NCBI GenBank assembly: GCA_963745835.1
Contig: CAVUZH010000003.1
Coordinates: forward strand, 1,280,001 to 1,344,000
From: an uncultured delta proteobacterium
GTDB taxonomy: Bacteria; Desulfobacterota; Binatia; UBA9968
Direction: 5' to 3'
DNA length: 64,000 bases
Below, one piece after another: positions 1 through 64,000 of the stretch; within the stretch, counting starts at the first letter, position 1; each line of letters starts with the position of its first letter. The position numbers and the translations under genes are program-made. The notes under the pieces are model-generated. The model ran no database searches. It saw only the letters and a program-made list of their open reading frames with translations, and was not told the DNA's origin.

Positions 1-493
1 GTCACGACGTACAAAATCAAACAATTCTTTGGCGGAAAGCTCGAGGGTCCGTACCGGTAGCCGCTTGAAATCGCTTTAAGAAAGCTTCAGCCTGCGCCTC
101 TGACGCCCCAAAGCTCATTCGCGCATCTCTCTTGACCCTTTTCGAAGTCTGTTCGTTTACCTGATGCTGAAAATTCGGGACCCTCACTTTTAAAAATGAA
201 ACGAACAGTGAGAGGGTATACCGATCGTCGGGGGTCGGCGATTTGCCAGCTGCGAGTTTTGATAATACAGGTTTAGTAGCCCCTTCAACCCGGGCGAGTA
301 TTGCTTCAATTTCATTATTTCTAACACCATTCTCGTCACGGAACGCATAGTAATTGCTTTTTACAGCCGTATTTATAGGCGTCTGCTTCCGGTACTCTCT
401 TAACTCCCGATCATAGACCCAGATGAAGCCGTTGCCGCAAAAAGATTGTAAGTAAAAATCAGGAAGATAGTGATGTCTCTTTGGGGAAGACAT
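1..493 (-). CDS. DUF4238-family protein, probably frameshifted near 40-45 and continuing off the window edge
   Basis: N-terminus PKRHHYLPDFYLQSF...WVYD matches the DUF4238 HHYVPxxYL signature. The ORF stops at 17, but a shifted frame (ELSAKELFDFVRRD) stays open to position 1. Confidence 0.7.
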
Positions 494-594
494 CTAACGG
501 TCCCGGTAGCTTAGAGATTCGAAACGTCCATGGACACATTTTGGACACATCGGCGAGAAATGGGATTAGTTATGCTGGCTAATTTATTGATTAA
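1..594. mobile_element. Probable end of an integrative element/genomic island at the tRNA-Arg 3' end
   Basis: Direct repeat TGGACACAT at 531-539 and 542-550, an AT-rich CTAATTTATTGATTAA tract abutting the tRNA CCA, and an accessory-type gene next to it. No integrase in the window. Confidence 0.45.
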
Positions 595-671
595 TGGCGC
601 GCCCGGAGGGATTTGAACCCCCAACCCCCAGATTCGTAGTCTGGTGCTCTGTCCAATTGAGCTACGGGCGC
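595..671 (-). tRNA. tRNA-Arg (anticodon ACG)
   Basis: Reverse complement reads GCGCCCGTAGCTCAATTGGACAGAGCA-CCAGA CT ACG AA TCTGG-GGGTTGGGGGTTCAAATCCCTCCGGGCGCGCCA; cloverleaf with encoded CCA. Confidence 0.97.
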
Positions 672-999
672 TTGGCAAACCACACTGACCTCACGAGCAC
701 ATCGGGATTCCTGGAACGGTGTAGAAATCGATCCTCTCAGGCTGAGATCCAACGCTTATTGCCGGAAGAGAGAAATTAGCATAGCGAATATCGCTTTTCT
801 AGGCATGATCACGTGTCCCTAAGAGACAGCTTGGAACTGTTGTCGAAACAGATTGCCTATCTGCGTGGAGATGCATTCGACCAGCCCACGCTTGAGAGCG
901 GTTAGTGCATTACGTTGAGTGCGGATTGGCGTAAAGCAAAAGACTTGACGTCCATTTGTCTTATCGATAAACAGAGCTGACCGGATTGGAGGATTAATC

Positions 1000-1500
1000 A
1001 TGCCAGCTACCCTCGAGTTATTTGCTTCTGAGTGCCGCCAAATTCTTAAAGCGGATCCCGGGCCGGCGGGCCGGGAACAGGTACGCGAACTCGTTCAACA
1101 GATTCTTAAAGATGAAACGTTCGTCACGACCTACATCAACGACAACACACCCGATCGTCAGGTGATTTACGAGGATCCGGAACTCGGTTTCTGCATCTGC
1201 GCCCACTTGAACCAGGGCGCTAAAGAAGCCAATCCTCACGATCACGGCAGTTCCTGGGCGATATACGGCCAGGCATTTGGGGAAACGGAGATGAGCGAGT
1301 GGGAAATTGTTGAGCCTGCCAGCGAAGCCAAGCCCGGCAGAGTGCGCCGTACGAAAGTTTACTCTCTCAAACCCGGGATGGCGCACCTTTATAACGAGAG
1401 CGAAGTGCATTCGCCGAAGCGAGTCGCCGCAACCGGGCTCATTCGCATCGAGGGGACCGATACCCAGAAGTTGAAGCGGTTATCCTATAAGGCGATTTGA
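1000..1500 (+). CDS. Cysteine dioxygenase-like cupin protein
   Basis: PHDHGSSWAIYG and VHSP metal-binding motifs; GGAGG RBS upstream. Confidence 0.7.
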   Translation: MPATLELFASECRQILKADPGPAGREQVRELVQQILKDETFVTTYINDNTPDRQVIYEDPELGFCICAHLNQGAKEANPHDHGSSWAIYGQAFGETEMSEWEIVEPASEAKPGRVRRTKVYSLKPGMAHLYNESEVHSPKRVAATGLIRIEGTDTQKLKRLSYKAI

Positions 1501-1513
1501 TTAAGAGATTCGA

Positions 1514-4069
1514 TCAGTTTGGGACTATAGTACCCTCCCAGACAATCTCACGCGCATCTTTATCGTCACGCAAGCCAACAAATTTGGCTGCTCGAAGATG
1601 CTTGTCCGGAGTCCATTCAACAAATTCAACTTGGGCGATCAACTCCGGCTTCAGCCAAACGCAATTTTTCATCTCCTCACGTGTTAACGCCCACTGAGTG
1701 CGTCTTTTCTCAGGCAGATTGGCAAACGGGCAAGAGTTCTCCTCTAAGCCGGCAAACTTTCGAGCGATCTCCCGTCTCACACGCGGCACAAACCCATTTC
1801 TTACCTTGGCAGCGTACAACAAGCTGTCACCTTCATAGTAGCCGACAATAACCGCGTCGAACGGATTACCTGGTGTGTATCCTCCGATGACGAAAGGTTG
1901 AAGCTTGTTTATCTTGTATTTGAGCCAAGACCGACTGCGCTTTCCGGCCTGATAGAGCGAGTTTTTCTTTTTGGCAATAATGCCCTCGAGCGATAAGTCC
2001 TTTGCCGCGGCAACGATCTCGTGCGGTGAACCGTCGATGCTTTCCGACATTCTTATGGGATCGGCAATATTTTCCAACAAGATGGCCAGCAGCTCACGCC
2101 TTTTCTCGAGGGCAACGCCCATAAGATTTTTATTCCTCTGGGCTAGAAGGTCAAACACATAGAAATGGATCTGTTTGGCGGTGAAGCGAAAATTCTGCAG
2201 AAGATTGAATGACGGTCTACCGTTGCTATCGAGCGCCACTATTTCGCCATCGAGGATCATTCCCGGTTCTACGCTTTCGAGCGCTTTTGCGATGGTCGGA
2301 AAACGCGAATTCAGCAAATTCTTTTTTCGCGAGTACAGCTTTACTCCGCTTTCATCGCACAGGGCCAGGCAACGATAGCCGTCGAGCTTTATTTCATAAC
2401 TCCATAGATCAGAATCCTCCGGCAACTCCTCGACGGTCTCGGACAGCATCGGCTCGATGAACCTGATGCGTATCTCGGGCAACTCGATAGCCGAAATCCC
2501 GTCGCCGTTGTTCGTCGCGATCTTCTTTGCCGCAGTTCTGTTGCTGTGCCAGACGGCGTCCTCCGCTTTGGCAATCTGGCCAAGACTTCGGCCTGTCAAT
2601 GCCGAAGAATTGTCTCTCTTTTCAGAGATGCGCTTCATTGCAGAGCCGGCTTTAATAAGATACCACACATTGCCTTTACCGTTGCGGTCATTCCCTTTCA
2701 CAAGCACCCATTCGCCTCTGAGCTTCTTGCCGTTTAGAAGAATATGAATTTTTCCTTTCCAAAAATTTCCATCAATGAGCTCGTAAGTTCCAATATCCCA
2801 GACCATCACGGTCCCGCCGCCATATTCTCCTGTCGGAATAATCCCTTCAAAGTTGGCGTAGTCCATCGGGTGATCTTCCGTCGCCATTGCCAACCTTCGT
2901 TCGTGTAGATCATAGGGCGGCCCCTTGGGGATCGCCCATGATTTCAAAGTGCCGCTCATTTCCAAGCGGAAATCATAATGGAGGTGACTGGCGGCATGTT
3001 TTTGTATGACAAACAGACGGCGTCCTCCTTGGCGCCTAGTGGTAGGAACAGAAGGCGCCGGTTCCCGGGTCTTAGTGAAGTCTCGTTTGCGACGATAGGG
3101 TTCAAGGGCCGCCAGGCCGGCGTCACTCGGATCACTCGAAACTTGGGGATTGAGCTGCAAGAATGGTTTTGGCAAGATTTGCTTCAAGCGCAACGACGGC
3201 GCAAACAAATCGCCAATCTTTTCCAATCTCTTCAGGGCCGCCTCTGGTTCAAAGAATAATTTAGAAGCGTCATTTGTAGCCAGCGCCGTTTCCAATTCGC
3301 GCCAACTTACCGGCATAGCGACGAACGGCCTCTCCGCCTTGGCTCTCAAAGAATACACCGCGACGGTCGACTTATGCTCTGAGTTTTGGCTCCAATCGAT
3401 GAAAACTTTTCCCTTGCGCTTGTGCTTAGCCATCTCCGACACGATCGATTTAGGGTGCTCACTGGCAAGATACTGGGCGACGCTTTGGGCAAACGCCTGC
3501 GTCATCTCGTAAGTAACATTTGTATTCAGAGGAACGTGGACGTGAATACCTTTAGACCCGGAAACCTTGAGCAAAGATTCGAGTGCCAACCGGTCGAGCA
3601 GGTCTCTCAATATAAATGCCACCTCGCAGGATTGGACGAGGCTTGCTCCCTCTCCAGGATCAAGATCGAAAACTACCATCGTCGGAACGCTAATTTCGGG
3701 TGCTTTAGCAAGAAAGGGGTGGATCTCGAGGTTGGCCAAGTTTGCCGACCATACCAGCGCCGGGAGGTCGTTGATCAGGATGTAATTGATCATCGACTCG
3801 CTGGAGCTGCGCTGTACTCGGTAAGTCTTTATCCAAGGGGGCGTAAAAGATGGGGCGTTTTTTTCGTAGAAATGCTTGCCTCGAACGCCATTCGGATATC
3901 GCTTAAGCGTAATCGGTCGATTTTCGATGTGAGGCAGTATGTAGGGTGCGACCCGGCTATAGAAATCGATGACCTGACCCTTAGTAAAGCCGGTTTCGGG
4001 ATAAAGTACTTTGTCAACGTTCGAAAGAGCGAGTTTTTTGTTGCCGATTTTGACGGACAGCGAAGCCAC
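1514..4069 (-). CDS. ligD: NHEJ DNA ligase D (polymerase - phosphoesterase - ligase order)
   Basis: N-terminal primase-polymerase (KRYPNG, FDLDP), central PE domain (FVIQKHAASHLHYDFRLE), C-terminal ATP-dependent ligase (EIKLDGYR, EGIIAK, WLKYK). Confidence 0.93.
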   Translation of the reverse strand: MASLSVKIGNKKLALSNVDKVLYPETGFTKGQVIDFYSRVAPYILPHIENRPITLKRYPNGVRGKHFYEKNAPSFTPPWIKTYRVQRSSSESMINYILINDLPALVWSANLANLEIHPFLAKAPEISVPTMVVFDLDPGEGASLVQSCEVAFILRDLLDRLALESLLKVSGSKGIHVHVPLNTNVTYEMTQAFAQSVAQYLASEHPKSIVSEMAKHKRKGKVFIDWSQNSEHKSTVAVYSLRAKAERPFVAMPVSWRELETALATNDASKLFFEPEAALKRLEKIGDLFAPSLRLKQILPKPFLQLNPQVSSDPSDAGLAALEPYRRKRDFTKTREPAPSVPTTRRQGGRRLFVIQKHAASHLHYDFRLEMSGTLKSWAIPKGPPYDLHERRLAMATEDHPMDYANFEGIIPTGEYGGGTVMVWDIGTYELIDGNFWKGKIHILLNGKKLRGEWVLVKGNDRNGKGNVWYLIKAGSAMKRISEKRDNSSALTGRSLGQIAKAEDAVWHSNRTAAKKIATNNGDGISAIELPEIRIRFIEPMLSETVEELPEDSDLWSYEIKLDGYRCLALCDESGVKLYSRKKNLLNSRFPTIAKALESVEPGMILDGEIVALDSNGRPSFNLLQNFRFTAKQIHFYVFDLLAQRNKNLMGVALEKRRELLAILLENIADPIRMSESIDGSPHEIVAAAKDLSLEGIIAKKKNSLYQAGKRSRSWLKYKINKLQPFVIGGYTPGNPFDAVIVGYYEGDSLLYAAKVRNGFVPRVRREIARKFAGLEENSCPFANLPEKRRTQWALTREEMKNCVWLKPELIAQVEFVEWTPDKHLRAAKFVGLRDDKDAREIVWEGTIVPN

Positions 4070-4139
4070 CAGGAAATTCTACCGCGCCATTGGGCAGATG
4101 CAATTGTAATCTCTTGCAAAACTCTGTTGGCACGCACTG

Positions 4140-4171
4140 AAGGGCCCGCCCTTATTGAGGGCGAGCCTTTT
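4140..4171. terminator. Inverted-repeat hairpin between ligD and the upstream gene
   Basis: AAGGGCCCGCCCT-TATTG-AGGGCGAGCCTTTT; U-tract only on the + strand. Confidence 0.4.
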
Positions 4172-4185
4172 ACCGATCGCGCGCC

Positions 4186-4947
4186 CTATGAATGATTTCG
4201 AATCGCCAATATCAGCTGCTCCCGATTCAACGCGGAAGGTTGGATATTTAACTCACGGGCTTTGGCATTGAGCTGTTGGTCGGTAAGTTTATCGAGGTCA
4301 TCAGCAGCTGTCTCATCGCCAGGCTCTTTCCTAGTTTCGCGCCCCGTAGTCCAGGAAGGCGGATCGCTGGCCGGAAATGAGTCGGCCAATGCATCGTCGA
4401 TCTCCGGCTCCGAACTTGTCTCCCGGTTCGCGCTACCGCCGCGAGTTTCTTCTACAGCCGATTCCTGTGCCGCCCTGGAGGGAGTAAATGGTTTGTTCTC
4501 CTCGTCTCGTTTAGACGCTCTTCCCATCGTCGCCGGCCCCAAAGCTGCGACCAGCCTATTCCACAAATCATACGGTATCTCCGCCTTCGGCGCATAGTAA
4601 TTCATCTCTGTAGCCTTGATGTCGGCGGTTGCGGCAAATGGCACCGAGGCCGGAATCCGCATGTCTAGGTAAACTGCGCCTTGCTTTAATTTTGTCCCTG
4701 CCGGGACGATCGGAATTTGCGACAACTCGTCGCGCGTAAACTCATCCAAACGTCCGACAAGAACTCCGATATCGGCGGCAGTGCGCGCGCCGGCATCGTT
4801 GCGTTTTGAAGAAGCTCCAATATTCTGTCCTTCCATTCGCTCAGGATTCAAATCGTCCCTCCACTCAGGTGGATGCTTTTCCTGTTCTTGCGGTTTAGGT
4901 GATCCCGCTTTCTGTTTCGTTTTTTTCTCGCTCTTGTTTGTTGCCAT
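4186..4947 (-). CDS. Hypothetical mosaic protein with DSFPASDPPSW motif and C-terminal Rho-N/HEH-like segment
   Basis: ATG at 4947 with GGAG RBS; motifs DDALADSFPASDPPSWT and LDKLTDQQLNAKARELNI...LNREQLILAI. Confidence 0.7.
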   Translation of the reverse strand: MATNKSEKKTKQKAGSPKPQEQEKHPPEWRDDLNPERMEGQNIGASSKRNDAGARTAADIGVLVGRLDEFTRDELSQIPIVPAGTKLKQGAVYLDMRIPASVPFAATADIKATEMNYYAPKAEIPYDLWNRLVAALGPATMGRASKRDEENKPFTPSRAAQESAVEETRGGSANRETSSEPEIDDALADSFPASDPPSWTTGRETRKEPGDETAADDLDKLTDQQLNAKARELNIQPSALNREQLILAIRNHS

Positions 4948-5430
4948 GAATGCTCCTGCGAAGTTAATTTTGTTTGTGCTAAGCACCTCTAGGCGCAGAT
5001 TTAGTCGCTAAAGACGCATTGCTAAAATGACATTCAACCGTGAGACCATGCGCGCTAGGCGGCCCTAGAGTTTAGGCTAATCACGAACTCACAAATTTTT
5101 TATCCAATTCTGCTCATGCGCCTCTGCATCTTTGCGCAGGTTGTTTTTGCAATAAATAACTACATAAGAATTATTCTCGTCGTGCTGCATAACGGACGTA
5201 CCTCCCATAGCCGCTCTAAGTCGCAACGGATGTGCCACCCCGCGATCGTAACAAACGGCGCATGCACGAGATCCGTGTTTCATTTCTGCGAAACAGATCC
5301 GATCCTGTGATCCATTTTCAAAACTGCCTATAACCTGGCCCGAGTCAGGATACGAACGATAGACTCTACGCCTATTTACTGATAGTTAGCAGTCAGCGGA
5401 TCTTTTTTGCTGCGGAACGGAGGGACTGAG

Positions 5431-5790
5431 ATGATTTTATCAAGAAACGCGGACGTGAAATCACTCGTCGTCAAATCGATCGAGGGCAAGCAGATGAACG
5501 GTGATTTGCTAGTTAAGCCGCTTATCAGAGGCGATGAAATGACACTCCTGGAAATTCACTATACACCTGGTGTCGGAGCGCCTCTACATGTTCACCAACA
5601 CGAATCCTTAGCCTACGTTGTAAAAGGCAAGGTTAAGATGACGGTTGGCAAAGAAACCTACATTCTCGGGCCAGGCGATGTTTGCCGGCATCCTCAGGGC
5701 GTACCGCACGGCGTCGAAGGGATTGACGAATCCATTGTCGTTGAAATCAAATCCCCGGCTCCTGAAATTTCTACCTTCTTGGGGATGTAA
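5431..5790 (+). CDS. Cupin domain protein
   Basis: HVHQHESLAYVVKG...PQGVPHG cupin motifs. Confidence 0.85.
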   Translation: MILSRNADVKSLVVKSIEGKQMNGDLLVKPLIRGDEMTLLEIHYTPGVGAPLHVHQHESLAYVVKGKVKMTVGKETYILGPGDVCRHPQGVPHGVEGIDESIVVEIKSPAPEISTFLGM

Positions 5791-5827
5791 CCGCTCGCAC
5801 ACAACAGCACGTGGCAGGAGAACAGGT

Positions 5828-6190
5828 ATGGCCGGAAAAGCGAAATATTTAATGATCGCGAGCATGGACGTCGATCCAGAACACGATGCCATATTCAATG
5901 AGGTTTACGATAAAGAACATGTTCCGAACTTAGGCAAGGTGCCGGGTGTTCTGGGTATCACTCGATATCGCCGAGGTGAGCTCACGATGAATATCGGGGG
6001 CGAGCGCAAGACCATCGAAATTCCCAATGAACCCAGCTATGTCGCCATTTACGAATTGGACAGCCCCGACGTTCTAACCAGCGCAGCCTGGGATAAAGCG
6101 ATTGAAGATGGGCGCTGGCCGAGCCAGGTGAGACCTTACACAAAGAATCGACGCCACGTGCTCCTGAAGCTTATGGAGCCGGAGAAGTAA
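5828..6190 (+). CDS. EthD/DUF4286-like dimeric alpha-beta barrel protein
   Basis: FNEVYDKEHVPNLGKVPGV and YVAIYELDS patterns; AGGAG RBS. Confidence 0.7.
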   Translation: MAGKAKYLMIASMDVDPEHDAIFNEVYDKEHVPNLGKVPGVLGITRYRRGELTMNIGGERKTIEIPNEPSYVAIYELDSPDVLTSAAWDKAIEDGRWPSQVRPYTKNRRHVLLKLMEPEK

Positions 6191-6280
6191 TCTTTATTGA
6201 CGTTAAATCTATACGTCGCGGGCCGTGCTGTGCGAGTTTCTGACGAGCTAAGTCAACTACGAAGGATGTGACCTTTACGC

Positions 6281-6757
6281 CTATTCCCGTTTTCGCGCAA
6301 GCTCCAAGAAATTGGTTAATTTCTCGGCAATTTCATCGGCGCCGATCACTGCAGCGTGTTGCTCGAAGAGTGGAAACAGCTCGCGTTCTTCTCTGCGAAT
6401 GTGCCGCTCTAAAATGTCTCCAAGATCGAAAATCACTTTTCCTAAACCTAAGGTCGCCTGCAATTTCGGAATAGCCAGACGCAGGCTTTCGTGATCGCGC
6501 GTAAGATCAGCGATTAGCTCTTCGCTCTCAGGCACGTGCAAGCTCATTGGTGGAAAAAGAATCTCCTCTTCAGCCTCAAAGTGCGAGCTAAGCTCAGCCG
6601 CAAATAGTGTAAGAAACTCACCCGCGCGCAATCGCAAGCCTTCCGCGCCGGTTGGTTTTATTTGTCCCAAGGCTTGCTTTCGGCAGCGTAACGCGAGCGC
6701 CAAACCATGGTGGTGGTCATGGGAAAGAGGAATCAAGCCGGGGTGTCGTTTAGGCAT
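6281..6757 (-). CDS. Hemerythrin HHE cation-binding domain protein
   Basis: LSHDHHHGL, HFEAEEEILFP and HIRREERELFP motifs. Confidence 0.85.
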   Translation of the reverse strand: MPKRHPGLIPLSHDHHHGLALALRCRKQALGQIKPTGAEGLRLRAGEFLTLFAAELSSHFEAEEEILFPPMSLHVPESEELIADLTRDHESLRLAIPKLQATLGLGKVIFDLGDILERHIRREERELFPLFEQHAAVIGADEIAEKLTNFLELARKRE

Positions 6758-6823
6758 ACTGGAGTGATTAGCGGAACTGTTCTGACCAGACCGACCGCTA
6801 GCATGACGAGGCAGTACAATCGT

Positions 6824-7996
6824 TCAGATTATCGCCTTTGCTCTCAAAGCCTCAATCGCCGCCGCGTCATAACCCAGCGAGCTTAAAATATCATCGGCAT
6901 GCTCGCCTAAAATGGGCGGCGGTTTATCTATGGTCGGGGGCGTGCGGCTCATATCAACCGCGTTACCGACCATCTTAACATCGCCCATCTTCGGGTGAGT
7001 GATGATTTGCGGAAAGCCGTACTCACGAACTTGCGGATCGTCAAAGACCTCGTCCAAAGTATTCAGCGGCGCCGCGGGGACATCGTTCTCAATCAGTTGC
7101 TTCAACCATTCTTCCCTTCGACCGTGTTTAAAGATTTCTTGCAGACCTTCATAGAGGCTGTCGTAATTAGCGATTCGGCCCTGCCGATTATTAAAACGCG
7201 CGTCATTGCTCCACTCCGTCCTCCCGACCACCCTAAAGAGCGCATTCCAGAACTTGTCAGGGGAAGACATGTGCAGAATGAACGGCAGGTTTTGTTGATC
7301 AACGAAGGCGAAGACGCCTGCGGTCGTGGTTCTATGCTTGCGCCGGGGCACGTGCCCTGTTTCGAAATAGCGCGCGGCGTTTTCAGCAACAAAAGAGACT
7401 GATGCTCTAAGCAATGACGTTTCAACCAGCTGACCCTGTCCCGTCAGCATTCGGTTTATGAGAGCTGCCAAAATGCCGTAGCATGCGTACATACCCGTCA
7501 AGTGATCCGAAAAAGAAATCCCCATGCCTTGAGGCTTGCCCGGATCAGTAAGTAAACTGAGCAGGCCACTTCGCGCCTGGCCAATGGTGTCATAACCGGG
7601 CATATCCCGGTAAGGTCCCTTCGGGCCAAAGCCGGAGATTGAGCAGTAAACGAGCTTGGAATTGAGCTTGCGGACGTCCTCATAGCCGAGTCCGCGTTTT
7701 TCCATCACGCCCGGACGAAAGTTTTGGATCAAAACATCGCTTTGAGCGGCCAGCTTCAGAACGATCTCCCGGGCTTGGTCATGGCGCAGATCCAAAGTTA
7801 AGCTTCTTTTGTTTCTGTTGAGACTACAAAAAGTGGCGGAGTAGTTCTTTTCACCCCACCCGCGGAATGGATCACCACGCTTCGGCTCCTCGATCTTAAC
7901 GACGTCGGCCCCCATGTCGGCTAGGAGTTGCGAAGCGAACGGGCCCGTCACATAACTCGCAATTTCAATGACCTTGATTCCAGCTAAAGCGCTCAT
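6824..7996 (-). CDS. Family III CoA-transferase (CaiB/BaiF)
   Basis: GPFASQLLADMGADVVKIE, NRNKRSLTLDL, NFRPG and GYD motifs. Confidence 0.92.
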   Translation of the reverse strand: MSALAGIKVIEIASYVTGPFASQLLADMGADVVKIEEPKRGDPFRGWGEKNYSATFCSLNRNKRSLTLDLRHDQAREIVLKLAAQSDVLIQNFRPGVMEKRGLGYEDVRKLNSKLVYCSISGFGPKGPYRDMPGYDTIGQARSGLLSLLTDPGKPQGMGISFSDHLTGMYACYGILAALINRMLTGQGQLVETSLLRASVSFVAENAARYFETGHVPRRKHRTTTAGVFAFVDQQNLPFILHMSSPDKFWNALFRVVGRTEWSNDARFNNRQGRIANYDSLYEGLQEIFKHGRREEWLKQLIENDVPAAPLNTLDEVFDDPQVREYGFPQIITHPKMGDVKMVGNAVDMSRTPPTIDKPPPILGEHADDILSSLGYDAAAIEALRAKAII

Positions 7997-8091
7997 TGAT
8001 AACTTTCCGCCGCTGACGCAAATCGGCTTAAGGTTGAGTATCATCTTCCTAACTGTGGGTGACGTATGAAGTCAAGGGCGAGCGCCGCCGC

Positions 8092-11019
8092 TCAGGCCGC
8101 ATGGCGCCGTAGAGATCGGGGAATGGTAAACGTAAAGATGGAGCCGTGGCCGGGTTCACTCTCAACGCGAATCTCACCATCCAGTAAATCGAGATATTTT
8201 TTGACAATGCTGAGACCCAGACCTACGCCGTCAAATTGCCCCGTGTGAGCCTCTTTGATTTGCTCGAATTCCTGGAATATCCGGCGAACATCTTCGCTCT
8301 CAATTCCAATACCGGTGTCTGCCACGCTAAATTGAACTCGGTCTCTATCACGCAGATTGCGCACTTGGACATCGATTCGCCCTCTGGGTGTGAATTTGCA
8401 TGCGTTAGCAAGCAGATTTTGAAGAATCTCATCTAGCTTGATTGGGTCAGTAGTTATTGGCAGAACCGTTTCATCGACATCCCAGTTAACCTCCAAACGG
8501 CCGTCTCGATTGATTTGCTCCACCTGGTGCCGCGCATGCTCGATCAGTTCTTCAACTTCCACTGTTGCAAGGTCCAGCGACATTTTTCTTGCTTCGATGC
8601 GCGATAGGCTCAAAACATCATTGATCATCTTTAGCAAGACCCGGGAATTCCGCAAAATCTTCCGAATCGCTGTCTTCTGATCAGAGTTAAGGGGTCCGAA
8701 GAACTCGTCGTGCGCGAGATCGGCATTGCCAATAATGACGTGTAGCGGCGTTCGAAGCTCATGTGACATGGCCGAGATAAATTCTGATTTGGCTCGTGTT
8801 GCATCGAGAAGCTCCTGGTTGGTTTTCTCGAGCTCGGAAGTCGTTTTTTTGACTTCGGCAAATAGTCTGGCGTTTTCCACCGCAACGCCGATTTCCTGGG
8901 CAATGGACTGGATTAGCTGCCGTTCATCTTGAGAGAAGTGACGCTTGCCGCGACTGACAACATGTAAAGTTCCGGCAATGTTCTCTTTAACCATGATCGG
9001 AAATGCGGCGGCGGCTTGAAATCCCAACGAAACAATCTTACCTGCACTCGTCAACTCGCGGTATCTGGGGTCGTTGACAACGTCCTCGAAGATAAGCGAA
9101 CGGCCCGATCTTATCACCTGACCGCTAATTCCACTCTCCACATTGCGCTCGGCCATGGCTTTGGCGACTTCATCGCTGAGCCCGATTTGCCCCCGTAGAT
9201 ACAGAACTCCCTCCTCCGGCTCCAATTCGTAAATCCAGACTGCGTCGAAATTGAGTGTCTCTGAGATCTTCCTGACAGCTTCCTTGAGAACAGTTTCCAG
9301 ATTGAGCGAACGGCTTACGGCCACGCCGATGGTGTTAAGCACGGCCAGGTGCCGTGATCTCGTGTTAACCTCTTCGAATAAGTTTACCTTCTCTACCGCA
9401 ACGCCCAGATGCTCTGCCATGGAAGTGAGCAGGCGAATCTGATCGGTGCTCAGCTTTCTAGGCGATTTGCCATTGAAGATAATGGCGCCGAAAACGCAGG
9501 ACTGGGTTTTGATCGGCAGCACGCCAAAGAAACATAGCTTGGCATTCTTTGTGGCTCGACTGGTGCTGAGAGCGGCATACCGCGGATCGGTTTCAATATT
9601 TTCAAATATCATTGGCTCGCCGGACTCGACGACTCGGCCGATGACACCCTGGCCTCTTTTGAAGGTATGCACCTCGGTCCAGTGCTCCGGGTCTGCTTCA
9701 AACGAAGCTCGCAATTCCATTTGTTCCATTTCCGCGTTGAAAAGAAAAATCCGGGTCGTTTCAAATTGGAAAATGGCGGTAATCTTATCGATAACTGCCT
9801 GCAGAATAGTTTCTAGATCTAGCGATTTGTTTACAGCGCTGGTCACTTCATAGAGGGCGCCCGTTTCCTCCGTTCGCTGCTTTACTTTCTGTTCCAATGT
9901 GGCATACGAGGTCTGTAGCGCTTCGGTCATGTCATTGAACTCTTGCGCCAAGTCTTCTACTTCATCACCCGTCGTGATCTCGGCCCTGTGTTCAAGATTG
10001 CCACCGCGGATGGTTCTGACGGCCTGACGGAGTTCTTGAATCGGTCGACTGATCTTTCGACTCAGCCAAACGATGATTCCCGAACCCACAAGCAGTCCGA
10101 TGCCGATTAGCAAAATAGAATAACGGTGCAATTGCTCTAGATCCGCTAGAGCTTCAGCAGCAGGCTGCTCGACGATCACCGCCCATCTCAGGTCCGGTAC
10201 TTCGGCGTAGGTGCTTAGCACCTGTGCGCCGTTGATCCCCGCGCCAAGTTCGGCTGGAGCAGGATCGCTGGCTCGATTCGCAAGGAAGCGTTGGACCTTG
10301 GCGAGCTCGCGAAGGTTAAGACGCTTAAGCACCAGCGACGGATCCTGGTGTGCTAGCACCTCGCCATTCTCGTCGATCACGTAGGCGTAGCCACCCCGCC
10401 GAAAACGGCTGCCGGCGATCACTTCCCAAAGAAACCGAAGATTAACGTGGGCGATTAGGACACCGATGGTTTTTCGCGGAGTTTCCATCAATGGCATGGC
10501 GATGACGATGTAGGGCTCGGCACGGTCTGAAGTGCGGACCGGACCGACATAGACTTCGCCCTGAATAGCCTTAGTATAGGCTGTTTCGCCGCTCCGATTT
10601 TGCAAATCCGACGGTAGAAAGGCTAGAATCTCAGAAAATTTGAGTCTTTCCATTCCTTGACTGTCTAAGATTGAAATCTGCCTGAAAGCCGGATCGTTCT
10701 TTAGCAGCAATAATCCAATCAGACGTTGATCTTCGCTGCCGATAGGGTACCGAGTCATAAACACGCCTGCGTCCCGCAACCGCTCCACCTTGCGAGACAC
10801 GAAATGATGAATTTGCCGCGCCGATGCCGAGGCAATTTCTGTTTGCAGCGCCGCTGTCGACTCGTAGATTTGCTTCCGCGTGTAGCTCGAGCCGGCAAAC
10901 GTGCTTAGCACCAGGACGGTTCCCAACAGAATCAAGCCAAAAAGCATCAAGCGGCGTCTAATCCCGCCGATATACGGTCGAATAGTAATCTTCTGCCGAT
11001 CTCTCATCGCGGCGCTCAC
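8092..11019 (-). CDS. Membrane sensor histidine kinase (Cache-HAMP-GAF-GAF-HisKA-HATPase)
   Basis: Two TM segments around a periplasmic domain, HAMP (GDEVEDLAQEFNDM), two GAF-like repeats, H-box MSHELRTPL, N-box NLLANACKFT, DTGIG and GVGLGL. Confidence 0.92.
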   Translation of the reverse strand: MSAAMRDRQKITIRPYIGGIRRRLMLFGLILLGTVLVLSTFAGSSYTRKQIYESTAALQTEIASASARQIHHFVSRKVERLRDAGVFMTRYPIGSEDQRLIGLLLLKNDPAFRQISILDSQGMERLKFSEILAFLPSDLQNRSGETAYTKAIQGEVYVGPVRTSDRAEPYIVIAMPLMETPRKTIGVLIAHVNLRFLWEVIAGSRFRRGGYAYVIDENGEVLAHQDPSLVLKRLNLRELAKVQRFLANRASDPAPAELGAGINGAQVLSTYAEVPDLRWAVIVEQPAAEALADLEQLHRYSILLIGIGLLVGSGIIVWLSRKISRPIQELRQAVRTIRGGNLEHRAEITTGDEVEDLAQEFNDMTEALQTSYATLEQKVKQRTEETGALYEVTSAVNKSLDLETILQAVIDKITAIFQFETTRIFLFNAEMEQMELRASFEADPEHWTEVHTFKRGQGVIGRVVESGEPMIFENIETDPRYAALSTSRATKNAKLCFFGVLPIKTQSCVFGAIIFNGKSPRKLSTDQIRLLTSMAEHLGVAVEKVNLFEEVNTRSRHLAVLNTIGVAVSRSLNLETVLKEAVRKISETLNFDAVWIYELEPEEGVLYLRGQIGLSDEVAKAMAERNVESGISGQVIRSGRSLIFEDVVNDPRYRELTSAGKIVSLGFQAAAAFPIMVKENIAGTLHVVSRGKRHFSQDERQLIQSIAQEIGVAVENARLFAEVKKTTSELEKTNQELLDATRAKSEFISAMSHELRTPLHVIIGNADLAHDEFFGPLNSDQKTAIRKILRNSRVLLKMINDVLSLSRIEARKMSLDLATVEVEELIEHARHQVEQINRDGRLEVNWDVDETVLPITTDPIKLDEILQNLLANACKFTPRGRIDVQVRNLRDRDRVQFSVADTGIGIESEDVRRIFQEFEQIKEAHTGQFDGVGLGLSIVKKYLDLLDGEIRVESEPGHGSIFTFTIPRSLRRHAA

Positions 11020-12044
11020 TCAAACACTTGGTCGGCTCTTAACAAGATTTCCTTGGCAATCTTCAAATCGATGGCTTTTGCGGTTTGAAGGTTCAGCACC
11101 AGGTTTAGCTTGTATGGTAACTCGATGGGCAGTTCGGCGGGTTTGCTTCCCTTGAAGATCTTGTCCGCCAGCGCCGCAGCTTGCTTTCCTAGCGCTGGAT
11201 AATCCGCTGCGTAGGTTGCTAGACAACCGCGCTTGACGTTGACCAACAACGAAGTCAGCAACGGCAGCTTTTCTTTGATCGCTTGATCGACCACCTGCTC
11301 AACAGCCTCTGTCACTAAACTGTCCGGCGGGTGATAAATGGCATCGTACCTTTTGCGGGTAATTGACTGGGCCACTATGCCCATCTCCTCGACCCGGCGC
11401 ACATGGATTTCCGAATATCCGAGAGCAAACTTTGGCGCTGTCGCTTGGACTTCCGCGACAATGGCTTTGTAATTGACGCCATTGGGATCTAATGGAATGG
11501 CGATCTTTTTGGTTCGTGGAGCTAACTCCTTGAGAAGCTCGAATCGCTTGCCAGTCAATTCCAAAGACGCCGAACTGATGCCGGCAAGATTGTTACCAGA
11601 GCCGGAAAAGCTCTTGAAAAGATTCTGAGAGTTTCCCGCGCTCAAAAAGACGACCGGAATGGGTGTTCCTTGCGTCGCTCGTGCCGCTGCTACTGTTGCA
11701 GTAGTTGAAGAGGTAACTATCAGATCGACTTTGTCGTGGACAAGTTTATGCGCGATTGTTCGGAGCAGCTCTTCATTCCCTCTCGAGTTGTAATACTGAT
11801 ACCGAACGTTTTGGCGTTCACGATAACCCAACTCCGTCATACGTTCTCTAAACCCCTCGAATGCGTTTATGAACGAATCGCCGGTGTTGAGTGAACCGAT
11901 AGAATAAATTCTTTGCGCCTCGGCGGGAGACACCGCGCTGGTTACCAGAGCGATCGCTATCGTCCAGAAGATAAGCGACTTAGGGATTGCTGATCTTTGT
12001 GCGCGGAGAGAGTCTGTCAGAGGGGTTATCATTGCATGCCGCAT
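11016..12044 (-). CDS. ABC-type substrate-binding protein (ABC_sub_bind type)
   Basis: Signal peptide, GKRFELLKE, KIFKGSKPAELPIELP and LVLNLQTAKAI; stop overlaps the kinase start (GTGA). Confidence 0.88.
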   Translation of the reverse strand: MRHAMITPLTDSLRAQRSAIPKSLIFWTIAIALVTSAVSPAEAQRIYSIGSLNTGDSFINAFEGFRERMTELGYRERQNVRYQYYNSRGNEELLRTIAHKLVHDKVDLIVTSSTTATVAAARATQGTPIPVVFLSAGNSQNLFKSFSGSGNNLAGISSASLELTGKRFELLKELAPRTKKIAIPLDPNGVNYKAIVAEVQATAPKFALGYSEIHVRRVEEMGIVAQSITRKRYDAIYHPPDSLVTEAVEQVVDQAIKEKLPLLTSLLVNVKRGCLATYAADYPALGKQAAALADKIFKGSKPAELPIELPYKLNLVLNLQTAKAIDLKIAKEILLRADQVFE

Positions 12045-12413
12045 TGATCCTCCTGATCGCCTTAGCTGTTTCTTCGCCGCAAGGCGCTCTGCAGAGCGGA
12101 TTCGAAGCAGATTTGGTGAGTCATTGTCCGAACAACTGTAGGTGCGCGGTAAGCCGGCGTGCTCTTACAAAAGCCTTTGATCGCCGCAAGTTAGGCTCGG
12201 GTAACGACGCAGGATTTGAGCCAGAAGAGAGATAAAACAGTTGACGAGCAGCTCTGGTGATTTGCGAGGATTTGCGGGGAATCTTTGTGAAATCTTGCGT
12301 GACGAAGAATTTGGGTGCTGAAGGCAATAAAATGAAATCAGACTAATTACGCCATATTTGGCTAGAATGGCACGTTATGACTCTGGTGGGAATTTCGTAC
12401 CTGACCACAAATC

Positions 12414-13163
12414 CTACGGCTCGGCGCCTTTACTTTCAACCGCGGCTTGCTCCCCCAGATAAGCCTGGATGATTCTGGGATTATCCAGCATCTCCGCGCA
12501 AGGCCCGGATAGCACGGTTTTGCCGTTCTCCAGGATGTAAGCGTCATCCGCAATCTTGAGCGCCTGCCGGACATTCTGTTCGACCAAAAAGATAGTCAAG
12601 CCGCGCTCGTTCAGTTTGCGCAAGGTTCTGAAGATTTCTTGTACTAGGAGCGGCGCTAACCCCATAGATGGTTCGTCCAACAGCAGCAATCTCGGTCGTG
12701 CCATCAACGCGCGAGCAATGGCCAACATCTGCTGCTCGCCTCCTGACAGATTGCCTGCAGCGCCATCGAGTCTTTCTTTCAGTCGCGGAAACAATCCTAG
12801 AACGTTTTCTAGATCACTTGCGATCTCGGTTTTGTGTCTGTGTCGCCGATACGCTCCGAGTAACAAGTTTTCTCTGATCGTGAGAGTGGTAAGAATTTCC
12901 CGGCCTTCTGGGACTTGGACGATCCCATGCGCAACAATTCGGTGCGGCGGGAGTCGATGCACTTCCATGCCGTCAAAATGGATTGATCCGGCGCTGGCTT
13001 TCACAACTCCCGATATCGTCAATAGCGTGGTTGACTTACCCGCGCCGTTGGCTCCTAGCAGTGTTGTTATCCGACCTTGATGGAGCGTTAGATTGATCCC
13101 TTTCACCGCTTCAATTGCGCCGTAGTGGACGTGGAGACCGGCAATCCGCAGAAGCGCTTTCAT
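12414..13163 (-). CDS. livF: Branched-chain amino acid ABC transporter ATP-binding protein
   Basis: GANGAGKST, VPEGR, LSGGEQQML, LLLDEPSMGL. Confidence 0.92.
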   Translation of the reverse strand: MKALLRIAGLHVHYGAIEAVKGINLTLHQGRITTLLGANGAGKSTTLLTISGVVKASAGSIHFDGMEVHRLPPHRIVAHGIVQVPEGREILTTLTIRENLLLGAYRRHRHKTEIASDLENVLGLFPRLKERLDGAAGNLSGGEQQMLAIARALMARPRLLLLDEPSMGLAPLLVQEIFRTLRKLNERGLTIFLVEQNVRQALKIADDAYILENGKTVLSGPCAEMLDNPRIIQAYLGEQAAVESKGAEP

Positions 13164-13948
13164 GCAGAGCGCTCGGAAGAAGTCGAATCCGGTTCGTCTT
13201 CCCGTCCCAAATACGCCTCGATAACCCGCGGGTCTTGGCGAATTTGGTCGGGGCTTCCGACAGCGATCACCCGACCGAAATTCATTACAATGATTTGCTT
13301 GCAGATGCCCATGACAAAGCTCATGTCGTGCTCAATCAGTAATATGCTAAGGCCACTTTGATCGAGCTTGATAATCTCATTCATCAATTGCTGCTTTTCG
13401 ACAGGATTCATACCAGCCGCCGGTTCATCCAAGAGCAGCAACTTGGGCGCGGTCGCAAGCGCGCGCGCAATCTCTAGACGCCGCTGCGCGCCGTAAGAAA
13501 GCGTACCTGCTGCCTGCTCGGCCGTGTCGAGTAGGCTGACTCTGCGCAAGAGCTCGCGCGCAAGCTCTTCTTCGCGCTGCTTAGAATGACGCAAACCGCG
13601 AGACGAGAGAAGCAGACGTGCCGGACTATGGTTGCGTTGCGGCCTGATTGCGACAAGAACATTTTCCAAGACAGACATTTCTTTAAAGATGCGGATATTC
13701 TGAAAGGTGCGTGCGACACCACAACGGTTGACCTGATAAGGTGCCATGCCGTTTAGCTCACGTCCTAAGAATTCGATTCTCCCCTCGCTCGGCAGTAGTA
13801 AGCCTGTGATGAGATTGAATACGGTTGTCTTCCCGGCTCCATTCGGGCCGATCAACCCAACAATTCCCCGCTCCGGTGTCATCAAGCTGACGTTTTGGAG
13901 CACTTGGTGGCCGCCGAAACTTTTTGAGAGACCCGACAAACTCAACAT
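13160..13948 (-). CDS. livG: Branched-chain amino acid ABC transporter ATP-binding protein
   Basis: GPNGAGKTT, RTFQN, LSYGAQRRLEIA, DEPAAG. Confidence 0.92.
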   Translation of the reverse strand: MLSLSGLSKSFGGHQVLQNVSLMTPERGIVGLIGPNGAGKTTVFNLITGLLLPSEGRIEFLGRELNGMAPYQVNRCGVARTFQNIRIFKEMSVLENVLVAIRPQRNHSPARLLLSSRGLRHSKQREEELARELLRRVSLLDTAEQAAGTLSYGAQRRLEIARALATAPKLLLLDEPAAGMNPVEKQQLMNEIIKLDQSGLSILLIEHDMSFVMGICKQIIVMNFGRVIAVGSPDQIRQDPRVIEAYLGREDEPDSTSSERSA

Positions 13949-13954
13949 GTGCCA

Positions 13955-14812
13955 TTACCGCCGGCGTTTTGGCGACCGCCGCGCTAGAAGTATCAAACCC
14001 CAAAGTCCCCGCGGCGAGTACAGCATGATTAGAATCAAGATGATGCCATTGATCAATGGTCTATAGTCACCAAGTCCGCGCAAGAGTTCCGGCAAAAGCG
14101 TGATCAACACGCCGCCGAGGACGGCGCCCCATGGACTGCCGGTACCGCCAAGAACACCCATCGCAAGAATTTCCACACCACGGTCGAAACCATATTCATT
14201 GGGACTGATAAAGAATGTGAAATGGGCATTAAGTCCGCCCGCTAACCCGGCCAGAGCAGCGCCGCTCACAAAGGCAAACAATTTATAGCCACGGATGTTT
14301 ATCCCGATCACCTCAGTGGCGACTTCATCTTGCCGAATTGCCGCCATGATGCGACCTAACCGCGACTGCGCAGCTCGCAACAAAACATAAACCGCACCGC
14401 AGACAGCTACTGCTACAGAAGACCAGCTTGTCAACTGCGGAATACCATTGAGCCCAAGGGCGCCGCCTGTTAGATCTTCCGTATTGAGAATCGCTATCCG
14501 CACAACTTCACCAAACGCCAGAGTCGCCATTGCCAAATAAACACCCGAGAGTTTAAGCGTCGGACGCCCGATTACAAGCGCAACCACAGCCGGCAGCAAT
14601 GAGCCGAGAACCAGCGCGGGGAAAAATGATGTCACGCTGTGCAAAGTAAGAAGCGCGGAGCTATAGGCCCCAATAGCCATAAATGCCGCGTTAGCTACGC
14701 TTAACAGGCCGCAGGATAGAGTCAGATAAATGGACAGAGCCAGGAGCACGTTAGTACCGATAGAGAGGACTAGCGTATTGTAGGTTGCCCAAAAGCTATC
14801 GAGCCATTCCAT
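13955..14812 (-). CDS. livM: Branched-chain amino acid ABC transporter permease
   Basis: Multi-TM; LSGVYLAMATLAFGE, TGGALG, GGTGS. Confidence 0.88.
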   Translation of the reverse strand: MEWLDSFWATYNTLVLSIGTNVLLALSIYLTLSCGLLSVANAAFMAIGAYSSALLTLHSVTSFFPALVLGSLLPAVVALVIGRPTLKLSGVYLAMATLAFGEVVRIAILNTEDLTGGALGLNGIPQLTSWSSVAVAVCGAVYVLLRAAQSRLGRIMAAIRQDEVATEVIGINIRGYKLFAFVSGAALAGLAGGLNAHFTFFISPNEYGFDRGVEILAMGVLGGTGSPWGAVLGGVLITLLPELLRGLGDYRPLINGIILILIMLYSPRGLWGLILLARRSPKRRR

Positions 14813-14864
14813 GCTCCGGTGTTTGCGGTTCTCTCAGGGAGAGTGATCAAGCGGTTAAAGGTTG

Positions 14865-15749
14865 TTATGCGCGGCGCTGGGCGGCAGTTCCGAACAGACC
14901 ATGAGGCCGAAGCAGCAGAATTGCGAATAGCAGACCGAAGGCGACGGCATCACGCATGCTCGAGCCAATGTAAGCGACTGAGAAGACCTCCGCAAATCCA
15001 AGAAAAAAACCGCCCAATAAAGCGCCCCGCATGTCGCCCATTCCGCCGAGAATCACAACTGCGATTCCCTTATGCAGGATGGGCTGCCCCATCGAAGGGA
15101 ACACAGCGTTAGTATATAAGGCGATCAGAACGCCGGCGGCGCCGCCGAGCAGCGCCGCGATCACCGATGTGAGCCGAAACACCCGCTCAACATTGATGCC
15201 TAGGAATGCGGCCGCTCTAGGAGATTCCGCCAAGGCACGCACTGCGCAACCAATGCGAGTCCGCCGCAGCCCCCAGATTAATACACCCATGAGGACAAAG
15301 GCCAAGACAACTATTTCCAGTTCCAGCCAAGTGATTTGCGCGCCGGGTATGCTCAACGTCTGGACCGGCAATGTCTCAAGCGGAAAGCGCAAATTTTGCG
15401 CGCCAAAATAACCCTCGATGGAGCTATTTAGGGCGATAGCGAAACCGATGGTTGCAATCATCGGCGCCAGGTGCGGTGCCTGACGCGCCCGCAATGGCGC
15501 GAAGATCAGCTTATCGAGAAGCCAACCGGTAGCGCCCGTAATCAGCATCGCAATCAGGATCGCTGCGGGTAGCGGAAGCTCTAAAAGCACGACTGCTTGC
15601 AAAGCAGAATAAGCGCCCAGCATGAATACCGCGCCATGGGCTAGATTCACCACTCCCAATACGCCGAACACCAATGTAAACCCAAGCGCAAATAGCGCAT
15701 AGACTCCACCCAGGGAAACAGCATTGATGAACTGCTGCGCGAGCATCAC
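14865..15749 (-). CDS. livH: Branched-chain amino acid ABC transporter permease
   Basis: YALFALGFTLVFG..VNLAHG, VILGGMG. Confidence 0.9.
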   Translation of the reverse strand: MMLAQQFINAVSLGGVYALFALGFTLVFGVLGVVNLAHGAVFMLGAYSALQAVVLLELPLPAAILIAMLITGATGWLLDKLIFAPLRARQAPHLAPMIATIGFAIALNSSIEGYFGAQNLRFPLETLPVQTLSIPGAQITWLELEIVVLAFVLMGVLIWGLRRTRIGCAVRALAESPRAAAFLGINVERVFRLTSVIAALLGGAAGVLIALYTNAVFPSMGQPILHKGIAVVILGGMGDMRGALLGGFFLGFAEVFSVAYIGSSMRDAVAFGLLFAILLLRPHGLFGTAAQRRA

Positions 15750-16910
15750 CTATTTTTGGATCACGTACCGGTTGCCTTTGGTCATCATGACAATCGCGGT
15801 TTGTACCGCGTCGTAGCCGGCGGGCTTGCCGTCGCGGCCGGTAACCTGGCGAAATTTAAACGGCCCGGTGGCGCCGGTCCACTGCGTTGCCGGAAGAGCA
15901 TCGCGCACTGCTTTGCGATCGGCCTCCAGCTTACCCGTTAATTTAATCTTCTTTAAAGCTTGCGCTGCAATGTACATGGCATCGTATGCCTGGGCGGCAA
16001 ACTGGTCGGGCATCTCTTGATAAGCTTTTTGATACGACGCTATAAATTGCTTGTTCTCGGGTGTCGGACTTTCCACGGACCAGGGGCTGCCAACCCACAA
16101 GTTGTCAGAGCTGTTTTTAGCAAGCTCAAATATTCTCGGAGAGTTCATCCCATTGCCGCCGATGAACGGCAGGTCGATGCCCAGTTGCCGCGCCTGTACC
16201 ATGATCGGGGCGCCTTCAGCGACCAAAGCCGAAAGCACAATCGCGTCAGGATTGCCGGCTTTGATATTGGTCAATTGCGGCTTAAAACCGACATCACCCT
16301 TTGCGAAGGTCTCCGTTGCGGCAATAGGGATCTTCAAGTCCTGCAGAGCTTTCTTGAAGTTATCATAACCGCTCTTGGTAAAGATATCGTCATTACCATA
16401 GAGCACTGCGACTCTTTTTAAGCCGGTCTTTTGCGCAGCACTTTTAAGCGTAACTGGCAAAATATCCCGCTCGGTAACCGAATTACGAAACACATAATCG
16501 CCAATCGAAGTGATTCCGTCAGCGGTATTCGAAGTCCCGAAAACGACCGTTTTAGCCGCTTGCGCAACCGGGTCCGATGCCTGCGCTGAATTAGACAGCG
16601 TCGGGCCAAACAACATCAGCACTTTGTCCTGAAAGATAAGCTTTCTAAAACTATTGATACCCTCTTCCTTTTTGCCCTGCTCATCTTCAATGACCAATTC
16701 CAAGCGGGTTCCACCGGCGCCGCCGCTGCCATTGATTTCTTTAACGGCCAACTCAAAGCCTTTCCGGATCGGCACACCATATTGCGCAGCGTTGCCGGTC
16801 AAGGCGGCGGCAACGCCGATTTTGATCTGCGCCGCCCCAGCGACAGGGCAGAGCAAAAAGACCGCTGCAATCGCCGTAAGTACAGTGTGTCCTATTTGCA
16901 CGGAGGTCAC
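15750..16910 (-). CDS. Branched-chain amino acid ABC transporter substrate-binding protein (LivJ/K-like)
   Basis: Signal peptide, LTGNAAQYG, YVFRN, AQAYDA; heads the liv operon. Confidence 0.88.
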   Translation of the reverse strand: MTSVQIGHTVLTAIAAVFLLCPVAGAAQIKIGVAAALTGNAAQYGVPIRKGFELAVKEINGSGGAGGTRLELVIEDEQGKKEEGINSFRKLIFQDKVLMLFGPTLSNSAQASDPVAQAAKTVVFGTSNTADGITSIGDYVFRNSVTERDILPVTLKSAAQKTGLKRVAVLYGNDDIFTKSGYDNFKKALQDLKIPIAATETFAKGDVGFKPQLTNIKAGNPDAIVLSALVAEGAPIMVQARQLGIDLPFIGGNGMNSPRIFELAKNSSDNLWVGSPWSVESPTPENKQFIASYQKAYQEMPDQFAAQAYDAMYIAAQALKKIKLTGKLEADRKAVRDALPATQWTGATGPFKFRQVTGRDGKPAGYDAVQTAIVMMTKGNRYVIQK

Positions 16911-17177
16911 CTATCGCAGAATGCTTGAAACCGATCAAAAGCCGACCTACACCAGATTTGATTAAAAGATGCAGGCTAGCGGCCAGCGCACGGACGATCC
17001 GGCCGCTAGATCTAAGTCGCAGTATTGGTCAGCTCATTTCGGCTAATGTGAGTTCTAACCGTTTCGTTAAATGATTTCCTGTAGTAGGGCCATCGGCTGG
17101 GGCAACAATCGGTGTGCTTTCATCAGCAGAACACAAGAGGACACCGATCGGCCATTCGCAATTGTCCGCCAGATCAG

Positions 17178-17762
17178 CTATCGCCCTGGTTGCTTTTGCG
17201 CGTCCTGGACATGCCACAGGTAAAGGGTGTGCTCCCAGTTCGAAGAATCTTTCATATTCTCCGTTTTGAGTGGTTTCCACTCGCCCATATCGAAGTCGTG
17301 AGAGACAATCCGGGAACCAGGTTTCATTTGCTTCCAGATGTTTGGCCGGATCAGGAGATTAACCTCGGGCAATAGATACATCGTCAGCACCGAGGCTGGT
17401 GCCAGGTCGACAGTTCTGATGTCTTGTTGGCGAATTTCCACCAAATGTCCAACCCCGGCCTTCTTGATATTCTCTGTGGACTCCTTGATTCGTTGCGGAT
17501 CGATCTCGAAACCGATCGCTCTGACACCGTACTTCTTTGCGGCGGTGACGACGATTCTCCCATCGCCGGACCCGAGATCATACACCACATCGTCCTTTTT
17601 AACCTGGGCCAACTCGAGCATCCGATCGACCACCTCCTGCGGCGTCGGAACGTAGGGAACAATTTTTCCTTCCTGCGATTGCGCTACATCAACGTTGAAG
17701 ACCGCTGTCGCGATTAACAGAAGCGCGAGAGCTATAGAATCAATTCGGGTAGTTTTGTTCAT
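17178..17762 (-). CDS. Class I SAM-dependent methyltransferase with N-terminal signal-like segment
   Basis: VPYVPTP, YDLGSGDGRI, GSRIVSHDF. Confidence 0.85.
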   Translation of the reverse strand: MNKTTRIDSIALALLLIATAVFNVDVAQSQEGKIVPYVPTPQEVVDRMLELAQVKKDDVVYDLGSGDGRIVVTAAKKYGVRAIGFEIDPQRIKESTENIKKAGVGHLVEIRQQDIRTVDLAPASVLTMYLLPEVNLLIRPNIWKQMKPGSRIVSHDFDMGEWKPLKTENMKDSSNWEHTLYLWHVQDAQKQPGR

Positions 17763-17832
17763 TGCTGCCTCTTCAGGATGTTTGCTGGATACTCCCCTAC
17801 CTAGCCAACTGTCAGCGAAGCGCCAACAACGG

Positions 17833-18138
17833 TCAACCGTTCTTCTGCCAAAATCTGCCGAGCCAGCTATCATTTTCCTTCCCCGCGACTTGTTCTATTT
17901 CACCCGGATCCAGCCAAATGCCATTACATCCGGTGCATTGGTCGATCTCGATCTTTTGGAAGCTCCTGGCCTTTAGCGGTTGGCCACATTTGGGGCATGT
18001 CATGTGCGCAACGTTCTTGCCGGCCGCTGTATTCTCAGCCTCCTGTTTTGCCTTGAGTTTCGCGAGAAGCTCCCGCTCTTTTTTTACAAAATACTCGTCT
18101 TCTTGCGCCTTCTTCCGTTCGTCCCATTTATCAGCCAT
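17833..18138 (-). CDS. Small zinc-ribbon (zf-TFIIB-like) protein with charged N-terminal helix
   Basis: CPKC...IDQCTGCNGIWLDPGE; AGGAGG RBS. Confidence 0.8.
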   Translation of the reverse strand: MADKWDERKKAQEDEYFVKKERELLAKLKAKQEAENTAAGKNVAHMTCPKCGQPLKARSFQKIEIDQCTGCNGIWLDPGEIEQVAGKENDSWLGRFWQKNG

Positions 18139-18286
18139 GTCGTCCTCCTACTTACTCTCATAACTGCTTCAGAAGATTGCGAGGTAAAAACTTCTTGACC
18201 TGCCCGGTCGGATGCACGGCGGCAGAAACTATGCGGTGGCGCTCAACGCGATCCCAGATACATGGAGCTTTGACGATCGATAATGA

Positions 18287-18902
18287 TTAACCGGCAAACT
18301 TGTTCATGTACGGAAGCTTCGTTGCGGTTTTCTTTACCTCGCTTAAGTTAGCTCGAAGCATTGCTGTGGAATCCCAGGATCCGCTGGTCAGTGCGCTTCG
18401 GTAGGTATCCGGTAAATCAACCCCGATTTTGTCCTCGCCAAACGAGATAGTCTTTGCTTGGATATCCAAGCTAAACGTACTTCTTGGATCGTTCTCGACG
18501 GCTCGCATCAGTTTTTCAATATCTCCGGGACTAACAGTTACCGTCGGCACCCCCATTATCGTGCAGTTGCCGGCAAAAATAGCCGCAAAGGATTCGCCGA
18601 CGATGGCATTGATTCCCCATCGATACAGGGCCTGTGGCGCATGTTCGCGCGATGAGCCGCAACCAAAGTTTTTATTAACGAAAAGCAAAGATGCCCCTTT
18701 GTATTTGGGATCATTGAGCGGGTGAGGCTTCGAATTGCCTGACGCATCAAAGCGTTCGTCGAAGAATGGGATATTCACCCATGCGCGCAAAGGTAACTTC
18801 TTTCAGATAACGTGCCGGAATGATTCGGTCGGTATCGATATCGTTGCCGCGGATTGGCACCGCCCTGCCTTCTACATTGGTGATTTTCACGATTTCGCTC
18901 AT
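18287..18902 (-). CDS. leuD: 3-isopropylmalate dehydratase small subunit (apparent 1-nt frameshift near 18769)
   Basis: [15 protein letters not shown] in one frame, [12 protein letters not shown] in the next; extra base in a G-run. Confidence 0.9.
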
Positions 18903-18911
18903 GGTCCCCTC

Positions 18912-20309
18912 TTATTGATAATCCCGCACGTCGACGACCTTACCGCTTAGCGCGGCAGCTGCGACCATGGCTGGGCTCATCAGTAGAGTTCTTCCCTGCG
19001 GGCTACCTTGACGGCCGATGAAATTACGATTCGATGAAGACGCCGAGACTTCTTTGCCATGGAGCTTATCGGGATTCATCGCCAAGCACATGGAACATCC
19101 AGCCTCGCGCCATTCAAACCCAGCTTCCGTAAATATCTCGTGCAGCCCCTCCTTCTCGGCGAGTTTCTTGACCTCGGCCGAACCGGGAACCACCAGCGCC
19201 CGGATTCCGGATCGAACCTTTCTTCCCTTGGCGATTTTAGCCGCTGCCCGCAGATCCGCGAGCCGGCCATTAGTGCACGAACCGATGAACGCCACGTCAA
19301 TCGGCGTGCCTAGAATCGGCGCGCCCGGTTGCCATCCCATATGCTCGTACGCTTTTGTCGCGCCAGCAGGATCGGAGTATTCATCGGGTTTCGGAAGCTT
19401 CTCGGTGATGCCGACCGCTTGTCCGGGATTGATTCCCCAAGTGACGGTCGGTTCGATATCTTTTCCCACAAAGTTGACGACATCGTCGTATTTGGCCTGT
19501 GCATCGGACGCGATCGACTTCCAATAGGCGACTGCGCGATCGAATGCAGCCCCAGCCGGCGCATACGGCCTGCCTTTGAGATACTCAAATGTGGTTGTGT
19601 CCGGGTTGACATAACCGACCAACGCGCCGCCTTCGATACTCATATTGCAGACGGTCATGCGCTCTTCCATGTTCATTGAGTCGATGACAGAACCGCCATA
19701 CTCGTAGGCGAAACCTTTACCGCCGGCGACGCCGAGCCGCCGGATGATATTTAGAATTACATCTTTGGCATAAACACCGGTACCGAGCGCGCCATCGATA
19801 TTAATGCGGCGCACCTTGAGCTTTTCCATCGCCAAGGTCTGTGTCGCCAAAACGTCGCGCACCTGGCTGGTGCCGATTCCAAAAGCCAGAGTGCCGAACG
19901 CTCCGTGGGTGCTGGTGTGGCTGTCGCCGCACGCCAAAGTCATTCCCGGTTGAGTCAAGCCGAGCTGCGGCCCGATGACATGGACAATTCCTTGACTGGC
20001 GCTATCTAATCCGAAGAATTCCACACCGAACTGCTTGACATTTTTTTCCAGGGCCTGTGTCAGTTCTTCAGCTTCACGATCAAGAAAAGGCCGGCTACGA
20101 ACATCGGTCGGAACAATATGATCCACCGTCGCGAAAGTTCGCTCCGGAAACGCCACATCCATGCCCTTTTCCCGCAACATATCAAACGCAGGTGCCGTGG
20201 TAATCTCGTGGATCAAATGAAGCCCAATGAAAAGCTGCGTCTGGCCCGTGGGAAGAACCCCAACGGAATGGGAATCCCATATCTTCTCGTACAGCGTTCT
20301 AGCGCTCAT
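18912..20309 (-). CDS. leuC: 3-isopropylmalate dehydratase large subunit
   Basis: [39 protein letters not shown]. Confidence 0.96.
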
Positions 20310-20455
20310 TCGCAAATCTCCTTCGCAGGATATTATCTGCCGATATCTGCGACTTCAAGAGGACTAATCCAGTGAAAAGATAAGCACTTCCTGGTCTTAC
20401 GAACTCAGCGATAATCGGGCGTTAAAGCGGATGCGGTCAAACCCGACAAGCGGAC

Positions 20456-21367
20456 CTAAAGGCAATTTTTCTTTACCCACTCGACGATTTCATTGCGTTT
20501 GGCGAACCAAACGTCGTCGTGGGACCTAGCGTATTGAATCGCCTCGTCGTAGACCTTGCCAGTCGCCGGAAATGCCATCTGACAATGCATCGCCAGGGTC
20601 AGCATCTTGGGATCACCGTCGGACTCTTCATAAAGGATGTCGAATTCATCCTTGAAAGAATTAAAGACATCACGGGCAGTGATGCCTCGCCGATACATGC
20701 CAGTATCGTTGAGTCCGCTAATCGCGTTCTTGTAGGGCACCACGATCAACGTTTTCCCGTTGATATCGACCGGATAAGGATTGTCGTCATTAACGGCATC
20801 CCCATGCCAAAGAAAACCTTCGTCGGCAAGGATGCCCAGGGTTCGCTCCGTATGGCGCATGCCGGAAGTCAGCCAACCAGTGGGTTTGTGGCCGACAAAG
20901 TCTTGAAACAACTTGGCGCAGGTCCGTATTTCCTCGCGCTCCTCTTCTTCTGTAAGATGGATCAATTGAACATCCTCGGCATACGAGTGACCAACAATCT
21001 CATGTCCTCGGGCGTGGACCGCCTTTACCGCCTCGGGATATCTGTAGATGCAGAGCGCATTTGTGTTGAAAGATGCTTTCACGCCGTGTTTATCCAAGAT
21101 GCGCAGGATGCGCCAGACTCCGGTCCGTCCGCCGTAATCGTTTTCACTGGCGGTACGACAATCATACTGTGACTTGACATCTTCTTCCTTGATCGGATTC
21201 GACCCGCCGACATGCCGCGTCCGTCGGTATTTCGCACTTGGCGTTTCAGTCCAGGCCTCTAAATTGCCGGCCAACGCAATCGCCATCCGCGCATTGTTTG
21301 GCCATTTAATTTTGATCTTCTTGGCCTTTGAGTAAACGTCATAGAAGTTGTCGTGTGCCGGCATCAT
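20456..21367 (-). CDS. Polysaccharide deacetylase family protein (PuuE/allantoinase-like)
   Basis: WPNNARMAIAL, DYGGRTGVWR, GHEIVGHSY, LAMH. Confidence 0.8.
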   Translation of the reverse strand: MMPAHDNFYDVYSKAKKIKIKWPNNARMAIALAGNLEAWTETPSAKYRRTRHVGGSNPIKEEDVKSQYDCRTASENDYGGRTGVWRILRILDKHGVKASFNTNALCIYRYPEAVKAVHARGHEIVGHSYAEDVQLIHLTEEEEREEIRTCAKLFQDFVGHKPTGWLTSGMRHTERTLGILADEGFLWHGDAVNDDNPYPVDINGKTLIVVPYKNAISGLNDTGMYRRGITARDVFNSFKDEFDILYEESDGDPKMLTLAMHCQMAFPATGKVYDEAIQYARSHDDVWFAKRNEIVEWVKKNCL

Positions 21368-21534
21368 GATTGTCACCCTCCCTCATCGTCGCAGGATTGC
21401 TCATCTCGGCTAACGTATATAGAAGTGAGCGACAGTGTCAACGAAAGCCGCGATCCGCAAATGCACTAAATCGCGGCGCGCAATGGCGTTGCACCTCCAT
21501 GGCGGCTCAAGAGCCAGCGGCTTCGGTGCTGCTT

Positions 21535-22267
21535 CTAGTATTTGACTTCCATCAGGAACAACCCCTGCGCCGGCGCCTTCATGCCGGCCTGAGTACGGTC
21601 GCGCGCATCAAGAAGTGCGGCAAAGGATTGGGCTGGACGTTGCTGTCGGCCGACTTCCACTAACGTGCCAACGATATTGCGCACCATGTGACGAAGAAAA
21701 GCTGTCGCCTCTATGGTAAAAACAATCAAGTCGCCGCTTCGGTTTATCGAACTTGCATAAATCGTCCTTACAGGATGGGCGGCATCGCAACCAGCGCCTC
21801 GGAAGGAAGAAAAATCGTGCTCGCCATTGAGACAAGTGATCGCCTGGCGCATTGCAGCTGTTTCGAGAGGCTCGTGTACATGCCAGGCATATCTCAGATG
21901 GAACGGTGAAGGGCTCGATCGATTCAATATCCGGTATTCATAGATACGACTGCGCCCCTGGCGACGGGCATCGAAGGAATCCGGCACGATTTCAACAGTC
22001 TTGATTGTGATATCTTCGGGCGTTAGCGCATTGAGAGCGCGTTGCACGCGGTAGGGTTGGAGTTCCTTATCGGATATGAAGTTGGCTACTTGTCCAAGGG
22101 CATGAACACCCGCGTCGGTTCGGCCCGAACCAATGATACGTGTCGGCCGTCCCACTAACGTGGAAACGGCCTTTTCCAACACGCGCTTGAACTGTTTTGC
22201 CAGTCGCCTGAATTTGCCAGCCGCAATAATCGGTGCCGTCGTACTCGACGGTAAGCTTGACGTTCAC
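21535..22267 (-). CDS. truA: tRNA pseudouridine(38-40) synthase (apparent frameshift near 22185)
   Basis: EYDGTDYCGWQ in one frame; SGRTDAGVHA and FLRHMVRNIVG in the next. Confidence 0.9.
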
Positions 22268-22311
22268 TGAGAGCACGAAGGAAACCGTGGCTAGCGGATC
22301 ATTCCCAATGG

Positions 22312-23334
22312 TCAGAGGTAGTCGCGAATCAGAATTTCGGCGATCTGAACCGCATTTAGTGCTGCGCCTTTGCGCAGGTTGTCGGCCACCACCCAAAGAT
22401 TGATGCCGTTTTGAATCGACTGATCTTCGCGTATGCGACCTACATAGGTAGCATCTTTGCCCGTGGCATCGAGTGCCATCGGATAGAGATTATTCTCCGG
22501 CGCATCAGCGACGATAATCCCGGGCGCTTGACGGAGCAGCGATTTCACTTCCGCAGCGGTGAGCTTTTTCTCGGTCTCCACGTTCACCGACTCCGAGTGG
22601 CTGAAAAAAACTGGGACGCGCACGGTAGTGGCCGTTACCGCCAGCGATGGCTCCCCCAGGATCTTCCGTGTCTCATGAATCATCTTCCATTCTTCTTTGG
22701 TGTATCCATCCTCCATGAAGACATCGATATGAGGTATGCAATTAAACGCAATCTGGTGCGGAAATTTTTTCTTCTCGACGTCCTTGCTGCTATACAGAGC
22801 CGCAACCTGCTCGCTTAATTCCTCCATCGCTTGCCTGCCTGCGCCCGACACCGATTGATAGGTGGAAACCACCACGCGCTTAATTCGCGCGGCATCGTGA
22901 ATCGGTTTAAGAGCAACCACCATCTGGATAGTGGAGCAGTTAGGATTAGCGATAATCCGGCGCTTCGTGTAATCACTGATAGCGCTCGCATTTACCTCCG
23001 GGACCACCAGTGGGATGTCCGGCGCCATGCGAAAGCAGGCGGTATTGTCAACCACGACAGCGCCGGCAGAAACCGCGAGAGGAGCGTATTTTGCGCTGAC
23101 GGTCCCCCCGGCAGAAAACAGCGCAATGTCGGTATTTTCAAATGAGTTCTCGTTCAACACACCGACCCGGTGCTGACGACCGTCAAACTCAAGGAACTGT
23201 CCGGCGGACCGTTCAGACGCGAGCAAGCGCATTTCGCCCACCGGAAATTTCCGTTCTTCCAACACCTCACGCATCTGTTCACCAACGGCTCCCGTGGCGC
23301 CAACGATTGCGACATTGTACCTTGGTTTTTTCAC
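22312..23334 (-). CDS. asd: Aspartate-semialdehyde dehydrogenase
   Basis: GATGAVG, ANPNCSTIQ, DNLRKGAALNA. Confidence 0.97.
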   Translation of the reverse strand: MKKPRYNVAIVGATGAVGEQMREVLEERKFPVGEMRLLASERSAGQFLEFDGRQHRVGVLNENSFENTDIALFSAGGTVSAKYAPLAVSAGAVVVDNTACFRMAPDIPLVVPEVNASAISDYTKRRIIANPNCSTIQMVVALKPIHDAARIKRVVVSTYQSVSGAGRQAMEELSEQVAALYSSKDVEKKKFPHQIAFNCIPHIDVFMEDGYTKEEWKMIHETRKILGEPSLAVTATTVRVPVFFSHSESVNVETEKKLTAAEVKSLLRQAPGIIVADAPENNLYPMALDATGKDATYVGRIREDQSIQNGINLWVVADNLRKGAALNAVQIAEILIRDYL

Positions 23335-23340
23335 CTTCGC

Positions 23341-24432
23341 TTAACCCTTCACCGCGCCGATCCTATCCCGAACCAGCTGGCCCATCTCTTTGCACCCGAC
23401 AAGCCGGCAGTCTTTCTGTTGAATATCCGCGGTTCGGTAGCCTCCATTCAAAACATCCTCCACGGCTTTTTCTACGCGATCCGCTGCCGCGCTCTGCTCA
23501 AGAGAATGACGCAGCATCATTGCCACACTGAGAATGGTTGCAAGAGGATTAGCCTTATCTTGGCCGGTAATATCGGGGGCGCTGCCATGAACCGGCTCGT
23601 ACATGCCGACTTTCCCGCCAACGCTGGCTGAAGGCAGCATGCCAATGGATCCTGTCAGCATGGCGGCTTCATCGCTCAATATGTCTCCGAACATGTTCGT
23701 AGTCACGACCACGTCAAATTGCCTGGGATTGCGGATCAGTTGCATGGCGCAGTTGTCGACCAGCATATGCTCCAATTGAATGGCCGCATAGCCCTCGTCC
23801 GCATGCACTCGGGTAACCACTTTGCGCCATAATTCGGTAGCCTCTAACACGTTGGCCTTGTCGACCGACGTAACTTTTTTACGTCGCTTCAAGGCGGCCT
23901 GAAACGCCACGTGAGCGATACGCTCGATTTCAGGAGTGGTGTAGATTTCGGTATTGACTCCACGCTCGGTTCCGTCGGGTAGTTTTGTCACACCTTTGGG
24001 GTGCCCGAAGTAAATTCCCCCGGTCAGTTCACGAACGACGAGCAGGTCAGTTCCTTCGACCACCTCTTGCTTCAACGTGGATGCCGCAGCCAGAGCAGAA
24101 AATAATTTCACCGGCCGAAGATTGGCAAACAATCCAAGTTCCTGCCGCAGCGCAAGTAGCGCGCGCTCCGGGCGAATCGAATAATCGAGTCCGTCCCATT
24201 GAGGTCCGCCCATGGCGCCGAGAAGCACGGCATTGCTTTGCTTGCATAAATTTAAGATACCATCGGTCAGGGGTCGGCCGTGAGCATCGATCGACGCGCC
24301 GCCGACAATCCCTTCCTGCAAATCGACGCCGAAACCATAAAGCTGCGCGACTTGTTGAAGCACATCGGTGCCCTGTTTCATCACCTCAGGTCCGATGCCA
24401 TCGCCCGGCAAAACTGTGATCTTGTAATTCAT
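23341..24432 (-). CDS. leuB: 3-isopropylmalate dehydrogenase
   Basis: GDGIGPEV, RELTGGIYFG, NMFGDILSDEA, EPVHGSAPDI. Confidence 0.97.
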   Translation of the reverse strand: MNYKITVLPGDGIGPEVMKQGTDVLQQVAQLYGFGVDLQEGIVGGASIDAHGRPLTDGILNLCKQSNAVLLGAMGGPQWDGLDYSIRPERALLALRQELGLFANLRPVKLFSALAAASTLKQEVVEGTDLLVVRELTGGIYFGHPKGVTKLPDGTERGVNTEIYTTPEIERIAHVAFQAALKRRKKVTSVDKANVLEATELWRKVVTRVHADEGYAAIQLEHMLVDNCAMQLIRNPRQFDVVVTTNMFGDILSDEAAMLTGSIGMLPSASVGGKVGMYEPVHGSAPDITGQDKANPLATILSVAMMLRHSLEQSAAADRVEKAVEDVLNGGYRTADIQQKDCRLVGCKEMGQLVRDRIGAVKG

Positions 24433-25994
24433 GGTCCCTCTCTCTCAACCAGTTGTCGATATTGTTTCCGTCCCTGTAGCTTGTTCAGCGCATTGATATA
24501 AGCCGCTGCGCTGGCCATGATGATGTCGGTATGGGAGCCCTGTCCCGATACTCGGATGCCGCCGTCTTGAATTTGACAGGAGACCTCGCCCTGAGCATCG
24601 GCTCCGCCGGTAATAGCGTTCACCGTATAGCGAACCAGTTGCGCCTCAGAGCCGGTTATCTTGGTGATGACTTTATAGCACGCATCGACGGCGCCGTCTC
24701 CGGAAGCGTGATCCATCCGCTCCTGGCCGTCGACCCGCATTTTCAGCGTGGCAGAGGGAATGCCGTCGGAACTGGAATTGACGCTCAGATACAACAGCTC
24801 ATAACAGTCCGGCTGTCCCGGAACCCTGAGAATCTCTTCGGCAACGATCGCCTCAATGTCTTCGTCATAGACGTTTTTTTTCTTGTCTGCCAGTTCTTTG
24901 AAACGGAGGAAGGCGCGGTTCATGTCTTCCTTGCTGAGATTGAAACCGAGATGCTTTAGCCGCTCATCGAAAGCGTGTCGGCCGGAATGTTTGCCCATGA
25001 CCAGGCGATTTCCGCTGATGCCTACGGATTCGGGGGTCATGATTTCGTAGGTTTGCTTGTGCTTGAGTACCCCATCCTGATGAATACCGGCCTCGTGCGC
25101 AAAAGCGTTTTCACCGACAATCGGTTTATTGATCGGAATCGGAATTCCGGTGACCTGTGATACCAGGCGTGATGTCGGATAAAGCTGCTCGGTGATTATA
25201 TTGGTATCGAGATCGAGATAGTTCTTTCTCGTGCGCAGCGCCATCACGACCTCTTCCAGCGAGGTATTGCCGGCCCGTTCGCCGATTCCGTTAATCGTGC
25301 ATTCGATCTGTCTGGCGCCATTGTGCACGGCCGCCAACGAGTTCGCCACGGCGAGTCCGAGGTCGTTATGACAGTGCGCGCTCCAAGTCACTCGGTCTGC
25401 GCCCGCGGTTCGTTCAATCAAATTGCTCATGAGAGCGCCAAATTCGGAAGGAATTGCGTATCCGGTGGTGTCCGGAACGTTGATGGTATTGGCTCCGGCG
25501 CGAATTACTTCTTTGAATACCTGGATCATGAACTCCACTGCGCTGCGCGACGCGTCTTCCGCCGAGAATTCTATGTAATCGATATGTTTCTTCGCATAGC
25601 TAACTGCTTTGACAGCGGCTTCCAAAACCTGCTCTCGCGACATCCGAAGCTTGTGCTCCAGATGAATGTCTGAAGTCGCAATAAATATATGAATGCCGGG
25701 ATTGGCCGCATCCTCGACGGCTTTGAGCGCGCGCTCGATATCTCCTTCTTGAGAACGCGCTAGGCTGAGCACCCGCGGCCGTTTCACCTCTTTACAGACC
25801 CGTCTTACGGATTCGAAATCGCCGTCTGATGAGGCGGCAAACCCCGCCTCGATTACATCAACGCCGAGCTTTTCCAACTGGCGCGCGATGACCACTTTCT
25901 GTTCAACGGTCATGCTGGCGCCGGGCGACTGCTCGCCGTCTCGCAATGTGGTGTCGAAAATTCTGACGTGACTACTATGCAGGCTGTCTGACAT
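24429..25994 (-). CDS. leuA: 2-isopropylmalate synthase
   Basis: FDTTLRDGEQSPG, HCHNDLG, GIGERAGN, GKHSGRH; AGGAGG RBS. Confidence 0.96.
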   Translation of the reverse strand: MSDSLHSSHVRIFDTTLRDGEQSPGASMTVEQKVVIARQLEKLGVDVIEAGFAASSDGDFESVRRVCKEVKRPRVLSLARSQEGDIERALKAVEDAANPGIHIFIATSDIHLEHKLRMSREQVLEAAVKAVSYAKKHIDYIEFSAEDASRSAVEFMIQVFKEVIRAGANTINVPDTTGYAIPSEFGALMSNLIERTAGADRVTWSAHCHNDLGLAVANSLAAVHNGARQIECTINGIGERAGNTSLEEVVMALRTRKNYLDLDTNIITEQLYPTSRLVSQVTGIPIPINKPIVGENAFAHEAGIHQDGVLKHKQTYEIMTPESVGISGNRLVMGKHSGRHAFDERLKHLGFNLSKEDMNRAFLRFKELADKKKNVYDEDIEAIVAEEILRVPGQPDCYELLYLSVNSSSDGIPSATLKMRVDGQERMDHASGDGAVDACYKVITKITGSEAQLVRYTVNAITGGADAQGEVSCQIQDGGIRVSGQGSHTDIIMASAAAYINALNKLQGRKQYRQLVEREGP

Positions 25995-26028
25995 GGCTCC
26001 TCCTGAGTTTGCGGCCAACACTGTCCAG

Positions 26029-26062
26029 AAACAAAAACTCCCGCGGCAATGCCAACGGGAGT
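26029..26062 (-). terminator. Intrinsic terminator-like hairpin between pssA and leuA (possible attenuator)
   Basis: Minus strand ACTCCCG-TT-GGC ATT GCC-G-CGGGAGT followed by TTTTGTTT, about 35 nt before the leuA ATG. Confidence 0.7.
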
Positions 26063-26090
26063 ATCCTTTGCGTGTCAGAAGAGAGGGTGG

Positions 26091-26945
26091 TTACGGTACT
26101 GCTTTCGCTCTCTCTCCTCTTTTCCCCCGTTGACGCCGTAACAGCGTCCAACACCATAAGAGTGGACCGGATAATGTGTACAACAGGAAACTCGTAAAAA
26201 ACATAACTTGCGGCGCCAGAACAGCGAGTTTAATCAAAATCAAACCAAGAACCAAGGCCGAGATCGGCAGACGCTTGCGCAAATCGGTGCTCTTCACACT
26301 GAAGTAATGAAAACCGCTAACCATCAAGAGAGCCAGACCATAAATAACCAAGAGAAGCGTCAGATGCTTGTTGGCCGCGCCTTCGCCTCCCATGTAGTAA
26401 TAAATGAGAACTGTCGCTGCGATCATTTCGGCGGCGGCTGGAATAGGTAACCCGACAAAATGTCCCTTGGCGGCGCTTTTAGCTTGCACGTTGTAACGCG
26501 CCAACCGCAATGCGCCGCAGACGACGTAGGTGCAAGCTGCCAACCATCCCCAGTTTCCCCAAGGAACAAGGGCCCAGAAATAAACCAGGATCGCTGGCGC
26601 TACGCCGAAGGAAACGACATCCGCGAGAGAATCGAGCTCTACGCCAAATTGACTGGTGGTATTGGTCAGGCGCGCCGCGTAGCCATCTACGCCGTCCAGT
26701 ACATTGGCCAGGATGATAAAGAACACCGCCTGAACGTATTCTCCATTGAACGTGGATACGATGGAAAAAAAGCCGCACATGATGTTGCCGGCGGTGAACA
26801 GGCTAGGGATTAAAAATACCCCTTTCTTAAGTTTTTCCGCAGGCATTCGCTGCCGCAGCGGAACACGCGGCCGTGTTTTTCGATGCAGCAGGCGCACCCT
26901 TGCCTGAGGATTCGGCTGCGGCTCTGGAGAATTAATTCCATTCAT
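26091..26945 (-). CDS. pssA: CDP-diacylglycerol--serine O-phosphatidyltransferase
   Basis: DGVDGYAARL..FGVELDSLADVVSFGVAP CDP-alcohol phosphotransferase motif; adjacent to psd. Confidence 0.93.
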   Translation of the reverse strand: MNGINSPEPQPNPQARVRLLHRKTRPRVPLRQRMPAEKLKKGVFLIPSLFTAGNIMCGFFSIVSTFNGEYVQAVFFIILANVLDGVDGYAARLTNTTSQFGVELDSLADVVSFGVAPAILVYFWALVPWGNWGWLAACTYVVCGALRLARYNVQAKSAAKGHFVGLPIPAAAEMIAATVLIYYYMGGEGAANKHLTLLLVIYGLALLMVSGFHYFSVKSTDLRKRLPISALVLGLILIKLAVLAPQVMFFTSFLLYTLSGPLLWCWTLLRRQRGKRGERAKAVP

Positions 26946-27571
26946 ACGAATCGTCCTACGATTGTTTCTCCGCCTTTCACCCTCTGCCCTTCCAAAACTT
27001 CAATGCGACTGCTGGCCGGTAAGTAAAGATCGGTTCGAGACCCGAACATAATCAGGCCGAATTTAGCGCCCCTGCTTAGGAGATCGCTTTTTCGCGCGCG
27101 GCAGATAATCCGCCGAGCCACAACCCCGGCAACCTGCACAACCTCGACTTCTCGACTTCGGTCATCGACTAGCCTTAAGCTATTCTGTTCATTTCTCTCT
27201 GAAGCATCGTCTTTATAAGCCGCGATAAACTTGCCGGGCGTATGCTTCACATCGTCAACTTTGCCGCCGATGGGCGAACGGTTGATATGGACATCCAAAG
27301 GCGACAAGAAAATACTAACACGCGCGTCGGCTTTTTTCATCAGCGGGCCCTGTGTAACTTTGGTGATGCTGACGACTTTACCATCTGCCGGTGCCACAAT
27401 CAGTCCCTCACCATCCGGGGGACGGCGTTCCGGATCCCGGAAAAAAGCCAGCACTCCTAGCGCGAGAATACCTAAAACACCCGCAAGCCCTGACCAGCCA
27501 ATCGCCCATGCCGCAGCGCTTAAAGACGCGGTGAACAGAATAATTGGATAACCTTCTTTGGCAACCCTCAT
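26942..27571 (-). CDS. psd: Phosphatidylserine decarboxylase proenzyme
   Basis: FFRDPER, APADGKV, DVHINRSP and FGS cleavage motif. Confidence 0.93.
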   Translation of the reverse strand: MRVAKEGYPIILFTASLSAAAWAIGWSGLAGVLGILALGVLAFFRDPERRPPDGEGLIVAPADGKVVSITKVTQGPLMKKADARVSIFLSPLDVHINRSPIGGKVDDVKHTPGKFIAAYKDDASERNEQNSLRLVDDRSREVEVVQVAGVVARRIICRARKSDLLSRGAKFGLIMFGSRTDLYLPASSRIEVLEGQRVKGGETIVGRFV

Positions 27572-27629
27572 GCAAAATGATTCAAAAATGACGCGGCCCA
27601 ACGGTGACTGAATGCGACAATAACAACGC

Positions 27630-28646
27630 TCAGTTCTTACTTTTATCGACCAATCGATTCTGCGCCAACCACGGCATCATAGATCTCAGGTTCGCGCCCA
27701 CTTTCTCGAGCGGATGATTTCCGGCTTCTTTGCGCAGCTCCGAAAAGTGCGGCATGCCACACTTGTACTCGTTGATCCATTCCTCGGCGAAGCTGCCTGA
27801 CTGAATGTCACCGAGAATTTTTTTCATAGCCTGCGCGACCTCGGGGCCGATCACTCGTTTTCCACGGGTCAGATCGCCATACTCAGCCGTATTGCTGATT
27901 GAATAGCGCATGTTGGTCATGCCCCCTTCATAAATCAAATCGACGATCAGCTTAACTTCGTGGACACACTCGAAATAAGCCATCTCCGGTGGATACCCGG
28001 CGTGCACAAGCGTCTCGTAGCCCGCTTGAATCAGCGCTGTCAATCCGCCGCAGAGGACCGCTTGCTCGCCAAAAAGATCCGTTTCTGTTTCATCTTTAAA
28101 TGTGGTCTGAATGACGGCTGCGCGGGCTCCGCCGAGGGCGCTAGCATAAGCGAGTCCCACTTGGGTGGTGTCGCCAGTCGGATCCTGATGAACCGCAAGC
28201 AAGCACGGCACCCCGCGTCCCTTCTCGAACTCGCTACGCACTAGATGACCGGGCCCTTTGGGCGCGACCATAAAAACATTACACCCTTCAGGTGGCACGA
28301 CGCGTTTAAAGTGGATATTGAAGCCGTGGCCAAAGGCGAGATAATTTCCGCTCTTTAGACCCGGCTTGATTTCTTTTTCGTAGGCATCCCCTTGCAGTTC
28401 GTCAGGGAGTAAGATCATGATGATGTCGCCGACTTTAGCCGCCTCTGCGGTTTCTAAGAGCGTCAGACCGGCCTTCTCGGCTTTCTCCCAGGAACTACTG
28501 TCGCGTCTCAAACCGACAACAACATCCACACCGGAATCGCGCAGATTGTTCGCATGAGCATGGCCTTGGCTGCCGTATCCCAAAACAGCTACCTTTTTTC
28601 CCGACAAGTGCTTCAGGTCGGCATCGCGATCATAATAGACTTGCAT
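27630..28646 (-). CDS. ilvC: Ketol-acid reductoisomerase
   Basis: [30 protein letters not shown]. Confidence 0.97.
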
Positions 28647-28834
28647 TAAGTTCCCCTTCTAGAGCGAAGTTCCAATATGGCGAGAACAGACGAGCATGTC
28701 AAATTGGAGCTGACGTAACTACCAGATGTATGTCGCCACCGAAAACGGATGACGAAAAGGGTGATCTGATCTCGCGAGGTTTCTAGCCGGCGCCCACTAA
28801 GGGCTTTTTAGGAAACACAGAACCCGACCGCACG

Positions 28835-29356
28835 TCAAGATTTGAGCAAAGCCGGCTCGCGACGAGGTGACGCGGTTCGTGTGGTCTCTCGTGCAATGCC
28901 GATCCTCCCCGTGCGAATAAGCTCTTTGATTCCTAAGGGTTTAAGCATATTGATCAGAGCTTCAACCTTGTCGACATCACCGGTGATTTCTATTGTGTAA
29001 GTGGTTAGTGACGAATCGACAATTTTGGCCCGGAAGATGTCTGCGATCCGTATGGCTTCTTCTCGGTGTTCGGGTTTTGTGTGAACTTTGATAAGGGCCG
29101 TCTCCCGATCAAGAAAATCAGTTTCGGTGAGATCCACCACTTCCAGGACTTCCACTACCTTGTTTAACTGTTTCATGATCTGCTCGATGATCCGATCGTC
29201 ACCGATAGTAACGATGGTTATACGAGAGGTGGTCGGGTCCAAAGTGGCAGCGACCGATAGGCTTTCGATATTATATCCGCGCGCGCTGAACAATCCTGCT
29301 ACTCTTGCTAAAACGCCAAATTTGTTTTCGACGAGAACCGATATGATATGTTCCAT
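28835..29356 (-). CDS. ilvN: Acetolactate synthase small (regulatory) subunit
   Basis: ENKFGVLARVAGLFSARGYNIESL ACT domain. Confidence 0.95.
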   Translation of the reverse strand: MEHIISVLVENKFGVLARVAGLFSARGYNIESLSVAATLDPTTSRITIVTIGDDRIIEQIMKQLNKVVEVLEVVDLTETDFLDRETALIKVHTKPEHREEAIRIADIFRAKIVDSSLTTYTIEITGDVDKVEALINMLKPLGIKELIRTGRIGIARETTRTASPRREPALLKS

Positions 29357-29367
29357 TCGCTGAAAAA

Positions 29368-31146
29368 TCAGGCAGGAAGAACTCCGTCGCCCTCATCCAC
29401 CTTTCTCTTTTGTGTTCCACCCTTCTTGCCTCGATTCAGCTCCGGTGGGTCCTCAAGCATCATTTCGTGTTGGGCACCGCCCGCAGGAATCATTGGATAA
29501 CAATTCTCATAGGGATCGGTATGGATATCCATCAGCACCGGGCCTCTATGCTTCAAGCCGTCTTTTAGCACGGGCTCGACATCGCTCGGCTTTAGTGCGC
29601 GCAGCCCCTTGATCCCGTAAGCGTCCGCCAATTTCACAAAATCAGGCATCTTCCCCAAAAGACTCGCCGAGTACCGTCCCTCATAGAACAGATCCTGCCA
29701 TTGCCGAACCATCCCATGCACTCCGTTGTTGAGCAGGACGATTTTGACAGCCAGCTTTTGCTCCGCGCATGTCACCAGTTCCTGTAGATTCATTTGGAAG
29801 CTACCTTCGCTGGTGATGCAAAGCACCATTCGATTCGGGAAAGCTTTTTGCGCGCCAATCGCCGCCGGGAAGCCAAAACCCATTGTGCCCAGACCGCCTG
29901 AGGTGAGCCATGTTCTCGGCTTGGTCCCTTTGAAGTATTGCGCGGCAAACATCTGGTGCTGGCCGACATCGGTGGCGACGATCGCTTCATGTTTGGTCAA
30001 TTCGAAGAGCTTGTCGATGACAAACTGTGGTTTGATGATCTTGTCGTCTTGCTTGTATGACAACGGATGCGCCGTTCGCCATTCTTCGACCTGCTTCAGC
30101 CAGGGTGCCCGAGACGCTCTGATCTTGGCCGGATTACCGTCCATCGAGCGCAGCATGACATTCATCTGCCGCAGAACCGCTTTCACATCGCCGACGATCG
30201 GGATATGAGCGTGGAAAGTCTTTTTTATCGAAGTTGGGTCTATGTCGATATGAATGACCCGTGCCTCGGGACAAAATTCGGAAAGCTTACCGGTCACACG
30301 ATCGTCAAAACGCGCGCCGACGGCAATTAACAAATCAGCATGATGCATCGCCATGTTGGTCCAATAACCACCGTGCATTCCCAACATGCCGAGGGACAGC
30401 GGATGGGTGCCCGGGAAACTACCCAAACCCATCAAAGTCATGGTCACAGGAATCTGTGTGATTTCGGCCAACTCACGGATTTCATCCGCAGCATTGGAAA
30501 AAATAGCACCGCCGCCAACGTAGATCATGGGCTTTTTCGCCTTCATGATCTCTTCAGCGGCTTGACGAATGTGTTGTTTGCTACCTCCAATTACAGGGTT
30601 GTAGCCGCGTAAGCTGATTTTTTCCGGGTATTTGAATTCTGCTCTGGCTGTACTCACATCTTTTGGGATATCGACTAAAACAGGTCCCGGTCGACCGCTC
30701 GTCGCAATATAAAATGCCTCTTTGATGATCTGCGCCAGATCATTGACATCCTTGACCAGCACATTGTGCTTGGTGCACGGACGGCTGATACCCACGTTGT
30801 CGGCTTCTTGGAATGCATCATTGCCGATCAGGTCTGTCGAGACCTGACCCGTGAAGGCAACCAGAGGAACCGAATCCATGTATGCATCGGCAAGTCCGGT
30901 GACGATGTTTGTCATACCAGGACCTGAAGTCACCAAAACGACGCCAGCCCTTCCGGTTGCTTTGGCATACCCCTCTGCCATATGGGCGGCGCCTTGTTCA
31001 TGCCGCGTCAGTACCAGCTCGATATCTTTTTGCTGGCACAGTACATCAAAGATCTTCAATACCACTCCCCCGGGCAACCCAAAAACGGTTTTGACGCCTT
31101 CGCGTCTTAATGATTCACAGAATATCTCGGCCCCGGTAATTTTCAT
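29368..31146 (-). CDS. ilvB: Acetolactate synthase large subunit
   Basis: MKITGAE start, RHEQGA, TSGPG, GRPGPVL, TSGGLGTMGFG. Confidence 0.95.
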   Translation of the reverse strand: MKITGAEIFCESLRREGVKTVFGLPGGVVLKIFDVLCQQKDIELVLTRHEQGAAHMAEGYAKATGRAGVVLVTSGPGMTNIVTGLADAYMDSVPLVAFTGQVSTDLIGNDAFQEADNVGISRPCTKHNVLVKDVNDLAQIIKEAFYIATSGRPGPVLVDIPKDVSTARAEFKYPEKISLRGYNPVIGGSKQHIRQAAEEIMKAKKPMIYVGGGAIFSNAADEIRELAEITQIPVTMTLMGLGSFPGTHPLSLGMLGMHGGYWTNMAMHHADLLIAVGARFDDRVTGKLSEFCPEARVIHIDIDPTSIKKTFHAHIPIVGDVKAVLRQMNVMLRSMDGNPAKIRASRAPWLKQVEEWRTAHPLSYKQDDKIIKPQFVIDKLFELTKHEAIVATDVGQHQMFAAQYFKGTKPRTWLTSGGLGTMGFGFPAAIGAQKAFPNRMVLCITSEGSFQMNLQELVTCAEQKLAVKIVLLNNGVHGMVRQWQDLFYEGRYSASLLGKMPDFVKLADAYGIKGLRALKPSDVEPVLKDGLKHRGPVLMDIHTDPYENCYPMIPAGGAQHEMMLEDPPELNRGKKGGTQKRKVDEGDGVLPA

Positions 31147-31162
31147 CTTGCTTCCTTTGCAG

Positions 31163-31392
31163 CTAAGCAGTGTTTTGGCGGTGCGTCCGAGGATCTCCAT
31201 GATCTTATCCTTACCCGCCAGTTTCATTTTCTGCAGCCGTTTCTTCTCAACTTCCTCGTCAGGAGAAAGATGAAGTTTATGCTGGAATTGATCGAGCTTT
31301 TTCTCCAGCTCTTGATGCTCTTCATAATATTGCTTGAGCTCGGGATCACGATCTAAAAGAGAAGCAATCGCCGTCTTTTCACTATCCTCCAT
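31163..31392 (-). CDS. DUF465/YdcH-like small coiled-coil protein (appears fused to ilvB, likely through an indel)
   Basis: EHQELE...EKKRLQKMKLAGKDKI pattern; a shifted-frame TAG at 31163-31165 precedes an RBS-like AAGGA for ilvB. Confidence 0.7.
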
Positions 31393-31483
31393 ATACGAGC
31401 CTCCTTTAATCTTATGAAGTTTTTTGCGCGCCTCAATCTACCGTACGGTAATATTTTTGTCAACGTAACTTACCCGTATGATT

Positions 31484-32221
31484 TCAACTACTTAAGGTCA
31501 GCTTCATTCGTGATTCGCACTCCGGTCGACGCAAGTAAACCGGCGTTAAATCTTCCAACCGAACTGCCCGGTGATCGGTAAATTGGCGCTCACTTAGAAG
31601 CGCAATTGACGCTGCCACCGATGACATTGCCTGTTCATCGGCAACGTAAATTTGTAAATCCGGGACTCGTTCAAGAACAGGACGATAAGTAGTCACTCCA
31701 TCGCCGATGAATAAATATGGCGCCGGTTTTCCCAGACCGCGAAGTTCTTCAAGAAAACTCAGGAACGGCATCAACGCATCTTGCGTTAAACGCTCGAGTT
31801 GACTTCCGTGTATACGAAATACAGCGGCGTAAACCTCACCCTTGCGGGCATCCAAAATGGGGCACACCCTTCCCTCGAAACCGGCTACACGCGCGGCAAT
31901 GGCTTGCAGTGTCGAAATTCCAACCGCCGGCATACCGGTTCCGTAGGCAAGTCCTTTAACCGTGCTTAAGCCAATTCGAACTCCCGTGAACGAGCCTGGC
32001 CCGATCGAAACGGCGATGCCGGCTACGTCACTCAATTCGATTCCTGCGCGCCGCAGCACCGAATCGACAAGCGGCAGGATGATCTCTGCATGATTGGACT
32101 TGACCCCGGATCCCTCGGCGCTTCCTTTCCTTGGGTAGCAGTCCTCCGCAACTAGCCGGCCACCTTCACTGATCGCAACACTCGCAACCGAAATTGACGT
32201 ATCGAGACCAAGAATTCTCAT
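31484..32221 (-). CDS. tsaB: tRNA threonylcarbamoyladenosine biosynthesis protein TsaB
   Basis: ILGLDTS, GPGSFTGVRIG, DARKGEVY, PVYLR. Confidence 0.93.
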   Translation of the reverse strand: MRILGLDTSISVASVAISEGGRLVAEDCYPRKGSAEGSGVKSNHAEIILPLVDSVLRRAGIELSDVAGIAVSIGPGSFTGVRIGLSTVKGLAYGTGMPAVGISTLQAIAARVAGFEGRVCPILDARKGEVYAAVFRIHGSQLERLTQDALMPFLSFLEELRGLGKPAPYLFIGDGVTTYRPVLERVPDLQIYVADEQAMSSVAASIALLSERQFTDHRAVRLEDLTPVYLRRPECESRMKLTLSS

Positions 32222-33300
32222 CCGCCAACCGGCTTTTCGAACAATCGGAAAATATCATTGGCGAAGGCAAAGATCATGAGCAGCAAAAGCAAAAAGATGC
32301 CTACTTGTTGCGCCTTTTCGCGATACTTTAAAGAAACCGGCCGACCGATGATTGCCTCAACGGCAAAGAAGAAAAGATGACCACCGTCCAGCACCGGGAC
32401 CGGTAACAGATTGAGGACACCGAGATTGATGCTCAAGACCGCGAGAAACGCCAAAAAACTTCCGATGCCCTCTTGAGCCTGCTGCCCAGCCATTTGGGCA
32501 ATCAAGATCGGCCCGCCTAAGATTACGCGGCGAAACTTCTCGCGTAATCATCTTATAGAGTCCGATTAAAGTAAGCTTGGAGTATTCGTAGGTTTGTATA
32601 AAGGCTTTGCTGACCGCCAAACCCGGGTCGCCCTTTTCGATCGAAACTTGACTGCCGATACCGATCATCCAATCTTCTTTTAATTCACCGAAAATATTCT
32701 TTACTTCCCTTTTCCGCGGCTGAACCGTCATGGCCACTTCTTCACCGCTTCTCTGAACGCGCAAAGCTAAGGGCTGTCCACCGCTATGCTTAATCGCGCT
32801 GGAAAGATCGTCCCAGGCTGTGACTGCCTGGCCATCAACGGCGACAATGCGATCACCTTTTTGGATTCCCGCCTGCGCGGCCGGCGAATCCGGTTCAACC
32901 GCTCCAACTAGATTTGATAGGACCGGCACTCCATAAAAAAGAAAGACCACCATCAACAGAAACACCGCGAGTAAAGGTTGAATCCCGGGCCGGCGGCGAC
33001 GATTGCGGTGCGTTTGAGAAGCGATTTATGAGCAAAGGAACGTTCGAGATCGACAGCCTTGACTTCTTCTTCCGGGTCTTCACCAACCATTTTTACATAG
33101 CCGCCCAAAGGAAACGCGCTCAGAGCATATTCAGTTTCACCCTTCTTTTTCACCCACAGCTTGGGTCCAAATCCAACCGAAAACGTCAGAACTCCGACGC
33201 CTGAGAGCTTAGCAAGAAGAAAATGTCCGAACTCGTGAAAAACGATGAGCACGCCAAGCCCGACCACCGCCGCTAGGATCGAATAGAGCAGATTTTCCAT
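32218..33300 (-). CDS. rseP: RIP metalloprotease RseP (two apparent frameshifts, near 32970 and 32518)
   Basis: HEFGH, PLGGYV, AGPGFN, a PDZ domain and NLLPVPVLDGG spread over three frames. Confidence 0.9.
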
Positions 33301-33317
33301 ATTATCTCCTTAGGTCA

Positions 33318-34466
33318 TCAGTGAACCAGCGACGCTGCCCGTTCTCTCGCCCAGCGATCGACTTCTAGGACATCTTCCACGTCTCGCGCGGGTTGTGATG
33401 AATGGCCGCACATGGTTCTCTCGATGGTTTGATGAATCTCACGAAAGCCGATCTTGCCGGCCAAAAACGCGTCGACCGCGATCTCATTGGCGGCGTTTAG
33501 AACTGCCGGCATGGTGCCGCCTTGTTTCAATGCATCATAGGCCAATCCAAGCGCGGGGTAACGTTTTTTCTCCACTGGTAAAAAGTTTAACTCTCCATGA
33601 TCCGTCAATTCCAGAGGCTTCCAACCGCCATCGAGTCTGTGCGGATACGCCAGCGCGTAAGCGATGGGAATGCGCATATCAGGTATTCCCATCTGTGCTA
33701 TGATCGTGCCGTCTTGATAACGGACCATGGAGTGGACAATACTCTGCGGATGGATCACCACATCAATCCGTGATGGGTCCATATTGAATTCCCAGTGGGC
33801 TTCAACGACTTCCAGCCCCTTGTTCATCATCGTCGCCGAATCAATGGTGATTTTTCGACCCATCTTCCAATTCGGATGTTTCAACGCCTGGGAAATTGTC
33901 ACACTACCCAACCGGCTGAGCGGCGTTTTTAGGAACGGTCCACCGGAAGCAGTGAGAATCAGTTTGTCAACTTCGTCGCGCTGATTTCCTTCAAGACACT
34001 GAAAAATGGCGCTGTGCTCACTGTCGACAGGAAAGAGCCGTGACTTTGACTTCTTTGCTTCATTAACCAGTATCTCTCCGGCCATCACCAGCGCCTCTTT
34101 ATTTGCAAGTGCGACCTCTTTGCCGGCGCGAGTGGCTTCAAGCGTTGGTACGAGTCCGGCGGCCCCGACAATCGCCGCGAGCACGACATCCACCTCGTTA
34201 GCTGTCGAGACATCCGTAGCGCCTTTGACACCCCAGCCAATCTCGATAGATTTTTTACCCAGCAACTTACGCAGGCGCGGCACGTCGCTCTCATTTTTGA
34301 TGGCGACACACTGCGGCGCGAATTCTTGAATCTGCGCCGTAAGGAGTTTTAAATTCTCACCGGCAACCATGCCAAAAATTCTAAATCGGTCAGGGAATCG
34401 GCGCACCAGATCCAAAGTGCTTACTCCGATTGAGCCTGTTGAACCGAGTAAAGCGATTGATCTCAT
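33318..34466 (-). CDS. dxr: 1-deoxy-D-xylulose-5-phosphate reductoisomerase
   Basis: LGSTGSIG, LANKE, PVDSEHSAIFQ, TASGGPF, HPNWKMG. Confidence 0.97.
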   Translation of the reverse strand: MRSIALLGSTGSIGVSTLDLVRRFPDRFRIFGMVAGENLKLLTAQIQEFAPQCVAIKNESDVPRLRKLLGKKSIEIGWGVKGATDVSTANEVDVVLAAIVGAAGLVPTLEATRAGKEVALANKEALVMAGEILVNEAKKSKSRLFPVDSEHSAIFQCLEGNQRDEVDKLILTASGGPFLKTPLSRLGSVTISQALKHPNWKMGRKITIDSATMMNKGLEVVEAHWEFNMDPSRIDVVIHPQSIVHSMVRYQDGTIIAQMGIPDMRIPIAYALAYPHRLDGGWKPLELTDHGELNFLPVEKKRYPALGLAYDALKQGGTMPAVLNAANEIAVDAFLAGKIGFREIHQTIERTMCGHSSQPARDVEDVLEVDRWARERAASLVH

Positions 34467-35270
34467 GGGTGAAAGACCTTCAAATAAGTGGTCGTAAAAA
34501 CAGCCGGGAAGATGAGACTATCGAGCCGATCCAGCAAACCGCCGTGACCCGGAAGAAGCCTGCCTGAATCCTTCACCGCAAAAACGCGCTTGATCCACGA
34601 CTCAAACAAGTCGCCAAGTTGGCCCAACACACTAAGCAGCCCCGAGACGATCGCAAACTCGATCCAGCTTAATCCGATGTCAAGGAAAATTCCCACCAAG
34701 GAACCGGCCAAAACACTACCGAGGACGTATCCGACAGCTCCCTCAACCGTTTTCCCTGGACTGATTTCGGGCGCCAATTTTTTGGTTCCGAAGCGACGGC
34801 CAACGAAGTAGGCGCAGATATCGCCTGCCATAATCACCACGAGGACGAAGAACACCCAGGCTCTTCCATGTGGCAGTCGAAACAGCGAACTCCAATGTGG
34901 CAAAAGATAGCCCAGGTACAGTGATCCCAAAAGGGTCCACGCAAGTCGTGCCAACCGCTCCTCGAGTTGCCCGTGCATGAAAATGTAAATCGAGAACATT
35001 AGGACAAGCAACGGAGCCAGAATCAACTCTCCAGGTGTTAGCTGCGGAAAAAACACTACCGAAGAAACCGCAAGTCCAAAAGCGATGCCGATTATTTGGT
35101 CTCTGCGAACGGCCAGGAAAACCCATCGCGAAATATTCACGCAGTGCTCCAAGCGTAATCAGGAAAACAAAGCCGTGAAATAACGAGGGATCACCCCAAC
35201 CGATGAGAACAATTAAAAGCGGTATTCCGACAAGTCCGGTAAGCAGCCTTGCTCTAAGATTCGCGTCCAC
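34463..35270 (-). CDS. cdsA: Phosphatidate cytidylyltransferase (apparent frameshift near 35100)
   Basis: LAPEISPGKTVEG, GDLFESWIKR..KDSG..PGHGGLLDRLD; N-terminus lies in another frame. Confidence 0.9.
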
Positions 35271-36033
35271 TACTCCCCACTCTTAGACGCGCCGGTTCGG
35301 TAATCTGCTCATCGGTTCTGCCGAACCGCCTGCGACGGCGTTGATACTCTTGCAGAGCTTGGAAGTATTCTTGTTCACGGAAGTCGGGCCAAAGAGTCGG
35401 AGTGACATAGAGTTCAGTATAGGCAATCTGCCATAAGTAAAAGTTACTTATTCGCATTTCACCGCTGGTTCGTATCAATAGATCCGGATCGGGTATGTCG
35501 GGCGTGTCCATATGAGCGGAAACGATTTCCTCCTCGAGATCGCTCGATTGAAACTCGCCGGCGAGAACTCTGCGCCTAATCTTATTGACCATTCGCACGA
35601 TCTCATCTCGGCCGCTATAACTCAGGGCCAAAACCACCGTCATTCGAGTGTTGCGCTGAGTTAACTCTATCACGTCCTCAAGGGTTCTGCGGACGTTTAG
35701 CGGCAATCGATCCCGGTTTCCAATCGCCTTTAGCCTGATGCCGTAGCGCATCATTTTGGGCTGTTCAGCAATAAGGTAGGTTTCCAGCAAGCCCATCAGT
35801 GCATAAACTTCGTCCTGAGGGCGCAGCCAGTTTTCCGTCGAGAATGCGAAGAGAGTCAAAAAAGGGATCCCCAGCTTTCGCGTCGTTTCGACAATGACGC
35901 GAACTGAGGTTTTGCCACGGCGGTGCCCTTCGATACGGCTCTTTCCCTGCAGAGTCGCCCAGCGCCCATTCCCATCCATGATGATTGCTACATGGTGTGG
36001 CAGCCGACTTCTATCCAGGTCCTTAAAATCCAT
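35254..36033 (-). CDS. uppS: Undecaprenyl diphosphate synthase
   Basis: HVAIIMDGNGRWA, FSTENW, RTSGEMRISNF. Confidence 0.96.
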   Translation of the reverse strand: MDFKDLDRSRLPHHVAIIMDGNGRWATLQGKSRIEGHRRGKTSVRVIVETTRKLGIPFLTLFAFSTENWLRPQDEVYALMGLLETYLIAEQPKMMRYGIRLKAIGNRDRLPLNVRRTLEDVIELTQRNTRMTVVLALSYSGRDEIVRMVNKIRRRVLAGEFQSSDLEEEIVSAHMDTPDIPDPDLLIRTSGEMRISNFYLWQIAYTELYVTPTLWPDFREQEYFQALQEYQRRRRRFGRTDEQITEPARLRVGSSGRES

Positions 36034-36137
36034 TATTGAGCCGTGCGGGTACGTGACGTGTTGAGACAATTGGCGCCCCGAATTCGAGTGGAACGCGGCG
36101 CATCCGAGGTTGGCTGTTCAGCGGAGATCTCCGGCCC

Positions 36138-36695
36138 CTAGACCTCCATGATCTCCTCCTCTTTAGTTTTCAAAACCTTATCGACTCGAGCGATGTAATC
36201 ATCGGTGATTTTTTGAACCCGGTCCTGACCGTGTTTGATTTCATCCGCGGTAATCTCTTTCTTTTTTTCGGATTCTTTTAGATGCTCGATGGCCAAGCGC
36301 CGATGATTACGCATCGAAACGCGAAACTCTTCGCCGGTTTTCTTAACGTGCTTTACCAAATCCTTACGGCGTTCCTCAGTCAGTTGCGGTATGGGGACTC
36401 GGATGATCTTGCCGTCGTTTGCGGGAGTCAGGCCCAAGTCGCTCTTGAGAATCGCCTTTTCAATTTCACCGAGCGCGTTTCTGTCAAAAGGCTGAATCAC
36501 TAACAGCCTTGGCTCCGGGGCGCTTAAGGTAGCCAATTGATTCAAAGGAGTAGTAGCGCCGTAATAATCCACGAGGACGCCTTCCAATAGAGCCGTCGAT
36601 GCTCTCCCCGTCCGAACCCTTCCCAATTCTTTGCGCAGAGCCGCAACAGACCCTTCCATCTCTTTTTGTAACTGAGTGAAAATAGCCTCGTTCAT
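36138..36695 (-). CDS. frr: Ribosome recycling factor
   Basis: [23 protein letters not shown]. Confidence 0.97.
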
Positions 36696-37423
36696 CGTTT
36701 CCCCGCACTGACTAATGTGCCGATTGCTTCACCGGCTACGACTCTTTTAATATTCCCCTTCTCCATCAAATTGAAAACGACAATGGGAAGCTGATGATCC
36801 ATGCAAAGTGAGATTGCTGTCGAATCCATTACCTTTAGCTCACGGTTTAAAACCTCGATGTAAGTCAATTCTTCAAACTTGGTCGCCCCTTCGAATTTAA
36901 ATGGGTCGGCGTCATAGACGCCTTCCACCTTGGTCGCCTTCAATATGACTTCCGCGCCAATCTCCATTGCTCGCAGGCTCGCCGTAGTGTCGGTTGTAAA
37001 ATAAGGATTGCCTGTGCCCCCCGCAAAGATAACCACGCGACCTTTTTCTAGGTGCCGTGTTGCTCTACGTCTGATGTAAGGCTCTGCCACTTGCCTCATT
37101 TCGATTGCTGATAAGACTCGCGTGGAAACACCCAATTTCTCCAACGCGTCTTGAAGCGCAAGGCTGTTGATAACGGTTGCCAGCATACCCATGGTATCGG
37201 CGCTCGCCCGATCCATGCCGATCTCGCTCGCGACGGCGCCTCGAAAGATATTGCCACCACCGATGACCAATGCCATCTCACAACCAATCTCTTTGACTTC
37301 CTTGATCTCTTGCGCAAATCCCTTAACCGTTTGCGCATCGATACCAAACTTCTGTGCGCCGGCGAAAATTTCACCAGTGACTTTAAGAATGATGCGTTTG
37401 TACTTGAGTTTCGACTCGCTCAT
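36692..37423 (-). CDS. pyrH: UMP kinase
   Basis: [26 protein letters not shown]. Confidence 0.97.
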
Positions 37424-37442
37424 GTCTTTGTTCCGACGAGCC

Positions 37443-38051
37443 TTACTCCTGCGGTGCCGCTTCCCCCAATTGGTATCGCGAGAAACGCTTAACCTGAATG
37501 TTCTCACCAAGACGGGCTATCGCCTCCGTGAGGATGTCAGCAACTTTTTGGTCGGGGTTCTTAATAAACGATTGCTCAAGAAGACAAACTTCCGAATAAA
37601 ACCGATCGATCTTTCCGTCGACTATTTTCTCGACGACTTTCTCCGGCTTACCAGATTCCAGAGCTTGCCGGCGATATATCTCCCTTTCCTTCTCCAAATG
37701 GTCGCTTGGAACCTCTTCCGGTCGTATGTATCGCGGATTAGCGGCGGCAATCTGCATGGCAATATCTTTTAAAAGATTCTGAAACTCAGCAGTACGCGCC
37801 ACAAAATCAGTTTCACAGTTGAGCTCCACCAGGACGCCAATTTTCCCGCCGGGATGCACATATGCGCCGATCGCCCCATCGCTGGCGGTCCGAGAAGCCT
37901 TTTTGGTCGCCGCTGCAAGCCCCTTCTGACGCAGATAATCAACCGCTTTGTCCAGATCGCCGCCGGATTCGGCCAAAGCTTTCTTGCAATCCATCATACC
38001 GGCGCCAGTTTTTTCACGGAGATTTTTTACTGCAGCCGCACTCACTTCCAT
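37443..38051 (-). CDS. tsf: Elongation factor Ts (short form)
   Basis: [27 protein letters not shown]. Confidence 0.97.
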
Positions 38052-38054
38052 CGA

Positions 38055-38843
38055 CTAAACTCCTCCCATAGCCGACTGCTCTATCGGCTCCATCTCAGTT
38101 GGCGCCGTAACCGCTGTGGTTCCTTCATCTCCCTTGTCTTTGGCCAAGGATTGATCATAGAGGCCCTTACCCTCAATCACTGCATCGGCCATGGATGAAC
38201 AAAATAGCCGAATGGCTCTGATCGCATCATCATTTCCCGGGATCTTGTGATCTACCATATCGGGATCACAGTTCGTGTCGATCACGGCGATTACGGGGAT
38301 ACCAAGCTTTCTTGCCTCCCTTACGGCAATTTCTTCCTGCTTGGGATCAACCACGAAAATAGCATCGGGGAGCTTACGCATCGCCTTGATTCCCCCAAGC
38401 GACTGCTCAAGCTTTTCCTTCTCCCGCTTCAAGCCCAACATTTCCTTTTTAGTCAACGCGTCGACAATCTTAGGGTCATTTTCCATTTCTTCGAGTTTTC
38501 GCAAGCGATCGATACTCTGGCGAATGGTTGAGAAATTCGTGAGAGTGCCGCCTAACCAGCGGTTATGAACATGAAACATAGCGCATCGATCCGCCTCTTC
38601 CCTAACGGAATCTTGCGCTTGTTTTTTCGTCCCGATGAAAAGAATGCTTCCACCCGAAGCCGCAATATCGCGCACGACAGCCTCCACCTCTTTAAACATG
38701 GTAACGGTTTGCTGCAAATCAATGATATGGATTCCGTTTCGCGCTCCGAAAATGTACGGCTTCATTTTCGGATTCCAGCGGCTGGTTTGATGTCCGAAAT
38801 GAACACCCGCCTCCAGAAGTTGCTTCATTGAGATCTCGGTCAT
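38055..38843 (-). CDS. rpsB: 30S ribosomal protein S2
   Basis: [34 protein letters not shown]. Confidence 0.98.
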
Positions 38844-38854
38844 ATACCTGACTC

Positions 38855-38940
38855 TCCTTTTGGTTTTGCCTCCCCTTCTCTCAACTCCTCCTCGTTCCCT
38901 CCCGGGCACCACGAAGAAGATCAAAAAGGGTGTGAGTTAA
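38855..38940 (-). promoter_or_regulatory. rpsB (S2) autoregulatory leader RNA, t44-like
   Basis: Minus strand CACACCC...GGTGC...GGAGGCAAAACC directly upstream of the rpsB RBS, resembling the conserved S2 leader ends. Confidence 0.55.
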
Positions 38941-39070
38941 TAAGAAAACGCCTTCGGCATCCGGCCGGACCGGTCACCGAAGGCTGGAAACACTGCTGAT
39001 TGACAATGGTAACCTTGCGTTTTTCTAGCAAAGAACGGCCTAAGACGCAAGGAAAGTAATGGGGCAGATG

Positions 39071-40372
39071 CTACTGGTTCATGGATTCAAAAAATTCTTT
39101 ATTGTCTTTGGTACCATGCATCTTATCCAATAGAAATTCCATTGCATCGACAACACTCAGTTGGGATAGAACTTTGCGCAAAATCCAGATTCGATTGAGG
39201 TCTTCTTTGGAAATCAACAACTCTTCCTTTCTGGTTCCAGACTTGTTGATGTCAATGGCAGGGAAAACTCTTTTATCCATCAAGCGTCGATCGAGGTGGA
39301 CTTCCATGTTGCCGGTCCCTTTGAATTCCTCAAAAATAACCTCATCCATCCGGCTGCCGGTATCGATGAGCGCGGTCGCCATAATCGTTAGACTACCACC
39401 GTCCTCAATGTTGCGGGCGGCGCCGAAGAATTTTTTGGGTTTATGTAGGGCATTCGAGTCGACACCGCCGGATAAAATCTTGCCGCTCGGAGGCACCACG
39501 GTATTATAGGCGCGCGCCAGGCGCGTGATGCTGTCGAGCAGAATGACAACATCTTTGCCATGTTCCACCAGACGCTTTGCCTTTTCGATGACCATCTCCG
39601 CAACTTGAACGTGCCGTGTGGCGGGTTCGTCGAATGTTGAACTGATGACCTCTCCATCGACAGAACGTTGCATATCTGTGACCTCTTCGGGCCGCTCATC
39701 GATCAAAAGAACAATCAGCACTACCTCTTTGTGGTTATTGGCGATAGCTTTGGCGATGTGTTGCAACATCATAGTTTTACCTGTTCGCGGGGCGGCAACG
39801 ATTAAGCCGCGTTGACCTTTGCCAATGGGAGTCAAAAGGTCAACAATTCGCGTGGTGTAATCCTCAGGCTGATACTCGAGTCGCAAACGTTCGTTAGGAT
39901 ATAGAGGAGTTAGGTTGTCAAAAAGGATTTTCTCTCGGGCCCGCTCAGGATCCTCATAGTTAATCGATTCTACTTTGAGCAGGGCAAAATATCTCTCACC
40001 TTCTTTTGGCGGCCTGATGTGTCCGGAGATAATGTCGCCCGTACGCAGGCTAAACCGGCGTATCTGGCTGGGAGAGACGTAGATATCATCCGGTCCTGGC
40101 AAATAATTATAGTCAGGTGCGCGCAAAAACCCGAAGCCATCGGGAAGAGTTTCCAATACCCCTTCTCCGTATATATGACCGTTTTGCTCCGTTTGCGCCT
40201 GCAGGATCGCAAAGATGAGTTCTTGCTTGCGCATATTGGCAGCGCCTTCGATATTGAAGTTTTTTCCAATCAACGCAAGTTCGCTAATTTTCTTTTCTTT
40301 TAGCGCCTTCAAATTCAGCCCATTATCTTCCACAGCCTCAGACTCAACGGCACGAGTTCTACCACGGACCAT
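39071..40372 (-). CDS. rho: Transcription termination factor Rho
   Basis: [42 protein letters not shown]. Confidence 0.98.
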
Positions 40373-40697
40373 AACTATGCCTCTCCTTTCGTTTCCAAAA
40401 CCAAGAATCGGATGCGATCCCGTTTCTGCTTACGACATGTTCACGTGTGATCGCCAAAAACCGCATCCCAGAGCTATCAACCTGCCGGGACAACATAGAG
40501 GTGAACACGATTACAAATGCGGCCTGTCAGTATTGCAGGCTCTCGTGCGCAGCAGAACTTACTTTTCGGATCCAAATTTAAATCGGAACGGAGTTCAACG
40601 GACGATTGTTATTGTGGGGATCGATTCAGAAACGCTGAATTGGTTAACGTTAGTTCATCGTATTGAAAAGCACTCTGATTGTCAACCCCGATCATTT

Positions 40698-41711
40698 TCA
40701 AGACACCGTCTCCAATTCTTTTACGACTTCATGTATGTCGTTATACAGAGCTGCTTTGAATTCGATGCGGCGACCTGTCGTCGGATGAGAAATTTCGAGT
40801 CTCTCCGCGTGCAGCGCCTGGCGAGGAAAATCATATAGCAATGAAATGATGTTTCTATTCTTGAAGTCAGCTTTCGGACGCTCTCCGTACACCTTATCGC
40901 CAATTACCGGATGACCAAGTTCCGCCAAGTGAACGCGGATTTGGTGCGTGCGTCCAGTTTTGGGCCGAAGTCGGCATAGGCTGACCCATCGGATGCTTCT
41001 CGAATCGGCTTTTAGTTCAAAGCATTTTTCAACATTCCACTCGGTCAGGGCTCCGCGTGTTTTTGAATAAGCGAAACGGCAAGACATTTTCTTCCGCTGG
41101 GATCGATGGCGGCCGATCGGGCGATCAATGATGCCGCTGTCCCCCTTAAGTTTGCCCCAAACCAAGGCAAGGTATTCCTTATGAACTGTGCGATCTTTGA
41201 ATTGCTGCGCCAATAGTTGCAACGACCGATGATTCTTCGCTACAACCATAACCCCAGAAGTATCTTTGTCCAGGCGATGAACAATTCCCGGGCGGCCTTC
41301 GGCGCCGATTTCTTTTAGCTCAGGACAATGATGCAATAGTGCGTTAACCAGAGTTCCAGTGACACTCCCGGCAGCGGGATGCACCGCCATTCCAGGCGCT
41401 TTATTGATGACCATAAGATCGCGATCTTCATAGATAATGTCGAGAAGGACAGCCTCTGGATTTAACTTCGTTTCTATTTTAGGAATTCTGCCAAGTTCGA
41501 CCGAATCACTTGGCTTGAGGCGCCTACTCGATCTTGTTGGCGCCCCATTGACCGTAATGACCCCGTCCTCGATCAACTTCTGCACCCGCGAGCGAGTTAA
41601 GCCATAACGCTCAATCTCTTCAACCAAACGCTGGGTAAGGAAGACATCCAGACGCATCCCGGATGCCTTCTCCCCGACCACGGCCCGCTCAGGAACAATC
41701 GATGATTCCAT
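40698..41711 (-). CDS. rluD: RluA/RluD-family pseudouridine synthase
   Basis: N-terminal S4 domain, GIVHRLDKDTSG, TGRTHQIRVH, RQALHA. Confidence 0.88.
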   Translation of the reverse strand: MESSIVPERAVVGEKASGMRLDVFLTQRLVEEIERYGLTRSRVQKLIEDGVITVNGAPTRSSRRLKPSDSVELGRIPKIETKLNPEAVLLDIIYEDRDLMVINKAPGMAVHPAAGSVTGTLVNALLHHCPELKEIGAEGRPGIVHRLDKDTSGVMVVAKNHRSLQLLAQQFKDRTVHKEYLALVWGKLKGDSGIIDRPIGRHRSQRKKMSCRFAYSKTRGALTEWNVEKCFELKADSRSIRWVSLCRLRPKTGRTHQIRVHLAELGHPVIGDKVYGERPKADFKNRNIISLLYDFPRQALHAERLEISHPTTGRRIEFKAALYNDIHEVVKELETVS

Positions 41712-41717
41712 TCAATG

Positions 41718-42662
41718 CTAATTCTTGTAGGGGAGCTTCAATCGATCAAATACGGCACGAGCCGCTTGGACGTCTTCGTGCATCTGAATCACCAGATCTC
41801 CTATTTCGGCAAACTTCCGCTCTTCTCTAATCCTCTGGACAAAACTCAGCTTTACCGGTTCCCCATAGATATCCTTTGCGAAATCCAAAATATAAGCCTC
41901 TATCGTGCGCGATCCTTCGCCGAACGTAGGATTGCGACCAACACTGCTGACGCTCACCCAACCCTGATCTTGTAACTCCAGAATGGTTGCATAAATACCG
42001 TCTTGAGGAAGAAGCTCGGTAGTGGCAGCCAAATTAGCTGTCGGAAAGCCCATGCTTCGGCCACGGCGGTGACCACTAACAACCGTGCCGGAAATGAAGT
42101 GATAGCGGCCGAGCATCGGCTGAACTTCATCTACGCGACCTTGTACGATTAACTGCCGGATTCGCGAACTGCTTATCCGCTTTCCGTCAACGAGGATGGG
42201 CTCAACGATACCGACGCCAAAACCCAGTTCACTGCCCCAACGAATCAGGTCTTCCGCGTCTCCCTCGCGAGCATGGCCAAACCTTAAGTCTCTGCCGAAC
42301 CAGATCTTGGACAAATTAAGACGCTCAAGAAGATACCGTCGCACAAAATCCTCAGCCTGAATACTTGCGAAGCGACGATCAAAAGTCTGCACGATAACCG
42401 CATCCACTCCCACCGATTGCAGCATGTCCATCTTGTCCTGATGGTTTACAATCATCTGCGGCGCCCGTTCGGGCGCAAGCAATTTCAGTGGGTGAGGGTC
42501 GAAAGTAAAAACAACGGATTTAGTATGCCATTGTTTCGCTTCCGCTACTGCGTTGGCAACCAGGGCCTGATGACCGAGATGGATGCCGTCAAAATTCCCC
42601 ATAGTGACGACCGTCTTCAACTCAGGTCGACGAAAATCTTCGATGTCGCGAAAAACTTCCAT
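41718..42662 (-). CDS. ribF: Bifunctional riboflavin kinase/FAD synthetase
   Basis: GNFDGIHLGH, ISSSRIR, GFPTAN, GRNPTF. Confidence 0.96.
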   Translation of the reverse strand: MEVFRDIEDFRRPELKTVVTMGNFDGIHLGHQALVANAVAEAKQWHTKSVVFTFDPHPLKLLAPERAPQMIVNHQDKMDMLQSVGVDAVIVQTFDRRFASIQAEDFVRRYLLERLNLSKIWFGRDLRFGHAREGDAEDLIRWGSELGFGVGIVEPILVDGKRISSSRIRQLIVQGRVDEVQPMLGRYHFISGTVVSGHRRGRSMGFPTANLAATTELLPQDGIYATILELQDQGWVSVSSVGRNPTFGEGSRTIEAYILDFAKDIYGEPVKLSFVQRIREERKFAEIGDLVIQMHEDVQAARAVFDRLKLPYKN

Positions 42663-42757
42663 ATCTCTCGACTTCTGGTCTGGCCGAATGGGAATGCGGA
42701 GGTATCGATTGCTTCGCGCCAACCGACACAAGAGGGCGCATTAAAAGGGCGGGCGAA

Positions 42758-43594
42758 CTATGATTCAAGCGACCTTAATTTTTGCTTGGCTTGTGCCGCT
42801 TCCGGCGACTGTGCGTACTTCTCGACGACTTCCTGCAGGATCAATCGAGCATTTACCTTTTCACCCAGTTCAGCAAATGCGAAGCCTTGTTTTAGAAGGG
42901 CCGCGGGAACTTTGTCCGCTTGCGGGTATCTGCTGCGGACGGCATCAAACTCAAGAATCGCTTGATCGAATTCCCGTAAAGCATAGTGACTTTCGCCGAT
43001 CCAATACTGAGCATTAATGGCCAACTTGCTTTTCGGGTGCTTTTGGAGAAACTCCTTAAAGCGACCGATCGCAAGCCGATAATCTTTTTTCTCCAACGCT
43101 CGCCACGCGATTTCGTAGTCGGTTCTTACCGCCTCGTTTTCTGCAGCCGAGGCTTCCGTTTTTTCCGCAGAACTACCCCCTGCCACCGGCTGCTGCTGCC
43201 GAATATTTTTTTGAAGCTCCCTTAATTCTTCCTCGCGCGCTTTTAACTGTCCTTCCTGTGTTTTGAATCCTTCAGTTAATTTGGCAACCCGCGCTTCCAA
43301 ATCCTTGACCCGCTGATCGCCGTCCTTGCTAGATTGGCCGATTTGCCGACCCACTTGATAGCGAGTCTCCTCGATCCGTTCCTTGAGCGCGCTAAACTCG
43401 CGTTGCAGCTGCTGCATATTCGCTCTGGTGTCCGCTAGGCTCGAGCGCATCGACTCGACTTCGTTACGGATACTCGCATGGTCGCTACGAATCCGCCGTT
43501 GTTCACGCTCCAGCAACTCGATTTGCTGAGGTTGGGCGCAAGCAGATGCGGCGACAGAGAAGAGAGCTACTAGTAACATTCGGTGAATTTGCAT
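42758..43594 (-). CDS. cpoB: Tol-pal system protein CpoB/YbgF
   Basis: Signal peptide, coiled coil and TPR (NAQYWIGESHY); directly downstream of pal. Start could be 43615. Confidence 0.88.
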   Translation of the reverse strand: MQIHRMLLVALFSVAASACAQPQQIELLEREQRRIRSDHASIRNEVESMRSSLADTRANMQQLQREFSALKERIEETRYQVGRQIGQSSKDGDQRVKDLEARVAKLTEGFKTQEGQLKAREEELRELQKNIRQQQPVAGGSSAEKTEASAAENEAVRTDYEIAWRALEKKDYRLAIGRFKEFLQKHPKSKLAINAQYWIGESHYALREFDQAILEFDAVRSRYPQADKVPAALLKQGFAFAELGEKVNARLILQEVVEKYAQSPEAAQAKQKLRSLES

Positions 43595-43630
43595 CTTGTC
43601 TGACCTCGCCGGCATGGAGTGGCTCAGCTG

Positions 43631-44227
43631 TTATGACGCCGGTCGGCTCGGAACTACGACGAAACGAGCACGACGATTCTGCCGCCAACAGTTTTCATTT
43701 GATTCGGTGCACACCGGGATCTCCTCACCATAACTGATCGTCGATATGCGTTCGGGAGAAATGCCTAGGCTAACGAGATAATCTTTGGCGGTTTGCGACC
43801 GTTTAGCGCCGAGCGCCAGGTTGTATTCGCTTGTTCCTCGTTCATCGCAATGCCCTTCCACCTCAATTCGAGCTGACGGATTGCTCTTAAGCCAATCTGC
43901 ATTGCCTCTGAGAACATCTCGAGCGTTGCCCCTGAGATCATAACTATCGTATTCAAACAGCACGTCCTTTAACGGGCTTGAAGCGGAAGTGACGGGCGGT
44001 TTGCCTTCTTTCAATTGATCTAGACTCGATGAAGTAGATGGAACAGTCGACTCCTTTGTAGTGCCGGCTCGTCCCTCACCTGCGCTCTTGGTAGCTGATC
44101 CCGAAGGAGTTGCAGATGATGATCCGACGCTTGCCCCATCAGGCTTAGTAGTCGATGGAGCGCAACCCAAGCTCAACAAAATAGAAGCAGCAACGATACC
44201 GTAGCACAGTATTCTAAAGTCGCCCAT
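43631..44227 (-). CDS. pal: Peptidoglycan-associated lipoprotein
   Basis: Lipobox SLGC; EGHCDERGTSEYNLALG, SYGEE, NRRA. Confidence 0.95.
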   Translation of the reverse strand: MGDFRILCYGIVAASILLSLGCAPSTTKPDGASVGSSSATPSGSATKSAGEGRAGTTKESTVPSTSSSLDQLKEGKPPVTSASSPLKDVLFEYDSYDLRGNARDVLRGNADWLKSNPSARIEVEGHCDERGTSEYNLALGAKRSQTAKDYLVSLGISPERISTISYGEEIPVCTESNENCWRQNRRARFVVVPSRPAS

Positions 44228-44278
44228 CGTAACTCCTTTTTCGGGAACTTGCGCAGAATCAATATGAAATTGAAGAGG

Positions 44279-45601
44279 TTATTCTAACCGAGGAGACCAA
44301 CTCGGCTTTGTATCATCTCCCCCAGAACCTGTCAATCTACGTTGATTTTCGCCAGTGGCTTGCATCACGTATAGATGGTAGCGCCCGGCACGATTTGAGG
44401 AAAATACAATAAACCGGCCATCGGGTGACCACGCCGGATCTTCGTTGTCGAATCCATTATTGGTAAGTCGCGTCGGTTCCCCGCCATCCACAGCGATGCT
44501 GAAAACTGAAAACCGACCGCCAACCCTGCTTATGTAGGCGATTCTATCGCCAGCCGGGGACCAGTCGGGTGAAGTGTTATAACTCCCGCTATAGGTCAAG
44601 CGTCGGGATTTGCCGCTGGCGACATCCAGAATATAGAGTTGGGGCGACCCGCTTCGGTCCGAAACGAACACCAGTTGCCGACCGTCCGGCGACCACGAAG
44701 GCGAAACATCGATGGCTGTATCATCGGTGAGCCGGCGCACAATATCGCCACTCCGTTCGAGCAGGTAAATGTCAGTATTTCCCCCCCGTTCGAGTGAAAC
44801 CGCGACATTTTGCCCATCGGGGGACCATTTGCCGCCGAGATTCAAGCCCGTACGGCTGGAAAACTTTAGGTCTTTGCCGCTGAATAACTCGAATAGATAA
44901 AGACTCGGATTTCTTTCCTTATAGGATGTATAGAGGATGGATTTTCCGTCCGGTGTCCACGACGGCGACAAATTGATAGTCCGATTATTTGTCACCTGGT
45001 ACTTCTCGCTGCCATCGAGATGGGCAACGTGAATCTCCTTAAAACGACCACCACCGGTTGATGTATAGGCGATTCGTGTATTGAAGATGCCCGGCACGCC
45101 AGTGAACTGTTTGATAATTTCATCGGCAAATTTGTGCGCTATGCGGCGAAAATCCCGTGCGCGCCCTGTATACCTTTTACCAATCGTTTCTCTTCCTTGA
45201 GTGACGTCGAACAGCCGAAGCTCCACCGTGACGTCATCGCCCTGAACAGAAAACCTGCCTTTTACCAGGCCCACCGCACCGATGGTCGACCAGTCTTTGA
45301 AATCAAATGTCCCCAGTGTATCGCCACTGCGTTGCGGGTGCTCGATGTAAGTTGCTCGGTCCAAAACTCGAAACCAACCGGAGAGATCAAGATCATAAAC
45401 GATAGCATCCGCCACACCTTCCGATATGCGTCCTGGATCAGCACCATTCCCGGTATTCTTGAGCGGCGAAATGGCTATCGGATATTTCGGCATTCCGGGG
45501 CCGATGACGTCAAGACGCACTTGCGCATAGCTCGCCGAGGCCTGCATGAGCAGATAGAAAATAATCGCTGAAGTAGTTTTTTGCTTCACATCATTCCTCA
45601 A
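44279..45601 (-). CDS. tolB: Tol-pal beta-propeller protein TolB
   Basis: AHKFADEI and multiple PD40 repeats (SPSWSPDG); start uncertain. Confidence 0.93.
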   Translation of the reverse strand: MRNDVKQKTTSAIIFYLLMQASASYAQVRLDVIGPGMPKYPIAISPLKNTGNGADPGRISEGVADAIVYDLDLSGWFRVLDRATYIEHPQRSGDTLGTFDFKDWSTIGAVGLVKGRFSVQGDDVTVELRLFDVTQGRETIGKRYTGRARDFRRIAHKFADEIIKQFTGVPGIFNTRIAYTSTGGGRFKEIHVAHLDGSEKYQVTNNRTINLSPSWTPDGKSILYTSYKERNPSLYLFELFSGKDLKFSSRTGLNLGGKWSPDGQNVAVSLERGGNTDIYLLERSGDIVRRLTDDTAIDVSPSWSPDGRQLVFVSDRSGSPQLYILDVASGKSRRLTYSGSYNTSPDWSPAGDRIAYISRVGGRFSVFSIAVDGGEPTRLTNNGFDNEDPAWSPDGRFIVFSSNRAGRYHLYVMQATGENQRRLTGSGGDDTKPSWSPRLE

Positions 45602-45602
45602 A

Positions 45603-46638
45603 CTACGGCTGAAAATTCATTTCAACCTGAGCGAAGTCCTTCCGGTACGACTCAGGTGGCGGAGGCAGGGGACTGGATTTCCTCAACGCGCGCAAGATCG
45701 ACTCGTCAAATGCAGCGTCTCCAGATGGTTCAGCGATTTTCAACCCGGTGATTTCCCCGTTGTCCTTAATGCTGAATCGGGCCAAGGCCTTCAAACTCCC
45801 CTTCTGGCCCGGCCACGCCCAATTTTCCTTGATCGTGTTAACGATCTTAGCTTGGTACATGAAAAATTCAGCACCTCTAACCGCCGTACCACCGCCCCGG
45901 CCGCCTTGACCAAGTGCCGCCGCTCCGTCACCTTCTCCGGGACCCACACTGAGGACCTCTCCGCCTTTGGAACTAGCGGCTTTTTGTGTGCTTTCAGCGC
46001 GGCTTTTCACCCGATCGAGCGCGGACTGAATGAGCCTTTCACGCACCTTGTCCATAGCGGATTCATCCTGGCGCCGCAGCGCTCTTAATCTCCTTAGACT
46101 CTTTAGCCGGCTCCTGTTTAGGTTCTTCCCTCTTAATTTCTTTTTTAGGTTCTTCCTTTTTTAATGGCGTATTCTTTACAGCTAACTTGTCCTCAACCGG
46201 AAGTGTTTTCTCAGTGGGTTTGACGGTTTTCTCGGGCTTTTCCAACTTTTCACTTTTATCCGGCTTGGGGATTTCGGTTTTTGCGGGCTTCTCAGATTTC
46301 TCCTGCAGTTTCGGTTTGGCCTGTTTGACTTCAGGAGCCGGGGCCGCGGGTTCGGAGTTAACCTTTTTGGGCGGATCTTTGGGGCTTGTGGCAGGAGAAA
46401 GCTCAGTGCCGGTTCGGTTACCGCCGATTTTTTCTCCTCCGACTAAGTCTACGGTATAGATGGGTGGCGCGGGACGCGTGACAGATGGAAAATAAGGCGA
46501 GAAGATCAATGCTATCAGGACTGCGCCGTGCAAAATAAACGAGAAAACTAACCAATTCGACAGCCGATCGTCTCTCCCCACCGATGCAAGCGACTTTTCT
46601 TCTGACGCAATGGTTTTGCTGTTGGACTCACCTGCCAT
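45603..46638 (-). CDS. tolA: TolA/TonB-like protein (apparent frameshift near 46070)
   Basis: TM with SFILHG motif and K/E/P-rich linker; TonB-C-like domain (SGDAAFDESILRA) in the next frame; lies between tolR and tolB. Confidence 0.8.
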
Positions 46639-46640
46639 TG

Positions 46641-47063
46641 CTATCCGTCTTCTAACGTCGGACGAGTCACCATCCCCACTCTGTCGATACCGGCTTGCTT
46701 TAATTCGGCTATCGTTTGCATTACCAAACCGTAGCGAACATCTTGATCCGCCCTGACGTAAACTTGCTTATCGGCTAGATTAGTGCGAATAGCGCGCATC
46801 TTCGCGCCCAACTCATCCAAACTCATAACGTTATCATTTAAGTAGATCTTGCCATTCTTAGCAATGCTGACAACTAGCAGCTCGTCGGTACCAGGAATAG
46901 CGGCCGCTTTCGCTTGCGGCAAATTGACTTGTACTCCTTGTTGGATGATTGGCGCAGTCACCATGAAAATAACCAGCAGCACCAACATAACGTCAACAAG
47001 CGGAGTAACATTAATCTGCGAAATCGTCGTGCTGTCACGCGATGAAGCGGTGTCCATTGCCAT
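46641..47063 (-). CDS. tolR: TolR
   Basis: INVTPLVDVMLVLLVIFMVTAP, VRAD..VRYG. Confidence 0.93.
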   Translation of the reverse strand: MAMDTASSRDSTTISQINVTPLVDVMLVLLVIFMVTAPIIQQGVQVNLPQAKAAAIPGTDELLVVSIAKNGKIYLNDNVMSLDELGAKMRAIRTNLADKQVYVRADQDVRYGLVMQTIAELKQAGIDRVGMVTRPTLEDG

Positions 47064-47078
47064 CTGAACCTCTTTTAC

Positions 47079-47819
47079 TTATTTGAAGAAGTGGCGCTCA
47101 GCTATATTGAGAAATTCGTGAGAAAAATTGTCCATCTCAACAGCCAGCACCTTGATCTGTTGGACGAAGTAGTTGTAGGCCATTAGCGCCGGAATTGCGG
47201 CAGCCAGACCTACAGCAGTGGCGATCAATGCTTCGGCAATCCCTGGCGCCACCGCTTGAATGCTCGATGAATGTGTCGTGCTAAGGCCCATGAATGCGTT
47301 CATAATGCCCCACACCGTGCCAAAAAGTCCTATGAATGGCGCCGCGCTAGCGGTAGTGGCAAGAAAGGTGCAATATTTTTCCAGTTTCGTTATTTCGACA
47401 CTGGTCGCCCGTTTCATGGCCCTGGAAACATTATCGACGCCGCCCAACTCAGTCGTCAAGTTATCGCCGACAGGGGAATCCTTCTTTGAGCGAGATACCC
47501 GGACGAGCTCTTCATAACCCGAGCGAAAGACCTGGCCTACCGGACTAGATTTCAACTCCCGGCTGGCATCGTGTATCGAGGACAAGTTGCGTCTTTCCCA
47601 GAAGATTTCGATGAATTTCTGCGACTCTTTTTTAGCCCTACGCATCTGCCGGAACTTGTACGCGATAATACCCCACCCGACAACCGAAAATAGAACCAGC
47701 AAGTAGAGAATTGCTTGAACAACGATGCCTGATCCCCGAACGAGATCGAGAATCCCATGCGGTTGCGGAACAAATGAGCCATTTTGGGCCAAAAGGTGGA
47801 GCGACCAGAAAGAAAACAT
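47079..47819 (-). CDS. tolQ: TolQ
   Basis: APFIGLFGTVWGIM, VAPGIAEALIATAVGL. Confidence 0.93.
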   Translation of the reverse strand: MFSFWSLHLLAQNGSFVPQPHGILDLVRGSGIVVQAILYLLVLFSVVGWGIIAYKFRQMRRAKKESQKFIEIFWERRNLSSIHDASRELKSSPVGQVFRSGYEELVRVSRSKKDSPVGDNLTTELGGVDNVSRAMKRATSVEITKLEKYCTFLATTASAAPFIGLFGTVWGIMNAFMGLSTTHSSSIQAVAPGIAEALIATAVGLAAAIPALMAYNYFVQQIKVLAVEMDNFSHEFLNIAERHFFK

Positions 47820-47923
47820 GATGGATTTTGAAATGTTAATTGAAAAAATATTATAACCTCTGTTATTAGTCAATTAGTAAATGCGTATTTCTCAACATTA
47901 ATCGTTCAATTTAGGACGTACGT

Positions 47924-49104
47924 ATGATTTGCGGCATTGATCAAATCGACACCGCCGGAAAGACAGTATTCTTACGAGTCGACTTCAATGTACCTCTCGA
48001 CAAAGGCAAAATCACCGAACCGCATCGCATCGAAAGCGCTGTGCCGACCATCCGAATGATCCTAGACAAGTCAAAGAAAGTAATCATCGCTTCCCATCTG
48101 GGCCGTCCAGGCGGGAGGAAGGATCTGAAATTCAGCCTAGCACCCGTATGTGAGTATCTGGAAAAGTCTCTAAGCCAACCAGTAGTCCTGGCTCCCGATT
48201 GCGTTGGCTCTGAAACTGAGGAACTCGCCCGTGATCCAAACTCGCGAATTGTTCTGCTTGAAAACTTGCGCTTTCATCCCGAAGAGGAAAACAACGATGC
48301 GATTTTCTCCCGCGCTCTTGCCGCGTTGGCCGATGTCTATGTCAATGATGCTTTCGGCGCGGCGCATCGCGCCCATGCTTCCACGGCTGGTATGGCGGCC
48401 TTTTTCGAGGTCAAAGCTGCCGGCCTTTTGCTACAACGAGAGCTCGACTATCTCTCGCGCGTAGTGACGGGCCCAGAAAAGCCTTTCATCGCAATTCTGG
48501 GCGGAGCGAAGGTTTCAGATAAGATCGGCGTCATCAAAAATTTATTACCCAAACTAGACGCGTTGCTTGTCGGCGGGGGAATGGCCTACACGTTTCTGAA
48601 AGCTAACGGAATCAATATCGGGCGCTCGCTGATCGAACAAGATAAGATTTCTGTTGCAAAAGAGCTGATGACAGACGCGGTCAAACACATGGAGTCAAAG
48701 TACTCCTGCCGACGGATCATTTGACTGGAGATGAAAACAAAGAGAATTCTTCCACCAGTGATGTTAACATCTCAGAAGGACGTATTGGATTGGATATTGG
48801 CCCACGAACAATAGATCGCTTCATCGAGGAGATCGGCAGATCCAAAATGGTGCTTTGGAATGGTCCTGTCGGACTATTTGAAGTAGAGCCCTTCGATCAA
48901 GGAAGTAAAGCGTTGGCCCAAGCACTCGCCGCTCATCGGTCCGACATCGTCAGTATTGTTGCCGGCGGCGATACGGTTGCCGCAGTTACGGCCGCGGGGG
49001 TTGCTGATCACATTACTCACCTCTCGACTGGAGGCGGGGCGACTTTGGAGTTTTTAGAAGGGCGTGAGCTTCCCGGCATCAGGGCACTTGAGAAAACCGC
49101 ATGA
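47924..49104 (+). CDS. pgk: Phosphoglycerate kinase (apparent frameshift near 48685)
   Basis: RVDFNVP, SHLGRP, LENLRF and GGAKVSDK, then DIGP, WNGP and STGGGA in the next frame. Confidence 0.93.
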
Positions 49105-49853
49105 ACCCGTTGGTTGTCGGCAATTGGAAGATGAACGGGACCTTGTCACAGGCGTCGAGCCTTGCCGCCGCTATCGTTCAAGGTACCAGTCAAAAATCTC
49201 CGAAAGCTGCCCTGGTATTGGCGCCGCCCGCAACAGCCTTGGCTAGCGTACAAGAAAGGATCGCTAGCTCGGGAATCTCGCTGGCCGGCCAGAACTGCCA
49301 TTGGGAAGACAACGGCGCGTTCACCGGCGAGATCAGCCCGGCTATGCTAGCGGATTTGGGTTGCACATACGTGATCGTGGGTCACTCGGAGCGCCGCCAT
49401 ATCTTCAACGAGAGCGATGAAATCACCACGAGAAAATTAGCAGCTGCCATGAGAAACAATCTTCGCCCAATCCTTTGTGTCGGTGAAACTCTCGATCAAC
49501 GCAACGCCGGTAGGACTATGGAGGTTATTTTGCGGCAGATCCAACTTGCGTTGAAGGAGCCAAACGAAAATGTTATAGGAAACCTCGACATTGCTTATGA
49601 GCCAGTCTGGGCTATCGGAACCGGTCACAACGCAGATCCCAGCCAAATCGCTGAAGTCCATGGGGCAATTCGCAGTCACCTGACGAACTCGTTCGGCAAA
49701 GCTAGCGTTCGGATCTTATACGGCGGCAGCGTAAACGCTGAAAATGCCAAGGACCTCAGTAGAATTTCAGAAGTGAACGGCCTTCTTGTGGGAGGAGCAA
49801 GTCTAAAGCCGGAAAGCTTTCTCGGAGTAGTTCGTTGCTTCGACGACGAGTAA
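49101..49853 (+). CDS. tpiA: Triosephosphate isomerase
   Basis: GNWKMN, GHSERR, AYEPVWAIGTG, YGGSV, LVGGASL. Confidence 0.97.
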   Translation: MNPLVVGNWKMNGTLSQASSLAAAIVQGTSQKSPKAALVLAPPATALASVQERIASSGISLAGQNCHWEDNGAFTGEISPAMLADLGCTYVIVGHSERRHIFNESDEITTRKLAAAMRNNLRPILCVGETLDQRNAGRTMEVILRQIQLALKEPNENVIGNLDIAYEPVWAIGTGHNADPSQIAEVHGAIRSHLTNSFGKASVRILYGGSVNAENAKDLSRISEVNGLLVGGASLKPESFLGVVRCFDDE

Positions 49854-49857
49854 AAAT

Positions 49858-50238
49858 ATGGTTATAGCAGTTACCATCGTACACATTATTGTTTGTATCG
49901 GATTGATATTGGTTGTCTTGCTGCAAACCGGCAAAGGAGCCGAAATCGGTGCTGTATTCGGCGGCGGTTCTAGCTCGACGATTTTTGGCAGCAGCGGTGC
50001 AGGAAATTTTTTAACTAAGCTTACAACGGCGATGGCTATCGTCTTCATGATCACTTCTCTGACCCTGGGATATTTCGCCGGGCAGCGACCATCGGCAACG
50101 ATTTTTGATAGTCGCAGCCCCGCGTCGCAGCCCGGAGCTCCTGCGGCGCCGGCTAAAGAAGAAGCAGGGTCGACAAAATCCGTTGATAAAACCGCAGCAC
50201 CCTCAGAACAACAACCCGACGGAGCCACGAGTCGATAA
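49858..50238 (+). CDS. secG: Preprotein translocase subunit SecG
   Basis: VLLQTGKGAEIGAVFGGG, NFLTKLT; canonical tpiA-secG-tRNA-Leu order. Confidence 0.95.
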   Translation: MVIAVTIVHIIVCIGLILVVLLQTGKGAEIGAVFGGGSSSTIFGSSGAGNFLTKLTTAMAIVFMITSLTLGYFAGQRPSATIFDSRSPASQPGAPAAPAKEEAGSTKSVDKTAAPSEQQPDGATSR

Positions 50239-50254
50239 TATCAACAAATTATTT

Positions 50255-50341
50255 GCGAGGATGGCGGAATCGGCAGACGCGCTAGTTTGAGGGGCTAGTG
50301 CCCGAAAGGGCGTAGGGGTTCAACTCCCCTTCCTCGCACCA
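50255..50341 (+). tRNA. tRNA-Leu (anticodon GAG)
   Basis: GCGAGGATGGCGGAATCGGCAGACGCG-CTAGT TT GAG GG GCTAG, long variable arm GCCCGAAAGGGC, GGTTCAACTCC...CCTCGCACCA. Confidence 0.97.
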
Positions 50342-50599
50342 TTCCCAATCCGTTTCGGGGAGCTTTTTCATTCTGATCCTTCTGTCTGAATAGTCGTTAG
50401 AATCTGCTTCTTTCTCCTCGATGGATACGGCGGTTTAGTTGGTTCCGAATTCCAGCTGATTGGCCCTCACCGTTTAGCTGCCATTTTTGTCGCCCTGAGT
50501 TCGATGCTGTCGATTTTTTGACCAGCGACAAATTTGGTTCTGCCCTATAGCAACTCAGTTTCGCTCATGAATATAGATGCTTACGGCGCCGCGGCATGA

Positions 50600-50615
50600 T
50601 GGCATAAGCCTTGCT
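50600..50615 (+). promoter_or_regulatory. Sigma-54 (-24/-12) promoter
   Basis: TGGCATAAGCCTTGCT matches TGGCA-N6-TTGC(A/T) with exact GG-N10-GC spacing, 25 nt before an ATG. Confidence 0.7.
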
Positions 50616-50640
50616 CGATTGCGATCATTCGGGAGCATCT

Positions 50641-50850
50641 ATGATTATGAAACCAGCCGACACCGCGATTAAGTTACTGACTCTAGCTGAGGCGGCGACT
50701 ATTCTGAAAATTTCGAAACGAACGCTGCATCGCATGATTCAGCACCGCCAGATCCCCGCCTTCAAAGTCGGCGGGCAGTGGCGAATTCTGGAGAGTCGGT
50801 TCCAGGAATGGGTGCAAGAAGAAGAGAATCTCGCGCCCAAAGCGGGTTAA
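50641..50850 (+). CDS. Small excisionase-like helix-turn-helix DNA-binding protein
   Basis: LLTLAEAATILKISKRTLHRMI...IPAFKVGGQWRI; GGAG RBS. Confidence 0.88.
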   Translation: MIMKPADTAIKLLTLAEAATILKISKRTLHRMIQHRQIPAFKVGGQWRILESRFQEWVQEEENLAPKAG

Positions 50851-50974
50851 ATCCGGCAGCAAAGCAAAAGCCCTCCTTGCGATAGAACCGTTCCCGAAAA
50901 ACACCTCCGCCGCAAACCTCCTTCCTACTGCAGACTCCGCGAAACCGAAATAACTGCTTGTATCTGCTCAGTCG

Positions 50975-52444
50975 TCAGTCGCCTGCTTCAGCAAATCCAT
51001 ACGATTGCCAGTTTTTGATAACTTTCTCCTGTAAGTGGCTCGGCCAAAGATTTTCGAGGGTGGCTTTCACCGGAATGCTTTCCGGTGGCCAATCCTTGGG
51101 CCAAGTACAGTCAAAGATGACTCCGGCGGCATCACCGATCAGGCGGTCTTTTGGCGACAAGAACGGCAGCAGGACTGGGAATCCCGGATTATGTGGTACC
51201 TGATGAATTCCATTTACCGGATGACACTTGGTCGTCATCGCATGAAGAACTTCATCCATGTTGGTGGGATCTACGTCGGCATCGACAATGACAATGTAAT
51301 AGGTAAACAGCCCCGGCTTCGTCGCCCAGACAGCGTGGGCTACGCGACGGGCATAATTCACAAACGGAACTTCAGTTGCCACCACCGCCATATGTCCAAC
51401 CGCATAGGGTGGACAGAATGCCCCCTTTACCGGAAAACCTAGTTTTCTAAGCTCAGAGTATATCTCCGCGCCCTTGATTAATGCGGTTGCAGTCTGGCCT
51501 TCATGCACCGGCATTCCCATGTTCGAGAAAGGCAGAATTGGATCGTTTCGATAAGTTATCGCGTTGATCTTCATGATCGGCTTCGGTGAAGATTTCCCCG
51601 CTTCATATCCCATGTACTCGCCAAAAGGTCCTTCGACCATGCGCTCGTGTGGCAATACTTCTCCTTCAAGGACGATCTCAGCAGTCGCTGGAACATCAAG
51701 ATCGACGGTTTCGCATCTCACCAACGAAATCGGCGCATTTTGCAATCCGCCAGCAACATCTACCTCATTCACGTGCGCCGGTATTTGGACGCAGCTCACG
51801 ATCGGTATGACAGGCTGGCCGCCAATTGCTACTGCGATAGGCATTGACCGATTCATCGCCTCATATTTTTGATACATCTGGCCGATATGTTGTTGCAGCG
51901 GGAAAAGACATCCCAGCGTGTTTCGATCGTGGACCATCAGGCGGTACATTCCCCAGTTGACCCATGAACCATCTGGATCCTTGGTGATAACCGTGTGCCA
52001 CGTCCCAATGTACCGCCCGCCATCGCCGCCATGGATCAACGGAATGGGAAATTTAAGAACATCCACGTCGGCCCCTTTCATGATATTTTCTTTACACGGG
52101 CCTGTGCTCACCACGATGGGCTTGATCAAGTTTTTTCTACGTTGCAAATAGGTCTGCATAATTTCTTTTGCTGACGCGCTGGGTCGCAGGCTCAGCGCCA
52201 ATGCAGTGCGAGCAAATAACGAATGCCCCCGCTTCTTACTTGCGCCCAACGGTGCGCCCAGCGTCCGGAATCCCTGCGGATAACCTTTGATGTTCTCGAA
52301 CAACGCCGCCGGCGCGCCAACGTCATAACAGCGTCGCGTGATCGCGCCCATTTCGAGATTCCAATCGACTGGTACTTTGATCCTTTGAACTTCGTCGAAC
52401 TCTTCCAGCAATTCCAGAAAATCTCTGAGGTCATCCATTTTCAT
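50975..52444 (-). CDS. UbiD-family (prFMN-dependent) (de)carboxylase
   Basis: DLRDFL, HGGDGGRY, NWGMYR, EIVLEG, EGPFGEYMGY. Confidence 0.92.
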   Translation of the reverse strand: MKMDDLRDFLELLEEFDEVQRIKVPVDWNLEMGAITRRCYDVGAPAALFENIKGYPQGFRTLGAPLGASKKRGHSLFARTALALSLRPSASAKEIMQTYLQRRKNLIKPIVVSTGPCKENIMKGADVDVLKFPIPLIHGGDGGRYIGTWHTVITKDPDGSWVNWGMYRLMVHDRNTLGCLFPLQQHIGQMYQKYEAMNRSMPIAVAIGGQPVIPIVSCVQIPAHVNEVDVAGGLQNAPISLVRCETVDLDVPATAEIVLEGEVLPHERMVEGPFGEYMGYEAGKSSPKPIMKINAITYRNDPILPFSNMGMPVHEGQTATALIKGAEIYSELRKLGFPVKGAFCPPYAVGHMAVVATEVPFVNYARRVAHAVWATKPGLFTYYIVIVDADVDPTNMDEVLHAMTTKCHPVNGIHQVPHNPGFPVLLPFLSPKDRLIGDAAGVIFDCTWPKDWPPESIPVKATLENLWPSHLQEKVIKNWQSYGFAEAGD

Positions 52445-52617
52445 TGTTCTCTCCTTGGGCCGGACGCGGCCTCCACCTGAGTGGGAAGCGTAGCAAAGGT
52501 GCGAACTTGCTCAACTCGATCCATTCTTCAGCAACGTTCAAAATTGATTGCTTTCGAGCTTGATCCATCTAAGACAACTTCATGGCATAAGGCGTGACCC
52601 GACTCGGGATTCTTTGG

Positions 52618-52646
52618 TGGACAAAGTCAGGAAGGTCATTTATATT
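52618..52646 (+). promoter_or_regulatory. Sigma-70-like promoter for the bactofilin gene
   Basis: TGGACA-17 nt-TATATT. Confidence 0.5.
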
Positions 52647-52674
52647 CTCTGGCTTATAAGGAAAGGGGAAACTT

Positions 52675-53058
52675 ATGGCAGATGCGAACAGATCAAACGA
52701 GGCCTATCTTGGGCCCGGCACTAAAATCAACGGAAAACTCTTTTTTGATGGGCCCACGACAATTGAAGGTGATGTCGAGGGGGAAATAACTGGACAAGCC
52801 AACATTACAATCGGTCAACAGGCGACTGTAAAGGGTAAAATCACCGCAGCATCCATCGTTGTCCAGGGCAAAGTCATGGCGGATGTTCAAGCCGAAAAAA
52901 AGTTGGATATTCAGCCGCCCGGTTCCGTAGTGGGTGATGTCACAACGCAGAGTCTGGTCATCGGCGACGGCGCTGTCCTCGAAGGCCACGTCTCCATGAG
53001 AAAAGAAGGTCGCGTTCTGCCCCTTCGCCAAGAAGCGAAAAAAGAAGGCGTCTCCTGA
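52675..53058 (+). CDS. Bactofilin (polymer-forming cytoskeletal protein)
   Basis: Repeating G-x-hydrophobic beta-helix pattern (LGPGTKINGKL, IEGDVEGEI, GAVLEGHVSM). Confidence 0.9.
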   Translation: MADANRSNEAYLGPGTKINGKLFFDGPTTIEGDVEGEITGQANITIGQQATVKGKITAASIVVQGKVMADVQAEKKLDIQPPGSVVGDVTTQSLVIGDGAVLEGHVSMRKEGRVLPLRQEAKKEGVS

Positions 53059-53108
53059 GATATCACCCATCGCTAATCGTACAAGTTGCATCCCTCAGGT
53101 ACCGAATT

Positions 53109-54197
53109 CTACAACCCATAAAACGTCTTCGGGTTGTCATACAGAATCTTCTGCACCGCGGATGGCGGAATGTCGCCCTTGTCGGCGCGCTCCTGAAGTA
53201 TCTTACGGAACTCGAGCTCCATTGACGGATCGCGATGCGTATAGTCCGAGCCAACCATCAAGTTGTCCTCGCCGACGCATCGGATGATGTAAGGAAGATC
53301 TTCATCGACCTGACACGTTATGTAGACACGATTGGCCTTGAACACGTTCTCCGCGAGCTCAACCTGAGGAACCCCGAGCACGCTGAGGGCCGTGCGGCCC
53401 TTCTGCTTCTCCTGCTGCCGGCGTAGATCATAGGCGACGAACGGCGCCCACATTGAACCGGCTTCGATACAACCGATGCGTAGCTTGGGAAACTTAGCTG
53501 GGATATTGTGCAATATCAGACCGAGCACACCGTTGATTGCCGCTCCCTTGGTACGCAGGAATTGCCCGTGGGAAAATTCCCGGGCTGGCGAAAAGTCCGG
53601 AACACCCGAGCCTGTGTGAATGCAGATGGGCAGATCGAGCTTTTCGGCTTCGGCATAGAAGGGTTCGAAGTAAGGATCGGCCGGATACTTCCCGCCTTCC
53701 CGATCACCCTTCTTCAACACACCGCAGGCGCCGTGTTCTTTAGCCCAGCGCATCTCGTCCAAAGCGGATTCGATGTTCTGCAGCGGCGGCATACAGACCC
53801 ACCGCAATCTGCCGCCCGATTCACCGCATCGACTACCCAACCAGCGGTTATAGCTGCGCCGCATGGCGGTGTTAAGCTCGGGTTTTTCTGAAGCTTCCAT
53901 TAGGAAAAGGGTCGGATAGATGACCTGGATGTCGGTCCCGAGCTCGTCCATGTGCTTGAGCCGGGCTTTGACGTCTAACAATTCACGCGTCTCCACGGTG
54001 GTGCCGGAATCGACATCGCTGCGGATGAAACGAACCTGGCGTTTGCCATCGATCATCCAGTAGCGCGCCGGCGGCAACTTCGGATCGGGATTCGACGGAT
54101 ACGTTGTCGTCGGTTTATAGGACAATTCAGCGTCCCCAAAATATTCCCAGGTCGCGTCGGTTTCATCGATATGAGTATCTGCATCTATAATTCGCAC
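53109..54197 (-). CDS. Amidohydrolase family 2 protein
   Basis: IIDADTHI, YNRWL, PICIH, EAG, GSDYTH; GTG start with AAGGAG RBS. Confidence 0.9.
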   Translation of the reverse strand: MRIIDADTHIDETDATWEYFGDAELSYKPTTTYPSNPDPKLPPARYWMIDGKRQVRFIRSDVDSGTTVETRELLDVKARLKHMDELGTDIQVIYPTLFLMEASEKPELNTAMRRSYNRWLGSRCGESGGRLRWVCMPPLQNIESALDEMRWAKEHGACGVLKKGDREGGKYPADPYFEPFYAEAEKLDLPICIHTGSGVPDFSPAREFSHGQFLRTKGAAINGVLGLILHNIPAKFPKLRIGCIEAGSMWAPFVAYDLRRQQEKQKGRTALSVLGVPQVELAENVFKANRVYITCQVDEDLPYIIRCVGEDNLMVGSDYTHRDPSMELEFRKILQERADKGDIPPSAVQKILYDNPKTFYGL

Positions 54198-54452
54198 TGC
54201 GTCTCTCCTTATTCGGTATTTATCGACTTCTAATACGCTTTTCGTGAGTTTTAAAGACCTCATTGGATCGACCGACACTCGAATAGACTCTGTCATAGGT
54301 TAGTGACCAAACGCGTCGGCGAAACCACAGCAGCCCGATTTGCCACGTTTTCTTCTCCGCCCAGGAATTCCATACCACCGTCAAATCCAGCAGGACAGGT
54401 TCAAGCGCCACGGGTTTTCGCGAAAAAGCCAGTTAATGCACAGGATTCAAGG

Positions 54453-54538
54453 TCGTTCATTCTGAACGATGTGAACTATTTTTGGATTTAAAACTCTACG
54501 CGTTTATGGTTGACGTCGCTCAGAGCGCGATGTTAAGC
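54453..54538. promoter_or_regulatory. Palindromic operator plus sigma-70-like promoter between divergent amidohydrolases
   Basis: TCGTTCA-TTC-TGAACGA at 54453-54469; TTGACG-17 nt-TTAAGC at 54510-54538. Confidence 0.45.
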
Positions 54539-54634
54539 CAAGTCTGAGTCGACTAAATCTACTTCCTTAAGCTCAAAAACAACCGCTGCACTTTGACGTT
54601 TGACTGCGGTTGTGGCGCAGGGAGAAGCAAACTC

Positions 54635-55673
54635 ATGAACGATGTTACCGTGATTGATGCCGACGGTCATGTATTGGAAAACGACAACGAGCTGGCGCAG
54701 TATTTCGAAGGCGCTTACCAAGGCCACAAGCGCTCGGGAGTTTTTTCCATCTTTCCTTCTCTCGATGGATGGCCGCGCGGCTTCGTCAAAGGCATGGACA
54801 AGGTCAGCGCAACATCCGCCGAAGCCTGGATACGATTTGCCGATGAGGCAAAGCTCAAAGCAGCCGTTCTCTACCCCACGGCGGGCTTGGCGTTCGGCCT
54901 GATTCAAGATCCGGACTGGGCCTGCGTGGTTGCCCGCGCTTATAACAATTGGCTCTCCGACCGTTACTGCAAAGCCGATTCGCGGCTCAAGGGCGTCGCG
55001 ATGTTGCCGGTCCACAACCCGCAGGAAGCCGTCGCTGAACTGAGGCATGCGATCCTTGAACAAAACATGGTGGCAGGAATGCTGCCGGCGGTGACGATGC
55101 TCAACAAGGGTTATGGCCATGCGGATTTCCATCCCATTTATGAGGAAGCCCAAAAGCTTAACGTGCCCTTAGCGGTTCACGGCGCAGTGAGCCGTGGTCT
55201 CGGTTTTGATTTCTTGCAAACCATGTCGATGATTCACACGCTCGAGCATCCGATCGCGCAAATGATTCAACTGACCAGTGTGGTCCTAGACGGTGTCTTC
55301 GATATCTTTCCAAAATTGAGAATGGGCTTTCTCGAAGCCGGCGCCGGTTGGATTCCCTACATGATGGACCGTATGGATGAGAAATTTCACATTGACCGTA
55401 AACGCAAGCACTTTCCACTGAGCAAGCTGCCAAGCGAGTATTTCAAGACCGGCAACGTCTACGTCACTTGCGAGACCGATGAGAAGATCCTCGATGCGGT
55501 CGTCCGAGAGATGGGCGAGGACTTTATCATGTATCCGACCGACTTTCCTCATGAGCGCCAGACCGGCGAATTCGCCAGAGACATCCCGGAGTTTCTCGCA
55601 GCGGCCCGACCTCTCCGAAAACGTCAAACGGAAAATTCTTAGCGAGAATGCAAAACGGTTTTACGTCATTTGA
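54635..55673 (+). CDS. Amidohydrolase family 2 protein (apparent frameshift near 55598)
   Basis: VIDADGHVLE, AYNNWL, LAVHG, LEAGAGW, PTDFPH; C-terminal KRKILSENAKRFY lies in a shifted frame. Confidence 0.88.
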
Positions 55674-55797
55674 TAAACAGGCGAGCAACGCGACTGCCTC
55701 GATACTCGCCGGAGGCTGAGAGCAAGTGCGTGCATTCTTCAGAGAAGTTAACGATGGGGGACCGTAGCGTGGATCTGGCTTGTCATTCGGAGGCTCT

Positions 55798-56825
55798 ATG
55801 AAAGCGATACTATGGTTATTGCTGCTTTCTAATCTGGACCTCGAGATGCGAGAGCGCAGAGCCCTTTCTACGCAGGTAAAACCATAACAGTGGTTGCCGG
55901 GGTCAGTGCCGGAAGCGCTTACGATCTATACGCTCGGCTCATGGTCCAGCACATGGGCAAGCACATTCCCGGCAATCCCACCTTTGTCGTGCAAAACATG
56001 ACCGGGGCGGGCTCCATCATCGGCGCGAATTATCTCTACAACGTTTCTAAACCCGACGGCCTGACCATCGGAGCGATTCAGCCTTCGATATTCTTCAACC
56101 AGCTAATGAACCAGAAGGAGGTAAAATTCGATTGGGGGAAATTCACCTGGATCGGCAGTTCAGATAAGTCCGATCATCTCCTCTATATGCGCGCCGATTT
56201 GCCGTACAAGAGTCTCGCCGAAGTGCGTAGAGCTCCCGAACCCCCGAAATGCGGCTCCACCGGCGCAGGCACTTCGGGAAGTTATATTCCGAAAATGCTC
56301 GAAGAAATTCTCGGAACGAAGTTCACTATCGTTGCCGGATACCAGGGCGGCGGCGAGATCGATCTCGCAGTCGAGAGAGGCGAACTTCAATGTCGTGCTT
56401 TGACGATTCAGGCTTATCACTCGCGCGAACCTTACCACACCTGGCGCCGGACCAACTTTGCGCGCATCGTGATGCAGACCGGACGGACCCGCGATCCGCG
56501 GATAGCGGATGCTCCGACACTTCAAGAGCTCATGAACGAGCACAGAACCCCTGAATCCGGACGGCGCTTAGTGCCGCTGGTAATGGCTGGGAGCGACTTC
56601 GGCAGGCCCATTATAGCTCCTCCCGGTGTTCCTCCGGACAAGATCAAGATCTTGCGCGATGCTTTCAACAAGACGATGGCAGATCCGGAACTCTTGGCGG
56701 AAGCGAAAAGAAAGAACTTCGATATCGCGCCTACTCCCGGCGAAGAGCTCGAGGCATTGGCGAAAGAGGTAGTCGCCCAACCTCCGGAGATTGTTGAACG
56801 GCTGAAAAACCTGATGAACCAGTAA
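55798..56825 (+). CDS. Tripartite tricarboxylate transporter (Bug/TctC-like) substrate-binding protein (apparent frameshift near 55850)
   Basis: GGAGG RBS plus ATG at 55798; PFYAGKTITVV, HIPGNPTFVVQNMTGAG, KPDGLT, GYQGG..ERGE, APPGVP. Confidence 0.85.
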
Positions 56826-56970
56826 AGGGACGACGTTTAGAGTTTAGACGTGAAGCATTGTACCAGTTGATGTGCAAGGGCAGGATTACCTATCGTTTCA
56901 GCGCTGCTTGACAATCTACTTCCACCGGCAATAACTTCAGGGACATAACGAACAATCCAAGGAGGTCTCC

Positions 56971-57366
56971 ATGTTCGATATCAAGGGAATCAGAACGTTT
57001 GCTATGAGTGCTAAGGATCTCGATAAGGCGGTGGATTTTTACACCAAGGTGATAGGCGGCCAGATCGTAAGAAAAGTTGAGCCCAGCGAAGAACAGCTAC
57101 AAGCCGGCCAAGTCAAGGAAGTCGATGTGCGCTTGGGAAACTTCGAAGTTCACCTGTTTGACGCGTCAATCAAGCCGCGCGATGTCGACCCACATCACAC
57201 GTTGAATATTCCCTGGCAGGAAAAGGAAAAAGCTCTGAAGTCTCTCCAAGAGATTGGCGCCAATATCGAGAAAGTGCGGCCACATCGTGACGGCGAAAGT
57301 TATTCGATCAACGTGTTCGATCCCGACGGCAACCGATGGGAGCTATCGTTCGCCAAGGGGAATTAG
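56971..57366 (+). CDS. VOC/glyoxalase family protein
   Basis: DLDKAVDFYTKVIG and FDPDGNRWEL; AAGGAGG RBS; TTGACA at 56908. Confidence 0.88.
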   Translation: MFDIKGIRTFAMSAKDLDKAVDFYTKVIGGQIVRKVEPSEEQLQAGQVKEVDVRLGNFEVHLFDASIKPRDVDPHHTLNIPWQEKEKALKSLQEIGANIEKVRPHRDGESYSINVFDPDGNRWELSFAKGN

Positions 57367-57379
57367 GCGACGGATAACT

Positions 57380-57423
57380 CGTTCAAGTAGTCAAGCCTTT
57401 CAAAGCGTTTAACGCGTTCAATC
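57380..57423 (+). repeat. Degenerate ~9-bp tandem repeat (GTTCAA core)
   Basis: TCAA/TTAA cores at 57383, 57391, 57400, 57409 and 57418. Confidence 0.55.
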
Positions 57424-57593
57424 AAAGGACAATCGGTTATCTCAATACACTGCGGGCCAATATCCTCATACACTGCCGGATTGGCACTGTATGAGGAATG
57501 AATGCTTCTGGACGATTCTTACAGGTGCGGCATATTCCACGCGTTTGCTATTCGCGAGTTGTAGACATGGAGTAATACACCGCCAGAGACCCA

Positions 57594-57615
57594 GCAGTAT
57601 ACTCAATAGTTAGGC
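57594..57615 (+). other. attI-like recombination site
   Basis: GCAGTATACTCAATA-GTTAGGC: an R core (57609-57615) with no upstream RYYYAAC box or attC hairpin. Confidence 0.55.
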
Positions 57616-57698
57616 GCCTTCGCATGTGTCCCGTAGGATGAGAGTCTTCGTTATCACTGCTGGCATCGGTCACACCGAGCCGGCCCGGAGGAGAACAA

Positions 57699-58057
57699 AT
57701 GGACCTGCAGAAGATCTACACCGCATTGCTCACCGCAGACCTTGCTGCGGCCGAAGGTTGGTATACGAAGCTGCTCGGTCGTGGACCGGACAACCGGCCG
57801 ATGGACACGCTGGTTCACTGGGAGCTCTTCGACCAGGGCGGATTGGCATTTCAAGCGACGACGAAATCGCCGGCGGGGGCGTGATGTTCCTTTACGTCGA
57901 CGATGTCGCGGCCGAGCGCCGCAGGCTGCAAGGCCTGGGCATCGTGCTTGGCAACGACATTGAGGGTGACTACTCGACGCTGGCTCAGGTACGTGATCCT
58001 GACGGAAACCTGCTCACGCTGGCGACGCCGCCGAGACGGCCTTTTCCGCCTGCATGA
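57699..58057 (+). CDS. Cassette 1: VOC/glyoxalase family protein (apparent frameshift near 57850)
   Basis: GGAGGAG RBS; MDLQKIYTALLTADLAAAEGWYTKLLG joined across a T-run to LYVDDV...VRDPDGNLLTL. Confidence 0.8.
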
Positions 58058-58090
58058 CCGCGCCGGAAAGAGCGAAATCCGCGGCATGGC

Positions 58091-58150
58091 GCCTAACAAC
58101 AGCATGCAGCTGACGGCGCTGCGCGCCGCCGCTGATGCTGAGCGTTAGCT
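58091..58150 (+). other. attC site 1 (60 bp)
   Basis: R'' GCCTAAC, 5-nt spacer, L'' CATGCAGC (extrahelical G), L' GCTGATG, 6-nt spacer, R' GTTAGCT. Confidence 0.93.
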
Positions 58151-58165
58151 ACCAAAGACTATCAA

Positions 58166-58852
58166 ATGCCACCTTCAACAGACGTCGTAAATTATCTTGG
58201 GGGGGATTTTCTTGCGGCAATCACCAACGATCTAACTGCGGTAGTGAAATTTCATGATGGTGGTATTGGAGGATTTCATAGCGTCCCGCGCGAGGTCTTC
58301 TGTTACATCGACTACATCTCGGCCATTCGATACGGTGCGAATAGCTCGGCAAATGCAATTCAGTTCATCGAAAAATATCTCGGTACCACGAATCCTCGAT
58401 ATAAGCACTATGGGAAGCTTCTCTATGAAATGTGGCGACATGGGACAGTCCATGAATTCGATCCGAAAAGACTAAAGCACTCAAACGGGAAGTACAGCGT
58501 GGGGTGGCAAACCAACAACGATTCAGGAAAAGAGGAGCGTGCATGTCATTTAGAGTGCTTCAAGGTCTATGGAAAGAGCGACACCTTTGTGCTCAACGTA
58601 AATTTATTTCAATTGGTTGATGATTTCGTCCGAGGCGTTCACGAGTTCATTTCTGAGCTGAAGAAGGCCAAAAAAAGACGCATAGAATGTCAGAACAACT
58701 ACAACGAGATATCAAGGCAACTCTCGGTCAAGGAATTAGCTAAAAAGAACAAGAAAATGAAACGCAATCTAAACCTTCAGATTTCGAGGGCTGTGAGGGC
58801 GCAGCGGCTCGAGGTACAGAACGGTAATGTAATTGGAGGCAAATGTTCCTAA
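58166..58852 (+). CDS. Cassette 2: hypothetical protein with HEPN-like Rx4H motif
   Basis: LYEMWRHGTVHEF motif after a helical region; AT-rich relative to flanks; fills the cassette. Confidence 0.75.
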   Translation: MPPSTDVVNYLGGDFLAAITNDLTAVVKFHDGGIGGFHSVPREVFCYIDYISAIRYGANSSANAIQFIEKYLGTTNPRYKHYGKLLYEMWRHGTVHEFDPKRLKHSNGKYSVGWQTNNDSGKEERACHLECFKVYGKSDTFVLNVNLFQLVDDFVRGVHEFISELKKAKKRRIECQNNYNEISRQLSVKELAKKNKKMKRNLNLQISRAVRAQRLEVQNGNVIGGKCS

Positions 58853-58856
58853 AGGC

Positions 58857-58937
58857 AGCTAACCAGCACGTGGATTCGGATACGCTATGTCGGCGCTTCG
58901 CGCCGCCTTCGCTTGCCGTTCACGCGCGGCGTTAGGC
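58857..58937 (+). other. attC site 2 (81 bp)
   Basis: R'' AGCTAAC, L'' CGTGGATT, inner hairpin CGGCGC-TTC-GCGCCG, L' GTTCACG, R' GTTAGGC. Confidence 0.9.
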
Positions 58938-58944
58938 CCTCGAC

Positions 58945-59682
58945 ATGAACAAACACTACGCGGGGCTTACGACTCGCATGTTGTCGGAGATTGAGACGAT
59001 CTCCGATAGGATGACGCATCAAGGAGAGAAGGGCCGCAACAACGAACATGTGCTGGCGGCTTTTCTCAACGAACACCTTCCAAAGCGTTACTGGATATCT
59101 ACTGGAAAGGTCATCGCTGCCGATGGCCGAGAAAGCGGCCAAGTCGATCTGATTGTTCATGACCGAATTACGACGCCAGCATTTGTTGAGGCACGAGCCT
59201 GGAGCCTTGTTCCTGTTGAGAGCGTCTACGCCGTGCTTTCCGTCAAGACAACTCTTAACAAGGAAGAATTACGAGACTCACTCGAGTCAATCTCAAAGGT
59301 CCGCGCCCTGCCACGTACGGCCGCTATCAGATACGACTCAAACCATATGGTTTCGCTTCGTGAGGACGAAACGCTTCGACCACGTGGATTTGTCTTTGCC
59401 TTCAAGAGCTCCTGGGCAACACCAGAAAGTGCAGAGAAGGCGTTTCAAGATCTCTTATCGGAATTCGACGATTCACTACGTCCCAACGCCGTGTGTGCGC
59501 TGGACCAGTGTTTGATCATCAGGCGTGCGTACACCACCGAAACGATCCTGTTTAAGGAACACGCGCTGATGCACTTCGTCGTTTTCCTCGTCCAAACTAT
59601 GGATAAGTTTCCACGGTACCAGGTCGATCTGAAGAAGTACTTTAGAGAAGACTATGGCGACAACTCCGGCAAGAAGGCCTAA
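58945..59682 (+). CDS. Cassette 3: DUF6602/NucC-like PD-(D/E)xK nuclease
   Basis: HQGEKGRNNE..FLNEHLPKRY..SGQVDLIVHD..PVESVYAVLSVK matches the NucC/DUF6602 pattern; TAA stop lies within the attC R'' box. Confidence 0.78.
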   Translation: MNKHYAGLTTRMLSEIETISDRMTHQGEKGRNNEHVLAAFLNEHLPKRYWISTGKVIAADGRESGQVDLIVHDRITTPAFVEARAWSLVPVESVYAVLSVKTTLNKEELRDSLESISKVRALPRTAAIRYDSNHMVSLREDETLRPRGFVFAFKSSWATPESAEKAFQDLLSEFDDSLRPNAVCALDQCLIIRRAYTTETILFKEHALMHFVVFLVQTMDKFPRYQVDLKKYFREDYGDNSGKKA

Positions 59683-59766
59683 CAACCGGCTCGAGTACGC
59701 GCGCGTGGCGCGCCCGACTCGCAAAATTGAGGCGCTCTTGCTCGCGGTTCAACCGGAGCATTAGGC
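59677..59766 (+). other. attC site 3 (90 bp, degenerate)
   Basis: R'' GCCTAAC, L'' GCTCGAGT, L' GTTCAAC (mismatched), R' ATTAGGC (G>A in the core). Confidence 0.8.
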
Positions 59767-59819
59767 ACAGGCCGAAGCATGGGTAAAGCTGTCTTAAGTT
59801 CGAAAGCGTCTGTGAACCC

Positions 59820-60809
59820 TCACTTCCCGTAAAGATCGCGGATAAAGCCGCTGGCTTCAAGTTCTTTGATGATCGAATTATCGATAAACGAATTGGCGTC
59901 AGCTCCTCGGGCTTTGGGATTTTCCGGGGCAAGAAACTCCAGCACTGTTTTGACACCTTCGATGGAAGGATATGGTACTTGTTCATATTGGTTCGATGCA
60001 TAGACATCGTAAGACCGTGCGAGAAACTCTTCGCCGGCGCGATCGCTGCGCAACTTCTTTTTTAAAACCGCGACGCTTTCATTCTTATTCCTTTTGAAAT
60101 AGGCGATACCCTCGACAAAGGCTTTGGTGAATCTAACGACCGTATCGCGACGGGTGCGCAAAAATTGGCGCGTCGTGTCCAGCATCATGTTGAGATAGTA
60201 AATGTCCATATCGCCCAAATCAGCCAGCACTCGATAACCTTTATCTTCGGCGACAAAGTTTGAGGGTATGGTCAGCACGGCGGCGTCGATACCACCTTTT
60301 TCAAGATTCACGACCATCGCCGATGACGACTCGACCTGCAGCACCCGGACCTTGTCGGCGCTGATGCCCCATTTCTTGAGCATCATCAGCAATACTAGGT
60401 GCGATGCGGCGCCGTAGCGAGTAACCCCGACTCTTTTACCGATCAGGTCTGCCGGCGTCTTTACCTCGGGCCGGCTCATTACCCTCTGCACGCCCTTATT
60501 GAGGATGCCCGCGATCATCACCGTATCGGCTCCGCGCAGCGCGGCGCTAATCACCGAGTCGCCGGCTGCGGTGACAAACTGAATATCGCCAGCTATCAAT
60601 GCGCTCACGCCTCGGGCGCCGCCGCCTCCGATAACGATTACTTCGGGGTCGAGACCGTGTTTCTTAAAAAGACCTTTTTCCTCCGCGACCCAGAGGGCGC
60701 CATGCGTGGCGCTGATCGAACTCAATCCGACGCGCACTTTCTCCGACTCCGCGGCGGAGACTGAGCCATGACTCAGGAGTAAACAGAGCAAAATAAGGAA
60801 GATGATCAT
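59820..60809 (-). CDS. ABC substrate-binding protein, NMT1/SsuA-like
   Basis: Signal peptide, LWVAEEKGLFKKHGLD, DLIGKRVGVTRYG. Confidence 0.87.
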   Translation of the reverse strand: MIIFLILLCLLLSHGSVSAAESEKVRVGLSSISATHGALWVAEEKGLFKKHGLDPEVIVIGGGGARGVSALIAGDIQFVTAAGDSVISAALRGADTVMIAGILNKGVQRVMSRPEVKTPADLIGKRVGVTRYGAASHLVLLMMLKKWGISADKVRVLQVESSSAMVVNLEKGGIDAAVLTIPSNFVAEDKGYRVLADLGDMDIYYLNMMLDTTRQFLRTRRDTVVRFTKAFVEGIAYFKRNKNESVAVLKKKLRSDRAGEEFLARSYDVYASNQYEQVPYPSIEGVKTVLEFLAPENPKARGADANSFIDNSIIKELEASGFIRDLYGK

Positions 60810-60909
60810 ACACGACCTAGAGAACGCGCCTTCGCCGTCGTCTACATGGATGGCAACCGTAGATCCGTTCACAGCAACATAGTTGAAGCCGACAAGCGCT
60901 TAGCCATGG

Positions 60910-60986
60910 TGTCACTCCCGCTGTTTACCGGAAGGTACAGCTCCTCTCCTGGCCTGGATTTCCGCTTAAAGCATGCGGGAATGACA
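60910..60986. repeat. REP-like palindromic element
   Basis: Ends TGTCACTCCCGC / GCGGGAATGACA (11/12 complementary); the right half CTGGATTTCCGC-TTAAAGCAT-GCGGGAATGAC is itself a hairpin. Confidence 0.6.
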
Positions 60987-61055
60987 GCCAGGATAGTAAG
61001 GCTGCTTGAATAAGATGGAATAACCTCGGTTATACTTAACTGCTTGAACGATTCC

Positions 61056-62210
61056 TCAGTTGTATTTTTTTAAAACTTCGCGCGCGATGACCATGCGCAT
61101 AACTTCCGAGGCCCCTTCCGTAATCATGCGGCTGCGCTGATCGACGAACCACTTGGCCAGCGGCAGATCCAAGGTAAGCCCTATGCCGCCGTGGATCTGC
61201 AAGACCCGGTCGACGACGCGAAACGACATCTCGTCGGCAAAAAGTTTTGCCATGTAAGCTTCGTTGCGGATGTCTTTTTTCTGATCGTTCTTCCAGGCAG
61301 CCTGATAAACCATCAAGCGGGCCGCGTGTAACTCGACGTAAGAATCAGCAAGCTTGAAGGTGATGCCCTGCCGTTCAGATAGAGGCTTGCCGAACGTGAC
61401 CCGTTGCTTCGAATAGCTCGCGCCCATCTCGATGCAGCGCTCGGCAACTCCCAATGCGCGCGCGCCGTGCTTTAAACGGCCAATCCCCAGCCATTTTTGC
61501 GCCAGCTTGAAGCCTTCCCCTTCTTTGCCGACAAGATTCTCGGCCGGCACTTTCATATCGTCGAAGGTGATATGCCAGGGTTCCTCACCCATCATCGTTT
61601 TGTATCGAGTTACGAGCGTCAGCCCCGGCGTCTTCATATCCACCATGAAGCAGGAAATCCCGCCATGAGCGCCCTTGGCGGGATCAGTGACCGCCATCAA
61701 TTGGCCGATGTCGGCGTCGCCCGCGCCGGTAATGAAGCGCTTGGTGCCGTTGATGATGTAGTGATCGCCCTGGCGCACCGCGCGCGTCTTCATTGAGGCG
61801 GGATCGGAGCCTGCGTCCGGCTCGGTCTGCATGAAGCAGAGTTTTTTCTCGCCGCGCAGAACCGGATCCATGAAACGTTTTTTCTGATCCGGATTCAGCG
61901 CATAAAGAATCGGCCGCACTTCGGGCCCGAAGATACCCTGCCCGCGCGAAGGCAGCGCAACCGTGCGCGACAGCTCTTCCCATACCAGTACCTGCGCTAA
62001 ACTGCCGAGCCCGCCGCCGCCGTACTCCTCCGGCACATCGAACATCCAGAGACCCATGTCTTTGGTCTTTTTCTCCAAGCGCTGGCGAATGTCCGGTTTG
62101 AGCTCCATATTTTCGATCGTATGCATCTCGACCGGAATCAATTCCTTATCGACGAATTTGCGCACCGTATCTTTCAACATCTGAAGTTCTTCAGGTAAAT
62201 CAAAATCCAT
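61056..62210 (-). CDS. Acyl-CoA dehydrogenase family protein
   Basis: PEEYGGGG, TEPDAGSD, NGTKRFIT, RVTFGKPL, QIHGGIG, ITEGASE. Confidence 0.93.
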   Translation of the reverse strand: MDFDLPEELQMLKDTVRKFVDKELIPVEMHTIENMELKPDIRQRLEKKTKDMGLWMFDVPEEYGGGGLGSLAQVLVWEELSRTVALPSRGQGIFGPEVRPILYALNPDQKKRFMDPVLRGEKKLCFMQTEPDAGSDPASMKTRAVRQGDHYIINGTKRFITGAGDADIGQLMAVTDPAKGAHGGISCFMVDMKTPGLTLVTRYKTMMGEEPWHITFDDMKVPAENLVGKEGEGFKLAQKWLGIGRLKHGARALGVAERCIEMGASYSKQRVTFGKPLSERQGITFKLADSYVELHAARLMVYQAAWKNDQKKDIRNEAYMAKLFADEMSFRVVDRVLQIHGGIGLTLDLPLAKWFVDQRSRMITEGASEVMRMVIAREVLKKYN

Positions 62211-62276
62211 GCATGTCCTCCGGCACACCGCTTTCTAACGTTCAACCGCTGCCGTCTTTTCATTCTTCGTGTTTTC

Positions 62277-62303
62277 ATCCTCCCCCGCGCCGCGGGGGAG
62301 GAT
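62277..62303. repeat. GC-rich REP-like hairpin
   Basis: ATCCTCCCCCGC-GCC-GCGGGGGAGGAT perfect 12-bp stem. Confidence 0.65.
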
Positions 62304-62315
62304 AATAGGTGGGGG

Positions 62316-62351
62316 TTGGAACGATTTGAACGGCTTGAACTGTTGGAACCC
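62316..62351. repeat. Four-copy 9-bp tandem repeat
   Basis: TTGGAACGA TTTGAACGG CTTGAACTG TTGGAACCC. Confidence 0.75.
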
Positions 62352-62353
62352 CG

Positions 62354-63172
62354 TTATTTCTTCTCTTCAACCTTGTACGACCCAAGTCCCGGTCTGTATT
62401 CCTTGCGCGCAAACTGTTGCAATCCGGGCCGGCCGCCGATGGCTTGTTTGGCTTTATCGGAAATCAAGTTGGAGATTTCGTATGCGACGTCAGGATTGGA
62501 GTAGAAGGTGTAGTACCAGGCCTCTTTGACCGCGTTGAGCGCCGATGGCGCCTTCTCCTTGAGATTATTCGCGATCTCCGTCACCTCTTTGTCTAAGTCC
62601 GTCCGTGCCACCGCCTTGGTAATTAAACCGATGCGCTCGGCTTCTTTGGCGTTCATAGTTTTTCCGGTAAGCGCATAATAGAGGCCATGCTTGGGTTGGA
62701 GATGCTCGGTCAACACGATCGTCACCTCACCGCCGGGGAAATGGCCGAAGTTAACCTCGGAGAGGCCGAACTGTACGTCATCGGCCGCAATCGCGATGTC
62801 ACATCCGGTGACGACGGTAAAGCCGCCGCCAAATACCCAGCCGTTGATCTTCGCGATCACCGGCTGCGGCATCTTACGAAGAATCTCGTTGCGCCATTGA
62901 CGCGACTTTTCACGCACCTCATCGCGCACCCGCGCCGGCTGCGAGTCCATTTCAATGAAATATTGTTTTAGATCCTGCCCGGCGCAAAAGCTTTCGCCCG
63001 CTCCGGTGATCACAATGACTCGGGTGTCTTTGTCGTAGCGCAGGTCCGTGAGCAGGTCGTACATGTCGCGATGCAACTGCGGACTCATCGCATTGCGTTT
63101 TTCCGGACGGTTCAAGGTAATCGTCGTTACTCCATCGTTCTTATCAACTAGCAAAGTCTGGTATTCCGCCAT
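62354..63172 (-). CDS. Crotonase-family enzyme, hydroxycinnamoyl-CoA hydratase-lyase-like
   Basis: LNRPEKRNAMSP, CAGQDLKQYF, GWVFGGGF, FGLSEVN and C-terminal GLQQF..YRPGLGSY resembling HCHL. Confidence 0.8.
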   Translation of the reverse strand: MAEYQTLLVDKNDGVTTITLNRPEKRNAMSPQLHRDMYDLLTDLRYDKDTRVIVITGAGESFCAGQDLKQYFIEMDSQPARVRDEVREKSRQWRNEILRKMPQPVIAKINGWVFGGGFTVVTGCDIAIAADDVQFGLSEVNFGHFPGGEVTIVLTEHLQPKHGLYYALTGKTMNAKEAERIGLITKAVARTDLDKEVTEIANNLKEKAPSALNAVKEAWYYTFYSNPDVAYEISNLISDKAKQAIGGRPGLQQFARKEYRPGLGSYKVEEKK

Positions 63173-63436
63173 GATTATCTCCTTTCGACATCTATGAATC
63201 AGGATTTATTTTTACTAAGGACTAGAGGCAAATGGTCTTTGTGAGCTCTACTCCAGTTAACACGAGGCTGTCAAATGAGCGCGAGCATTCTGGTTTGAAG
63301 GTTGGCTGTTCGAACCGCGGTTCTCGTGCCGTGAGTTTCAAATCGACTCGGATGTTGGCAGCGGAGGGAGCGAACGACTTCCTTGAGACGATTTGTCGCA
63401 ATTCGGAGATTACAAAGCGAGTCCGAGCGACGATTG

Positions 63437-64000
63437 CTATTTTCGAGTGATATCGCGCAGCAGCTTCTTCCAACGATCGTCGAACTTCTCGTACTGTTCC
63501 GTCGTGAGGCCCTTCTCGGGATACCACCGCTTGAAGCCGTAATCCTTTGTCGATGTCGCGAAACGAAATTTTTCTTCGAAGATCTTTTGCCCTTCCGGAC
63601 TGAGTAGAAAATCGGCCAGCAACAATGCCGCATGCGGGTTGTTGCTGTTGCTCGGCAACGCAACGCCGCCGGCATTGGTGGCGTTTAAATCCAGAGGAAC
63701 CCATTCAGTCGGCGCTCCCTTGGCTTGTCCGGCCAAAACGTGATTACGAAATATCGAGACCGACAACGGCATTTCCCCCGCTGCCATCAATTCATGGATG
63801 GCGCCGCCGGAGATCATGTGCATCTTCATCTCCAAAAGCCTGAGCTGCTTTACGAACTCTTCTCCTTTGGCCCGAATCACGGCACCGAGAAATCGCACAC
63901 CCGTAGAGTCGCCGCTCACGCCGATCCTGCCTTTATATTCAGGCTTGACCAAGTCGGCAAAACTCTTGGGCACATCGGCAGGGCGAATCAGGTTTTTGTT
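63437..64000 (-). CDS. Extracellular solute-binding protein, Fe3+/AfuA-like (partial; 5' end beyond window)
   Basis: PKSFADLVKPEYKG, AAGE, NPHAALLLADFLLSPEGQ. Confidence 0.8.
   Translation of the reverse strand, partial: NKNLIRPADVPKSFADLVKPEYKGRIGVSGDSTGVRFLGAVIRAKGEEFVKQLRLLEMKMHMISGGAIHELMAAGEMPLSVSIFRNHVLAGQAKGAPTEWVPLDLNATNAGGVALPSNSNNPHAALLLADFLLSPEGQKIFEEKFRFATSTKDYGFKRWYPEKGLTTEQYEKFDDRWKKLLRDITRK

Follow-up and report, generated by a model that had tools for sequence, protein, structure and literature searches.

Opening the question of this locus is an array of integron cassettes that lies beside no integrase gene. How did it arise, and does an integrase still act on it? The array lies in the window, the 64,000-nucleotide stretch of DNA analysed here. 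The initial annotation had described three co-oriented cassettes, each closed by an attC site, inside a catabolic region, and had considered the array to be defence-biased and either orphaned or serviced in trans. Our analysis indicates that the region is very probably what a sedentary chromosomal integron left behind: its platform for cassettes, from which intI was lost and on which attI was kept, in the terms of IntegronFinder a CALIN.

attC sites and cassette boundaries

The boxes of attC sites have the consensus sequences RYYYAAC (R'') and GTTRRRY (R'). Covariance model R1 was built from six attC sites of about 60 nt, taken from the intI-bearing integrons of three relatives, with the sequence of the window excluded; model R2 was built from 23 sequences. 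Mixed-length MAFFT alignments of attC sites misplaced the R boxes and were discarded. Both models are small and self-built, distinct from that of IntegronFinder, and their E-values are rough. The scan of the window with R1 at E ≤ 10 resulted in three matches, all on the minus (bottom) strand, and R2 identified the same three sites, with no further match at E ≤ 1. The matches coincide exactly with the three attC sites proposed from the sequence alone:

58091–58150, minus strand: attC1; R'' GCCTAAC, R' GTTAGCT; R1 38.3 bits, E 1.6e-8; R2 50.4 bits; fold z −3.35
58857–58937, minus strand: attC2; R'' AGCTAAC, R' GTTAGGC; R1 21.7 bits, E 1.3e-3; R2 27.6 bits; fold z −0.96
59677–59766, minus strand: attC3, terminal; R'' GCCTAAC, degenerate R' ATTAGGC; R1 21.2 bits, E 1.9e-3; R2 23.4 bits; fold z −2.82

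The sites are co-oriented and positioned 707–740 bp apart according to both models, within the spacing that defines a CALIN (at least two attC sites, less than 4 kb apart). attC1 has the complete anatomy of an attC site: both boxes, an imperfect palindrome, and unpaired bases in one arm. The 3' arm of its bottom strand contains two unpaired bases, and the stem is organized as six pairs, an unpaired base, four pairs, and an unpaired base, which is the pattern found in the attC sites of relatives. attC2 has both boxes, and its fold is weak, not better than that of shuffled sequences. attC3 combines a good R'' box and a strong fold with an R' box that reads ATTAGGC and not GTT, as had been annotated; a heuristic attC finder overlooked the site because this box begins with ATT. 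The covariance scores of attC2 and attC3 are low (21–28 bits with R1 and R2). The R'' box of attC3 includes the TAA stop codon of the third open reading frame. attC1 alone is common to many metagenome contigs, with other DNA flanking it on both sides. Chance palindromes and REP elements were considered as identities of the three sites and rejected.

The crossover points, located between positions 57609 and 57610, 58144 and 58145, 58931 and 58932, and 59760 and 59761, divide the array into three cassettes:

57610–58144, plus strand: cassette 1; 535 bp, GC 0.626; VOC/glyoxalase-like gene with a one-base frameshift near 57847
58145–58931, plus strand: cassette 2; 787 bp, GC 0.468; ORF 58166–58852, 228 aa, of an unnamed family, candidate HEPN-like
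58932–59760, plus strand: cassette 3; 829 bp, GC 0.528; ORF 58945–59682, 245 aa, NucC-fold (DUF6602), catalytic Glu replaced by Ser

The GC content of the window is 0.52, and the difference in base composition between the cassettes that had been noted before is evident from these values. The start of each cassette pairs with its own R'' box in 10, 9, and 9 of 10 positions, in agreement with the earlier description, whereas the six cross pairings reach only 5–8 of 10. The bases that open a cassette pair with the R'' box at its own end, rather than with that of the preceding attC, because the integrase recombines the folded bottom strand of attC at G/TT; this step is deduced from established integron mechanics.

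The boundaries are also marked by homology. The similarities to three family genomes (G004, G005, and G003) and the loose ends of contigs stop at the crossover points, within a shared TTAG. The Logan contigs of four runs terminate, or cease to match, at 57609/57613, 58088–58095, 58144–58148, and 59761. The mapping of these contigs, which drop rare forms and may join repeats from different genomes, revealed no joints, and thus no direct sign of excision or circles. In runs X1 and X15, the uncovered parts of the stretch are not evidence of absence.

The attI site and its spacer

The left boundary of the array is formed by an attI core, which is preceded by a spacer:

57439–57608, plus strand: remnant of the intI–attI spacer; direct repeats ATACACYGC at 57445, 57468, and 57575; degenerate promoter-like pair TGGACG-N-CATATT
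57594–57615, plus strand: attI core, CAGCAGTATACTCAATAG followed by TTAGG, with the crossover between 57609 and 57610

The same attI core is positioned 150–185 bp past the end of a co-oriented intI gene in three family genomes (G048, G024, and G021). It is present in 47 of the 90 genomes of the family, and a control with the reversed motif gave two matches. Twenty-one of the 47 genomes have no IntI match at E ≤ 1e-30, and in several genomes of the family the copies of attI outnumber the intI genes. In the window, homology to G004 breaks off at the attI core, and loose ends of contigs are located at 57609 and 57613.

The spacer, which extends for about 177 bp to attI, can be aligned to the other three attI copies in the same genome (G000; contigs C9, C14, and C19), to G004, and to the stretch just past the intI stop codon of G002. 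Both the C14 copy and G004 have an intact promoter-like element, TTGACA-N18-GATATT; the scan of the plus strand upstream of the cassettes for consensus promoters called none in the window. The direct repeats are putative IntI-binding repeats, and the promoter-like pair is a putative cassette promoter. The spacer and attI directly follow the 3' end of a conserved VOC gene, and intI is absent. A complete integron has intI beside attI; here, attI is present by homology without intI.

Search for an integrase

The annotation had listed neither intI nor any other tyrosine recombinase gene in the 64 kb, and searches of the window with PF00589, TIGR02249, and IntI (tblastn) confirmed that there is none. 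The nearest tyrosine recombinase match (C3:1265887-1266414) lies about 14 kb before the start of the window and about 71 kb from the array; a CALIN is defined by the lack of an integron integrase within 4–10 kb. The search for IntI that had been proposed for the whole genome identified no intact IntI over the curated cut-off in the 25 contigs of the assembly, which is 97.1% complete. The genome contains only short C-terminal remnants of IntI, located elsewhere than the array; one of them (C14:9668-9790) is 90% identical to residues 314–354 of the IntI of G002. No intI remnant adjoining the array was detected in this search. Counted over the genome, attI is present four times and attC at about ten loci. 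IntI over the curated cut-off is present in 33 of the 90 family genomes, G000 not among them. The assembly has 9.33% contamination; an intI gene may be unassembled, and the attI copies may mix strains. The closest named relatives of the IntI proteins are from metagenome-assembled genomes labelled Candidatus Binatia bacterium.

Flanking genes and related genomes

The genes around the array are of catabolic type, as described earlier: they encode an amidohydrolase, TctC, a VOC protein, an NMT1/SsuA-like protein, and an acyl-CoA dehydrogenase. The two that border the array are:

56971–57366, plus strand: VOC/glyoxalase gene, conserved, not a cassette; Pfam Glyoxalase 1.4e-14
59820–60872, minus strand: NMT1/SsuA-like binding protein gene; Pfam NMT1 1.5e-25

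The left-flank VOC gene is positioned beside the same neighbours, and without an array, in four genomes (G002, G007, G008, and G020). Comparison with relatives provided both outcomes that the annotation had suggested looking for. Two genomes of the same genus, G002 and G007, have an empty site, in which about 110 bp separate the VOC gene from the acyl-CoA dehydrogenase gene after it and the NMT1/SsuA-like gene is missing, and G004 has the same VOC–attI junction followed by other cassettes. The NMT1/SsuA-like gene is 87–88% identical in G005 and G003, where it is located beside other DNA; their homology to the right flank begins at about 59758–59762, and loose ends of contigs are found at 59761. 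The genes of cassettes 2 and 3 each occur in only one of the 89 other family genomes, with 29–33% identity. The possibility that the three genes are a fixed operon was rejected, since the cassette genes are sporadic and the site is empty or differently filled in relatives.

Proteins encoded by the cassettes

The reading frame of cassette 1, one of the three annotated at first, is broken: the frame of 57699–57884 carries on in the frame of 57626–58057. The Pfam Glyoxalase match is restricted to the C-terminal half and scores 16.3 bits, under the cut-off of 20.6. Relatives in run X10 have one extra base after 57847 by which, judged from the letters of the contigs, the frame is restored; in run X1, most of the depth agrees with the window at the frameshift. 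In X10, the cassette is positioned behind another attC-like end. The cargo of cassette 1 is a dead VOC gene.

The protein of cassette 2 has no match in Pfam, NCBIfam, or PADLOC, and none in the PDB by sequence, either as a single sequence or as a profile. The ESM Atlas returned only unnamed clusters. A weak match to a PHROG family without an assigned function was also observed. The protein family comprises 243 representative clusters at E ≤ 1e-3, and a Pfam scan of 46 members gave only single chance matches and no HEPN family. In an alignment of 46 sequences, H96 never varies and R91 and H92 hardly do, which makes an R-x4-H motif; the motif of the HEPN superfamily is Rx4-6H. The AlphaFold model of the protein has a pLDDT of 95.4. 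Foldseek found nothing in the PDB at E ≤ 0.001, and VIA-align gave Z-scores of 6.3 to 7ae2 and 8xdj and 5.4 to AbiV (9bj5), a range that is common by chance for helical bundles. With its motif and weak fold matches, the protein is a candidate, weakly HEPN-like.

The protein of cassette 3 matches DUF6602 (Pfam, 3.2e-27), the NucC effector of PADLOC (8.8e-37), and NucC in the PDB by sequence (8.6e-20). Its full-length NucC fold is apparent from the Foldseek alignment to 6p7p_C (E 7.2e-19, TM 0.84, 237 columns). The active-site motif of NucC is IDx30EAK, in which Asp73 and Glu104 bind Mg (Lau et al., bioRxiv 10.1101/694703). The corresponding motif of cassette 3 is V67-D68, 30 residues, and S99-V100-K101, so that the equivalent of Glu104 is Ser99, and the NucC active site is incomplete. 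In close homologues, position 99 is Ser in 62 of 69 sequences and Ala in the remaining seven. The genome, 97.1% complete, contains no match to a SMODS cyclase or CD-NTase and no Cas10 (Csm1 or Cmr2) over the cut-off. NucC of these systems is encoded with such an enzyme as the maker of cyclic tri-AMP, which it binds, and it forms a hexamer. A bold and improbable reading of the Ser for Glu replacement and the missing cyclase takes the protein not for a CBASS effector but for one that would bind cyclic tri-AMP or act as a nuclease without a signal. A homologue at locus L034, 84% identical, begins directly after an attC match; a search of genome contigs for related loci with cassette 3 found only one. 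A contig from an RNA library spans 59091–59380 with two differences, which is not proof of transcription.

Origin of the array and alternative explanations

The formation of the array can be outlined as follows. In the layout of the family, intI is positioned upstream of the cassettes and in the same direction, with attI about 150–185 bp past its stop codon. The window has the spacer and the attI core (57439–57615), followed by three promoterless cassettes, each closed by attC, that the integron integrase probably inserted one by one. The loss of intI at this locus we infer from the homology of the spacer, no local remnant of the gene being seen. The genome is without an intact IntI, and therefore the array is unable to rearrange by itself; without an integrase supplied in trans, only ordinary recombination and decay could change it. 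Decay shows in the frame of cassette 1, in the last R' box, which begins with ATT, and in a weakened promoter-like element. Of the cargo, the VOC gene is dead, whereas the candidate HEPN-like protein and the protein with the NucC fold may act as toxic nucleases or in defence.

The alternative that the integron is still working, with an intact IntI that is unassembled or brought in by transfer and that serves the attI copies in trans, is unlikely. At least three different first cassettes are found at the same VOC–attI junction without intI: in the window, in G004, and in a contig of run X15, which is 93% identical, spans 57375–57613, and then diverges. An attI contig of run X6 is near-identical (one mismatch in 103) and continues into other DNA, and cassette 1 of X10 follows a different attC-like end. 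The excess of attI copies over intI genes in several family genomes, and the 21 of 47 attI-bearing genomes lacking an IntI match, point the same way, and the trans use of CALIN cassettes is discussed in the excerpted text of Cury et al. 2016 (PMC4889954). However, no IntI exceeds the cut-off in an assembly that is 97% complete, the differing first cassettes may come from deletions in a longer ancestral array, for which no integrase is needed, and the Logan contigs, which can join repeats of different genomes, contain no excision joints. Decay, seen in the last R' box and in the frame of cassette 1, also speaks against a working integron. Of the two conditions proposed at first, orphaned or serviced in trans, the former agrees with the assembly, in which no intact IntI is present, yet the variety of first cassettes at this attI keeps the latter in consideration. 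Insertion of the cassettes by an integrase at a secondary, non-attI site, at a locus that was never an integron platform, is highly improbable. Off-target insertion of cassettes by IntI has been reported (bioRxiv 10.1101/2022.09.11.507474, excerpt), and no intI remnant adjoins the array, but the junction has the attI core of the family together with about 177 bp of spacer, which in relatives is found downstream of intI, and the alignments of 57439–57615 oppose a secondary site. The preferred explanation remains a platform that lost its intI.

A separate question is whether the cargo constitutes an active anti-phage island, in which the HEPN-like RNase of cassette 2 and the NucC-like nuclease of cassette 3 would each cause abortive infection. 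We consider this doubtful. The NucC effector match and fold of cassette 3, together with the R-x4-H motif of cassette 2 and its matches to HEPN toxins and AbiV (Z 5.4–6.3), are consistent with it, as is the RNA-library contig. Integron cassettes that encode phage defence have been published, and a cassette with a HEPN AbiU2 domain gave resistance to T4 and T7, according to the excerpt of bioRxiv 10.64898/2026.03.17.712381. On the other side, the equivalent of the Mg-binding Glu104 is Ser or Ala in all 69 close homologues of cassette 3, neither a SMODS cyclase nor Cas10 exceeds the cut-off in the genome, the HEPN fold match of cassette 2 is within the chance range for helical bundles and is accompanied by no HEPN Pfam match, and the promoter-like element is weak. 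The description of the array as defence-biased is thus retained for the NucC match and fold of cassette 3, and weakened by its missing catalytic Glu, the absence of a cyclase, the weak HEPN likeness of cassette 2, and the broken VOC gene of cassette 1. The cargo may plausibly have a defence role. A further and speculative proposal, which we regard as improbable when taken as a whole, is that the integron of this soil lineage is a distributed system, in which several attI pads without intI, each with its own spacer and promoter, would be loaded and unloaded in trans by a single or transient integrase, that cassette turnover would be continuing there, and that the protein of cassette 3 would either bind cyclic tri-AMP or cleave nucleic acid independently of a signal.

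Comparison with known systems

CALINs are common and usually anonymous. Since their attI sites escape recognition, it is seldom possible to decide whether one arose by decay of an integron, by the splitting of an array, or by insertion off site. In this case, attI and its spacer are recognisable, and therefore the CALIN of the window can be identified as a former or trans-served integron platform. Orphan platforms recur across this soil bacterial family (attI core in 47 of 90 genomes, 21 of these without an IntI match), and the array is a concrete system for asking whether integrases act on them in trans. The cargo adds two candidate nuclease families, one without a Pfam name, and a NucC clade without the canonical catalytic Glu. 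The general understanding of integrons is unchanged by the array.

Sedentary chromosomal integrons in which intI is co-oriented with the cassettes form the "inverted integrase" group, found for example in Treponema. As in the relatives studied here, intI, attI, and the cassettes of such integrons read one way and the arrays are chromosomal; the array of the window, unlike them, is without intI.

CALINs have been described before, and the one in the window is set apart by its retention of attI; it is from a lineage for which a full-text search of the main text of papers, combining Binatia or Binatota with integron, found none. The CALIN as described in the excerpted text of Cury et al. 2016 (PMC4889954) has, like the array, two or more attC sites in one orientation within 4 kb and no intI nearby or in the genome, and its cassettes, like those of the array, have few database homologues. 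According to the same excerpt, half of CALINs occur where the genome has no intI, and for 95% no intI pseudogene lies nearby. The array differs from that description in that attI and the whole intI–attI spacer are recognisable, that the platform recurs four times in the genome, and that relatives have other cassettes at the same attI.

The encoded proteins have known counterparts as well. HEPN toxins and AbiV (PDB 7ae2, 8xdj, 5yep, and 9bj5), which are among the best structural matches of the protein of cassette 2, are, like it, helical bundles with a conserved R-x4-H; the matches are weak (Z 5.4–6.3, 3–13% identity), Pfam gives no HEPN match, and the protein of cassette 2 has, unlike these toxins, a beta sheet as an insertion and additional helices at its C-terminus. 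The protein of cassette 3 shares its fold, over the full length, with NucC, an endonuclease that cyclic tri-AMP activates in CBASS and type III CRISPR systems (Lau et al., bioRxiv 10.1101/694703, excerpt), and it retains the Asp of the ID motif (D68) and the Lys of the EAK motif (K101). Unlike NucC, it has Ser99 in place of Glu104, and it is encoded by a lone promoterless cassette in a genome with no CD-NTase or Cas10.

An array of three cassettes without an integron integrase

In the window (contig C3 of the source genome, 1280001-1344000), three co-oriented units, each ending in an attC site, are positioned between a conserved VOC gene and an NMT1/SsuA-like gene.

Features of the cassette array in the window (bit scores from the attC covariance model R1)
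56971-57366, conserved VOC gene, left flank of the array
57439-57615, complete intI-attI spacer plus attI, by homology
57610-58144, cassette 1, GC 0.626, VOC/glyoxalase-like protein, frame break near 57847
58091-58150, minus strand, attC1, 38.3 bits
58145-58931, cassette 2, GC 0.468, 228-aa protein, ORF 58166-58852
58857-58937, minus strand, attC2, 21.7 bits
58932-59760, cassette 3, 245-aa DUF6602 protein, ORF 58945-59682
59677-59766, minus strand, attC3, 21.2 bits
59820-60872, opposite strand to the array, NMT1/SsuA-like gene, right flank

Because the test of the attC sites proposed in the initial annotation had to avoid circularity, R1 was built from real integrons of relatives. attC sites were harvested with a simple finder from intI-adjoining arrays of three related genomes (G048, G052, and G024), and six of them, of about 60 nucleotides, were aligned by their bottom strands, with no window sequence included. 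At E ≤ 10, R1 has three matches across the 64 kb, all on the minus strand, and their coordinates are exactly the proposed ones. A second, broader model, R2, derived from 23 matches in loci of relatives, identifies the same three sites and no further match in the window at E ≤ 1. The stem of attC1 is formed by the R box, a small internal loop, six pairs, an unpaired base, four pairs, and another unpaired base. The unpaired bases belong to the 3′ arm of the bottom strand, and the layout is the same as in the attC sites of relatives. The fold of attC2 is no better than those of shuffled sequences (z −0.96). The R′ box of attC3, the last site, is ATTAGGC. The pairing of each cassette start with its own R″ box, previously put forward as the hallmark of inserted cassettes, is reproduced in 10, 9, and 9 of the first ten bases; the six cross pairings with other R″ boxes give 5–8 of 10.

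The left boundary of the array is an attI site by homology

The homology to G004, a genome of the same genus (90% identity), spans the VOC gene plus the adjoining intergenic sequence and ends at position 57613, beyond which other DNA follows. The 22-base junction sequence has three further copies in the source genome, on contigs C9, C14, and C19, each with about 170 bp of related sequence upstream and different DNA downstream. The core CAGTATACTCAATGGTTAG is located 150–185 bp past the end of full-length intI in three relatives (G048, G024, and G021), on the same strand as intI and with cassettes downstream. In G002, from the same genus as the source genome, the repeats and core start about 20 bp past the intI stop. 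Judging from these loci, intI has the orientation of the cassettes in this bacterial family, and attI is positioned 150–185 bp past its stop. The placement of core and spacer behind intI in relatives argues that positions 57439–57615 constitute a complete intI-attI spacer plus attI. A contig of G003 that carries the VOC gene stops at position 57438, exactly before the start of the repeated spacer.

The attI core is present in 47 of 90 family genomes, at about 90 sites, and the reversed control gives two. Core copies often outnumber intI, and 21 of the 47 core-bearing genomes, many of which are fragmented MAGs, lack an IntI match at E ≤ 1e-30. The family tallies (homology, IntI, cassette 2 and 3 genes, and attI core) include the unpublished genomes G012, G018, and G072, which are the source of no individual locus used.

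The models for integrase-binding repeats and a cassette promoter are attI1 and Pc. By analogy, the three direct repeats ATACACYGC of the spacer are putative integrase-binding sites, and its TTGACA-type element is a putative cassette promoter. The C14 copy and relatives retain the intact element (TTGACA-N18-GATATT); the window version reads TGGACG...CATATT and was not called in a promoter scan of the window.

The source genome carries many integrase-less arrays

The curated integron-integrase model TIGR02249 scores above its cut-off in 33 of 90 family genomes and, at that threshold, in none of 14 control genomes. It has no match in the source genome at E ≤ 1e-30 and none above cut-off. The absence of tyrosine recombinases from the 64 kb, noted in the initial annotation, holds: of 15 PF00589 matches in the genome, none is inside the window, and the closest is at C3:1265887-1266414. 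A tblastn search with the IntI of G002 identified only XerC/D-like genes and short C-terminal remnants, none of them near the window array. The assembly (25 contigs, 97.1% complete, 9.33% contamination) may hide an unassembled intI or a strain mixture. R2 has at least 25 attC matches over the genome at E ≤ 0.01, in about ten loci, with 150 of 3408 candidates scored.

attC-bearing loci (site counts from R2 on individual stretches) and IntI C-terminal remnants (tblastn) in the source genome
C3:391235-392088, attC-bearing locus
C3:391951-392088, IntI C-terminal remnant
C9:28019-29261, one attC site behind its own attI
C13:135512-136918, attC-bearing locus
C14:1-8126, nine attC sites and attI
C14:9668-9790, IntI C-terminal remnant, 90% identity to residues 314-354 of the G002 IntI
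C14:588369-597000, eight attC sites adjoining an IntI remnant
C14:588369-588479, IntI C-terminal remnant
C15:278139-280304, attC-bearing locus
C16:16051-16242, IntI C-terminal remnant
C16:346000-350500, four attC sites
C18:528183-529262, attC-bearing locus
C18:529107-529262, IntI C-terminal remnant
C19:41394-42168, one attC site behind its own attI

The genome contains four attI copies; of IntI, it has no intact gene but five or more short C-terminal remnants. With its multiple attC loci, it therefore carries many integrase-less arrays. At the start of C14, about 1.5 kb separates the IntI remnant from attI (8105-8126), where about 180 bp would be usual, and the extra length points to an insertion.

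Cassette content differs among relatives and metagenomes

The initial annotation had pointed to related genomes as a place to look for an empty site or different cassettes, and both occur. In G002 and G007, of the same genus, amidohydrolase and VOC genes are followed by about 110 bp and an acyl-CoA dehydrogenase gene; the lack of both the array and the SsuA-like gene argues that this locus is an empty site. Past the shared VOC-attI junction, G004 carries a TMEM175-like gene, attC-like sites, a truncated recombinase fragment, and a toxin-antitoxin-like pair. G005 and G003 have the right flank in common from about 59758-59762 onward; left of this point their DNA is different.

Several further features of these loci were observed. 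The recombinase fragment of G004 (locus L020, contig C292, 4837-5268, opposite strand) has 143 aa and resembles a tyrosine recombinase N-terminal domain. At 5474-5960 of the same locus, an antitoxin-like ORF precedes an apparently frameshifted toxin-like gene, which is closed by a good attC (5948-6006, 59.6 bits). In G002, which has an intact intI, a gene pair directly behind an attI core (locus L030, contig C328, 2806-4842; a 282-aa recombinase-like ORF and a 391-aa ORF) looks like an insertion element inside attI, not a cassette. G002 and G007 lack both the TctC gene (55890-56825) and the SsuA-like gene in their otherwise syntenic region, so the neighborhood varies outside the array as well.

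Near-identical sequence is present, at half or more of sampled words, in 14 DNA runs. The 20 matching rows represent 14 studies, and the listed DNA sources are soil or rhizosphere metagenomes or have no organism label. Logan contigs of four runs, which show presence, not absence, and in which repeats can mislead, were compared with the window. No joints were seen in the contigs of these runs. Loose contig ends at 57609, 57613, 58088-58095, 58144-58148, and 59761 are the crossover points, within the shared TTAG. attC1 is found flanked on both sides by other DNA, and a contig of run X10 has cassette 1 behind a different attC-like end. In a contig of the RNA library X15, the locus-specific segment 57375-57613 (about 93% identity) is followed by a third kind of first cassette.

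According to established integron biology, the cassettes would have entered as circles, through IntI-mediated attI × attC recombination of the folded bottom strand, and their expression would depend on the promoter-like element of the spacer, which is weakened in the window. Without IntI the array would be frozen, unless an integrase were supplied in trans. Servicing of the window attI by an integrase supplied elsewhere is compatible with the variety of first cassettes that follow the shared intI-less junction. Deletion of different segments from a longer ancestral array would explain it as well, and we regard trans servicing as unlikely.

Proteins encoded by the cassettes

Relatives of cassette 1 in run X10 contain one extra base near 57847, which, judged from the contig sequence, puts the gene back in frame. 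Because most of the depth in run X1 agrees with the window at the frame break, the gene is probably a real pseudogene in the window's strain; that run may, however, itself be the source sample. The broken gene (57699-58057) and the conserved gene upstream are both of the VOC/glyoxalase type, with no sign of anything beyond coincidence.

The cassette 2 protein has no family name in Pfam, NCBIfam, or PADLOC. Its family comprises 243 representative clusters of proteins of about 200–240 aa, with a conserved motif R91-x4-H96 and conserved residues Y79, R91, H92, G93, H96, P100, and W114. Foldseek retrieved no PDB match for the predicted structure, which is very confident (pLDDT 95.4). The top VIA-align rows include the HEPN toxins 7ae2, 8xdj, and 5yep and AbiV 9bj5; the matches have Z of 5.4–6.3, a level common for helical bundles. 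The chances are about even that this candidate is a HEPN-like RNase. The genes of cassettes 2 and 3 are each found in one of 89 other family genomes, at 29–33% identity.

The cassette 3 protein matches the PADLOC NucC effector and NucC chains in the PDB. Its model can be superposed on cAAA-bound E. coli NucC (TM 0.84, 237 columns). The NucC motif is IDx30EAK, and Mg is bound by Asp73 and Glu104, as described in bioRxiv 10.1101/694703. The cassette 3 counterpart is D68, 30 residues, and S99-V-K101, with serine at the Glu104 position. This position is serine in 62 and alanine in 7 of 69 close homologues, which argues for a feature of the clade, not decay; D68, D73, E92, and K101 are invariant across the 69 sequences. 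The source genome lacks a SMODS cyclase, any Cas10 above cut-off, and a further DUF6602 gene. On a different MAG contig (locus L034), a copy with 84% identity begins directly behind an attC match, which suggests that the cassette 3 gene travels as a cassette. The copy is interrupted after residue 74 (1164-1240) by a segment that carries long inverted repeats; this segment may represent a small insertion element or a chimeric assembly.

The array described in the initial annotation is borne out by the attC matches, attI, the boundaries, the absence of intI, and the variable content in relatives. Its interpretation as a defense-biased array stands in part: the intI-less cassette array remains, and the NucC glutamate and a cyclase partner are missing for cassette 3.

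Comparison with known integrons

Defense genes within integron cassettes are already in print, and bioRxiv 10.64898/2026.03.17.712381 describes a cassette with a HEPN AbiU2 domain. The closest named relatives of the IntI proteins are from MAGs labelled Candidatus Binatia, and a full-text search of main texts found no paper with Binatia or Binatota together with integron. By the definition of Cury et al. 2016 (PMC4889954), the window array is a CALIN, an attC cluster lacking an integron integrase. The same paper describes CALINs as abundant, with half of them in genomes without intI and 95% not near an intI pseudogene. The window array is less usual in that it keeps a recognizable attI and spacer, in its recurrence within the genome and the family, and in its lineage.
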